Below, piece by piece: positions 1 through 64,000 of a stretch of 64,000 bases of DNA (the stretch's first letter is position 1; each line of letters begins with the position of its first letter). Made by a program: the position numbers and the translations under genes. The DNA comes from Eledone cirrhosa (taxonomy: Eukaryota): contig CAXHJY010001298.1 of assembly GCA_964016885.1 (NCBI GenBank), positions 1 to 64,000 on the forward strand, read 5' to 3'. The notes beneath the pieces were generated by a model. It was not told the DNA's origin and did not search any database. It saw nothing but the letters and a program-made list of their open reading frames with translations.

Positions 1-46
1 ACCACTCCCCTACACACCCTTTGAACTCTGTTCCCACACACTTCTC

Positions 47-78
47 ACCCGAGGAAGGGCTTATGCCCGAAACGTCGT
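47..78 (+). ncRNA. Minimal type I hammerhead ribozyme motif (Penelope-like element type), core variant U4C
   Basis: CCGAGGA-A-GGGC-TTAT-GCCC-GAAA-CG-TC; followed by AATAAA, a T-rich tract and (TA)n at ~169; helix I only 2 bp in this copy. Confidence 0.6.
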
Positions 79-166
79 TCCCCACCACCACCCCACTCTC
101 CAGAGCGTGAAATTAATAAAAAATCGTTGTACTGCCTCTCTGTTTTGTTCCTGTTCAAATTTTTCC

Positions 167-207
<41 letters not shown>

Positions 208-293
208 ATGTATATATATATAGTAATCCATATGTGAAACCATTATCCTGCATCTGTTTGACTCCTATATATTTGTTGATGTTTGTTTTTTAG

Positions 294-436
294 ATAAAGA
301 AGAAGCTGTTAGTATACAAGCAATTCAGTCGATGAAGTCAAAGACTAAATTCTGCCGGCACTGTGATTGGGCTGTATTAAGTCCTGGCATTCGTAAGAAA
401 AAAACTGAATTACCTTTTATTACAAAAGAAGAACAG
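294..436 (+). CDS. KMT2C: KMT2C/D (MLL3/4, trr) histone H3K4 methyltransferase, internal exon (first in window; gene begins upstream)
   Basis: tttttag acceptor, CAG|gtaatt donor; translates DKEEAVSIQAIQSMKSKTKFCRHCDWAVLSPGIRKKKTELPFITKEEQ, resembling the CxxCxxV(I/L)GSGVRK segment upstream of the KMT2C ePHD; phase fits next exon. Confidence 0.8.
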
Positions 437-834
437 GTAATTATTTTCATTACTAAAAAAATTAATTGTTGGTTATTTAAACTCTTTTGTTAACATATTC
501 CTAATAAAATACTCTTTCACTTTGAATTTGAATTTCTTATCATAGCTTTTGTAGAAACCAGTCTCAATACCCTTACATTGGGGTATCACAGACTCAAAAT
601 CATCATCGTTCATTTTCCATGCTAGCATGGGTAGGACGGGCTGTCCCTTTGTGAGAGATCAGGTCAGAGGACTGTGTTTCTCTCACACCGAACAAATTTT
701 GGCTTGGTTTCTATGGCTGGATTTCCTTCCTAATGTCAACCACATTTACTGTGTGTGCTGGGTGCTTTTTGTTGTGCCATCAACATGACCACTTTACAGT
801 GTGGACTCTACAGAATCTACAATGATGTTTTATC

Positions 835-987
835 ATCATCATCAGGTTTAGCGTCCGTGTTCCACGCTTGCATGGGTTTGGACGGGGGTTTTCCCACTTG
901 AGGCAAGAGTGGTTGTCTTGCTCGCATAGAACTGTCTGGCGGGTTTTCTACAGTTCGATGCCCTTCCTAACACCAACCACATTTACA
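835..987 (-). mobile_element. Very short 5'-truncated copy (3' UTR only) of the young RTE LINE
   Basis: Highly similar to 21068-21235; (CAT)n tail on +; 8-bp candidate TSD GTTTTATC at 827-834 and 988-995. Confidence 0.8.
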
Positions 988-1638
988 GTTTTATCTCATT
1001 AAATATTACCAATATGCAGATACCCGAAGGAAGACAATCCACAGCACTACAGTCTTTTTTAGATTGAAGGATTAGGGTAATTTGAGATCAATTAAAATAG
1101 GAATTCCAAATGTTTTAGACCTTTAAACCTGGAATGTAGAAAAATAAATAAATCAGTCAGCAGAATATAAAATAAACAGTAAAGATTAATTATATATAAA
1201 TCAGAAACCTGCATAAGCAAATTGTATTTTGTATTATTTTATGTATATACATTTTGGATACAAATGCCAGGTTTGGGCCTAAAAGCTCAATCAATCTCTA
1301 GGAACCCCCCCCCCCCCACACACACACACCACCACCGCCACCAGCACAACAACAAAAAAAAATTATTTCCACTGTACTCTTAATTAATTTTTATGAATTA
1401 TAAATATTCAAATAAAGTTATTCTAACAAATAAAAAAAATGCTTTTATGTAACTATATAGTTAAAAGTAGGGAAAAAATATTTACTGGTTTAATCAACTT
1501 CCTGGCTAGTCCCACCAACCCCTGTGGATCATATCAACTATTTTAGAAGCCCTAACTTGAGATCAGTTATGTTGTTTATATATATGCTAAATGTTATATT
1601 TTTCACTAAATTATTTTATTTTATTTTTTCATTGCTAG

Positions 1639-2106
1639 GATTCTGAAGATGAAGAAATTACGTTTTGTAGTAAAAATTGTTATCTTCAGTTTGCTATTAC
1701 GCATCGTTCAGCTTTACCTGAAGAAACAAAGGAAGGCGGGGATATCATTGAACATAAAAGTGCTTTGGCCGACCATACTAGTGTAAGCTCAGTTGGGACA
1801 ACAGTAACTGCTACAACTTCTACTAGCACTTTAATAACCACCACTACAACCACCACTGCTGCTACTGCCGCTGATGTTGATGATGATGCAGCAGTATCTA
1901 CTGCAGTGACAACTACTGTGGCTCTAACAACCACAGCAATTTCAAAGGCCATAACATCTATAGCTGCATCTGAATGCCCATCGCCGCAAGCAAAAAGAGA
2001 TGATATTAACAGTGTTAGCAAGCTGTGTGGTAAGCGACGCCGCAGAAGTAGTAGCAACAGTATTGAGTCACATTCTACATCTTCAACCTCACCAGTACCA
2101 ACACAA
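1639..2106 (+). CDS. KMT2C: KMT2C/D exon with FCSxxC motif and Thr/Ala/Ser-rich low-complexity segment
   Basis: ttgctag acceptor, CAA|gtaagt donor; 468 nt open frame DSEDEEITFCSKNCYLQFAITHR...STSPVPTQ (overlaps ORF 1765..2199). Confidence 0.8.
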
Positions 2107-2890
2107 GTAAGTTATTTTCACATTTTCACATCAAAATTTAACAAATTGCTAATGAGAAGCACTGCCTATGATTTTAAATTAACTTGGAAAATAATTTAGA
2201 ATTTGGAAAAATTTAGTAATATAACAAATAGTTTACATCTTTAAGCTGATATTTCGAATATAGCAAAGGTGCTTCCCTAAAATTATGATGGAAAGTTTAA
2301 ACTTAAATAAGAATATTTTAAAACAAACAGCTTTATATCATAGAACCAGAGGTGGTTTCACTATCAGAAAGGTTAATAAACTATTTATAGATCAAGTTAA
2401 TGTCATAAAAACTGCATCGTGTCATATTTCCAATTTGTACTTAGTAAAATACACCATTATTGTCATAAATATCACATCTTCTCATATTTCCTCATATTTT
2501 CCTCTTGTAATAATCACAACAGATCACATTATTGTAACTTTTTAAATATCATATAATCATCCTCATCCCTTTACATTTGCTTTTCCATGCTGGCATTGGT
2601 TGAATGGCTGTCAGTATTTAATTGAAGCTGCTGTCCTTCAAGACAGGTTGTGGGACCATGTCACATATATGTTCTAGTTTTGGCATAGTTTCTATGGATG
2701 GATGCTTTAACACCACATACTTTATGGAGTTTACTAGGTGCATTTTATCATGGCACCAGCACTAGAGAGGTTGTGATGTCCTTGATATCACCCCTTATAT
2801 TGATTCTACAATAGATATAGACAATTAAATGAAAGTAGTTTTGGGTTCGCTTTCTTTTATCTAATAATTCTTCTAATTTCTTTTTATAAG

Positions 2891-2983
2891 CCTGCACCCA
2901 AAAAATGGAAAGATGTTCGATGGAGAAAGTGGGATATAATTTTTGGAACATTAAAATTGCAAACAAGAGATGAACTGGATCCT
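2891..2983 (+). CDS. KMT2C: KMT2C/D exon
   Basis: AG/GTAAGT bounded, 93 nt; PAPKKWKDVRWRKWDIIFGTLKLQTRDELDP matches the KWxxxxWKKW motif preceding the KMT2C/D ePHD. Confidence 0.85.
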
Positions 2984-3029
2984 GTAAGTTATTATTTGCT
3001 TTCGAAAATTGATTGTATAAATTGATTAA

Positions 3030-3076
3030 CCTTTTTGTGATCATATTTCTAATGAAAGTTAATGCTTATGTGCATC

Positions 3077-3107
<31 letters not shown>

Positions 3108-4872
3108 ATAACGTCCATCTTCCACGCTTGCATGGGTTTGGACGGGAATTTTCCCACTTGAGGCAAGATTGGTTGTCTTGCTCGTATAGGACTGTCTGGC
3201 AGGTTTTCTACAGCTGGATGCCCTTCCTAACACCAACCACGTTTACAGTGTTGACTGGGAGGTTTTTACCGTGTTACCTACACGGCCACGTTACAGCGTG
3301 GACTGTGTGTTTTTTTTGTCGTGACACCTACACGACCTCATTTGTTTCGGCCTGGATGTTGTGGTACCAACATAACTTTACATTGAAAGGAGTGGTGTGG
3401 ATGGGGTGGGGCTAGTGTGACGGGGGTGTATTTTTGTTAGAGGTGCCTACTGACTGTAGGTTTCGCTTTGTACTTAGGCAAGGCGGGTCTTCTGTATTAC
3501 TGTGTAGCGCCAAAGATCTCGGTCCAGTGATATTGTCTTGGAGAGGTGTAAGTGTGTGAGGTTGGAATTTATCAAGTCGTCCCGGGTTTTTCTGGGTCTG
3601 CCTACTCCGTGGCTACCGTCTATTTTTATCACCCTGCACTTTTTTATACAGCTGTCGTCTTTCATGCGCATCACGTGACCGTACCAACGTAGTCTTCTCT
3701 CGAGTAAACCACATCTGATCCCTCTTATTCCTAATTTCTCCCTTAGTTCGTTTATGCTTTGCCGTTCACGTATATTACTATTACACATCCAGCGGAGCAT
3801 GCAAGCTTCATTCCTCTCCAGTCTGCGTATATCCTCTGCACACAATGCCCAAGTCTCACTGTCATGTAACATTGCTGTTCGTATGCAGGCATCATACATC
3901 CTGCCTTTCATTTTTAGAGAGAACCCTTTAGCGGCCAATAGTGGTATAAGCTCTCTGAACTTTTTCCATCCTGTTCTGACTCTAGCTACTGTACTTTCAG
4001 AGCACCCTCCACCACTGCTGATTTTGTCACCCAGGTAACGGAAGGTGTCCACTATTTCTATAGAACCATCTGTGCAATGGAATGAGCTAGTATTCTGTGG
4101 GCACTTGCTGCTACTTATTGCACCTGAGCACCGGCCACATATAAAATCTATATTCTTAGTTAGCTTACCTGTGATCCCACTACATCTTTTATGCACCCAT
4201 ACTTTGCATTTTGGACATAAAATGGAGTTTCTGCCTACTCCTTTCCTACATACTGAGCATGGCCATTTCCCAGATGGGACCGGTGCCTTATTTTCCTTCC
4301 TACAAACTAGGTCTTAGACAGGTTAATTTAAGGCCTTTTGATTCTAGGCCGTGCTTCCATGTTTGGAATTTCTTCTCTAGTTCAGCCATTGATTCAGCTA
4401 TGAGCGTTAGATCATTTGTGTATGAGAGTTCCCATGGGCAGCCGGTCTTGAACTCCTCTGTTATAGCCTGAAGGGCAATAATAAATAGTAGGGGGCTAAG
4501 AACGGAGCCCTGATGAACACCAACTTTTACGCTAAACTCTTCACTATATTCGTTGTTAATTCTAACCTTGCTGACTGTTTCTTTATACATGGCTTGTATA
4601 GCTCTCACAACCCATTCATCAACACCCTAGTTTTCTAAGAGCCCACCAGATAATGGAGCGGGGGACTCTGTCAAAGGCTTTCTCCAAATCATTTTGAAAA
4701 TCAAGAATTTGGAGGGATTTAGTAAAATAAGTAACTTTCTTAATATTTATCTGGTATTTGAAATATGAATTAACAAAGGTTCTTACATAAAATTACAATG
4801 AAAGGTTTTTCAAACAAGCAATTTTATATTGTAAAACCAACACTGGCTTTCAACAGTTTGGTATCAGATAGG
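3030..4872. mobile_element. piggyBac-type MITE (family A) split by the RTE insertion
   Basis: TTAA at 3026-3029 and 4873-4876; termini CC(C)TTTTG..ACCA / GGTATCA..AGG(G); body matches other copies once the RTE is removed. Confidence 0.65.
3084..4684 (-). mobile_element. 5'-truncated RTE-clade LINE, inactivated (RT C-terminal half plus 3' UTR)
   Basis: ORFs 4300..4608 and 3474..4196 align with the 642-aa ORF; YADD changed to YTND; frameshifting deletion near 4310; (CAT)n tail; TSD CAAATCAT at 3076-3083 and 4685-4692. Confidence 0.92.
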
Positions 4873-5081
4873 TTAACAAAAGTTTCTTAGATTAAATTAT
4901 TGTAAGAGGTTTTAAATTAAATATGAACATTTCATGTCATCTGAAAATACTTTAATAATCTCTATGAACCATCATGTGACCATATTTCTAATGAAATACA
5001 CTGTCTAATTTTTCAAATCCTCTGGAAAATAAAGAAGAATTTGGATGTATTTAGTAATATAACTAACTTCCACATTATTAA

Positions 5082-5277
5082 CCCATTAGCATTTACATTA
5101 CTCTATATATACTATTGTATTTTTGTGGTAAAGGCTTTATCTTATATAATCATTTTGATACTTATTTATTTGGAGAACAATACCATAACATCAGTATAAG
5201 CGGTTGATTACAGCCAATTTGAACAAAAAGAGGTGAGAGAATTCTGGCTGGATGCGGCTGGTTTAAATGCTAAAGGG
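5082..5277. mobile_element. piggyBac-type MITE (family B) nested in a family A copy
   Basis: TIRs CCCATTAGCATTTA / TAAATGCTAAAGGG; left flank TTAA, right flank TAAA. Confidence 0.65.
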
Positions 5278-5363
5278 TAAAGTTGGGGTTTGCAACATGT
5301 TATAGTAAAGGTTCTTACATAAAATTATATTAGAAGGTTTTTAGACTAACATAATCACTTTAA

Positions 5364-5627
5364 CCCTTTCATCACCATATTTCTAATGCGGTGGGGGTGG
5401 GGGGGGGGGTGCTTGTGGTTTTCAAATAAATTTGAAAATAATCAAAATATTGGAGGGATTTAGTAAAATAACTAACTTTCTCATTATTTGGGTTGGTGTT
5501 TAGAATATAACTTAAAAATCCCTCCATCATAATTCTACGATGGAAGGTTTTTAGATAAATTTAAATACTTTAAAATAATTGTATCATAGAACGAGGGATA
5601 GTTTCAACTGGTTTGATATCAAAAGGG
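5364..5627. mobile_element. piggyBac-type MITE (family A)
   Basis: TTAA-CCCTTTCATCACCATATTTCTAATG ... GATATCAAAAGGG; related copies at ~7761-8319, 10577-10690, 12613-12850, 14875-15060, 15553-15712, 27778-27885. Confidence 0.65.
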
Positions 5628-5691
5628 TAAATTTGATTAAGAGAAGAAATAATAAGATAACAATTTATTGTATGTATCCTTTTCATTGAAG

Positions 5692-5804
5692 AAATTTTGG
5701 GAATCAATCGGCGTGATCCTTCCTAGAAATCCAAAACTTGAAGATATTCGAAAATGTGCCTTTTGTCATACCCATGGAGATGGATCTTCAAATGGACCAG
5801 CAAG
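5692..5804 (+). CDS. KMT2C: KMT2C/D exon, start of extended PHD (C2HC pre-PHD)
   Basis: KFWESIGVILPRNPKLEDIRKCAFCHTHGDGSSNGPA(R), compare DxRKCCFCHEEGDGLTDGPAR of KMT2C; AG|gtgaat donor. Confidence 0.9.
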
Positions 5805-5834
5805 GTGAATACAATTATTTTATTTATTGCTTCC

Positions 5835-6050
5835 CTATTTAATTGTGTTCACAGCTTTTCTCTTGGTTTTCATTTCCTCCTCTGTCACTTTTTGACATGT
5901 CTTTCTTGATCTCCCACTTCCTCGACTTCCATCCACATTTGTTTCCATCACTCCTCTCATTAAGTCACTTTTGACCTTCTTCAGCATATGACCCAGGCAT
6001 CTCATTTCATTTTCATTCACAGCATTCATTACTAGCTCTATTCCCATCAT
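5835..6050 (-). mobile_element. Degenerate 3' fragment of an RTE-like LINE ORF
   Basis: ...MRCLGHMLK...VDGSRGSGRSRKT resembles the LRWxGHVxR...GxRxxGRPRKxW C-terminus. Confidence 0.6.
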
Positions 6051-6986
6051 GCTCCTTAAATATAAGGCAACAAATTGGTGGAGTCATTAAGGATTTTTAT
6101 TAAATACTTTGCAGTGTATGTTTTCACTCTCTGCACTAAAGGTCAACTTTGCCTTTTAGGGTTTTTGGATTACTGGAATTGTTAAAGTGTCCTTACAATA
6201 TCAATTTCAGCCCAGTATGTTCTGAGTTCAAATTTTGCCTCCTGTCATTAAAAAAGCAGTGAAACTTCAGTCACAATAGTATCAGCAGTGGAAATATAGT
6301 TTTGTTGGTCTGAACTAAGGATTGGATACTTTCCATTCATGTACACAAGAGATCATTACTGCCTTTATGTCATTAATTTTACTCAGCATTGAAGATTGAC
6401 TATATTTCTTCCTTGTCAAATATGCACATGGTACCACAACCTCCACAAGGAAAACCATCCACCAACTTCCTGTGGTTCCAAGAAGTTCAAGTCTTGATTT
6501 GCACTTAAAGTACTCATACATGAAATATAAAATTTGATATGTGACTACTTGCACTATTATTCCCTTTGCTCTATACACCTCCCTCTATTTCAGATAGTAT
6601 CCATTTCTCTTTACCTTTATCACCCTTTCAAACACTCTTTCTTTCCTTGCTTTCGTATTCTCTCCTTTTGTCTTCCCTTACTTTCTTTTCTTTCCTTCCT
6701 ATCTTCCTCTTCTATCGCCTTCCTCCCTACTTCACCTTTTCCCCTGTCAGCCCTCCTCTGTCCTAACCAATAAATATATATATATATTATAATCTGAATT
6801 CATAGCACTTTCTTACTTCTTTTTTGATAAAGCTGAGCAAATACACATTTTGCTGAAACATTTATAGCCTTGTTGTACAATTAGGAATAAATCTATTTAT
6901 ACAATGTTTTTTTTAAAAAGCATTGTATGTCATTTGTTGCAATCTGTGATCTCTAGATCAGACACCCCACACTTCTTTGGCTGGTA

Positions 6987-7024
<38 letters not shown>

Positions 7025-7062
7025 GTGTGGAAAAGAATTAACTGAAATAAATTTTTCTGCAG

Positions 7063-7306
7063 GTTATTAAACTTGGATGTTGACAAATGGACCCATTTAA
7101 ACTGTGCCTTGTGGTCTCATGAAGTGTATGAGACATTAAATGGTGCTCTAATCAACGTGGAACAATCGTATCGACGTGGGCTTTCACTAGAATGTTCTAT
7201 TTGCCATAAGAATGGAGCAACACTTGGTTGTTTCAAATTCCGATGTTCCAATATATATCATCTTGGATGTGCTATTAAAGATGGATGTGTATTCTATCAA
7301 GATAAA
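7063..7306 (+). CDS. KMT2C: KMT2C/D exon, extended PHD finger
   Basis: LLNLDVDKWTHLNCALWSHEVYETLNGALINVEQSYRRGLSLECSICHKNGATLGCFKFRCSNIYHLGCAIKDGCVFYQDK; ctgcag acceptor, gtaagt donor. Confidence 0.95.
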
Positions 7307-7784
7307 GTAAGTCATTCTGATATTTGTTTCTATAAATACCTTAATAATGATTTAAGTTACTTAGAATTTCTTCTATATATAATCTCATCTTTTGTAAATG
7401 TCAAGATTGCTTCTATGTTGCCATCATCATCATCATTGTCATCATTATGATTTGAAAGGTCAGACAACCATGCCTTGTTCCTACTTTCTCTTTTGGCTTA
7501 GTTTTTACTGCTAGATGCCCTTCCTAATGCCAACAACTTTACAGCATCTACTAGGTGCATTTTACCAGCTCTACCACTTTAAAGAATTACTAGGCACATT
7601 TTATTGTGGCACCAGCACTAGAGTGGTTTTTGTACTCTGCAAGACTGAAGAGTCCTCTGTACTCTAAATTGTCTCCATTCAATTCTCATGGAGTATTTTC
7701 TATATGCTTGTATACATAATCAATTTACTACAGTATTTGTTTTTGTATGCAGTTGTTTAACCCTTTCTATATTATATTCTATTT

Positions 7785-8133
7785 ATGGAGGCACATGGCT
7801 TAGTGGTTAGAGCATTGGCCTTGCAATCGAAAGGTTGTGAGTTCAATTCTCAGACCGGGTGATGTGTTGTTTCCTTGAGCAAGACACTTTATTTCACATC
7901 AGTTTACTCAAGCTGTAGAAATGAGATGATAGGGACTGGGGTCCCTATCATTCCACTGCAAAGTGGTCGTGGAGGTGCCACGGCAATAAAAGCACCCAGC
8001 ACTCACTGTAAATGAGGTTGGTGTTAGGAAGGGCATCCAGCTGTAGAAATCAAGCCAGAATCAGTTCCCATCCCACCCTTGCAAGCAGGGAAAAGCGGAT
8101 GTAAAATGATGATGATGATGATGATGATGATGA
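7785..8133 (+). mobile_element. tRNA-derived SINE with RTE-like 3' tail
   Basis: A box TGGCTTAGTGG, B box GTTCAATTC, central CCTTGAGCAAGACACTT, 3' end GGTGTTAGGAAGGGCATCCAGCTGTAGAAA...GCAAGCAGGGAAAAGCGGATGTAAAA(TGA)n shared with the RTE 3' UTR; inserted in a MITE with possible TSD ATTCTA. Confidence 0.8.
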
Positions 8134-8507
8134 TTCTAATAAAAGACATTGCTTATGTATTTTAAATCATTTTAAATGTATTCAAGAATTTGGAGGGCTT
8201 TAGTAATACAACTTCCTCATTAAGTTGGTGCATGGAACATAACAAAGGTTCTTACATAAAATAAACAACTTTGCATCAAAGAACTAAGTGTGGGCCAGGC
8301 AACTTGGTATACAAAATGGTTGCATTTCTATGATATTGACCTAAAGTGGTGATTATGACCATTTTCACAATATCAATCAATTGCATCAGTTCCTTTATAC
8401 AAACAGTGTTTTTCATTATCTTCTCTATTTAGTATAGTTAATTGCCCACCAAATCATATTGAACACAGTCAAATTGATACTAATGTTTTATGTTTTCTTC
8501 TTTACAG

Positions 8508-8620
8508 ACACTCTTTTGTCCAAACCATGTTCCAAAGAATAATCAAGAGAATGAACTGAAGTCGTTAGTAGTTTTCAGACGTGTTTATGTGTGTCGTGAA
8601 GAAGGAAAACAAGTAGCAAG
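8508..8620 (+). CDS. KMT2C: KMT2C/D exon, end of ePHD
   Basis: TLFCPNHVPKNNQENELKSLVVFRRVYVCREEGKQVA(S); ttacag / gtaagt. Confidence 0.93.
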
Positions 8621-9458
8621 GTAAGTAATCACCATCACTGCCACCACACATTTTTACATGCTTAGGCAATAGTTTGTCACAGTCACTAGGGCATTGAAAT
8701 AAATGCCTCAGTATATTCTGGCCCTGAGTTCAAATCCTGCTACAGTTAATTTTGCCTCTCATCATTTCAGGGGTCAATAAATAGGGTACCAGTCCAGGAG
8801 CAGTGCATTGGTGGAATTGTAAAAGTTTCAGACAGAGGATCTTTGTGATATCTATTCCAGCTCTGTGCATTTTGAGTTTAAATTTTGCCTTTATCACCAG
8901 AAAAGTGATGATGCTTCTATCAGGAGTTACAATTGTCAGATGGTACCAGCAATGGAAAGACTAATGGAAACATTGTTTCCTTTGCCTAAGCTTCTTTCCT
9001 TTCTTTTCTTTGCATTTTTGCACAGGTTGGATGAGATTCTTTTCTAGTAGAATTTTTTCTACTACTAAATGTCATTCCTTAAGCCAATCCATACCATATT
9101 CTAAGTATGGTGTATGCTACTAAAATTTTGTTGAAATGAAGCTTTATAAACAATGCCAAGATGACAATGGAGGTACCTGGCACACACATGAATGTATGCA
9201 TGCGCAACAGGCTTCCTTACGATCTCCACTTACTCACAAAGCTTTGGCTGGGCTAAGGCTACAGTAGAAGACACTTACTTAACATGCAATGCAGTGAGGA
9301 ATTTGAAACGCTGTAATTCCAAAAGCAAACTTCTTAACCACAATAACATTTCTAAAAAGTTTTCTGTACATTTCATGTTCAGTATAAGATAACTTCACAT
9401 ATGTCAGGTTTTGCTGACAAAACTAATTTAAATATTTTTTTTTATACTACTTTTACAG

Positions 9459-9585
9459 TATGGTTCATGAGGAGGATAGCCGCTTTACTTTACGCATAGG
9501 TTCTCTCATATTACATTCTGTGGGACAGCTTCTACCTCATCAGATCCAGACTGGCAAGTTTCACTCTAGAGAATGCATTTATCCA
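9459..9585 (+). CDS. KMT2C: KMT2C/D exon, FYRN domain
   Basis: MVHEEDSRFTLRIGSLILHSVGQLLPHQIQTGKFHSRECIYP; ttacag / gtatgt. Confidence 0.93.
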
Positions 9586-10811
9586 GTATGTACTAACTTT
9601 TTTTTGTTTTTTTACTTTTCAAGTTGATAGAAATATAATTTTTACTAACTCTTATCATCATTCTTCAGTTTTTTTCCATGCTGGCATTGGTTGGATGTGT
9701 TGTTACAGACCAACTCAGTAATTGATCGGAGGTACTGTTCTAGATGGATCAGTTTACCACTTCTTCTTCAAATACGTTTTATTTTGGTATTCTTTCTTAA
9801 CCGTAACCACTTTGTATTCAAATTGATAGAAATATAATTTTTACTAACTCTATCATCATATGATTTTTCTTTTCATGCTGGCATATGTTCAATAGGTTGT
9901 TCCAGGCGAATTTAGTATTTAATTGGAGCTACAGTTCTAATGGCCACATCTAATCCAGATACATTTCATTTTGGCATGGATTCTATGGTTTGATGCCATT
10001 CCTACTTACAGCCATTTTGCAGAATGTACTCAGTGCATTTTATCATGGTGCCAACACTAAAGGGATTATGTTGACCTTGATGTGACTGATGAGTCCAGTC
10101 AACCCTTCTTTTGGCATAGTTGGCATGGATGAATGATCTTAATGCCAACCACTTTGTAGAATGTATATCGATACATTTTATTGTGGCACCAACACTGGCG
10201 TAATTGTCTTGTCCCTGACACAATTAAAGAGCCCTGACCACCCTTATTTGGCAAGGTTTCTATGGCTGGATGTTCTTAACCTCAACCACTTTGCAGAGTG
10301 TAGTGGCTGTTTTTTTATTGTGGCACCAGCACGAGTGAGGATTGTCTTGCCCTTGGCATGACTGAAGAGTCCTTTTTATCCATTTTGACATTTCTATGGC
10401 TGGATTCTCTTCTTAACTCCTACCACTTTACAGACTGAACCACTGCAAATATTACACCTATGCTTCACAAAAAAAAAATAACATGCATGACGAAACCTCT
10501 CTTTCTGTTATAAATATCTTTCATATTTTTTGTCATTGTTTTACATTTTACAAGTTTTCTATTGCTTAAGACTTAATCCTTTTGTTACCATATTTCTAAT
10601 GAAAGTCACTACCCATGATTTTCAAATCATATTGAAAATAATCAAGAATTTGGAAGGAGGGCAGTTTCAAATGTTTTGGTATCAAAAGGGTTGATTATGT
10701 TTTATTTTAATTATCATCATCATCATCGTTTAATGTCCATTTTCCATGCTAGCATTCTAAAATATTTTGAAAAGAACTAAAAACTAATATTTTACGAAAT
10801 TTCTATTTTAG

Positions 10812-10974
10812 GTTGGTTTTAAAAGCTCCCGGTTTTACTGGAGCATGCGACAGCTTCACAGGCGTTGTCGCTATGTATGTAGTGTACATGACAAAGAAGG
10901 CCATCCTGAATTTGTATTAAAAATTGTGGAGAAAGGTTTTGAAGATGTAATTATAAAAGATAATTCACCAAAAT
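10812..10974 (+). CDS. KMT2C: KMT2C/D exon, FYRN-FYRC
   Basis: VGFKSSRFYWSMRQLHRRCRYVCSVHDKEGHPEFVLKIVEKGFEDVIIKDNSPK; ttttag / gtaagt. Confidence 0.95.
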
Positions 10975-11817
10975 GTAAGTTGTATTTAATTTTTGTTCTA
11001 TTGTTTCTCATTCATTATCTCTTTTTATTGTCACTATTATTATATAGCATTTATTCATTTATATTTACGTAAATTAATTATTATACATCATTGATTCATT
11101 CACATTTACATAAATTATTATATAGTATTCATTCATCATTTCCAGGAATCAATTATTGTAATCAATGGAGAATTGACAGAGTTGTTAGATAAAATATCTC
11201 ATATTATTTGTTCCAGCTCTTTGCACTCACTCCAAATCCTGCTGAGGTCAACTTTGCTTTTTATCCATTGGAATTCTTAGAGCATCAGATGGGATAGATG
11301 CTTTGCTATTGCAGTTGAATAAAGATGATGATATTCATTTATTCATTTATCATCATCATCACCATTTTTACTGCTACTTTCCCATGCTTGTATGCATCTC
11401 ACTACTCGTTGCATATAATTATCATTTTCTTTTTGAGATCCAGCATTCTGAGATCAACTGTCACCATTTCTGCCCCGTTTTTTCCTTGGTCTCCGTTTTC
11501 CATGGCATCCTTCCACATGGAATTCCTGGAATTCATTCAGTAATTACTATCCATATGCATTATATATCCATACAAGTGCAGTCTTTTCTTACATGCAACA
11601 TCTAGCCCTTCTAAGACACTGTTTTTCTTATAACTCATCATGTGTCATGTGTGCTTTATTGTTCATCCACACTAATGTTATACACCCAGTAGAGCAGGCA
11701 TTTCTTTCTAATATTCATTCACATTTTCATAAATTTTCTTTAAAACCTCCACTATACCTCATATGCAGGTAGGTTATATTTTCATTTATTAACAATTTCT
11801 GAAATCCCTTCTTTTAG

Positions 11818-11954
11818 GTGTATGGATGCATGTTCTTGAAGCTTTACAAAAAATGAGGAAAGAAGCTGAATTAGTGAAAATCTTCCCAAATTTCATAACT
11901 GGGGATGATTTATTTGGCTTGACAGAACCATCAGTTGTCAGAGTTATAGAATCA
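11818..11954 (+). CDS. KMT2C: KMT2C/D exon, FYRC domain
   Basis: (C)VWMHVLEALQKMRKEAELVKIFPNFITGDDLFGLTEPSVVRVIES; ttttag / gtgagt. Confidence 0.95.
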
Positions 11955-12462
11955 GTGAGTATTTATTAATATTTGGTATACTGCTATTTTTAAAGTTTCA
12001 TTTATTTTCAAGAAATACTAAACAGATTTAATATAAATGAACAAATAAAGACCATGTTTGACTATTTTAAAAATCAAATAAGTAAGGAAACTTTGACTAG
12101 TTTAAAGAGCAGCAATATCATGAAATAGAAGTATTTAGAAATACTATACCAGTTGTTTATTACTATATCAGTTGTTTATTGTCTTAAAATTAATCAAGAT
12201 TATGCCTAAGTTTGTTGTTGCTTTGTGGTCCTAGCAGACATGGCCATTCTTGCAAATGGCCATCTCTATCTCAATTCAAATAAGTAGATAGGTGGTTTGA
12301 CAACCCAAGATGTTAGATGTTTCTACCATTAGGGGTTTGATGATGACCCTTTTAGAGAAAGAAAGGTACTTCAACAGCTTGCAATCTTCAGCCTCTCAGG
12401 TAATGGATCCTGGGTATGATACTGATTTTGCCAAGTTTTGCAACAAAATATTTTTGGATGAA

Positions 12463-12567
12463 ATATTGTTGATGATTAATTTTATTTTAAATATTGTATG
12501 ATTAATTTTATTTTAAATATTGTATGATTAATTTTATTTTAAATATTGTATGATTAATTTTATTTTA
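12463..12567. repeat. 26-bp tandem repeat, ~4 copies
   Basis: ATGATTAATTTTATTTTAAATATTGT repeated exactly. Confidence 0.9.
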
Positions 12568-12921
12568 TTTTAGAAGGGGTGGGAATATTAATTTATATTT
12601 GCACAATTTTAACCCTTTTGTGACCATATTTCTATTGAAATAGATTACCTACCTATGTATTTGAATTAGTTTTGAAAACAACAATTTGGAAAGCTTTAAT
12701 AAAATAACTAACTTTGTTATTACTAAGTTTGTGTTTAGAACATAACAAAAGGTTCTTAAAAATTATTATGGAAGGTTTTAATTTAAACCTTTTGTTATCA
12801 TATTTCTAATGAAATCTTGTTGAAAGTAATAAAAGAATTGTGAGAATTTAGAATTTAGTAGAAAATGTATACTGACTTGTTCCTTATAAATGTTTATAAT
12901 GTTTTGTTTTGTCTCTTATAG

Positions 12922-13052
12922 TTACCTGGTACAGATCTTCTGCAGAACTACAATTTCAGATTTGGTCGGTCAAACCTCATTGAAATGCCCTTGACAATAA
13001 ATCCTACAGGCTGTGCTCGCTCTGAACCAAAACTGAGAACCCACTTCAAGAA
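12922..13052 (+). CDS. KMT2C: KMT2C/D exon, FYRC end and WIN (WDR5-interaction) motif
   Basis: LPGTDLLQNYNFRFGRSNLIEMPLTINPTGCARSEPKLRTHFK(K), contains WIN motif GCARSE; donor gtactt is weak but gives the correct phase. Confidence 0.92.
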
Positions 13053-15146
13053 GTACTTTCATCGGTTTATATTCCTCTTAATTTGAATATTACCATGTTT
13101 CTTTATGCTGCTTTACATTTAGAGATGCCTAATTTATAATCACTAGATTGTTGTTGATGCAACTTACCCATGAAAATCTAGCTAGTTTCATGAGGTTGCA
13201 TTTCACAGGAGGTTTTCCAGGTGTTTTAATCTCTATCAATATATGAGTTATCATTTATCGTCCATTTTTTTAATGGTATAGGTTGGAGAAAGACAAGGAC
13301 TTATTCCAGTTTCATGGGCGTTAAGCAGCTGACAGTACAAGTGCTCCCCAATGGAATGTTAGTTCAACACCTGGCTAACTGCCTGTTACTGCTGGTAACC
13401 ATTTTCAACTGCTTGGACTGAAGCAATATGAAAAGTGCCTTTCTCAATGACGCAGTGCATCACATGGTCTTGGAATGAACCTAGAAACTTAGGATCAAGA
13501 GTTTCACACACTAGCTACTAGACTACACAACTTCACAATCAATGTATATTTAAAATATCTATCAATATAGCATGAAAAGTGGTTGTAAAATGATGGTATA
13601 TAGCATCATCATCACAGTTTTACATCCATTTTTCCATACTTGTCTTAGTTGGTCAGACTTCCAGATGCCAACCCTCATTTGTCTTCTTAAGTGCAGTACA
13701 GATCTGTACATGTTTAAACCACTGTACAATGAGATCTCTGTTTACATGGAAAGTAAAGAAATATCACTACCTGCAGTTTTGAATGTGAAGAACAGAGACA
13801 GACACACAGGTGTGTAAATTCTGAAAAGTAGTAGTGCTGGTGCCACAATAAAAAACACTCCATCTACACTTGGTGCCATGATAAAATGCACACAGTGAAG
13901 TGATTGGCATTAGGAAGGGCATCTAGCCACACAATTCCTGCCAGAATGGACATATGAGTGAGATGCAGTCATCTGACATGCCTGACTCCAGAATATGACA
14001 ACTCTTTTAACTCGTGCAAGCATGGAAAATATATGTAAAACAGTGGCAGCATTAGTGGCCCACAGTTTTCACTGAGCAAATTCACTCACAAGGCTATAGT
14101 AACAGTGATTTACCCAATACCACATCATTGCTGAACTAACACCTACACACATGCATACATTGCACACACAATACTCTATCTATTATGCATGTGTTTTTTA
14201 TGCCTTACTAACTGTGTGGTTATTTGCTATATATATTAAAACAACAACAAGCATTTTAGGGTCATTTTCTCTGCTAAAGCAGGATTACCTTTGCAGGCCC
14301 TATGATAGGCTTTATACTCATCATAGGGTCTTGTTTGAAGTAATGTTTCATAGCTGAATGCTCATCCTGTTACTAACCCTTTTAGTCACCTCTTAATACA
14401 TATAGGGATACAGTGTACCTATTCTAAACTGGAAACACACAGTTATTTGCCAATATATGCTTGTTTCATAATATTTTCAATGGCTTTTAATATTTCATAT
14501 TATATAAATGGCAAATTTACAGAATGATTAGAACATCATATAGAATGCTTTGCAGTGTTTGTTCTGGCACTCTGTGCTCTGAGTTCAAAATCTGCCATGG
14601 TTAAGTTTTATTGTAGGTTGCATGTACCCAGCTTAGAATAGCTAGACTGTATTCCTTTATGTCATAAGAAATGACTAAATAGGGTTGGTGTCATGAGGGC
14701 CATCAGCCTGTACAACATTGTTCCAAAAAGTCCCTGTCTAACCTATGCCAGCATAGAAAAGTTGATGTAAACATGATAATGATTATATCTTAGCAGCCTA
14801 GTAGTTTTTTTCCCCTCTCTGTCAAGGGAATTGTGTCCAGAAACATTTCTGATATCAATAAATAATATTTTAAACTTTTCGTTACCCTATTTCTAACAAA
14901 AGACACTAAACATTTAAAAATAATTTTGAAAATAAAAACATTTCATGGATTTGGTAAAATAACTAACTTTCTCACTATTAAGTTGGTGTTTGGAACATAA
15001 CTTCAAGGTTCTTATATAAAAAAGCTTTTTGGCTGAATATAAACACTTCAAAATAAACATTTTTCAACATCAAAATACAATATTTATTAACTTTCACACT
15101 GCATATGTTTGAATCATATTTTTCTCATTGTAATTGTATTTTTCAG

Positions 15147-15324
15147 ACCTCATACATTACAAACCAGTATCACTTCCCGTTCTTTGCCCACCACAGTAAC
15201 AGGTGTCAGTGGTGATGTCAACTCCCCTTATATGAAGCAATTTGTTCATTCCAAATCTCAACAATATAGAAGATTGAAAACAGAATGGAGGAATAATGTC
15301 TACTTGGCTCGTTCCAGGATACAA
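15147..15324 (+). CDS. KMT2C: KMT2C/D exon, pre-SET linker and SET start
   Basis: PHTLQTSITSRSLPTTVTGVSGDVNSPYMKQFVHSKSQQYRRLKTEWRNNVYLARSRIQ; tttcag / gtatgt. Confidence 0.95.
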
Positions 15325-16226
15325 GTATGTAATTTCATTTACATTATTATTATTTAATTTTTAGGGTTGTGGATTGTCAGAATTGTTAGAACATTGGACA
15401 AATGTTTCATGGTATTTGTTTCAGCTCTTTTCATTTTCATTTCAAATCCTGGCAGGGTCAATTTTTGCCTTTCATCCTTCTGAGTCAATAAAAGAAAGTA
15501 CCAGTAAAGTACTGGGGTTGATTTATTCAGTTGTTGTGTAAGACTTATTACTAACTTTTTCATTACCATATGTTTGATGAAAGACACTCCCTATAATTTT
15601 CAAATAATTCTGAAAATAATAATGATGGAAGGTTTTTAGAGAAATATAAATCTTTAAAACTAACAGTTTTGTATTATAGAACCAGAGACAGTTTTAGGTG
15701 GTATCAAAAGGGTTATGAGCGTAGATTAGTAGAATCATAAGAGCGTTGGACAAAATGCTTTCAGATGTTTATTTTTGGTCTTCACATTTTGAGTTGAAAT
15801 CCTGGTCAATTTTACTTTTCATTTTCCGGGGTTAATAAAATATAGTACCAGTCAAGTACTAGGTCGATATAATTGACTTTCCCGTCTTGGCAAATTGCTG
15901 GCCTTGGATCAATGTTAGCAAGAATGATTATGGTTGTGAAGTTGGCAGAATTGTTAGAGCATTGGATAAAATGCTTTGCAGTATTTATTCTGGCATTTTA
16001 CCTTCTGTGTTCAAATCCTGCTAAGTTCAATTTTGCCTTTCATCCTTTTGGAGTCTAAAATAAAATACCAGTTAAGTATTGAGGGGTCAATTTAATCAAC
16101 TTTCCTTATAGCCTCAAATTGCTGGCCTTGTACCTAAATTAGAAACTATTGTTATATTTAATGTTTTCATTTTACCAACCAAAGGTAAGCCTTTTGTAAT
16201 CTTCAAACATTTTTTTATCATTATAG

Positions 16227-16343
16227 GGACTTGGTCTTTTTTCTGCACGAGATTTGGACAAACATACCATGGTGATTGAATACATTGGAGACTTAATACG
16301 TAATGAAGTTGCCAACAAAAGAGAAATAGTATATGAAGCTCAG
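16227..16343 (+). CDS. KMT2C: KMT2C/D exon, SET domain
   Basis: GLGLFSARDLDKHTMVIEYIGDLIRNEVANKREIVYEAQ; ttatag / gtaatt. Confidence 0.96.
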
Positions 16344-16699
16344 GTAATTATTGTTTACAATTGTTTTAGATATTTCAATGAAGGTGAATGTAATTTTATT
16401 AAAAAAAAATAAAAAAAAGTCTATTATTATATTATATTTTGGCATTTTCATTTTGTATCTTGAATCATGTGTGTGTGTATGTGTGTATGTACTTGTGTAG
16501 GCATTCATTCTGGAAGGGTTGAGTTGATTCCAATCAATGAATTCATATCATCTCAAACTGTGGCTGCTTACGCACAGCTATCAGAGATGTTCAGCACAGA
16601 TAATAATATTGGTCAGTCATGACATATATGTAAGGATCAAATATTAGTTTAAGTTCTGACTTGATTGTGCCTATCTTTGCCATTTATGACATCACAGGA

Positions 16700-17150
16700 A
16701 GAAGCTCTGGCATGACTGCATTGCAGATGAGTTCATCTTGTAGACAGTGGAGTGTGTGACTAAATCAACATTGGGTGCCTTTTGAGTAGAAGTTGTTGGA
16801 GAGAATCAATCTGGCAGCAACAGTGAATTTTGGAGTTTGACACAAAATCCAATAAGCAAACATTAAATATTTGATGAAGGCAAAAGTAGTCAAATACTTC
16901 CAGTTTACATAAATCTTCTGTTCTCATTGGCCACATCTTGCAACTATATAAGAGGATGGTGCTCAATAGATGTAGGATTTTTTTGACTAGATGAATCTCT
17001 GACAGACCAGAGCCAGCTTAGAAGACAACATAATGCAGCACATGCACGGTTGATGCAGATGTCTGCCTCATTTTTACCTTAGCTTATAGCAGTGAAGGTG
17101 GGGTTGAGATATTTGAATTGATAGACCTTTTTCAACATCTTGCCATTGAG
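16700..17150 (-). mobile_element. Old degenerate RTE/BovB-like LINE fragment
   Basis: ORF 16760..16966 ILLYSCKMWPM...LEVFD.FCLHQIFNVCLLDFVSN resembles LLYGCETW...LEVFxxxCLRxILxIxWxDxVSN. Confidence 0.6.
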
Positions 17151-17905
17151 TATAACAGAGATTCACTCAGAAGGCAAGATTTCAGCAGATACTATCTTCT
17201 GAGAGAGGTTCTGGGGGAGGGGGTGTATTATTAATAATCTATTCAGTTAACTGAAAGATCAACTTGAAAATTTTGATACAAATTAATTTATCATATTTGT
17301 CTGAACACACAAGTCAAATAAATTGTAACTGTAATGTTGAAAATTACTTAATAATATGTAGTTAATGATTATCTTTGATAATTAGTACTAAATTCCCCTA
17401 GTACACTTTATAAAATCTTATCTAATCCATGCTATCATGGGGGTGGTGAATGATGTAGAAACGATGATAACAAGGATGTATAATTCTAAATGTTAAATTT
17501 GTTTAAAACTTTATAATGACATTGTTTAAAAATCTGTTGTATAAAACTTATTGATGAGGCAGATGACGAGAGATTTTAAAAAAATTGACTATTTAACATA
17601 GCATGATATGTATTACACAATATTGCTGGATCCAATTGTTGAGGAATGATGGAAGTGACTGGGTGATAGAAATGAATGTTGATGGAAGTAGAGCATGGAG
17701 AAGACCCAAAAAGATATGGCTAAACATTTTGGAGGAAATATAAACCAAGGGTTTAATGATGGTGACACAGGTGAGGGAAAAATAAGGAGGCCTGTCATGA
17801 TGCCTACTACGTTAATCCATGCTTTAGCAGGGAAGATAGCCTTAAAACAATTGTTGTTTTAACATGTATATATATATATATATATTGAATTCTCTTCTGT
17901 TTCAG

Positions 17906-18088
17906 AATCGTGGTGTCTACATGTTCCGCAGTGATACAGACACAGTTATAGATGCCACAATGGTTGGAGGCTTAGCTCGTTACATCAACCATTCATGCAA
18001 TCCCAACTGTGTAGCTGAAGTTGTGCCCTTTGAAAAAGAAAGTAAAATTATTATCATTACAAGCAGGAAAATCGTGCGAGGAGAAGAG
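17906..18088 (+). CDS. KMT2C: KMT2C/D exon, SET catalytic core
   Basis: NRGVYMFRSDTDTVIDATMVGGLARYINHSCNPNCVAEVVPFEKESKIIIITSRKIVRGEE (RYINHSCxPN motif); tttcag / gttagt. Confidence 0.97.
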
Positions 18089-19619
18089 GTTAGTAAACAA
18101 ATATCCTCTTCTATATTATAATAACTGCCCATCTGTTACATAAATGCTATGGTCTGTTAAAAATGTTCTAAAACTTTTATTTAGAATTCATGGAACACTA
18201 ATGTTAGACAAAAAATGGTGGGGCAAATGTTCTAAATGCAGAAAACAGCATTCTTTGTAAACAGTTATTTCACATGTAAAACAATGGATTATGTACAGTA
18301 ATTGTTTCTACTCTTGGTACAAGGTCAGCAATTTATAGGTTAGGGGAAAGTCGATTAAATCAATCCAAGTGTGTTACTTTATTTTATCGACCCCATAAGG
18401 AAGAAAGACAAAGCTAACCTTGGCTGCATTTGAAGTCAGAACATAAAGGGACGTAACTGTATACCTGCCAGCATAGTGTTGATGATGACAGTCCACAGCT
18501 TGTAAACTTGTTCTGGGTAACTTCGTAGATCCTCAAATAGCAATACCCCTCTTGATAACAGTTATTGCAGACATCCAGCATATGTCAAATGCATTGTACA
18601 ATTCCCACAAATGCCTTCGTTCACCTTCTCCAGCCCCCATTAATGTCTTTCTATTTTAAAGGCAATATTTGCTTGTCAGTTTTTTTAAATATTTATGTCT
18701 GCTCCCAGAGATTGATATATCGCAGGTTCAGAAGATACTGTATAAGGGTGAAAGCTAAAATTGTTTGCTTAAACTTTTAATCCCTACTAAGAATAAATGT
18801 GTGTGTAAATAAATGAATAAATAAAGTTAATATGTTCGACAAAACAGACAAGACATGATTAGAAAAACTTATTTAATTATACATTTTAACATGTGTTTCA
18901 TTATTGAGTTATGTCATGGTCTACGGGCCTGTTAAGAAATATTAATATTTCCAATCATTCTTCTGCAATGCCACAGACCTCACAACTCAACAAATCTCAA
19001 GAAAATGAATACAATTTTTAGAATTTGAGTGATATTATTGAATGTAAAGAGGGAGGATTGATGAGTTGACCTATGGGCTTCCAGCAATATTTGGTGCTAC
19101 ATAAATGAGACATGTCATTGATTGAGAAATAATTAATCTATAGATCTCTTTAATATCTATAAATCTCTTAGTAGTATCAACTTGACAGTTACAGATGCCA
19201 CTTGATGCCACTTGTCTATGTAATAAAACCAGCTAATTGAAAGAGATAGAAGTGATAGAAATTGAGAAATGGAGGTAGAGTGATAGGTTCTAATTATGGG
19301 TTAGCTAGGGCTATAATTAGAAAATGTTTTTAGGTATTTGTGTTTACAGTTGAATATCTTATCTTGTCAAGAGTTCATTCGTTTCTTTTCTGTCAAGATT
19401 TCTTTTACTTCCATCGCACAAAGATCACAATCCATTCTTTCACATCAGTAGGCGTGGGCAAATCTATATAGGTCCTTTGCACACAGTGCCCATGTCTTAC
19501 TGCCATGCAGCATTGCAGTTCATATACACACCTCATACAATCTGCTCTTCATTTTGAGGGAGAAGCTTTTATAGGTAGCAAGTTGTAGCAGCTCCCTGAA
19601 CCTTCTTCATCCTGTCCTC

Positions 19620-20054
19620 ACTCTGGCTACTGTACTTTCGGAACACCCACCTCTACTATTAATTTGGTCACCCAGGTAACAGAAACCGTCAACTGCCATT
19701 TCCTAGAAGGGACTAGGGCTGTGTTTTCCTTACTAATTACTAGCACTTTCATCTTTGCTAAATTAACTTTAAGACTTTTTGATTCCAGATCAGGAATTTT
19801 TTTCTCTAGTTCTGCCATAGATTCAGATCATCAGCATACAGGAGTTCCCAAGGGCATCCTGTTTTAAACTCTTCTGTTATAGCTGTGAGGATGATAATAA
19901 ACAGTAGAGGGCTAAGGACGGAGCCCTGGTGGACCCCAACTTGCATGCTATAGTCATTATTCATTTTAACCATGCCGGCTGCAGCTCTATACGCAGCTTG
20001 TATTGCCCTCACCAGCCACTCATCTGCTCCTAGTTTCCTAAACGCCCAGTTCAT
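19620..20054 (-). mobile_element. Older RTE LINE RT fragment (same clade, internal deletions)
   Basis: WAFRKLGADEWLVRAIQA...VGVHQGSVLSPLLFII...WELLYADDL; continues ESKSLKVNLAKMKVLV. Confidence 0.85.
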
Positions 20055-20219
20055 CAGGACTCAGTTCTCAGCCTACTGCTGTTCATTATAGTTCTCCAGG
20101 CCATAACAGAGGAGTTCAAGTCCAGGGGAACTTCTCTACGCAGCTGATCTGGTCCTTATAGCTGAATCCATAAAGGAACTACAGGATATATTCTGACTAT
20201 GGAAACAGAATTTACAATA

Positions 20220-21050
20220 AAAAGGGCCAAGAGTAAACTTAAAAACTTAAAAAAAAAACTGAAGTGTTGGTAAGCAGGAAAGAAGACAGTATCCCTCATG
20301 CCACCAGGAAAAGAGTAGGCAGAAACTCTATACGATGCACTCAATGCAATCTTGGGTACACAAGAAGTGTAGTGGGATAGTAGGCAGACTAACAGGAAAG
20401 TAAGTCTTTGTATGTACTAGATGCACAGGGGCAATTGATGGGAAGAGCATCTTTGCTATAAACCTTTTCCAATCACATGAAGGATCCATACAAGTAGTTG
20501 ATAGCTTTTATTACCTCTGTGACCTAATTAGCAGTGGAGGAGGGGGCTCCGAGAGCATAATAGCTAGAATAAGTATAGGATAGAAGACGTTTAGAGAGCT
20601 ACTCCCACTGTTGACAACAAAAGGTTTCTCCCAATGTATAAAAGGACGGTTGTATGTCAAATGTGTGCAAAGTGTGATACTGCAAGGTAGTGAAACACGG
20701 GCAGTGACTGTGGAGGACATGCATAAGCTGGAGAGAAATGAAGCAACCGTGTTTCATCGGATGTGCAATATAAATGTGAGAGAATTGCAGAGTTGGATGA
20801 ACTGAGGGAGAAACTGGGTTTAAGATGAGATTGCTGGGTGAAGAAATGACATGAAATCCCAGTAGAAGGAAGCCACAGTAGAGGTAGACCAAGGAAGACC
20901 TAGGCAGAGGTGGTGAGAGCTGATCTCTAATTGCTGAGACTCACAGAGTAGATGATGAATTGAGAGATGCCGAACTGAAAAGAACCAGTCTAACCCATGC
21001 AAGCATGGAAAAACGGACATAAAAATGATGATGATGATGATGATGATGAT
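20220..21050 (+). mobile_element. Older degenerate RTE LINE 3' part with (GAT)n tail
   Basis: ORF 20611..20805 KGRLYVKCVQSVILQGSETRAVTVEDMHKLERNEA; ends CCCATGCAAGCATGGAAAAACGGACATAAAA(TGA)n. Confidence 0.85.
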
Positions 21051-21067
21051 AATGTGTGTATATGTAT

Positions 21068-23354
21068 CATCATCATCATCATCATCATCAACGTTTAACG
21101 TCCGTGTTCCACGCTTGCATGGGTTTGGACGGGGGTAGTCCCACTTGAGGCAAGAGTGATTGTCTTGCTCGCATAGGACTGTCTGGCAGGTTTTCTACAG
21201 TTGGATGCCCTTCCTAACACCAACCACATTTACAGTGTGGGTCTGGGAGGTTTTTACCGTGTTGCCTACACGGCCACATTACAGCGTGGACTGTGTGTTT
21301 TTTTGTCGTGACACCTACACGATCTCATTTGTTTCGGCCTCGATGGCGCGGCACCAACATAACTTTACATAGAACGGGGTGGTGTGGATCGGGTGGGGGT
21401 GGGGGTGGTGGGACGGGGTGTATTTTGTTAGAGATGCCTACTGGCTGGAGTAGGTTTTACTATATATTTAGGTAAGGCGGGTCTTCTCTGTTACTGAGTA
21501 CCGCCAAAGGTCTCGGTCCAGTGACATTGTCTTGGAGAGGTGTAAGTGTGTGATGTCGGAGTTTATCAGCTCGTCCCAGGTTTTTCTAGGTCTGCCTATT
21601 CCGTGACTACCGTCTATCTTTATTGCCCTGCACTTTGTTATACAGCTATCGACTTTCATGCGCATCACGTGTCCATACCAACGTAGCCTTCTCTCGAGTA
21701 AACAACATCTGATCCCTCTTATCTCTAATTTATTCCTTAGTTCGTTTATGCTTTGCCGTTCATGTATATTACTGTTACACATCCAGCGGAGCATGCAAGC
21801 TTCGTTCCTCTCTAGTCTGCGTATATCCTCTGCACACAATGCCCAGGTCTCACTGCCATGCAGCATTGCTGTTCGTATGCAGGCATCGTACAACCTGCCT
21901 TTCATTTTTAGTGAGAACCCTTTAGCAGCTAATAGTGGTATAAGCTCTCTGAACTTTTTCCAACCAGTTCTGACTCTAGCTACAGTACTTTCAGAGCACC
22001 CTCCCCCACTGCTGATTTTATCGCCCAGGTAACGGAAGCTGTCCACTATTTCTATAGAACCCTCTGCGCAATTGAAAGAGCTAGTAGTTTGTGGGCACTT
22101 GCTGCTACTTATTGCACCAGAGCACCGGCCACATGTAAAATCTATGTTCTTAGTTAGCTTACCTGTGATCCCACTACATCTTTTATGCACCCATACTTTG
22201 CATTTAGGACATAAAATGGAGTTTCTACCTACGCCTTTCCTACACACCGAGCACGACCATTTCCCAGAAGGGACCGCCGCCTTGTTTTCTTTCCTACAAA
22301 CTAGTACTTTGGTCTTAGCCAGGTTAATTTTAAGTCCTTTTGACTCTAGGCCGTGCTTCCATGTTTGGAATTTCTTCTCTAGCTCGGCCATTGATTCCGC
22401 TATGAGTGTCAGGTCGTCTGCGTATAGGAGTTCCCATGGGCAGCCTGTCTTGAACTCCTCTGTTATAGCCTGAAGGGCAATAATAAATAGTAGTGGACTG
22501 AGAACAGAGCCCTGATGGACGCCGACTTTTACGCTAAACTCTTCACTATATTCGTTGTTAATTCTAACCTTGCTGACTGTTTCTTTATACATGGCTTGTA
22601 TAGCCCTCACAAGCCATTCGTCAACGCCTAGTTTTCTAAGAGCCCACCAGATAATGGAGCGGGGGACTCTGTCGAAGGCTTTCTCCAAGTCGACAAAAGC
22701 TAAGTAGAGGGGTTTACCTTTAGCTAGGTACTTCTCCTGTAGTTGTCGTACTATGAAAAGAGCGTCTGTGGTACTTTTGCCTGACACAAACCCGAACTGC
22801 ATTTCATCTAGGTCAATTCTCTCTCTGATTAGTTGCGCTATTACTCTTTCCGTGACCTTCATGACCTGGTCGATTAATTTAATGCCTCTATAGTTACTCC
22901 TATCTAGGGCGTCTCCTTTACCCTTATAACAGTTAACGATGATGCTGCTATGCCAGTCCTTCGGAACAACCCCGTTCTGTACGACTTGGTTAACTATGCG
23001 GGTGACCATGGTGTGTCCCACCGTGCCAGATGCCTTCAGCATCTCAGCAACTATTTCCGAAGGCCCAGCCGCCTTACCAGTCTTCATATCCTTGATTGCC
23101 TTACTTATTATACTCCCCTCGACTAACACTGCTGGTCCCTCTATTGGGTCGATATGGGGGAGACTGCCTTTCTCCCAATTATTCTCCTCATTTAGAAGCC
23201 TTTCATAGTGACACTTCCAAGCTACCTTCTTATCAGCGTCGGTGATGGCAAGTGTGCCATCGTCGTTTAGTACACACTTCTCCCCGACAATATCACGGTT
23301 TTCCTTGACGCATTGCCTAGCAATCCTGAACACCTCACGTTTTTGGTCATCGCG
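21068..23354 (-). mobile_element. Young 5'-truncated RTE-clade LINE with uninterrupted RT ORF (APE domain missing)
   Basis: ORF 21468..23396: NYRGIKL, QFGF, FVDLEKAFDRV, GVHQGSVLSPLLF, YADD, FRYLG, RRLRWYGHVMR, GRPRKTW; ~400-nt 3' UTR; (CAT)n tail on +; candidate TSD ATATGTAT at 21060-21067 and 23355-23362. Confidence 0.95.
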
Positions 23355-23401
23355 ATATGTATGTATATATGTATATAAAACCAATCTTTTTCTCATTGCA
23401 G

Positions 23402-23494
23402 CTCACTTATGATTACAAATTTGACTTTGAAGATGATCAGCACAAAATTCCTTGCTTGTGTGGGGCTCCAAACTGCAGAAAATGGATGAACTAG
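23402..23494 (+). CDS. KMT2C: KMT2C/D final coding exon, SET end and post-SET, stop TAG
   Basis: [30 protein letters not shown]; ttgcag acceptor; near-identical to the KMT2C C-terminus. Confidence 0.97.
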
Positions 23495-24871
23495 AATTTA
23501 CTGATAGCAAATTATACATTTTGGCACGCTTGTTGTGTAAATATATAATTCTTGGATTATGCTATCTCTCTCTACCAGTAGTGAACAATTTGTTAAAAGT
23601 TCTGAAACTAAAATTATGCATGATGTGAAACCTCAATCTCTTTCCTTCCTTAAGTTACTGTGATTTAATTAGGGAGAAATAAATTAATTAATCAGATAAC
23701 TTGACATAAATTTTATAGTGGCTGCTGATGTTTATTTTGCAAGTTAATCATTTTAGCAAAGGAATTTTTGTCTAAGAATAGTCCTAGGTTAGGAATATAT
23801 GTAAGTATAAATATGATTAATCTCTATAATTTCCACAAAATATAATTTCATTTTCTTTTTAAATTTGACAAATGATTTTAAAAATATTTTTAGCCTTTAA
23901 ATTTGCTAGAAAATCATATCTTTATATATTTGTAATTTCTATAATTATTGAATTTTAAGTTTTACTACTACTACTACTATCAGTAATGCTACTACTTCTA
24001 GGCATTGCTATAGGTGGTGAAGGGCAGAAGAGAATAGAAAAGTTGAATAAAATATTTTCAAGGTCTCAATTACCAAACTGTTACATTCATAAATTGTGGC
24101 TGCATGGTTGGCTGCTGTAAATATATTAATAATTAAATTATTAATTAATCAATCAATTAATTAGTTAGTGAAAGTGCATTGGTATAGTGGTTAGGGTGTT
24201 GGACACAATCATTGGTTGTGGTTTTGATTCCTGGACAGGCTGGTGCATTGTGTCCTTGAGCAAGACACTTCATTTCACATTGCTCCAGTTCACTCAGCTG
24301 GAAAAAAAAATGAGTACTAGCAGCTTTGGGGAAGGGGAGTAGTCCCTTCAGTGTACTGGTGTCGTCTTTTCATATGACTGGAGGCTCCTATAATTAATAC
24401 ACCAGATAAACCTCATGAGATGCAAACTTGTAGGCAGCCAGTTAAGCCTGTATAACTGAGCTGTAACAACAACAACAACAATTAATTAATTGAATACTAT
24501 TATTTTTCATTTAAAGAAAATATCATATGGTAATTATAATTTTACTCAAATATAAACAGCAATTTATATTTGTCAGCTTGCTACCACTAATTCTGAATAA
24601 CTAACTATAAATTAGAAATTGCACATTCTTGTACTGGTTTCAGTCTGTTGACTGGTCATACTGGAGCACATATCATCATTGTTTCCATTAGCAACTGCTT
24701 TAGTTGCCCTATCTTGGTATCAACTTTATTATTAATAATTTTCATTGTTAATACTCCCTACTAATACTAAAATACAATGCACCTATAACTATGTAAAACT
24801 TGGATCTTCATTTTTTTCCTTCTTCCAATCTCTGACTTTGACAAGCTTTCCATTAACATAAATTCAAAGTG

Positions 24872-24918
<47 letters not shown>

Positions 24919-25049
24919 TATATACATACATATATATACACACATACACGTATATATTTATATATGTGTATGTGTGCATATATATGTATGAGTGTATATA
25001 TGTATATTTATGTGTGTGGTGTGTGTGTGCGTGTGTATACATACATACT

Positions 25050-25080
<31 letters not shown>

Positions 25081-26010
25081 TGTACATATATTACAAAAAT
25101 ACTTTATGGGTGTCGGGTAATAGTAATTACTTTTTTTTAATATATCACCCTTAAGAAATAATTTTTATGTCAAGTTTTATGAAATCTTAAGAAAATCATG
25201 GCTAAGAGAAGTAACAACGTTTGAAATATTTTGTATATTTAATGGTGTTGCTCTATCTACATTGCCTCCCCATAAACCACAGTTTTTTTTAAAACTTCAC
25301 ATTATACAACATTACTACTAACAACTACCCCCCTTTTTTTGGTTAAATTTCAAGTGGAATGTAGATCTAATTCTTGCATTTCATTTGTCTTTTTTTTTTT
25401 TTTCCTCCTAAGAACATTTTATTTATTATTCTTCTAAAATTGGAATTTTTGCCATAAAAAAAAAAAAAAAATAACAACAAAAAAAACAACATACAATTAA
25501 AACCCAGCATTTTACACTCATCAATTAAGTATATAATACAGACTTTGGTATTTCTGATTGTAGCAGTTTATTTTATTTTTCCCCCCCCCTCGACATTTTC
25601 ACTGCTTTACTTTTAAAATGAATTCCATTTTCTTCCTGAGTGTTTTTTTTTTTTCTTACAATTAATTATTGATATCTTTGTTTGCACATAATCATTATTT
25701 TAGTATTTTTATCATATTTTTGGTGGGGGAGATTTTGTAGATTTTCATTTGTAGGTTTTACAAACACACAGGCACCTACACAAACATATATTCACACATA
25801 CACACACTCTTAAACACAAATATAAGAGAAAGAGAGGGAGCAGAGGTTGCAGTTGAATGGAGGTGACCTTTTTTTAAAATATGACCTCATCAAGCGTATT
25901 TCTTAGCTGTAAATATAACTACTTTGTGGAGTATTGTTGCAAAAAATACTTACATTTGTTTATTGCATTTTTCTGCTGTGCAGAAATAAAAGTCAAAATA
26001 TCAAAATATA
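23495..26010 (+). promoter_or_regulatory. Putative 3' UTR of KMT2C/D with candidate polyadenylation signal AATAAA at 25985-25990
   Basis: AT-rich sequence after the stop; AATAAA followed by a T-rich tract. Several other AATAAA hexamers exist, so the 3' end is uncertain. Confidence 0.3.
24172..24481 (+). mobile_element. tRNA-derived SINE in the putative 3' UTR
   Basis: TGGTATAGTGGTTAGG...TTTGATTCC head, CCTTGAGCAAGACACTT motif as in the 7785 copy, (AAC)n tail. Confidence 0.7.
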
Positions 26011-26759
26011 ACACCTAATTGCTCTGTTATGAAATTCAATTTAGTTTTCTCTCCATTTTGGCTTACATCTTTATCACACTTTTTACTCATTCCTCTTCTC
26101 GGCCCATTAATACATTTTTTCACCTACATCTCTCTTTCTTTTTTAAAAAAAAAGCGCATATTAATTAAAATAAACATTTTTTTATAATCATATCATTATA
26201 TATAATTTTCCTTCATAATCATGTGAAAAAAAAGAAAGAAAAAATTATCCTCTTTTAAAATAAATTAATGTAAAAAAACCACAAAAAATTTGAAGATAGA
26301 ATTACTTTTGAGAAATTAATTTAGCAAATGTTAACAAATGGTGATAATTTGAACAGAGAGAAATTATCAAACATTGATATATATTTTGATTGAGATTTTT
26401 TTTTTTATTGTTGACTTTTAATACTTTCTTTTTTTTTCTTCTTTTTAGTCTTTCATACCTTTTCTCTCTCTCCTAGAAATATACATTGTATCAATCTCTT
26501 TTGACAGTTGTATTTCTAAATGATTTCTCACAAATGTGATGTCAACTTTCTAGTTGAAAAACTAACTATTGTTAATAAATTTTTAGTGATAAAGACTTTC
26601 AGAATTAAGATTTAGTGTTTGTTTTATATTTTCAATTTGTATTATTTATATATTTTTTTAATTCCAGCTAAATAATACATCATATCTTTGTCAGAACATT
26701 ATTGTTATAATGTTCATTATAATTCTGATTTGTAGTTAATTTCATTTTGTTATGTAACA

Positions 26760-27125
26760 GAGATATTGCTACCTATCTCTTACCATTAAGTACTCTTATT
26801 AAGTAACTCCTAGAGATATTATTATCACTAACCATTAAGTTCCCCCTACAGATATTACTAGCTATCACTAACTATTAACCTTTTGGATGCTCCAGGCACA
26901 TTAAGTTGCTGATAGAGTAATCTCCCCTTAATACACAATGTAGTGTCAAGGGAACCAATTCATAAAAATTTCCAGTGTGTTAAATGTTAAGTACCTCCTA
27001 GAGATATTACTATCATTAGCTATTAAATATCCCCTAGAGGTATTGGTAGCTATTACTAACCATTATATCATTGCTTGCTATTAAGCACCCGCTAGAAACA
27101 TTGCTCACTATCACTGTTAAGTATT
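26760..27125. repeat. Degenerate ~40-bp minisatellite interrupted by a ~108-bp TTAA-flanked insert (26879-26986)
   Basis: Recurring AGAGATATTACTA(GCTA)TCACTAACCATTAAGTxCCCCT; array resumes after a duplicated TTAA. Confidence 0.6.
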
Positions 27126-27890
27126 CTTGAGAAAAACTGTGAAGATGATTAGCCTTTTAGTTAGAGTGTTGGTCTCATGATCACTGTGTCATGGGTTTGA
27201 TTCTGGGACTAGGTAGCATATTATGTTCTTGTATTTTGAGTTCAAATCCTGCTTAGGTCGACTATGCCTTTCCTACATTCAGGGGTCAATAAACAAACTA
27301 ACCAGTCCAGAGCTGGTGGTTTTTGTTAAAGAGCTGAATTGAGTGCTTTCTGGTGGTATTTGTTCCAGCTCTATGCGTCCTGAGGTCAAATCCCACCTCC
27401 TGTCACTGGAAAAGTGATGACATAACACTTCTGCCAGGAGCTGCAACCAGCAGATAGTTCCAGCAATGGAAAAATAAATGGAAACATAGTTTTCCTGGTT
27501 TAATCAAATGATCAACTTTTTTCCATTTTTTTCCTTTACTTTCTGTGCAAATCTTGAAGAAAGAAATTATTTGAATCATTCCTACGGATGAAGCTGAAAT
27601 TTGTGAAAGGTAGAAGCATTCTCAATATAAATGTATACTGCATTATTTCCTATATTCAGTATATACATTATTACATTTTAAAAAGAATACTTTATAAATA
27701 TGTACATAATATTGAAAACAGAAGAAGAAAACAAATGTCGCAATTGGGTTGTGTGATAATTTATATTTACCACTTAATCATTTTGTTGCCATATTTCTAA
27801 TGTAAAACAGCCTATAATTTTCAAATAAATTTGAACTTTGGAAGGTTTTTTTTAAAATCAAACTTATCTCTATTTATAAGATTTATTTAA

Positions 27891-28725
27891 CCCTTTTGAT
27901 ACCAAATCACAACTGTCCCTGGATTTTATTTTACACACACACATCATAATCATCATCATCATTGTTTAACATCTGATCTTCCTGCTAGCAAGGGTTGGAC
28001 AGGTCTACATAGACCAAGTCAATACTGAAGCAGGGTTACTGACTTTCCAGACAAGCTGGTGGGTCTGCATCCCGCATACATATGGTCATGTTGTATCACA
28101 TGCACAGGAGAGGTTGTCATGTTTTTTGACTCAAAATGAAAAGTCCCTCCCAATTCTTTGATTGGCAAGCATTCTGCAGCTGAGTGCTTTTATCATGTAG
28201 ATCACCAACACTTGGAAGGTTATGTTCTTGACACAATCGAAGGGTTCTCCCAACTCTTTGTATGGCAAGCTTTCTATGATTGGATGTCTTTCCTATTACC
28301 AACCACTTTACAGTGTGTACTGGGTGCATTTCTCATGAAGATCACAAACACTAGAGAGATTGTTATGCCTTTAACACAACTGAAAGGTTCACTGAACCCT
28401 TTTAGGCATGGTTTCTACAGCAGGGTACCCTTCCTGTTGCCAACCATCCTTACGGAGTGTACTGGGTGCATTTTCGTGGCATCGTCATTATATATATACA
28501 TATATAAGAATTTGTTTTAAAGTGTTCATATATAATATTTAGAGTTTCCAATATAACTTTATGCAAGAATCTTTTCTTAAGTTATTCTCTAAATGAACCT
28601 AATAAACAACTTAATAAACGAGAAAGTTTGCTATTTTACTACATTAAAAACATTTTTTGATTATTCCCCAAATAAAATAAAAACTACAAGCAGTGTATTT
28701 TATAAAAAATATGGTAATGAAAAGG
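27891..28725. mobile_element. piggyBac-type MITE (family A, reverse orientation) interrupted by RTE-tail-derived SINE sequence (~27940-28490)
   Basis: TTAA-CCCTTTTGATACCA left end; TGGTAATGAAAAGG-TTAA right end; internal (CAT)n-headed insert. Confidence 0.6.
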
Positions 28726-29189
28726 TTAAAGCAGGGCATTGAAACATTAATTTTCAGAAACTATTTAGTTCACATATTTTTTTTCTGGTGTGGTTGGGAA
28801 CCTATTTTACCATTCTCAATAGATTTCTACATATTTTAATAATTTAATTATTTAAATAAATCTAAATTGAATATAAGTATTGAAAATAAATTGGTATTTT
28901 TTTGGTGGGGGGAAGAATTATTGTTTGTAAATAAATAATTATTATTTCTATCTGTGTACACATTTTATGAAGACATTAAAAAAAACTATTACTAATTATA
29001 AAATTCTGTTAACTCTGACATTGTTTCTGGAATATTAAGTAAGAAAGAAAAACTGGTTTACGATATTCAGAGAAATATTTAAAATAATACACAAATGTTT
29101 GACTTGATACTTTCAAGTTATTCTATAAGTTTACATTATATAAGTTATGTAGCAAGGGGAATAACAAAGTGTTCATAACGCTATGATCA

Positions 29190-29770
29190 AGAGAAAGGCA
29201 GGGAATACGAAAGCCGGAGGAAAGGAACACGATTCAGGTTTGTGGGAGAGGTAGAGAAGCCACCTAAACAACATGTGGCCTGCTACAAATGGTCCACTCG
29301 TGGTATTGAGGGTTGACGGGTGAATCATTGCAGTTTTGTTCTGGTTGTTCAAATAACCCTGAAGCCAGATGTTCTGTGATCTGAAAAGTGAAAAAGATAA
29401 TCCTGATTGAATTCACATTCCCAGAGGAAGAGTGTAGCTATCCCTTGGGCAGGGAGAAGAGATGCCAGGTGTGGCTATTTCTAGTTGAGGTGGGCTGCAA
29501 GGGATTCCTAGCTCAATCAGTATGGAGAATGTTCACTGCCATTGGAATGACCGGAAAAGAGAAGGTAGCAGCTCACAGAATGGGGAGCAGGAGAGGAAAT
29601 AAGCCTGAAACCACGAGGCGTAAATAAGCAGTGATTTTGTCGCTATTGCTGACCCACTAACAAGAGGGTGTTGCGCCAACAAGGTCGAAACACCCAATGA
29701 ACGTTGGACACTGTCCGATGACGTGACCTTTCTGGTTAAGGCTGTATTCACCGAAGGTGAATGAATATGA
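29190..29770 (+). mobile_element. Degenerate 3' end of a restriction-like-endonuclease non-LTR retrotransposon (HERO-like)
   Basis: TLKPDVL*SEK..KIILIEFTFPEE ... LVEVGCKGFLAQSV matches the RPD..ELTVPWE...EVGCRGF REL endonuclease signature; followed by 3' UTR. Confidence 0.75.
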
Positions 29771-30754
29771 GGCATCTTGAAGATGTAATTATGCTGATCC
29801 TTATAGAAAGGGGAGCAACTCACATATTTCCATTAGAAAGGGAAGTAATAAAAAAAAAATCGAAGACGTGAATTAAATAAATCGGTAAACTAAAAAAGAA
29901 GTTTGAATACATATAGTTTCAGGCAGTGTAGAACCCTGTCTCGCGCACACTCATATATGGGGGAGTCTAAATATATATATCAGCATACATACACACACTC
30001 TAATACTTGTTTATAAATACACACACACATTTATATTACACGCACACGTGTTTCTAAACATTCGCATAAACATGCATATACACACTAAGACATGTTTCAT
30101 CATCATCATCATCATCGTTTAACGTCTATCTTCCATCCACGCTAGCATGGGTTAGACGGGAATTGTCCCATTTGAGGCAAGATTGATCGGATGACCGTGT
30201 CTCGCTCGTTTATAAATACTTGAAAATACACGGAACACATAAAACAGTCCATTATCTGGAAAGCTCTCTCCGCAGGTGAACGCGCTTACACAAGCATGTA
30301 AGCACACACACACACACACACTATATATATACCCTTTTTTCCTCACTCGCATGAAGTCGCAAAATCATATTCTTATGGGAAAAATTATGGGTTCTGTCTA
30401 TAATACACGATGAGCTATACCTGTAATTCAAAGGGCCAGGCTTGTCATACAGTGAGCCAGCTACCGCTACGTATGCAAATGAGCTTCATCAGCTCATATA
30501 CACAAGCGAGAAATCTATAAGATTCTAGCTTATTTTTATCCCAGGAGAAGAAAGGTATACGTAACCTTGACAACCGCCAAAAAGCGAGAATCAACATTGT
30601 CGACTGCTTGCCTTTGCTTTTGCTGAGACTAAGGATGTGATCGTGGTCACAACCTTAAAAATTCATAGCGAAAAGCTATGTTTTTCATGAAACATCTCGC
30701 ATATTATTCGATATACAGCACGTATATACATGTGTATAACACTATATTGGAACA

Positions 30755-30793
<39 letters not shown>

Positions 30794-30916
30794 GGTGTGG
30801 GATGCTTAAAGCGTCCGTATGCGGTAGGCCGTTTGAGCACCCGATGCTCTTACAGAGCAGAGTATAATATCACATAAGAAACGGAGAATCAGTGGTGCGA
30901 CTAATTAAAATTTATT

Positions 30917-31010
30917 AGACATACAATCGTTTCTCTGGCGACCAGCTTGAGGCACAATCGATGCGAGGATAGAACCTGACTCTGAAATCTCAAGATCCTC
31001 AGATACGTCT
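30917..31010 (-). ncRNA. Type I hammerhead ribozyme motif with ~62-nt expanded helix II
   Basis: Minus strand AGACGTAT-CTGAGGA-TCT...AGA-GAAA-CGA-TT-GTATGTCT; helix I 8 bp with two GU pairs; helix III imperfect; AATAAA immediately 3'. Confidence 0.6.
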
Positions 31011-31709
31011 CGATCTTTCGAAGCAGAGTTTCCAAATGGAAACTCTGCTTTTAATTTTAATTCGTCGCACCACTGATTCTCCGTTTATTATGTGATTATA
31101 TATATATAAGAACAAAATAAGGTTTCGCGTTGAGGTTTTATTTTTTAGGCTCAGTTTTGAACGCTTCACCTATCTGTGAGTGAAACGTTCGTAACTGAGC
31201 CGAATCAATAAAAATATCAATGTGAGACCTCATTTTGTTCTTTATATATCTAATCTAATCTGGCCGAGTAAATAAGAACCAGGGCCGCCCCTAGTAGCAT
31301 TGGATTTGGTGTACTTCATATTTGTTTCGGTTGCTGAATATAACCAGGGATCGCTGCTTCTCCTGAAGGTCAATAGTTCTCTTCTAACTCGAGCGGGAGC
31401 GCCTTTCAATTGTCAATTTACATTGATCATCTGCAAAGCCACATTGTTCTCAGAACCACTAAACCAGTCTTTTGATGCGTGCAGCTGGAACTACTGCCAT
31501 CCATTGTTTTGGCAGGATTTCTATTTTAGATGGCCGTTGACACTTTGTCAGGTTTTGTTTTTTCTCCTGCAGGGTGTCCAAAATCACCCTCCCTACCAAG
31601 TAAACTTGGTGGAACTACCGGTTTAGTCGCCGACAACCCAACCATATATACACTCTGCTATAGCATAGATTGGTACCTTCCTCAGTAAACTATGAATCTA
31701 ATGAATTAC

Positions 31710-31764
<55 letters not shown>

Positions 31765-32045
31765 AAAATTAAGATAAATCAAAATGAATTTAATCTAAAT
31801 CAAAATTATGGGTGTCATGCCAGAAAGACATGCGCCATATCACCCGCAAAATAAGCTCTAAAATTCTAACGAATAGGTCCGAGCATTTTATAATAACTAG
31901 AAATTGATTAACATATAAATAAACATGAATAATCACAGGAGATAATTTTTACAAGTGTGTAAGCACACATAGCTCGGTATGTAACTAAATAAAGTTAACC
32001 AGAACTTCAAAAATAGATAACTTATATATAGATATATATATATAA

Positions 32046-32240
32046 AATTGTTTCTACTTTTGGCACAAGGCCAGCAATAACCCAGTGTATTACTGGTACT
32101 TTATTTTATCGACCCCGTAAGGATGAAAGGCAAAGTTAACCTCGGCGGGATTTGAACTCAGTCCGTAAAGGGACGTAACTATATATTGTTCTACTTTTGG
32201 CACAAGGCCAGCAAATATTATCGACCCCGTAAGGATAATG
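32046..32240 (-). mobile_element. SINE family copy (CTGAGTTCAAATCCCGCCGAGGTTAACTTTGCCTTTCATCCTTACGGGGTCGATAAAATAAAGTACCAG) plus partial duplicate
   Basis: B-box-like GTTCAAATCC; near-identical copies at 33590-33780, 33782-33965, 35228-35410, 38001-38175; older copies at ~8690, 15360-16150, 18300-18460, 34940-35120. Confidence 0.8.
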
Positions 32241-32536
32241 TTGAGAAGTGACACACGAGTTGATATATATATATTACGAAAATAAGAAAAAAGTAGAAAA
32301 TGCTAATAGAATTTTCTCATAAAAAACAGAAAATCATTTTTTTAAAAAACAATTTTTAGTATCGGTTTCAGTCAATAAAAATTTCGACTTCTACAGGAAA
32401 CATGATAAAAAGTATATAATAAAGTTAAGGTGTATATTAATTAGAAGAGGATAATAGAGAACATAGTTTACATATATATAACAGTTCTGCCTTAGGCATT
32501 TAAACTCGGTGGAGCCCATTCCCCACTAGATTTGAA

Positions 32537-32626
32537 GGGAGAGAGTGTGTGTGTGTGTGAGAGAGAGAGAGTGTGTGAGAGGGAGAGTGTGTGTGTGTGA
32601 GAGAGAGAGACAGAGTGTGTGAGAGG

Positions 32627-32657
<31 letters not shown>

Positions 32658-32757
32658 TGTGTGAGAGGGAGAGTGTGTGTGTGAGAGAGACTGAGAGAGA
32701 GTGTGTGTGTATGTGTGTGAGAGACTGAGAGTGTGTGTGTGTGTGTATATGAGAGAG

Positions 32758-32801
<44 letters not shown>

Positions 32802-32815
32802 TGTGTGAGAGAGAT
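32537..32815. repeat. Compound (GA)n/(GT)n microsatellite
   Basis: Direct reading. Confidence 0.95.
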
Positions 32816-34706
32816 TCTATCCCAGCATTAGACAAGTACTTATATTTATCGATTTCAAAAGGATGAAAAACAAAGCTGATATCGGTGGGATTTGAAATGA
32901 GAGCGCAGAAAGCCAAATACTCCACTGTAAATAATTCTATCCTGCGTTCTAACGATTCTGCAAATTCACCAACTTCTTCAGTAACATCTGACCAAAAATA
33001 GAGGAATGTCGTCCTTACGAAACAACGGTCTGGAAGTTTACTCGGTTTATAATACCAAGTTTAGCATTCAACGTATACTTTTGATGAATAACTTTCTCGA
33101 CCGAATAACGTCGTGACACTATTGCTTTATTAAACATGAAATAAATACTTGTGTGGTTCTACACAACAATAACCTCAGAAATTGAATAATATCTTACATT
33201 CTTGACATTTTCTTTTTCTCTGCTATTTACATTGCTTTAACATAATGTAGTTCATTTTTTTGTTTGTTTTAAACAGAAAAATATGACCGATTTGTTTAGT
33301 AAATCTTTATTGAATTTATCTAATCAATATCCTGGCTTTTTGTTCCATCTTTCTATACTATATATTGTACTAATTTAGAACCATTGTTTTTATTTAATCT
33401 ATTCGTACTTTATAGTACTAATGCAGAGTTTGTCGTTAATCTAGAAAACTATATTGTGTCGTATTTTTGAATAACTACGATATTCCCGAGCCAACCAAAC
33501 TATCCTGTGTAAATTCAATTACTATACACACTGGATATATATTTTCTTCTTAAGGCAATGTTCTAAATGGCTATATCTTGTCAATATATAATTGTTTCTA
33601 CTTTTGGCACAAGGCCAGCAATTATCGCAGTGCATTACTGGTACTTTATTTTATCGACGCCGTGAGGCAAAGTTAACCTCGACGGGATTTGAACTCAGAT
33701 TCAGATCGTAAAGGGACGTAACTATGCTAGAAAGCATGGCGTGCGACCCTCTACCGTTACTACCAATCCACCACCAATATACAATTGTTTCTACTTTTTG
33801 GCACAAGACTAGTAATTACCCAGTACATTACTGGTACTTTATTTTATCGACCCCGTAAGGATGAAAGGCAAAGTTGACCTCGGCGGGATTTGAACTCAGA
33901 ATGGAAAGAGCCGTAACTCTATGCGTCAAAGCATGACGTCCGACCCTCTACCGATACTGCCAATGATTGTACTGTTATACAGAGTCGGCACCTGGGTATT
34001 TAGCACCATCGGCTACCCCTACAATGTGAACCCCCTTCTCTCAGTTATGCGCCCAATTCTCCCAAATGAAATAATTTTGATTTACAGTTTGGTAAATTAA
34101 CAAACCTAGCTTTTGACACTTCTTGCTCTGACCACACTAACAAAATTACTAAGTCAACATTTTCACTACACAGTCTACAGTTACCCACGGCCAATGCCGG
34201 ATTTACCATTATCCTTAGGTGTGCTTAAGCACAGGACCCCGTTGGACGTGGGGTGGGGGAGGGATGGGGCACATCTTCCTGCTCCAAAAAGTTTTACGAT
34301 GAATTTTTCAAATGTTTGGGGCCTCAAGATTTAACTAGTTCAGGGCCTCATGTGTCCTAAAATCGACACTGACCACGCCAAATCATGTGACAGGTTATAA
34401 CAACACACGGCCCTATCCAACGTTTTGGATATTTCCACAACGCTTTTACGCGGCAAAAATATTTAGCGATTTCTCTTTTGATCACAGGAAATTATTATTT
34501 ATCTAATTTTGTTTAAAATTGCGATCCTTTAAGTTCAGTAATGCACCTCTTTGAAGCCTGGGGTCTAGACAGCTGCCTAGTTGGCCTTAATGGTAGCGCT
34601 GGTCCCGCTTGTACATAGAATAAATAATGCTGAAACCAACATGATGTGTACTCCAACTCCCGATCTAAAGGACAAGATCAAAAGGTTTTAGTTTTATTAA
34701 ACGTAA

Positions 34707-34915
34707 CCTAATACTAAACCAGACTTAATACCAAACCAGACCTACTACCAAACCAGACCTACTACTAAACCAGACCTAATACTAAACCAGACCTAATACC
34801 AAACCAGACCTAATACTAAACCAAACCTAATACTAAACCAGACCTAATACCAAACCAGACCTAATACTAAACCAGACCTAATACTAAACTAGACCTACTA
34901 ACTACTAAACTAGAC
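34707..34915. repeat. 17-bp minisatellite, ~12 copies
   Basis: Unit CCTAATACTAAACCAGA with few substitutions. Confidence 0.9.
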
Positions 34916-35999
34916 TTCGGAATCCAGATCTAATATACAAAATACTTTTCAGTATTTGTTCCATCTCTCTATATTCTGAGTTTAAATCTTGTCGAGGTTA
35001 ACTTCACCTTGCATCTTTCTTGGGTTGATCAAATAAAGTAGCAGCCAAGTACTGGAGTCGATTTAATCCACTTACCCCTCCTCTCTAAATTGTTGGCCAT
35101 GCGTTTAAACCTAGAAACCGTTATTTCAGTAGAGACATTGATATAATGAAGAAGAGTGAAAGCATCTTATTGTGTACACTACAGAGTATTAAGTACAGTT
35201 TTTGCCGACTGTACCACTTTTATCACATAATTGTTTCTACTTTTGGCACAAGGCGAGCAATTACCCAGTGCATTACTGGTACTTTATTTTATCGACCCCG
35301 TAAGGATGAAAGGCAAAGTTAACCTCGGCCGGATTTGAACTCAGAATGGCAACGGCCATAACTCTATGCTAGAAAGCATGGCGTCCGACCCTCTGCCGAT
35401 ACTGCCAACATAATGAGCAATAGCAGTGTTTTGACTTAGCACAAGACCAGCATTTTCAGCTGAAGCTGTTTTTATGGCCCGCACTTACGTAGGTTTTGTC
35501 GGCCTCCTCTGAGGTAGCTTCTCAGAAGGTAATTTAAGTGTTTTAATGATAGGCCCTCCAGTCATTTTTCTGGTGACAGGGGGTGGGATTTCAACCCAGA
35601 ACGTGTAGAGCCGAAAAGAATACTGCAAAGTATCTTGCCCAACATCCTAACAATTCTGCCAATCAATCACCCATTGATGGATACTTTATCGACTCTGAAA
35701 GAGTGAATGTCATAATTAATTTCGGTGTGATTTCAATTCAACAGAAAGTCGGATTAAATGCATTTAATCTGACGCTTTAGTAACTCGGCCAATTTGCCGC
35801 CTTTGTAGTGGCGGGGAACTTATAATAGTTATGTCTATGTAAACATACATTATATGGGGGCAATGTTTAATTATGTCTACGTACGTACAATGTAAGACAG
35901 CAAATTAGCAGAGTTGTTAGAGCGTTGGATGGCGTAATGTTACTCCAATGTGATTGCGTTTTTCATAGGGGGGGGGGGGGGAGTTGATGAGGGGGCACC

Positions 36000-36640
36000 G
36001 AATTGAACTATTCGCTGCTGTTTGGCTGCGAGCCAAAACGGAGGCAGGCGAGACCAATGAAGACTCGAGCCGCATTTCGAGTTGACCTGCATTTCATGTC
36101 ACCCCAGTTGGTATTTTGCATAATAGGGAACAGTGAGGCCATTACAAACCCCAATAATTAGAGCTGGCTCGAGCTTCCGATCTATATTTGGTTCTGACGT
36201 CTTGCAGAGAAACTCGCTGATGAATGAGCGACTGAAGATGATAGTTGATAGATAGCAAGTAGGTCAGCAGTGCACGGAAACCTAGGCTACCGAACCTCAA
36301 GAGGAGTTTCACTTGTTGCCATCTGGTGGCGTCGACATTAAGGAAGCAGGTGAGTTCATTGCAGTGATAGATGATGGCGTCAAGTTTCGTGAGGTGTCCC
36401 GTCTGAGGATGATAAGACGCACCGTGCAGCGTGAAGGGGTGTTTGTGGAGGGCAAAGCAGTTCCTCAGGAGGATGAGCGCAGTATACGCATCGATGCAGC
36501 GCAGTATGTCTATCGTTAGGTCAGCTTGTCTGGCCGCCAAGTACTTTCGTATGGCTTTCGAGGGAATTGGACAGCCGAAGATGCAGGCAGCGTCCCACGG
36601 AATTAGAAGTAACCTAGTCAGAATGGATTGAATGTTCAAT
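36000..36640 (-). mobile_element. Degenerate CRE-clade-like non-LTR retrotransposon fragment (RT thumb region)
   Basis: ORF 36142..36639 ALILLRNCFALHK...RWQQVKLLLRFGSLGFR resembles ALxLLRxCxxxPKL...WxQAxLPVRxGGLGLR; locally GC-rich. Confidence 0.6.
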
Positions 36641-36861
36641 AAGACGCCGAGTTTTGCCGTGACTCACATTTATCAATATCGTGTCTGAGATAGGGCTGGG
36701 ATGATTTTCTGAAGATCAAACTATAATTGAAGCAATTAAAGAGGTTTAACAATTCCAGACTTAATTTCCTCCTGTTATGTAATCAGAAACAGAATTTGAT
36801 TGTATTCCAAGTTGATTCCTTGATTTTCTGGTTTGCCAAGATGATAGAATGATAATTATTT

Positions 36862-36862
<1 letters not shown>

Positions 36863-36921
<59 letters not shown>

Positions 36922-37392
36922 TCACACATACTCACACACATACTCACTCACACAGACACACACACACACATACACATACACACACATACTCACACACACA
37001 CAGACACACACACAAGCAGACAGACAGACACACACACACATTCCAGGTTGAACTTAGAAGCAAAAAGAAATAAAAAACAAATAAACTAAGAAAGAATATG
37101 TAAACAAGAAGTGTTTATTTCTGTTGTAAAGAATTCTAATTATTGTTGTAAGTAAACTAATTGTGAAAGTAATAGAAATATTTTTATGATGCAGTTTATA
37201 GTGTGTGTGTGTATATATATAAGTGTGTGTCTATATATAAGTGTGTGTGTGTGTGCGTGTGTGTGTGTGTATGTGTCTATATATAAGTGTGTGTATGTAT
37301 GTATGTGTGTGTGTTTGTATGTATATGTGTGTCTATATATAAGTGTGTGTGTGTATGTATGTGTGTGTGTGTATGTGTGTGTGTCTATATAT

Positions 37393-37440
<48 letters not shown>

Positions 37441-37665
37441 GTGTATGTATGTATGTGTGTGTGTGTCTATAAAAACAATCCCACCCTTATCCACGACATT
37501 GCACTGTCCAGGGCTGACAAGAAAGTCAGATGCTTTTGTGTTTATCCCACGTGTTTGCAGCTTTCTGTGCAAGTTTGCCATCTTTCTCCCCCCCTCTCTC
37601 TCTCTCTCTCTCTCCCCCCTCTCTCTCTCATATATATATATATACACACACATACATATACATGA
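36863..37665. repeat. Opposed (CA)n-rich and (TG)n-rich compound microsatellites
   Basis: (CA)n at 36863-37040, (TG/TA)n at 37200-37470, (CT)n/(TA)n at 37590-37660. Confidence 0.9.
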
Positions 37666-37747
37666 ATGGACCTCTTATTTTTATCTAAAGACATTTTTTC
37701 CAATTCCAACCCGCCCGTCCACTCAATCTATTTTATTTCTCATTCTT

Positions 37748-37783
37748 TCTTCTGATGAAGGACTAGAATCCGAAACGTTAAGA
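37748..37783 (+). ncRNA. Minimal type I hammerhead ribozyme (Penelope-like element type)
   Basis: TCTT-CTGATGA-A-GGA-CTAGAA-TCC-GAAA-CG-TT-AAGA: intact core, 4-bp helix I, 3-bp helix II, palindromic ACGT helix III; ~85 nt upstream of (TA)n. Confidence 0.75.
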
Positions 37784-37867
37784 CCCTCTTCCTGCTATAT
37801 CAAGCGTTAACCTAATATATTCCTTCCATATACTGTACCGATTGTGTTGTTATTTCTGTTTACCTTT

Positions 37868-37944
<77 letters not shown>

Positions 37945-37953
37945 TCTGTTTAC

Positions 37954-38000
<47 letters not shown>

Positions 38001-39253
38001 ATAATTGTTTCTACTTTAGGCACAAGGCCAGCAATTACCCAGTGCATTACTGGTACTTTATTTTATCGACTCCGTAAGGATGAAAGGCAAAGTTAACCTC
38101 GGCGGGATTTGAACTCAGATCGTAAAGGGACGTAACTATGAGGGAAAGCATGGCGTCCGACCCTCTACCGATAATGAAATGACAGGAGGCTGGATTTGTT
38201 TAAATCCTTGAAAGGTTTATTATACTATGATCATTTCAATGACCGGGTTCCGTATGAATCCGGTGATATCATCAGGTATTCGAAATATAATACGTGAATG
38301 TAATAGATAAAATCCATGGGGCTGAAAATCGAGGACCCGAGGGCGACCGCTATCCTGGTCCTTCAACCTCACCCGGTCGCCCTCGAGTGACGTGGCTAAA
38401 GTTTACAGTGTGATACTACCGGTCAGATAAACGAAAACAGAAAGGGATGGGAACATAAGTTAGCGTCAATCTCATGCCACAAGATAAAAGAAAGAAAGAA
38501 AGGAAGGAAGGAGAGAGAAGAAGGGGGAAGGAAGAAGAAGAGAAGCCAGGGTTAATGTCCGCTATAAGAAGAAAGACAACTACTACCGGTCAGATATAGG
38601 CAAACAAAAGGGGAAGGAAGATAAGTCTGCGGGAGGAAGACAGGAAGAGGGGAGAAGAGAAGGAAGAGAAGAGAAGAGAAGGAAGAGAAGGGAGAAGTAG
38701 AAAAGTAAGGGTTGATGGCTACAAGAAGGAAGATAGAAAGAAAGAGGAAGAAAGGTCGATATTAATGTCAGACCACAGTCAGGCCAGGAGTGGTGCGAGA
38801 AAATTTTCACAGGGACCCGCATCTTAGCAGAGATGAATATATTGGGGGTCAGTGTGTTACAATGTTTAGACTTATAGGATGAAGTTAAAAAATTAATAAT
38901 CAATATTCAATATTAAAGAGGTTAGAAAATTTAAAGTTAAACAGTTTAACATTTTCAGGTTGATATATCTAATAGTTCCGATTTGATCTGTAATTTAAAG
39001 GTACTATGTGGCGGTTAAAAGACCGGCCGCGCCCCGGGCCCAAGGCGAATTAAGCTACGCCGAGTATTTTCATTTACCGAAAGAAGGGGAAATTTATTTT
39101 TACAAGCACTCCAGGTATATATATATATATATATGTAAATATATATTTAGCCTGATAGTGGGATTTAGAACCCTCTGAGAAATGGAAAAATACAGCGAGA
39201 GGCTCTATTTCTAATTTCAAGCTCGTTCGCTGTTTCAAAAGTATACTTACTTG

Positions 39254-39310
<57 letters not shown>

Positions 39311-39315
<5 letters not shown>

Positions 39316-39612
39316 AAGATGAATATAAAATGAAAGTGCTTTTATAAAGGAATTTATTAGGCATTGACATATGTTTCTGTAACAGACGGAATACCTATGT
39401 ATCGCTGCTTGCGTAATCATATAATGTTAGCAAGTATTCGATAGCAAATTTGATTATACAAAAGTGATTATACATTTGCTATCGAATACTTGCTAACATT
39501 ATATGATTACGCAAGGAGCGATACATAGGTATTCCGTCTGTTACAGAAACATATGTCAATGCCTAATAAATTCCTTTATAAAAGCACTTTCATTTTATAT
39601 TCATCTTTTCTA
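39311..39612. repeat. Near-perfect inverted repeat, 139-bp arms, 24-nt spacer
   Basis: 39311-39449 is the reverse complement of 39474-39612 with one mismatch seen; abuts (TA)n. Confidence 0.95.
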
Positions 39613-39714
39613 CATTTTCTCCGGAATATAATTTATACTCGTTGAGCAAACCTACACGTGCGCTGTTCATCTCTAACGTGACGATATTTTATCACTACAT
39701 TATTGATAACTTGA

Positions 39715-39782
<68 letters not shown>

Positions 39783-39961
39783 AAGTATGACCCCGACGGC
39801 AGAGCTCAAGCTGTTTCGACGGCTATTTCTGGACTAAATTAGAATTTTTAGCCTGGTGAATCACCAGGGTCATACTTTTTGCTATTTCCCACTCTACTAC
39901 CTTAAGTATTGAGTACTCTGGTGTGTTATGGTCCATCTGGTTCCTTACCACAATTCTTTTG

Positions 39962-40045
<84 letters not shown>

Positions 40046-40093
40046 TAAAAGGGAATAAAAGAATCATTATTGCATCATTTACATATTTAATTG

Positions 40094-40183
40094 CATATTA
40101 CGTATGTTTCGCTGCCGATCAGCTCGAGGAACAATCGATTAATGTTCTATCTTGCCTCTGGAATCGGAAGCTCCTCAGATATG
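40094..40183 (-). ncRNA. Type I hammerhead ribozyme with ~61-nt expanded helix II
   Basis: Minus strand CATAT-CTGAGGA-GCTTCCGAT...ATCGGCAGC-GAAAC-ATAC-GTA-ATATG: all conserved core nucleotides present, helix I 5 bp, predicted cut after GUA (between 40099 and 40098). Confidence 0.8.
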
Positions 40184-40352
40184 TGCTCTCACGCGTAGAC
40201 ACGCGTCTAAGTGTTTACATGCTGTCAAAATGGTTGACAGAGAGACCCTCCTTCTTCCAGTCAGTTCCATGAGCCAACACACTTCTCCTTGTCCTGCTCC
40301 TCTTTCAATATTTTCCATATTTCATCTGTCACCCATCTCGTGGAATGCCTCT

Positions 40353-41078
40353 CTGTTGACCACTGGCCGCTCGTCTCTGACCTGTTGACCACTAGCCGCT
40401 CGTCTCTGTCCTGTTGACCACTAGCCGCTCGTCTCTGTCCTGTTGACCACTGGCCGCTCGTCTCTGTCCTGTTGACCACTAGCCGCTCGTCTCTGTCCTG
40501 TTGACCACTGGCCGCTCGTCTCTGTCCTGTTGACCACTAGCCGCTCGTCTCTGTCCTGTTGACCACTAGCCGCTCGTCCCTGTCCTGTTGACCACTGGCC
40601 GCTAGTCTCTGTCCTGTTGACCACTGGCCGCTCGTCTCTGTCCTGTTGACCACTGGCCGCTAGTCTCTGTCCTGTTGACCACTGGCCGCTCGTGTCTGTC
40701 TTGTTGACCACTGGCCGCTCGTCTCTGTTCTGTTGACCACTGGCCGCTCGTCTCTGTCCTGTTGACCACTGGCCGCTCGTCTCTGTCCTGTTGACCACTG
40801 GCCGCTAGTCTCTGTCCTGTTGACCACTGGCCGCTCGTCTCTGTTCTGTTGACCACTGGCCGCTCGTCTCTGTCCTGTTGACCACTAGCCGCTCGTCTCT
40901 GTCCTGTTGACCACTGGCCGCTCGTCTCTGTTCTGTTGACCACTGGCCGCTAGTCTCTGTCATGTTGACCACTGGCCGCTCGTCTCTGTCCTGTTGACCA
41001 CTGGCCGCTCGTCTCTGTTCTGTTGACCACTGGCCGCTCGTCTCTGTCATGTTGACCACTGGCCGCTCGTCTCTGTCC
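40353..41078. repeat. 29-bp GC-rich minisatellite, ~25 copies
   Basis: Unit CTGTTGACCACTGGCCGCTCGTCTCTGTC. Confidence 0.97.
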
Positions 41079-41244
41079 ACTGAGGTATTTTTGTCCATCG
41101 CTGTTTTTGACATGACTTAGCTGTTTTAATAGCTGTTCTTGCGATGAGCTGTCTCATGTATGTATTCAAATGCCGACAAAGTCAGAAAACAGCACAGCTC
41201 CCATTACTTTCGCAAACATTTTTTCACGCTCAGAGTTGCTGAAA

Positions 41245-44200
41245 CATGGAACACACTACCTGCATGAGTTGTTAGCTGTCAAGACACTGCATCCTTTAAA
41301 TCCTCCATGGAACACAATACCTGCATCATTTGTTAGCTGTCGAGACACTGCATCCTTTCAAAGCTCCATGGAACACACTACCGGCATGAGTTGTTAGCTG
41401 TCAAGACACTGCATCCTTTAAAACCTCCATGGAACACACTACCTGCATGAGTTGTTAGCTGTCAAGACACTGCATCCTTTAAATCCTCCATGGAACACAA
41501 TACCTGCATCATTTGTTAGCTGTCGAGACACTGCATCCTTTCAAAGCTCCATGGAACACACTACCGGCATGAGTTGTTAGCTGTCAAGACACTGCATCCT
41601 TTAAAACCTCCATGGAACACACTACCTGCATGAGTTGTTAGCTGTCGAGACACTGCATCCTTTAAAACCTCCATGGAACACACTACCTGCATCAGTTGTT
41701 AGCTGTCGAGACACTGCATCCTTTAAAACCACCATGGAACACACTACCTGCATGAGTTGTTAGCTGTCAAGACACTGCATCCTTTAAAACCTCCATGGAA
41801 CAAACTACCTACATCAGTTGTTAGCTGTCGAGACACTGCATCCTTTAAAACTTCCATGGAACACAATACCTGCATCAGTTGTTAGCTGTCAAGACACTGC
41901 ATCCTTTAAAACCTCCATGGAACACACTACCTGCATCAGTTGTTAGCTGTCAAGACACTGCATCCTTTAAAACCTTCATGGAACACACTACCTGCATCAG
42001 TTGTTAGCTGTCGAGACACTGCATCCTTCAAAACCTCTACGGAACACACTACCTGCATCAGTTGTTAGCTGTCAAGACACTGCATCCTTTAAAACCTCTA
42101 TGGAACACAGTACCTGCATCAGTTGTTAGCTGTCGAGACACTGCATCCTTTCAAAGCTCCATGGAACACACTACCTGCATGAGTTGTTAGCTGTCAAGAC
42201 ACTGCATCCCTTAAAACCTCCATGGAACACACTACCTGCATGAGTTGTTAGCTGTCAAGACACTGCATCCTTTAAAACCTCCATGGAACAAACTACCTAC
42301 ATCAGTTGTTAGCTGTCGAGACACTGCATCCTTTAAAACTTCCATGGAACACACTACCTGCATCAGTTGTTAGCTGTCGAGACACTGCATCCTTTAAAAC
42401 CACCATGGAACACACTACCTGCATGAGTTGTTAGCTGTCAAGACACTGCATCCTTTAAAACCTCCATGGAACAAACTACCTACATCAGTTGTTAGCTGTC
42501 GAGACACTGCATCCTTTAAAACTTCCATGGAACACACTACCTGCATCAGTTGTTAGCTGTCAAGACACTGCATCCTTTAAAACCTCCATGGAACACACTA
42601 CCTGCATCAGTTGTTAGCTGTCAAGACACTGCATCCTTTAAAACCTTCATGGAACACACTACCTGCATCAGTTGTTAGCTGTCGAGACACTGCATCCTTC
42701 AAAACCTCTACGGAACACACTACCTGCATCAGTTGTTAGCTGTCAAGACACTGCATCCTTTAAAACCTCTATGGAACACAGTACCTGCATCAGTTGTTAG
42801 CTGTCGAGACACTGCATCCTTTCAAAGCTCCATGGAACACACTACCTGCATGAGTTGTTAGCTGTCAAGACACTGCATCCCTTAAAACCTCCATGGAACA
42901 CACTACCTGCATGAGTTGTTAGCTGTCAAGACACTGCATCCTTTAAAACCTCCATGGAACAAACTACCTACATCAGTTGTTAGCTGTCGAGACACTGCAT
43001 CCTTTAAAACTTCCATGGAACACACTACCTGCATCAGTTGTTAGCTGTCAAGACACTGCATCCTTTAAAACCTCCATGGAACACACTACCTGCATCAGTT
43101 GTTAGCTGTCAAGACACTGCATCCTTTAAATCCTCCATGGAACACAATACCTGCATCATTTGTTAGCTGTCGAGACACTGCATCCTTTCAAAGCTCCATG
43201 GAACACACTACCGGCATGAGTTGTTAGCTGTCAAGACACTGCATCCTTTAAAACCTCCATGGAACACACTACCTGCATGAGTTGTTAGCTGTCGAGACAC
43301 TGCATCCTTTAAAACCTCCATGGAACACACTACCTGCATCAGTTGTTAGCTGTCGAGACACTGCATCCTTTAAAACCACCATGGAACACACTACCTGCAT
43401 GAGTTGTTAGCTGTCAAGACACTGCACCCTTTAAAACCTCCATGGAACAAACTACCTACATCAGTTGTTAGCTGTCGAGACACTGCATCCTTTAAAACTT
43501 CCATGGAACACACTACCTGCATCAGTTGTTAGCTGTCAAGACACTGCATCCTTTAAAACCTCCATGGAACACACTACCTGCATCAGTTGTTAGCTGTCAA
43601 GACACTGCATCCTTTAAAACCTTCATGGAACACACTACCTGCATCAGTTGTTAGCTGTCGAGACACTGCATCCTTCAAAACCTCTACGGAACACACTACC
43701 TGCATCAGTTGTTAGCTGTCAAGACACTGCATCCTTTAAAACCTCTATGGAACACAGTACCTGCATCAGTTGTTAGCTGTCGAGACACTGCATCCTTTCA
43801 AAGCTCCATGGAACACACTACCTGCATGAGTTGTTAGCTGTCAAGACACTGCATCCCTTAAAACCTCCATGGAACACACTACCTGCATGAGTTGTTAGCT
43901 GTCAAGACACTGCATCCTTTAAAACCTCCATGGAACAAACTACCTACATCAGTTGTTAGCTGTCGAGACACTGCATCCTTTAAAACTTCCATGGAACACA
44001 CTACCTGCATCAGTTGTTAGCTGTCAAGACACTGCATCCTTTAAAACCTCCATGGAACACACTACCTGCATCAGTTGTTAGCTGTCAAGACACTGCATCC
44101 TTTAAAACCTCCATGGAAGACACTACCTGCATCAGTTGTTAGCTGTCGAGACACTGCATCCTTCGAAACCTCTACGGAACACACTACCTGCATCAGTTGT

Positions 44201-47200
44201 TAGCTGTCAAGACACTGCATCCTTTAAAACCTCCATGGAACACAGTACCTGCATCAGTTGTTAGCTGTCGAGACACTGCATCCTTTAAAACCTCCTGGGA
44301 ACAAACTGCCTGCATCATTTGTTAGCTGTCGAGACACTGCATCCTTTCAAAGCTCCATGGAACACACTACCTGCATGAGTTGTTAGCTATCAAGACACTG
44401 CATCCTTTAAAACCTCCATGGAACACACTACCTGCATCAGTTGTTAGCTGTCGAGACACTGCATCCTTTAAAACCACCATGGAACACACTACCTGCATGA
44501 GTTGTTAGCTGTCAAGACACTGCATCCTTTAAAACCTCCATGGAACAAACTACCTACATCAGTTGTTAGCTGTCGAGACACTGCATCCTTTAAAACTTCC
44601 ATGGAACACACTACCTGCATCAGTTGTTAGCTGTCAAGACACTGCATCCTTTAAAACCTCCATGGAACACACTACCTGCATCAGTTGTTAGCTGTCAAGA
44701 CACTGCATCCTTTAAAACCTCCATGGAAGACACTACCTGCATCAGTTGTTAGCTGTCGAGACACTGCATCGTTCGAAACCTCTACGGAACACACTACCTG
44801 CATCAGTTGTTAGCTGTCAAGACACTGCATCCTTTAAAACCTCCATGGAACACAGTACCTGCATCAGTTGTTAGCTGTCGAGACACTGCATCCTTTAAAA
44901 CCTCCATGGAACAAACTACCTGCATCAGTTGTTAGATGTCGGGACACTGCATCCTTTAAAACCTCCATGGAACACAGTACCTGCATCAGTTGTTAACTGT
45001 CAAGACACTGCATCCTTTAAAACCTCCATGGAACACACTACCTGCATCAGTTGTTAACTGTCGAGACACTGCATCCTTTAAAACCTCTACGGAACACACT
45101 ACCTGCATCAGTTGTTAGCTGTCAAGACACTGCATCCTTTAAAACCTCCATGGAACACAGTACCTGCATCAGTTGTTAGCTGTCGAGACACTGCATCCTT
45201 TAAAACCTCTACGGAACACACTACCTGCATCAGTTGTTAGCTGTCAAGACACTGCATCCTTTAAAACCTCCATGGAACAAACTACCTGCATCAGTTGTTA
45301 GCTGTCGAGACACTGCATCCTTTAAAACCTCCATGGAACACACTACCTGCATCAGTTGTTAACTGTAGAGACACTGCATCCTTTAAAACCTCTACGGAAC
45401 ACACTACCTGCATTAGTTGTTAGCTGTCAAGACACTGCATCCTTTAAAACCTCCATGGAACAAACTACCTGCATCAGTTGTTAGCTGTCGAGACACTGCA
45501 TCCTTTAAAACCTCCATGGAACACACTACCTGCATCAGTTGTTAACTGTAGAGACACTGCATCCTTTAAAACCTCTACGGAACACACTACCTGCATCAGT
45601 TGTTAGCTGTCAAGACACTGCATCCTTTAAAACCTCCATGGAACACACTACATGCATCAGTTGTTAGCTGTCAAGACACTGCATCCTTTAAAACCTCCAT
45701 GGAACACAGTACCTGCATCAGTTGTTAGCTGTCGGGACACTGCATCCTTTAAAACCTCCATGGAACAAACTACCTGCATCAGTTGTTAGCTGTCGAGACA
45801 CTGCATCCTTTAAAACCTCCATGGAACACACTACCTGCATCAGTTGTTAGCTGTCGAGACACTGCATCCTTTAAAACCACCATGGAACACACTACCTGCA
45901 TGAGTTGTTAGCTGTCAAGACACTGCATCCTTTAAAACCTCCATGGAACAAACTACCTACATCAGTTGTTAGCTGTCGAGACACTGCATCCTTTAAAACT
46001 TCCCTGGAACACACTACCTGCATCAGTTGTTAGCTGTCAAGACACTGCATCCTTTAAAACCTCCATGGAACACACTACCTGCATCAGTTGTTAGCTGTCA
46101 AGACACTGCATCCTTTAAAACCTCCATGGAAGACACTACCTGCATCAGTTGTTAGCTGTCGAGACACTGCATCCTTCGAAACCTCTACGGAACACACTAC
46201 CTGCATCAGTTGTTAGCTGTCAAGACACTGCATCCTTTAAAACCTCCATGGAACACACTACCTGCATCAGTTGTTAGCTGTCAAGACACTGCATCATTTA
46301 AAACCTCCATGGAACACAGTACCTGCATGAGTTGTTAGCTGTCAAGACACTGCATCCTTTAAAACCTCCATGGAACACACTACCTGCATGAGTTGTTAGC
46401 TGTCGAGACACTGCATCCTTTAAAACCTCCATGGAACACACTACCTGCATCAGTTGTTAGCTGTCGAGACACTGCATCCTTTAAAACTACCATGGAACAC
46501 ACTACCTGCATGAGTTGTTAGCTGTCAAGACACTGCATCCTTTAAAACCTCCATGGAACAAACTACCTACATCAGTTGTTAGCTGTCGAGACACTGCATC
46601 CTTTAAAACTTCCATGGAACACACTACCTGCATCAGTTGTTAGCTGTCAAGACACTGCATCCTTTAAAACCTCCATGGAAGACACTACCTGCATCAGTTG
46701 TTAGCTGTCGAGACACTGCATCCTTCGAAACCTCTACGGAACACACTACCTGCATCAGTTGTTAGCTGTCAAGACACTGCATCCTTTAAAACCTCCATGG
46801 AACACAGTACCTGCATCAGTTGTTAGCTGTCGAGACACTGCATCCTTTAAAACCTCCATGGAACAAACTACCTGCATCAGTTGTTAGATGTCGGGACACT
46901 GCATCCTTTAAAACCTCCATGGAACAAACTGCCTGCATCAGTTGTTAGCTGTCAAGACACTGCATCCTTTAAAACCTCCATGGAACACACTACCTACATC
47001 AGTTGTTAGCTGTCGAGACACTGCATCCTTTAAAACCTCTACGGAACACACTACCTGCATCAGTTGTTAGCTGTCAAGACACTGCATCCTTTAAAACCTC
47101 CATGGAACACAGTACCTGCATCAGTTGTTAGCTGTCGAGACACTGCATCCTTTAAAACCTTCATGGAACAAACTACCTGCATCAGTTGTTAGCTGTCGAG

Positions 47201-50200
47201 ACACTGCATCCTTTAAAACCTCCATGGAACACACTACCTGCATCAGTTGTTAACTGTAGAGACACTGCATCCTTTAAAACCTCTACGGAACACACTACCT
47301 GCATCAGTTGTTAGCTGTCAAGACACTGCATCCTTTAAAACCTCCATGGAACACACTACATGCATCAGTTGTTAGCTGTCAAGACACTGCATCCTTTAAA
47401 ACCTCCATGGAACACAGTACCTGCATCAGTTGTTAGCTGTCGGGACACTGCATCCTTTAAAACCTCCATGGAACAAACTACCTGCATCAGTTGTTAGCTG
47501 TCAAAACACTGCATCCTTTCAAACCTCCATGGAACACACTACCTGCATCAGTTGTTAGCTGTCGAGACACTGCATCCTTTCAAACCTCTATGGAACACAC
47601 TACCTGCATCAGTTGTTAGCTGGCGAGACACTGCATCCTTTAAAACCTCTATGGAACACACTACCTGCATCAGTTGTTAGCTGTCAAGACACTGCATCCT
47701 TTAAAACCTCCATGGAACACAGTACCTGCATCAGTTGTTAGCTGTCGAGACACTGCATCCTTTAAAACCTCCATGGAACAAACTACTTGCATCAGTTGTT
47801 AGCTGTCGAGACACTGCATCCTTTAAAACCTCCATGGAACACACTACCTGCATCAGTTGTTAACTGTAGAGACACTGCATCCTTTAAAACCTTCATGGAA
47901 CAAACTACCTGCATCAGTTGTTAGCTGTCGAGACACTGCATCCTTTAAAACCTCCATGGAACACACTACCTGCATCAGTTGTTAACTGTAGAGACACTGC
48001 ATCCTTTAAAACCTCTACGGAACACACTACCTGCATCAGTTGTTAGCTGTCAAGACACTGCATCCTTTAAAACCTCCATGGAACACACTACATGCATCAG
48101 TTGTTAGCTGTCAAGACACTGCATCCTTTAAAACCTCCATGGAACACAGTACCTGCATCAGTTGTTAGCTGTCGGGACACTGCATCCTTTAAAACCTCCA
48201 TGGAACAAACTACCTGCATCAGTTGTTAGCTGTCAAAACACTGCATCCTTTCAAACCTCCATGGAACACACTACCTGCATCAGTTGTTAGCTGTCGAGAC
48301 ACTGCATCCTTTCAAAGCTCTATGGAACACACTACCTGCATCAGTTGTTAGCTGGCGAGACACTGCATCCTTTAAAACCTCTATGGAACACACTACCTGC
48401 ATCAGTTGTTAGCTGTCAAGACACTGCATCCTTTAAAACCTCCATGGAACACAGTACCTGCATCAGTTGTTAGCTGTCGAGACACTGCATCCTTTAAAAC
48501 GTCCATGGAACAAACTACTTGCATCAGTTGTTAGCTGTCGAGACACTGCATCCTTTAAAACCTCCATGGAACACACTACCTGCATCAGTTGTTAACTGTA
48601 GAGACACTGCATCCTTTAAAACCTCCATGGAAAAAACTACCTGCATCAGTTATTAGGTGTCGAGACACTGCATCCTTTAAAACCACCATGGAACACACTA
48701 CCTCCATGAGTTGTTAGCTGTCAAGACACTGCATCCTTTAAAACCTCCATGGAACAAACTACCTGCATCAGTTGTTAGCTGTCGAGACACTGCATCCTTT
48801 AAAACCTCCATGGAACAAATTACTTGCATCAGTTGTTAGCTGATAAGATACTCCATCCTTTAAAACCCCCATGGAATACACTACCTGCATCAGTTGTTTG
48901 CTGTCAAGACACTGTATCCTTTAAAATCTCCATGGAACCAACTACCTGCATCAGTTATTAGCTGTCGAGACACTGCATCCTTTAAAACCTCCATGGAACA
49001 CACTACCTGCATCAGTTGTTAGCTGTCAAGACACTGCATCCTTTAAAACCTCCATGGAACACACTACCTGCATCAGTTGTTAGCTGTCGAGACACTGCAT
49101 CCTTTATAACCACCATGGAACACACTACCTGCATGAGTTGTTAGCTGTCACGACACTGCATCCTTTAAAACCTCCATGGAACAAAATACCTGCATCAGTT
49201 GTTAGCTGTCTAGACACTGCATCCTTTAAAACCTCCATGGATCACACTACCTGTATCAGTTGTTAGCTGTCGAGACACTGCATCCTTCAATACCTCTACG
49301 GAACACACTACCTGCATCAGTTGTTAGCTGTCAAGACACTGCATCCTTTAAAACCTCCATGGAACACAGTACCTGCATCAGTTGTTAGCTGTCGAGACAC
49401 TGCATCCTTTAAAACCTCCATGGAACAAACTACCTGCATCAGTTGTTAGATGTCGGGACACTGCATCCTTTAAAACATCCATGGAACAAACTACCTGCAT
49501 CAGTTGTTAGCTGTCAAGACACTGCATCCTTTCAAACCTCCATGGAACACACTACATGCATCAGTTGTTAGCTGTCGAGACACTGCATCCTTTCAAAGCT
49601 CCATGGAACACACTACCTGCATCAGTTGTTAGCTGTCAAGACACTGCCTCCTTTAAAACCACCATGGAACACACTACCTGCATCAGTTGTTAGTTGTCGA
49701 GACACTGCATCCTTTAAAACCACCATGGAACAGACTACCTGCATGAGTTGTTAGCTGTCAAGACACTGCATCCTTTAAAACCTCCATGGAACAAACTACC
49801 TGCATCAGTTGTTAGCTGTCGAGACACTGCATCCTTTAAAACCACCATGGAACACACTACCTGCATCAGTTGTTAGCTGTCAAGACACTGCATCCTTTAA
49901 AACCACCATGGAACACACTACCTGCATCAGTTGTTAGTTGTCGAGACACTGCATCCTTTAAAACCACCATGGAACACACTACCTGCATGAGTTGTTAGCT
50001 GTCAAGACACTGCATCCTTTAAAACCTCCATGGAACAAACTACCTGCATCAGTTGTTAGCTGTCGAGACACTGCATCCTTTAAAACCTCCATGGATCACA
50101 CTACCTGCATCAGTTGTTAGCTGTCGAGACACTGCATCCTTCAATACCTCTACGGAACACACTACCTGCATCAGTTGTTAGCTGTCAAGACACTGCATCC

Positions 50201-53200
50201 TTTAAAACCTCCATGGAACACAGTACCTGCATCAGTTGTTAGCTGTCGAGACACTGCATCCTTTAAAACCTCCATGGAACAAACTACCTGCATCAGTTGT
50301 TAGATGTCGGGACACTGCATCCTTTAAAACCTCCATGGAACAAACTACCTGCATCAGTTGTTAGCTGTCAAGACACTGCATCCTTTCAAACCTCCATGGA
50401 ACACACTACCTGCATCAGTTGTTAGTTGTCAAGACACTGCATCCTTTAAAACCTCCATGGAACACAGTACCTGCATCAGTTGTTAGCTGTCGTGACACTG
50501 CATCCTTTAAAACCTCCATGGAACAAACTACCTGCATCAGTTGTTAACTGTAGAGACACGGCATCCTTTAAAACCTCCATGGAAAAAACTACCTGCATCA
50601 GTTATTAGGTGTCGAGACACTGCATCCTTTAAAACCTCCTTGGAACACACTACCTGCATCAGTTGTTAGCTGTCAAGACACTGCATCCTTTAAAACCTCC
50701 ATGGAACAAACTACCTGCATCAGTTGTTAGCTGTCGAGACACTGCATCCTTTAAAACCTCCATGGAACACACTACCTGCATCAGTTGTTAGCTGATAAGA
50801 TACTCCATCCTTTAAAACCCCCATGGAATACACTACCTGCATCAGTTGTTAGCTGTCAAGACACTGTATCCTTTAAAATCTCCATGGAACCAACTACCTG
50901 CATCAGTTATTAGCTGTCGAGACACTGCATCCTTTAAAACCTCCATGGAACACACTACCTGCATCAGTTGTTAGCTGTCAAGACACTGCATCCTTTAAAA
51001 CCTCCATGGAACACACTACCTGCATCAGTTGTTAGCTGTCGAGACACTGCATCCTTTATAACCACCATGGAACACACTACCTGCATCAGTTATTAGCTGC
51101 CGAGACAATGCATCCTTTAAAACCTCCATGGAACACACTACCTGCATCAGTTGTTAGCTGTCAAGACACTGCATCCTTTAAAACCTCCATGGAACACACT
51201 ACCTGCATCAGTTGTTAGCTGTCAAGACACTGCATCCTTTAAAACCTCCATGGAACAAACTACCTGCATCAGTTGTTAGCTGTCGAGACACTGCATCCTT
51301 TAAAACCTCCATGGATCACACTACTTGTATCAGTTGTTAGCTGTCGAGACACTGCATCCTTCAATACCTCTACGAAACACTCTACCTGCATCAGTTGTTA
51401 GCTGTCACGACACTGCATCCTTTAAAACCTCCATGGAACAAAATACCTGCATCAGTTGTTAGCTGTCGAGACACTGCATCCTTTAAAACCTCCATGGATC
51501 ACACTACCTGCATCAGTTGTTAGCTGTCGAGACACTGCATCCTTCAATACCTCTACGGAACACACTACCTGCATCAGTTGTTAGCTGTCAAGACACTGCA
51601 TCCTTTAAAACCTCCATGGAACACAGTACCTGCATCAGTTGTTAGCTGTCGAGACACTGCATCCTTTAAAACCTCCATGGAACAAACTACCTGCATCAGT
51701 TGTTAGATGTCGGGACACTGCATCCTTTAAAACCTCCATGGAACACACTACATGCATCAGTTGTTAGCTGTCAAGACACTGCATCCTTTAAAACCTCCAT
51801 GGAACACACTACATGCATCAGTTGTTAGCTGTCGAGACACTGCATCCTTTAAAACCTCCATGGAACACAGTACCTGCATCAGTTGTTAACTGTCAAGACA
51901 CTGCATCCTTTAAAACCACCATGGAACACACTACCTGCATGAGTTGTTAGCTGTCAAGACACTGCATCCTTTAAAACCTCCATGGAACAAACTACCTGCA
52001 TCAGTTGTTAGCTGTCGAGACACTGCATCCTTTAAAACCTCCATGGATTACACTACCTGCATCAGTTGTTAGCTGTCGAGACACTGCATCCTTCAATACC
52101 TCTACGAAACACTCTACCTGCATCAGTTGTTAGCTGTCAAGACACTGCATCCTTTAAAACCTCCATGGAACACAGTACCTGCATCAGTTGTTAGCTGTCG
52201 AGACACTGCATCCTTTAAAACCTCCATGGAACAAACTACCTGCATCAGTTGTTAGATGTCGGGACACTGCATCCTTTAAAACCTCCATGGAACAAACTAC
52301 CTGCATCAGTTGTTAGCTGTCAAGACACTGCATCCTTTCAAACCTCCATGGAACACACTACCTGCATCAGTTGTTAGCTGTCGAGACACTGCATCCTTTC
52401 AAAGCTCCATGGAACACACTACCTGCATCAGTTGTTAGCTGTCAAGACACTGCATCCTTTAAAACCTCCATGGAACACACTACCTGCATCAGTTGTTAGC
52501 TGTCGAGACACTGCATCCTTTAAAACCTCTACGGAACACGCTACCTGCATCAGTTGTTAGCTGTCAAGACACTGCATCCTTTAAAACCTCCATGGAACAC
52601 AGTACCTGCATCAGTTGTTAGCTGTCGTGACACTGCATCCTTTAAAACCTCCATGGAACAAACTACCTGCATCAGTTGTTAACTGTAGAGACACTGCATC
52701 CTTTAAAACCTCCATGGAAAAAACTACCTGCATCAGTTATTAGGTGTCGAGACACTGCATCCTTTAAAACCTCCTTGGAACACACTACCTGCATCAGTTG
52801 TTAGCTGTCAAGACACTGCATCCTTTAAAACCACCATGGAACACACTACCTGCATCAGTTGTTAGCTGTCGAGGCACTGCATCCCTTAAAACCACCATGG
52901 AACACACTACCTGCATGAGTTGTTAGCTGTCAAGACACTGCATCCTTTAAAACCTCCATGGAACAAACTACCTGCATCAGTTGTTAGCTGTCGAGACACT
53001 GCATCCTTTAAAACCTCCATGGAACACACTACCTGCATCAGTTGTTAACTGATAAGACACTCCATCCTTTAAAACCTCCATGGAACACACTACCTGCATC
53101 AGTTGTTAGCTGTCAAGACACTGCATCCTTTAAAACCTCCATGGAACACACTACCTGCATCAGTTGTTAGCTGTCGAGACACTGCATCCTTCAAAACCTC

Positions 53201-56200
53201 TACGGAACACACTACCTGCATGAGTTGTTAGCTGTCAAGACACTGCATCCTTTAAAACCTCTATGGAACACAGTACCTGCATCAGTTGTTAGCTGTCGAG
53301 ACACTGCATCCTTTAAAACCTCCATGGAACAAACTACCTGCATCAGTTGTTAGCTGTCGAGACACTGCATCCTTTAAAACCACCATGGAACACACTACCT
53401 GCATGAGTTGTTAGCTGTCAAGACACTGCATCCTTTAAAACCTCCATGGAACACAGTACCTGCATCAGTTGTTAGCTGCCGAGACACTGCATCCTTTAAA
53501 ACCTCCATGGAACAAACTACCTGCATCAGTTGTTAGATGTCGGGACACTGCATCCTTTAAAACCTCCATGGAACAAACTACCTGCATCAGTTGTTAGCTG
53601 TCAAGACACTGCATCCTTTCAAACCTCCATGGAACACACTACCTGCATCAGTTGTTAGCTGTCAAGACACTGCATCCTTTAAAACCTCCATGGAACAAAC
53701 TACCTGCATCAGTTGTTAGCTGTCGAGACACTGCATCCTTTAAAATCTCCATGGATCACACTACCTGTATCAGTTGTTAGCTGTCGAGACACTGCATCCT
53801 TCAATACCTCTACGGAACACACTACCTGCATCAGTTGTTAGCTGTCAAGACACTGCATCCTTTAAAACCTCCATGGAACACAGTACCTGCATCAGTTGTT
53901 AGCTGTCGAGACACTGCATCCTTTAAAACCTCCATGGAACAAACTACCTGCATCAGTTATTAGGTGTCGAGACACTGCATCCTTTAAAACCTCCTTGGAA
54001 CACACTACCTGCATCAGTTGTTAGCTGTCGAGACACTGCATCCTTTATAACCACCATGGAACACACTACCTGCATGAGTTGTTAGCTGTCACGACACTGC
54101 ATCCTTTAAAACCTCCATGGAACAAAATACCTGCATCAGTTGTTAGCTGTCGAGACACTGCATCCTTTAAAACCTCCATGGATCACACTACCTGTATCAG
54201 TTGTTAGCTGTCGAGACACTGCATCCTTCAATACCTCTACGGAACACACTACCTGCATCAGTTGTTAGCTGTCAAGACACTGCATCCTTTAAAACCTCCA
54301 TGGAACACAGTACCTGCATCAGTTGTTAGCTGTCGAGACACTGCATCCTTTAAAACCTCCATGGAACAAACTACCTGCATCAGTTGTTAGATGTCGGGAC
54401 ACTGCATCCTTTAAAACCTCCATGGAACAAACTACCTGCATCAGTTGTTAGCTGTCAAGACACTGCATCCTTTCAAACCTCCATGGAACACACTACATGC
54501 ATCAGTTGTTAGCTGTCGAGACACTGCATCCTTTCAAAGCTCCATGGAACACACTACCTGCATCAGTTGTTAGCTGTCAAGACACTGCATCCTTTAAAAC
54601 CTCCATGGAACAAACTACCTGCATCAGTTGTTAGCTGTCGAGACACTGCATCCTTTAAAACCTCCATGGATTACACTACCTGCATCAGTTGTTAGCTGTC
54701 GAGACACTGCATCCTTCAATACCTCTACGGAACAAACTACCTGCATCAGTTGTTAGCTGTCAAGACACTGCATCCTTTAAAACCTCCATGGAACACACTA
54801 CCTGCATCAGTTGTTAGCTGTCGAGACACTGCATCCTTTAAAACCACCATGGAACACACTACCTGCATGAGTTGTTAGCTGTCAAGACACTGCATCCTTT
54901 AAAACCTCCATGGAACACACTACCTGCATCAGTTGTTAGCTGTCGAGACACTGCATCCTTTAAAACCTCCATGGATTACACTAACTGCATCAGTTGTTAG
55001 CTGTCGAGACACTGCATCCTTCAATACCTCTACGGAACAAACTACCTGCATCAGTTGTTAGCTGTCAAGACACTGCATCCTTTAAAACCTCCATGGAACA
55101 CACTACCTGCATCAGTTGTTAGCTGTCGAGACACTGCATCCTTTAAAACCACCATGGAACACACTACCTGCATGAGTTGTTAGCTGTCAAGACACTGCAT
55201 CCTTTAAAACCTCCATGGAACAAACTACCTGCATCAGTTGTTAGCTGTCGAGACACTGCATCCTTTAAAACCTCCATGGATTACACTAACTGCATCAGTT
55301 GTTAGCTGTCGAGACACTGCATCCTTCAATACCTCTACGGAACAAATTACCTGCATCAGTTGTTAGCTGTCAAGACACTGCATCCTTTAAAACCTCCATG
55401 GAACACACTACCTGCATCAGTTGTTAGCTGTCGAGGCACTGCATCCTTTAAAACCACCATGGAACACACTACCTGCATGAGTTGTTAGCTGTCAAGACAC
55501 TGCATCCTTTAAAACCTCCATGGAACACACTACCTGCATCAGTTGTTAGCTGTCGAGACACTGCATCCTTTAAAACCTCCATGGAACACACTACCTGCAT
55601 CACTTGTTAGCTGATAAGACACTCCATCCTTTAAAACCTCCATGGAACACACTACCTGCATCAGTTGTTAGCTGTCAAGACACTGCATCCTTTAAAACCT
55701 CCATGGAACACACTACCTGCATCAGTTGTTAGCTGTCGAGACACTGCATCCTTCAAAACCTCTACGGAACACACTACCTGCATCAGTTGTTAGCTGTCAA
55801 GACACTGCATCCTTTAAAACCTCTATGGAACACAGTACCTGCATCAGTTGTTAGCTGTCGAGACACTGCATCCTTTAAAACCTCCATGGAACAAACTACC
55901 TGCATCAGTTGTTAGCTGTCGAGACACTGCATCCTTTAAAACCACCATGGAACACACTACCTGCATGAGTTGTTAGCTGTCAAGACACTGCATCCTTTAA
56001 AACCTCCATGGAACAAACTACCTGCATCAGTTGTTAGCTGTCGAGACACTGCATCCTTTAAAACCTCCATGGATCACACTAACTGCATCAGTTGTTAGCT
56101 GTCGAGACACTGCATCCTTCAATACCTCTACGGAACACACTACCTGCATCAGTTGTTAGCTGTCAAGACACTGCATCCTTTAAAACCTCCATGGAACACA

Positions 56201-59200
56201 CTACCTGCATCAGTTGTTAGCTGTCAAGACACTGCATCCTTTAAAACCTCCATGGAACAAACTACCTGCATCAGTTGTTAGCTGTCGAGACACTGCATCC
56301 TTTAAAACCTCCATGGATCACACTACCTGCATCAGTTGTTAGCTGTCGAGACCCTGCATCCTTCAATACCTCTACGGAACACACTACCTACATCAGTTGT
56401 TAGCTGTCAAGACACTGCATCCTTTAAAACCTCCATGGAACACAGTACCTGCATCAGTTGTTAGCTGTCGAGACACTGCATCCTTTAAAACCTCCATGGA
56501 ACAAACTACCTGCATCAGTTGTTAGATGTCGGGACACTGCATCCTTTAAAACCTCCATGGAACAAACTACCTGCATCAGTTGTTAGCTGTCAAGACACTG
56601 CATCCTTTCAAACCTCCATGGAACACACTACCTGCATCAGTTGTTAGCTGTCGAGACACTGCATCCTTTCAAAGCTCCATGGAACACACTACCTGCATCA
56701 GTTGTTAGCTGTCAAGACACTGCATCCTTTAAAACCTCCATGGAACACACTACCTGCATCAGTTGTTAGCTGTCGAGACACTGCATCCTTTAAAACCTCT
56801 ACGGAACACACTACCTGCATCAGTTGTTAGCTGTCAAGACACTGCATCCTTTAAAACCTCCATAGAACACAGTACCTGCATCAGTTGTTAGCTGTCGTGA
56901 CACTGCATCCTTTAAAACCTCCATGGAACAAACTACCTGCACCAGTTGTTAACTGTAGAGACACTGCATCCTTTAAAACCTCCATGGAAAAAACTACCTG
57001 CATCAGTTATTAGGTGTCGAGACACTGCATCCTTTGAAACCTCCTTGGAACACACTACCTGCATCAGTTGTTAGCTGTCAAGACACTGCATCCTTTAAAA
57101 CCTCCATGGAACACACTACCTGCATGAGTTGTTAGCTGTCAAGACACTGCATCCTTTAAAACCTCCATGGAACACACTACCTGCATCAGTTGTTAGCTGT
57201 CGAGACACTGCATCCTTTAAAACCACCATGGAACACACTACCTGCATGAGTTGTTAGCTGTCAAGACACTGCATCCTTTAAAACCTCCATGGAACAAACT
57301 ACCTGCATCAGTTGTTAGCTGTCGAGACACTGCATCCTTTAAAACCTCCATGGATTACACTACCTGCATCAGTTGTTAGCTGTCGAGACACTGCATCCTT
57401 CAATACCTCTACGAAACACTCTACCTGCATCAGTTGTTAGCTGTCAAGACACTGCATCCTTTAAAACCTCCATGGAACACAGTACCTGCATCAGTTGTTA
57501 GCTGTCGAGACACTGCATCCTTTAAAACCTCCATGGAACAAACTACCTGCATCAGTTGTTAGATGTCGGGACACTGCATCCTTTAAAACCTCCATGGAAC
57601 AAACTACCTGCATCAGTTGTTAGCTGTCAAGACACTGCATTCTTTCAAACCTCCATGGAACACACTACCTGCATCAGTTGTTAGCTGTCGAGACACTGCA
57701 TCCTTTCAAAGCTCCATGGAACACACTACCTGCATCAGTTGTTAATTGTCAAGACACTGCATCCTTTAAAACCTCCATGGAACACACTACCTGCATCAGT
57801 TGTTAGCTGTCGAGACACTGCATCCTTTAAAACCTCTACGGAACACACTACCTGCATCAGTTGTTAGCTGTCAAGACACTGCATCCTTTAAAACCTCCAT
57901 GGAACACACTACCTGCATCAGTTGTTAGCTGTCGTGACACTGCATCCTTTAAAACCCCCATGGAACAAACTACCTGCATCAGTTGTTAACTGTAGAGACA
58001 CTGCATCCTTTAAAACCTCCATGGAAAAAACTACCTGCATCAGTTATTAGGTGTCGAGACACTGCATCCTTTAAAACCTCCTTGGAACACACTACCTGCA
58101 TCAGTTGTTAGCTGTCAAGACACTGCATCCTTTAAAACCTCCATGGAACACACTACCTGCATCAGTTGTTAGCTGTCGAGGCACTGCATCCTTTAAAACC
58201 ACCATGGAACACACTACCTGCATGAGTTGTTAGCTGTCAAGACACTGCATCCTTTAAAACCTCTATGGAACACAGTACCTGCATCAGTTGTTAGCTGTCG
58301 AGACACTGCATCCTTTAAAACCTCCATGGAACACACTACCTGCATCAGTTGTTAGCTGTCGAGACACTGCATCCTTCAAAACCTCTACGGAACACACTAC
58401 CTGCATCAGTTGTTAGCTGTCAAGACACTACATCCTTTAAAACCTCTATGGAACACAGTACCTGCATCAGTTGTTAGCTGTCGAGACACTGCATCCTTTA
58501 AAACCTCCATGGAACAAACTACCTGCATCAGTTGTTAGCTGTCAAGACACTGCATCCTTTAAAACCTCCATGGAACAAACTACCTGCATCAGTTGTTAGC
58601 TGTCGAGACACTGCATCCTTTAAAACCTCCATGGATCACACTACCTGCATCAGTTGTTAGCTGTCGAGACACTGCATCCTTCAATACCTCTACGGAACAC
58701 ACTACCTGCATCAGTTGTTAGCTGTCAAGACACTGCATCCTTTAAAACCTCCATGGAACACAGTACCTGCATCAGTTGTTAGCTGTCGAGACACTGCATC
58801 CTTTAAAACCTCCATGGAACAAACTACCTGCATCAGTTGTTAGCTGTCAAGACACTGCATCCTTTCAAACCTCCATGGAACACACTACCTGCATCAGTTG
58901 TTAGCTGTCGAGACACTGCATCCTTTCAAAGCTCCATGGAACACACTACCTGCATCAGTTGTTAGCTGTCAAGACACTGCATCCTTTAAAACTTCCATGG
59001 AACACACTACCTGCATCAGTTGTTAGCTGTCGAGACACTGCATCCTTTAAAACCTCTACGGAACACACTACCTGCATCAGTTGCTAGCTGTCAAGACACT
59101 GCATCCTTTAAAACCTCCATAGAACACAGTACCTGCATCAGTTGTTAGCTGTCGTGACACTGCATCCTTTAAAACCTCCATGGAACAAACTACCTGCACC

Positions 59201-62200
59201 AGTTGTTAACTGTAGAGACACTGCATCCTTTAAAACCTCCATGGAAAAAACTACCTGCATCAGTTATTAGGTGTCGAGACACTGCATCCTTTAAAACCTC
59301 CTTGGAACACACTACCTGCATCAGTTGTTAGCTGTCAAGACACTGCATCCTTTAAAACCTCCATGGAACACACTACCTGCATGAGTTGTTAGCTGTCAAG
59401 ACACTGCATCCTTTAAAACCTCCATGGAACAAACTACCTGCATCAGTTGTTAGCTGTCGAGACACTGCATCCTTTAAAACCTCCATGGAACACACTACCT
59501 GCATCAGTTGTTAGCTGATAAGACACTCCATCCTGTAAAATCTCCATGGAACACACTACCTGCATCAGTTGTTAGCTGTCAAGACACTGCATCCTTTAAA
59601 ACCTCCATGGAACACACTACCTGCATCAGTTGTTAGCTGTCGAGACACTGCATCCTTCAAAACCTCTACGGAACACACTACCTGCATCAGTTGTTAGCTG
59701 TCAAGACACTGCATCCTTTAAAACCTCTATGGAACACAGTACCTGCATCAGTTGTTAGCTGTCGAGACACTGCATCCTTTAAAACCTCCATGGAACAAAC
59801 TACCTGCATCAGTTGTTAGCTGTCAAGACACTGCATCCTTTCAAACCTCCATGGAACACACTACCTGCATCAGTTGTTAGCTGTCGAGACACTGCATCCT
59901 TTCAAAGCTCCATGGAACACACTACCTGCATCAGTTGTTAGCTGTCAAGACACTGCATCCTTTAAAACCTCCATGGAACACACTACCTGCATCAGTTGTT
60001 AGCTGTCGAGACACTGCATCCTTTAAAACCTCCATGGAACACAGTACCTGCATCAGTTGTTAGCTGTCGTGACACTGCATCCTTTAAAACCTCTATGGAA
60101 CACAGTACCTGCATCAGTTGTTAGCTGTCGAGACACTGCATCCTTTAAAACCTCCATGGAACAAACTACCTGCATCAGTTGTTAGATGTCGGGACACTGC
60201 ATCCTTTAAAACCTCCATGGAACAAACTACCTGCATCAGTTGTTAGCTGTCAAGACACTGCATCCTTTCAAACCTCCATGGAACACACTACCTGCATCAG
60301 TTGTTAGCTGTCGAGACACTGCATCCTTTCAAAGCTCCATGGAACACACTACCTGCATCAGTTGTTAGCTGTCAAGACACTGCATCCTTTAAAACCTCCA
60401 TGGAACACACTACCTGCATCAGTTGTTAGCTGTCGAGACACTGCATCCTTTAAAACCTCTACGGAACACGCTACCTGCATCAGTTGTTAGCTGTCAAGAC
60501 ACTGCATCCTTTAAAACCTCCATGGAACACAGTACCTGCATCAGTTGTTAGCTGTCGTGACACTGCATCCTTTAAAACCTCCATGGAACAAACTACCTGC
60601 ATCAGTTGTTAACTGTAGAGACACTGCATCCTTTAAAACCTCCATGGAAAAAACTACCTGCATCAGTTATTAGGTGTCGAGACACTGCATCCTTTAAAAC
60701 CTCCTTGGAACACACTACCTGCATCAGTTGTTAGCTGTCAAGACACTGCATCCTTTAAAACCACCATGGAACACACTACCTGCATCAGTTGTTAGCTGTC
60801 GAGGCACTGCATCCCTTAAAACCACCATGGAACACACTACCTGCATGAGTTGTTAGCTGTCAAGACACTGCATCCTTTAAAACCTCCATGGAACAAACTA
60901 CCTGCATCAGTTGTTAGCTGTCGAGACACTGCATCCTTTAAAACCTCCATGGAACACACTACCTGCATCAGTTGTTAACTGATAAGACACTCCATCCTTT
61001 AAAACCTCCATGGAACACACTACCTGCATCAGTTGTTAGCTGTCAAGACACTGCATCCTTTAAAACCTCCATGGAACACACTACCTGCATCAGTTGTTAG
61101 CTGTCGAGACACTGCATCCTTCAAAACCTCTACGGAACACACTACCTGCATGAGTTGTTAGCTGTCAAGACACTGCATCCTTTAAAACCTCTATGGAACA
61201 CAGTACCTGCATCAGTTGTTAGCTGTCGAGACACTGCATCCTTTAAAACCTCCATGGAACAAACTACCTGCATCAGTTGTTAGCTGTCGAGACACTGCAT
61301 CCTTTAAAACCACCATGGAACACACTACCTGCATGAGTTGTTAGCTGTCAAGACACTGCATCCTTTAAAACCTCCATGGAACACAGTACCTGCATCAGTT
61401 GTTAGCTGCCGAGACACTGCATCCTTTAAAACCTCCATGGAACAAACTACCTGCATCAGTTGTTAGATGTCGGGACACTGCATCCTTTAAAACCTCCATG
61501 GAACAAACTACCTGCATCAGTTGTTAGCTGTCAAGACACTGCATCCTTTCAAACCTCCATGGAACACACTACCTGCATCAGTTGTTAGCTGTCAAGACAC
61601 TGCATCCTTTAAAACCTCCATGGAACAAACTACCTGCATCAGTTGTTAGCTGTCGAGACACTGCATCCTTTAAAATCTCCATGGATCACACTACCTGTAT
61701 CAGTTGTTAGCTGTCGAGACACTGCATCCTTCAATACCTCTACGGAACACACTACCTGCATCAGTTGTTAGCTGTCAAGACACTGCATCCTTTAAAACCT
61801 CCATGGAACACAGTACCTGCATCAGTTGTTAGCTGTCGAGACACTGCATCCTTTAAAACCTCCATGGAACAAACTACCTGCATCAGTTATTAGGTGTCGA
61901 GACACTGCATCCTTTAAAACCTCCTTGGAACACACTACCTGCATCAGTTGTTAGCTGTCGAGACACTGCATCCTTTATAACCACCATGGAACACACTACC
62001 TGCATGAGTTGTTAGCTGTCACGACACTGCATCCTTTAAAACCTCCATGGAACAAAATACCTGCATCAGTTGTTAGCTGTCGAGACACTGCATCCTTTAA
62101 AACCTCCATGGATCACACTACCTGTATCAGTTGTTAGCTGTCGAGACACTGCATCCTTCAATACCTCTACGGAACACACTACCTGCATCAGTTGTTAGCT

Positions 62201-64000
62201 GTCAAGACACTGCATCCTTTAAAACCTCCATGGAACACAGTACCTGCATCAGTTGTTAGCTGTCGAGACACTGCATCCTTTAAAACCTCCATGGAACAAA
62301 CTACCTGCATCAGTTGTTAGATGTCGGGACACTGCATCCTTTAAAACCTCCATGGAACAAACTACCTGCATCAGTTGTTAGCTGTCAAGACACTGCATCC
62401 TTTCAAACCTCCATGGAACACACTACATGCATCAGTTGTTAGCTGTCGAGACACTGCATCCTTTCAAAGCTCCATGGAACACACTACCTGCATCAGTTGT
62501 TAGCTGTCAAGACACTGCATCCTTTAAAACCTCCATGGAACAAACTACCTGCATCAGTTGTTAGCTGTCGAGACACTGCATCCTTTAAAACCTCCATGGA
62601 TTACACTACCTGCATCAGTTGTTAGCTGTCGAGACACTGCATCCTTCAATACCTCTACGGAACAAACTACCTGCATCAGTTGTTAGCTGTCAAGACACTG
62701 CATCCTTTAAAACCTCCATGGAACACACTACCTGCATCAGTTGTTAGCTGTCGAGACACTGCATCCTTTAAAACCACCATGGAACACACTACCTGCATGA
62801 GTTGTTAGCTGTCAAGACACTGCATCCTTTAAAACCTCCATGGAACACACTACCTGCATCAGTTGTTAGCTGTCGAGACACTGCATCCTTTAAAACCTCC
62901 ATGGATTACACTAACTGCATCAGTTGTTAGCTGTCGAGACACTGCATCCTTCAATACCTCTACGGAACAAACTACCTGCATCAGTTGTTAGCTGTCAAGA
63001 CACTGCATCCTTTAAAACCTCCATGGAACACACTACCTGCATCAGTTGTTAGCTGTCGAGACACTGCATCCTTTAAAACCACCATGGAACACACTACCTG
63101 CATGAGTTGTTAGCTGTCAAGACACTGCATCCTTTAAAACCTCCATGGAACAAACTACCTGCATCAGTTGTTAGCTGTCGAGACACTGCATCCTTTAAAA
63201 CCTCCATGGATTACACTAACTGCATCAGTTGTTAGCTGTCGAGACACTGCATCCTTCAATACCTCTACGGAACAAATTACCTGCATCAGTTGTTAGCTGT
63301 CAAGACACTGCATCCTTTAAAACCTCCATGGAACACACTACCTGCATCAGTTGTTAGCTGTCGAGGCACTGCATCCTTTAAAACCACCATGGAACACACT
63401 ACCTGCATGAGTTGTTAGCTGTCAAGACACTGCATCCTTTAAAACCTCCATGGAACACACTACCTGCATCAGTTGTTAGCTGTCGAGACACTGCATCCTT
63501 TAAAACCTCCATGGAACACACTACCTGCATCACTTGTTAGCTGATAAGACACTCCATCCTTTAAAACCTCCATGGAACACACTACCTGCATCAGTTGTTA
63601 GCTGTCAAGACACTGCATCCTTTAAAACCTCCATGGAACACACTACCTGCATCAGTTGTTAGCTGTCGAGACACTGCATCCTTCAAAACCTCTACGGAAC
63701 ACACTACCTGCATCAGTTGTTAGCTGTCAAGACACTGCATCCTTTAAAACCTCTATGGAACACAGTACCTGCATCAGTTGTTAGCTGTCGAGACACTGCA
63801 TCCTTTAAAACCTCCATGGAACAAACTACCTGCATCAGTTGTTAGCTGTCGAGACACTGCATCCTTTAAAACCACCATGGAACACACTACCTGCATGAGT
63901 TGTTAGCTGTCAAGACACTGCATCCTTTAAAACCTCCATGGAACAAACTACCTGCATCAGTTGTTAGCTGTCGAGACACTGCATCCTTTAAAACCTCCAT
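41245..64000. repeat. 61-bp tandem satellite, 373 units in window, continues past the end
   Basis: Consensus CATGGAACACACTACCTGCATCAGTTGTTAGCTGTC(G/A)AGACACTGCATCCTTTAAAACCTC; unit starts at 41245 and 63998 differ by exactly 373 x 61. Confidence 0.99.

Follow-up and report, generated by a model that had tools for sequence, protein, structure and literature searches.

A conserved accessory arm on helix II of hammerhead motifs in Hydra-type Penelope-like retroelements of Eledone cirrhosa

Hammerheads of Penelope-like retroelements (PLEs) cut poorly in vitro, and in one case the element's own protein was shown to be needed. For the minimal PLE hammerheads, the accessible sections of PMC4209133 (Cervera and de la Pena 2014) describe terminal repeats, thousands of dispersed single truncated copies, a dimer-type helix III (as do those of PMC6765202) and a helix II of 6-8 bp closed by a small loop, without describing a further domain; a U3-A8 core is also reported there. 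In the Hydra clade, which includes an Octopus family, hammerheads stand at a 3' position after an ORF in which a GIY-YIG endonuclease (EN) is C-terminal, belong to type I with a short palindromic helix III and frequently have a 10.1/11.1 mismatch, in elements with a preference for (TA)n targets (Craig et al. 2021, PMC8557442, including its File S2). Their spacers between the two core halves are about 12-25 nt long, and Hydra-1_Obim has a 23-nt spacer of other sequence (PMC8557442).

We analysed a window of 64,000 nt from Eledone cirrhosa (GCA_964016885.1, contig CAXHJY010001298.1, positions 1 to 64,000 of the forward strand), which carries a related motif. It shares all the Hydra-clade traits named above apart from the spacer, and it shares with the minimal hammerheads the PLE terminal repeat (seen for subfamily A), the dispersed truncated copies, the dimer-type helix III, palindromic and unstable at the family level, and the 6-8 bp of helix II, while the U3-A8 core occurs here in a second family. 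Minimal hammerheads have about 4-8 bp and a short loop in helix II, whereas here the core halves are 58-63 nt apart and enclose a conserved internal loop.

The window copy and its surroundings

An earlier reading, made from the letters alone, had placed a hammerhead on the minus strand of the window, and direct inspection agreed with it: CUGAGGA, GAAA and GUA are all present, the core halves are separated by 61 nt, and a 5-bp helix I can form (Table 1). Its outer arm stem with one mismatch was also found (nine positions, one U.C), together with the CAG/CUG pairing, the AUUAAA hexamer 3' of the motif and the nearby (TA)n tract. The inner pairings GAGG/CCUC and GAACA/UGUUC that it proposed depend on the window copy's own mutations and had to be given up as decay artefacts. 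The cut site is predicted between 40099 and 40098. Within the arm, CUGAUCG near 40122 was considered as another core and rejected by eye for want of a helix I partner.

Table 1. Positions of the hammerhead motif, its parts and related features in the window
Feature	Position	Strand	Remark
Second motif copy, subfamily E	30915..31011	-	72 bits, covariance model R1
Fragment of family 2 (different Hydra-type family)	39780..39960		related loci L100-L129, L237
(TA)n tract, insertion target	39963..40045		adjoins the 3' end of most copies
Subfamily A 3' end (pseudo-LTR piece), 5'-truncated, from a Hydra-type Penelope-like element	40046..40214	-	
U-rich tract	40065-40047	-	3' of AUUAAA
Poly(A)-signal-like hexamer AUUAAA	40086..40091	-	7 nt past predicted cut site
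Helix I, 3' strand	40094..40098	-	sequence reading and subfamily comparison
Second core half GAAA, minimal helix III, GUA	40099..40110	-	GAAA 40110-40107, GUA 40101-40099
Extended helix II arm, 61 nt	40111..40171	-	folding and subfamily comparison
Arm, stem IIa	40170-40163 with 40119-40112	-	
Arm, bulge	40162-40161	-	
Arm, stem IIb	40160-40158 with 40122-40120	-	
Arm, conserved loop	40157-40154 and 40126-40123	-	
Arm, capping hairpin	40153-40127	-	
First core half CUGAGGA	40172..40178	-	sequence reading
Helix I, 5' strand	40179..40183	-	pairs with 40094-40098

Taken alone, the window copy is weak evidence, since the 121-nt region around it folds no better than shuffles (z=0.14), its spacer folded alone reaches z=-1.58, and bare core halves 30-60 nt apart are expected by chance about once per 64 kb (3 seen vs 0.96 expected, with a pattern whose gap was one base too short to take in the window motif itself). 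The significance of the motif comes from the family-level tests. Compared with the column majority of 52 subfamily A copies, the window copy departs at 8 of 97 positions, and its letters at 40155, 40152 and 40102 are present in 2, 4 and 1 of the 52 copies, respectively. Its arm is mutated at 40155, 40152, 40148 and 40133, so that the changes hit the conserved loop and the capping stem besides helix III. In the family, the 8-mer of helix III is palindromic, with a self-duplex of -7.0 kcal/mol in a typical A copy; in the window copy the palindrome is broken at 40102 and the self-duplex drops to -2.1 kcal/mol. The monomer hairpin of helix III comes to +2.4 kcal/mol. Subfamily A is an older one, with a mean divergence of 7.7%. 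The copy in the window is a single truncated relic that has lost the palindrome and two arm positions, and it is probably inactive. The second copy, of subfamily E, has a damaged helix I, and a short inverted piece is found at 31053-31085.

The surroundings are rich in repeats. Next to the motif lies a 29-bp array with 25 copies (40353-41078), and a 22.7-kb satellite at 41245-64000 adjoins it, whose periods of 122, 183 and 305 point to a unit of about 61 bp. Flanked by (TA)n tracts, 39375-39549 is a long and almost perfect inverted repeat, which gave a sub-threshold match to a miRNA family and is probably another inverted element end. Besides, there are RT frames at 21468-23402 and 3474-4626 (-), one of them open for 644 codons, which we take to be an RTE-like LINE, and frames at 7046-7450 and 17846-18121 (+), which presumably resemble a KMT2C/D-type gene's PHD and SET exons. 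In family 2, the core of the hammerhead is UUGANAA (U3-A8); its helix II of 54-56 nt is unrelated, helix III has 5 bp, and loop 3 contains a palindrome. This family gave 2,267 first-look candidates, with a full element in L237. Helix II has evidently been lengthened at least twice in this genome. Further hammerhead-like motifs, some recurring across loci, were seen in L002, L058, L068, L066, L083, L004 and L064, with spacers of 13, 14, 18, 26, 36, 39 and 49 nt.

Host element, copies and subfamilies

The host is a Hydra-type PLE, an assignment made by motifs and not by a tree with reference RTs, on the ground that the RT, linker and EN motifs fit the published description of the clade. In locus L235, an inverted terminal piece, the RT, the EN, the UTR and the motif follow each other colinearly, and RWR (RW[KR]), DKT, CxCX5C and a GIY-YIG-like stretch occur in that order in different frames of a broken ORF; RW[KR]/RWK-like, DKT, the CxCX5C linker and the C-terminal GIY-YIG are Hydra-clade traits according to the accessible part of PMC8557442. 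A 930-nt 3' UTR could be aligned end to end across three independent loci, and 8 of the 30 endonuclease loci have the motif downstream of the GIY-YIG-type EN match and on its strand. The link to an ORF was established for subfamily A and family 2 only, with one locus for subfamily D, so the claim of a Penelope-type type I hammerhead variant, made in the sequence-only reading, is borne out for subfamily A. For the EN, Pfam gave a weak GIY-YIG match only (E 0.063), a protein search with the piece linked to subfamily A gave no match, and a tree of the EN fragments of this genome left 8 of its 15 inner branches open.

Several other assignments were considered. The related RT in L069 has its named homologues in Argonauta, Octopus and one sea slug, which makes an octopod the likely host. 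The L069 element was rejected as the source of the motif's ORF because both of its repeats carry a hammerhead of their own with a 17-nt spacer. In L062 and L067, (TA)n tracts separate the motif from the RT pieces 3' of it, which hence were left uncounted. A Naiad, with its N-terminal endonuclease, does not agree with L235, where the EN is 3' of the RT, and a non-LTR retrozyme would form short ORF-less head-to-tail tandem units, whereas the copies here are dispersed or inverted and joined to an ORF. They sit in (TA)n, many of them with an inverted truncated piece upstream. Copy ends cluster at about +50 and about +130-160 nt past the cut site in all six subfamilies, and the window copy ends at the nearer of the two; in the DNA search, the matches of other copies start at positions 130-166 of the 301-nt query, mostly at 136-144. 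The tail between the two family 3' ends is about 90 nt long, vs 30-40 bp in the papers compared. Because it extends beyond the poly(A) hexamer, the template RNA is likely a read-through transcript.

Searching the 3.0-Gb genome at the DNA level gave 2,625 first-look candidates; 40 of them were scored, which besides the window itself comprised 39 places with matches of 84-90% to 40050-40214. Subfamily B (1,770 candidates) was reached through a neighbouring diverged copy, and a covariance model built on A and B then found subfamilies C, D, E and F among the examined loci (2,205, 3,234, 2,389 and 801 candidates, respectively); all these are candidate counts, which may overlap and are not copy numbers. 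Column majorities were taken from ungapped copies (52 A, 23 B, 16 E, 25 C, 18 D and 19 F). The arms of the six subfamilies share 49-95% identity, with 49-66% between distant ones. As for patterns, the 3'-half pattern had 19,116 matches in the genome vs 11 for the reversed control, and CUGANGA followed by the 5' half of the arm had 4,888 vs 13 for the control. The motif had no match among the viral sequences searched, and the 8 matches in metagenomes, none of which had helix III and the GUH ending, were taken as chance; there is thus no credible match outside this genome among the viral and metagenome sequences searched.

Conservation of the arm and the core

The six subfamilies share one arm plan, which consists of an 8-position stem IIa with one mismatch (two in subfamily C), a 2-3-nt bulge, 3 bp, an ARUC/YGAG loop and a 25-28-nt capping hairpin, all within a spacer of 59-63 nt (6 of 6 subfamilies in both respects). 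The loop is near-invariant and lies about one helical turn from the core. We ran the pairing test over five lineages, with E dropped because it is near B, and it turned out that 63 of 70 cells were paired vs 50.4 in shuffles, with 14 both-side changes vs 5.9, the shuffles in both cases ignoring relatedness among the five lineages.

Since subfamilies C, D, E and F came from a model favouring this structure, a less biased set was taken with the 3'-half pattern, in which stem IIa is unused as an anchor. The sample covered the first 30 listed loci and 40 stretches of the other 70 listed places, picked for variety, and held 73 matches. A 5' half could be recognised in 42 of them, and the other 31 were set aside as truncated or decayed. 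Among these listed matches, stem IIa was paired at 70.8% in 39 distinct stem sets; with the strands swapped, pairing came to 56.1% and never exceeded 62.8% in 10,000 shuffles. Position 3 of the stem is a pyrimidine mismatch in 29 of the 39 sets. The spacer is 58-63 nt in 42 of 42 listed matches, and the 5' strand of the loop reads AGUC or AAUC in 41 of 42, where the anchor tolerated one mismatch. Single copies of A-F fold to the shared shape, though the margin over shuffles is only moderate for the individual arms (z -0.4 to -2.9). As unpaired letters and spacing are fixed while the stems turn over, the arm appears to be under selection for something beyond the closure of helix II. The extra domain on helix II that the sequence-only reading proposed is thus conserved with compensatory changes, but helix II is extended by it rather than replaced.

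Covariation in the compared sequences supports hammerhead helices I, II and III, with helix I open, as in type I. The first three pairs of helix I are kept in 15 of 15 family cells with both strands varying, and helix III is self-complementary in 20 of 20 cells at the family level; among the listed matches, its free inner four bases are self-complementary in 54 of 73 vs 25.9 in shuffles. Of the 52 A copies, 40 have the poly(A) hexamer, as do most copies of the other five subfamilies, and it lies at most 22 nt downstream in 54 of the 73 listed pattern matches. Most copies of five subfamilies have an intact CUGANGA...GAAA...UH core (A 32 of 52, B 18 of 23, E 16 of 16, D 13 of 18, F 16 of 19). 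Deviant cores were found too. The CCGUCGA core (U4C and A6U) had 1,603 matches vs 22 in the control and was amplified in two separate lineages (e.g. L317-L324), while the core of subfamily C has U4C and an extra base, reading CCGAAGGA in 22 of 25 C copies, which diverge by 2%. These deviant lineages keep the arm, and C3-G8, G5, G12, GAAA and UH are still fixed there. Further deviant cores read CCGAAGGA or CUGAAAGA. Changes at A6 reduced activity in the natural variants covered by the accessible part of PMC3088659.

We also looked for known tertiary motifs in the arm. The palindromic apex is present in subfamily A only and was rejected as a kissing loop, and neither a K-turn nor a SECIS consensus fitted by eye. 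A pseudoknot to the flanks was rejected as well: for it, an 8-9-bp complement about 25-30 nt past the cut exists in the tested copies of A, B and C and is absent in those of E, D and F; complements to the 5' flank in A and C stem from inverted pieces of the same element. No Watson-Crick contact of the loops or the apex with the flanks is common to all six subfamilies. About 25-30 nt past the cut site in L026, L131 and L161, a CUGAUU stretch can pair over 8-9 bp with the conserved loop's 5' strand, which is a possible alternative fold.

Possible functions of the arm and comparison with described systems

Of the readings considered, we favour the arm as a putative binding site for the element's own RT-endonuclease protein, tentatively and with slightly less than even confidence. 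The sequence of the loop, and not just its pairing, is fixed while the adjoining stems change, as would be the case in a recognition site. Protein binding is favoured by the persistence of the arm in lineages with a deviant core, by the failure of any base-paired tertiary contact to hold across all families, and by the Anolis element PAc, whose hammerhead was cleaved only with the ORF protein present (accessible part of PMC11167929). It is weakened by the fixed loop letters, which would suit an RNA tertiary contact equally, and by the finding that hammerhead mutants in the Anolis system left in vitro insertion unimpaired, i.e. independent of cleavage (same part of PMC11167929). For the clade as a whole the arm seems dispensable, since Hydra-type elements in the same genome have a 17-nt spacer (L069) or an unrelated arm (family 2).

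In a tandem or read-through RNA, helix III would let two motifs join in an 8-bp helix and be cut after GUH, a dimeric step suggested by the palindrome and by the published PLE hammerheads. A protein bound to the arm would label the RNA as a template and assist the cut or set its timing, as in the Anolis PLE, and a cut 7 nt ahead of the poly(A) signal would moreover remove the tail of the mRNA. A more specific proposal is a protein-gated natural hammerhead, in which the protein on the arm loop switches dimeric cleavage beside the poly(A) signal and thereby decides between message and retrotransposition template, with CCGUCGA as a new core active with such help only; we regard this as unlikely.

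The evidence was also weighed against three other explanations. The near-fixed distance between core and loop (8 positions, the 2-3-nt bulge and 3 bp in 6 of 6 subfamilies) suggests a geometric constraint, and together with the constant spacer in all 42 listed matches it would suit an RNA-only tertiary scaffold, in which either the bulge or the ARUC/YGAG loop would contact helix I or the dimer partner and stand in for the usual loop 1-loop 2 contact; contacts between helices I and II do speed natural hammerheads (accessible part of PMC3088659). However, no loop or apex complement in the flanks is common to all six subfamilies, helix I has only about 5-7 bp with flanks that cannot be aligned, and the arm is kept in deviant-core lineages, so that a scaffold is possible but somewhat improbable. 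The same deviant lineages, two amplified with U4C and A6U and subfamily C with U4C and an extra base, could instead point to a non-cutting cis signal for template recognition, 3'-end choice or poly(A) control, whose core is decaying from a ribozyme ancestor; the lower activity of A6 variants (accessible part of PMC3088659) and the poly(A) hexamer adjoining the motif in all six subfamilies fit with this. Yet even in the deviant lineages the other core positions named above stay fixed, 4,888 matches retain CUGANGA with the 5' half of the arm, and helix III remains self-complementary under sequence change (54 of 73 vs 25.9), as a dimeric ribozyme requires, and we find such a signal quite unlikely.

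The arm might also be a tolerated insertion, if helix II accepts extensions and pairing is kept only for the folding of the core. Hammerhead-like motifs with spacers of 13, 14, 18, 26, 36, 39, 49 and 54-56 nt in the examined loci, the recurrent lengthening of helix II in this genome and the spacer of about 54 nt in a spike-moss element (PMC8557442) would agree with it. Neutrality, however, predicts the reverse of what was found, namely unpaired loop letters and stem-bulge-stem spacing that are fixed while paired positions change, which makes this explanation highly improbable.

Protein binding or not, the diverged subfamilies in one genome delimit an accessory domain that is discrete, keeps its loop letters fixed and occurs with natural variants of the core. 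Stem II switches have been engineered, and if the arm gates cleavage it would be their natural counterpart; if it is inert, its interest as a structural variant would be modest. About 19,000 hammerhead-type motifs in one animal genome are missed by Rfam and by length-limited descriptors, in line with what the sequence-only reading had anticipated for such searches. Run on 36000-44000 of the window, Rfam found no hammerhead at E<=5, and on eight other loci it gave RF00163 once, at 16 bits against a cut-off of 34; no known Rfam family, which would have spoken against novelty, was matched above its gathering cut-off, as the other matches were microsatellite- and hairpin-driven, miRNA-type and below their own cut-offs.

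Among the described systems, the novelty claimed for the motif would hold for the conserved arm, which has no match in the systems compared, and not for the length of the spacer. Long helix II spacers alone are not new, since core halves are also distant in PLE-X1_sMoe and PLE-X1_sTam (about 54 nt in sMoe, a spike-moss element) and 35-50 nt apart in the HHR_half_core cases of eight Naiads, one from Octopus (PMC8557442). These belong to other clades (EN-less or with N-terminal EN) and are single consensus entries, for which PMC8557442 reports neither conserved architecture nor covariation, and no shared sequence was seen; short motif strings had unrelated matches only in its supplement, where line breaks may hide strings. 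PAc (Frangieh et al. 2024, PMC11167929) is likewise a PLE hammerhead with two element ends parted by a "tail", but as far as its accessible part goes, it has an ordinary helix II at the start of the ORF and a tail of 30-40 bp vs about 90 here, and a dedicated binding arm is not described. The discontinuous Clec2 hammerhead (accessible part of PMC6155905) is also natural, in a 3' UTR and with a long insertion, which however lies in helix I of a type III hammerhead in a host gene and has 150-1500 nt. The accessible main text of a 2026 Octopus repeat annotation (PMC13282606) contains neither the word hammerhead nor ribozyme, and the arm domain is not described in the accessible parts of PMC10085705, PMC6155905 and bioRxiv 2026.07.22.740005. 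In the literature compared, which did not include Repbase, Dfam and the PLE hammerhead variants of Lunse et al. 2016/2017, a description of the arm was not found. In conclusion, the conserved accessory arm on a PLE hammerhead appears to be an undescribed variant of these known systems, which is abundant and structurally well supported.
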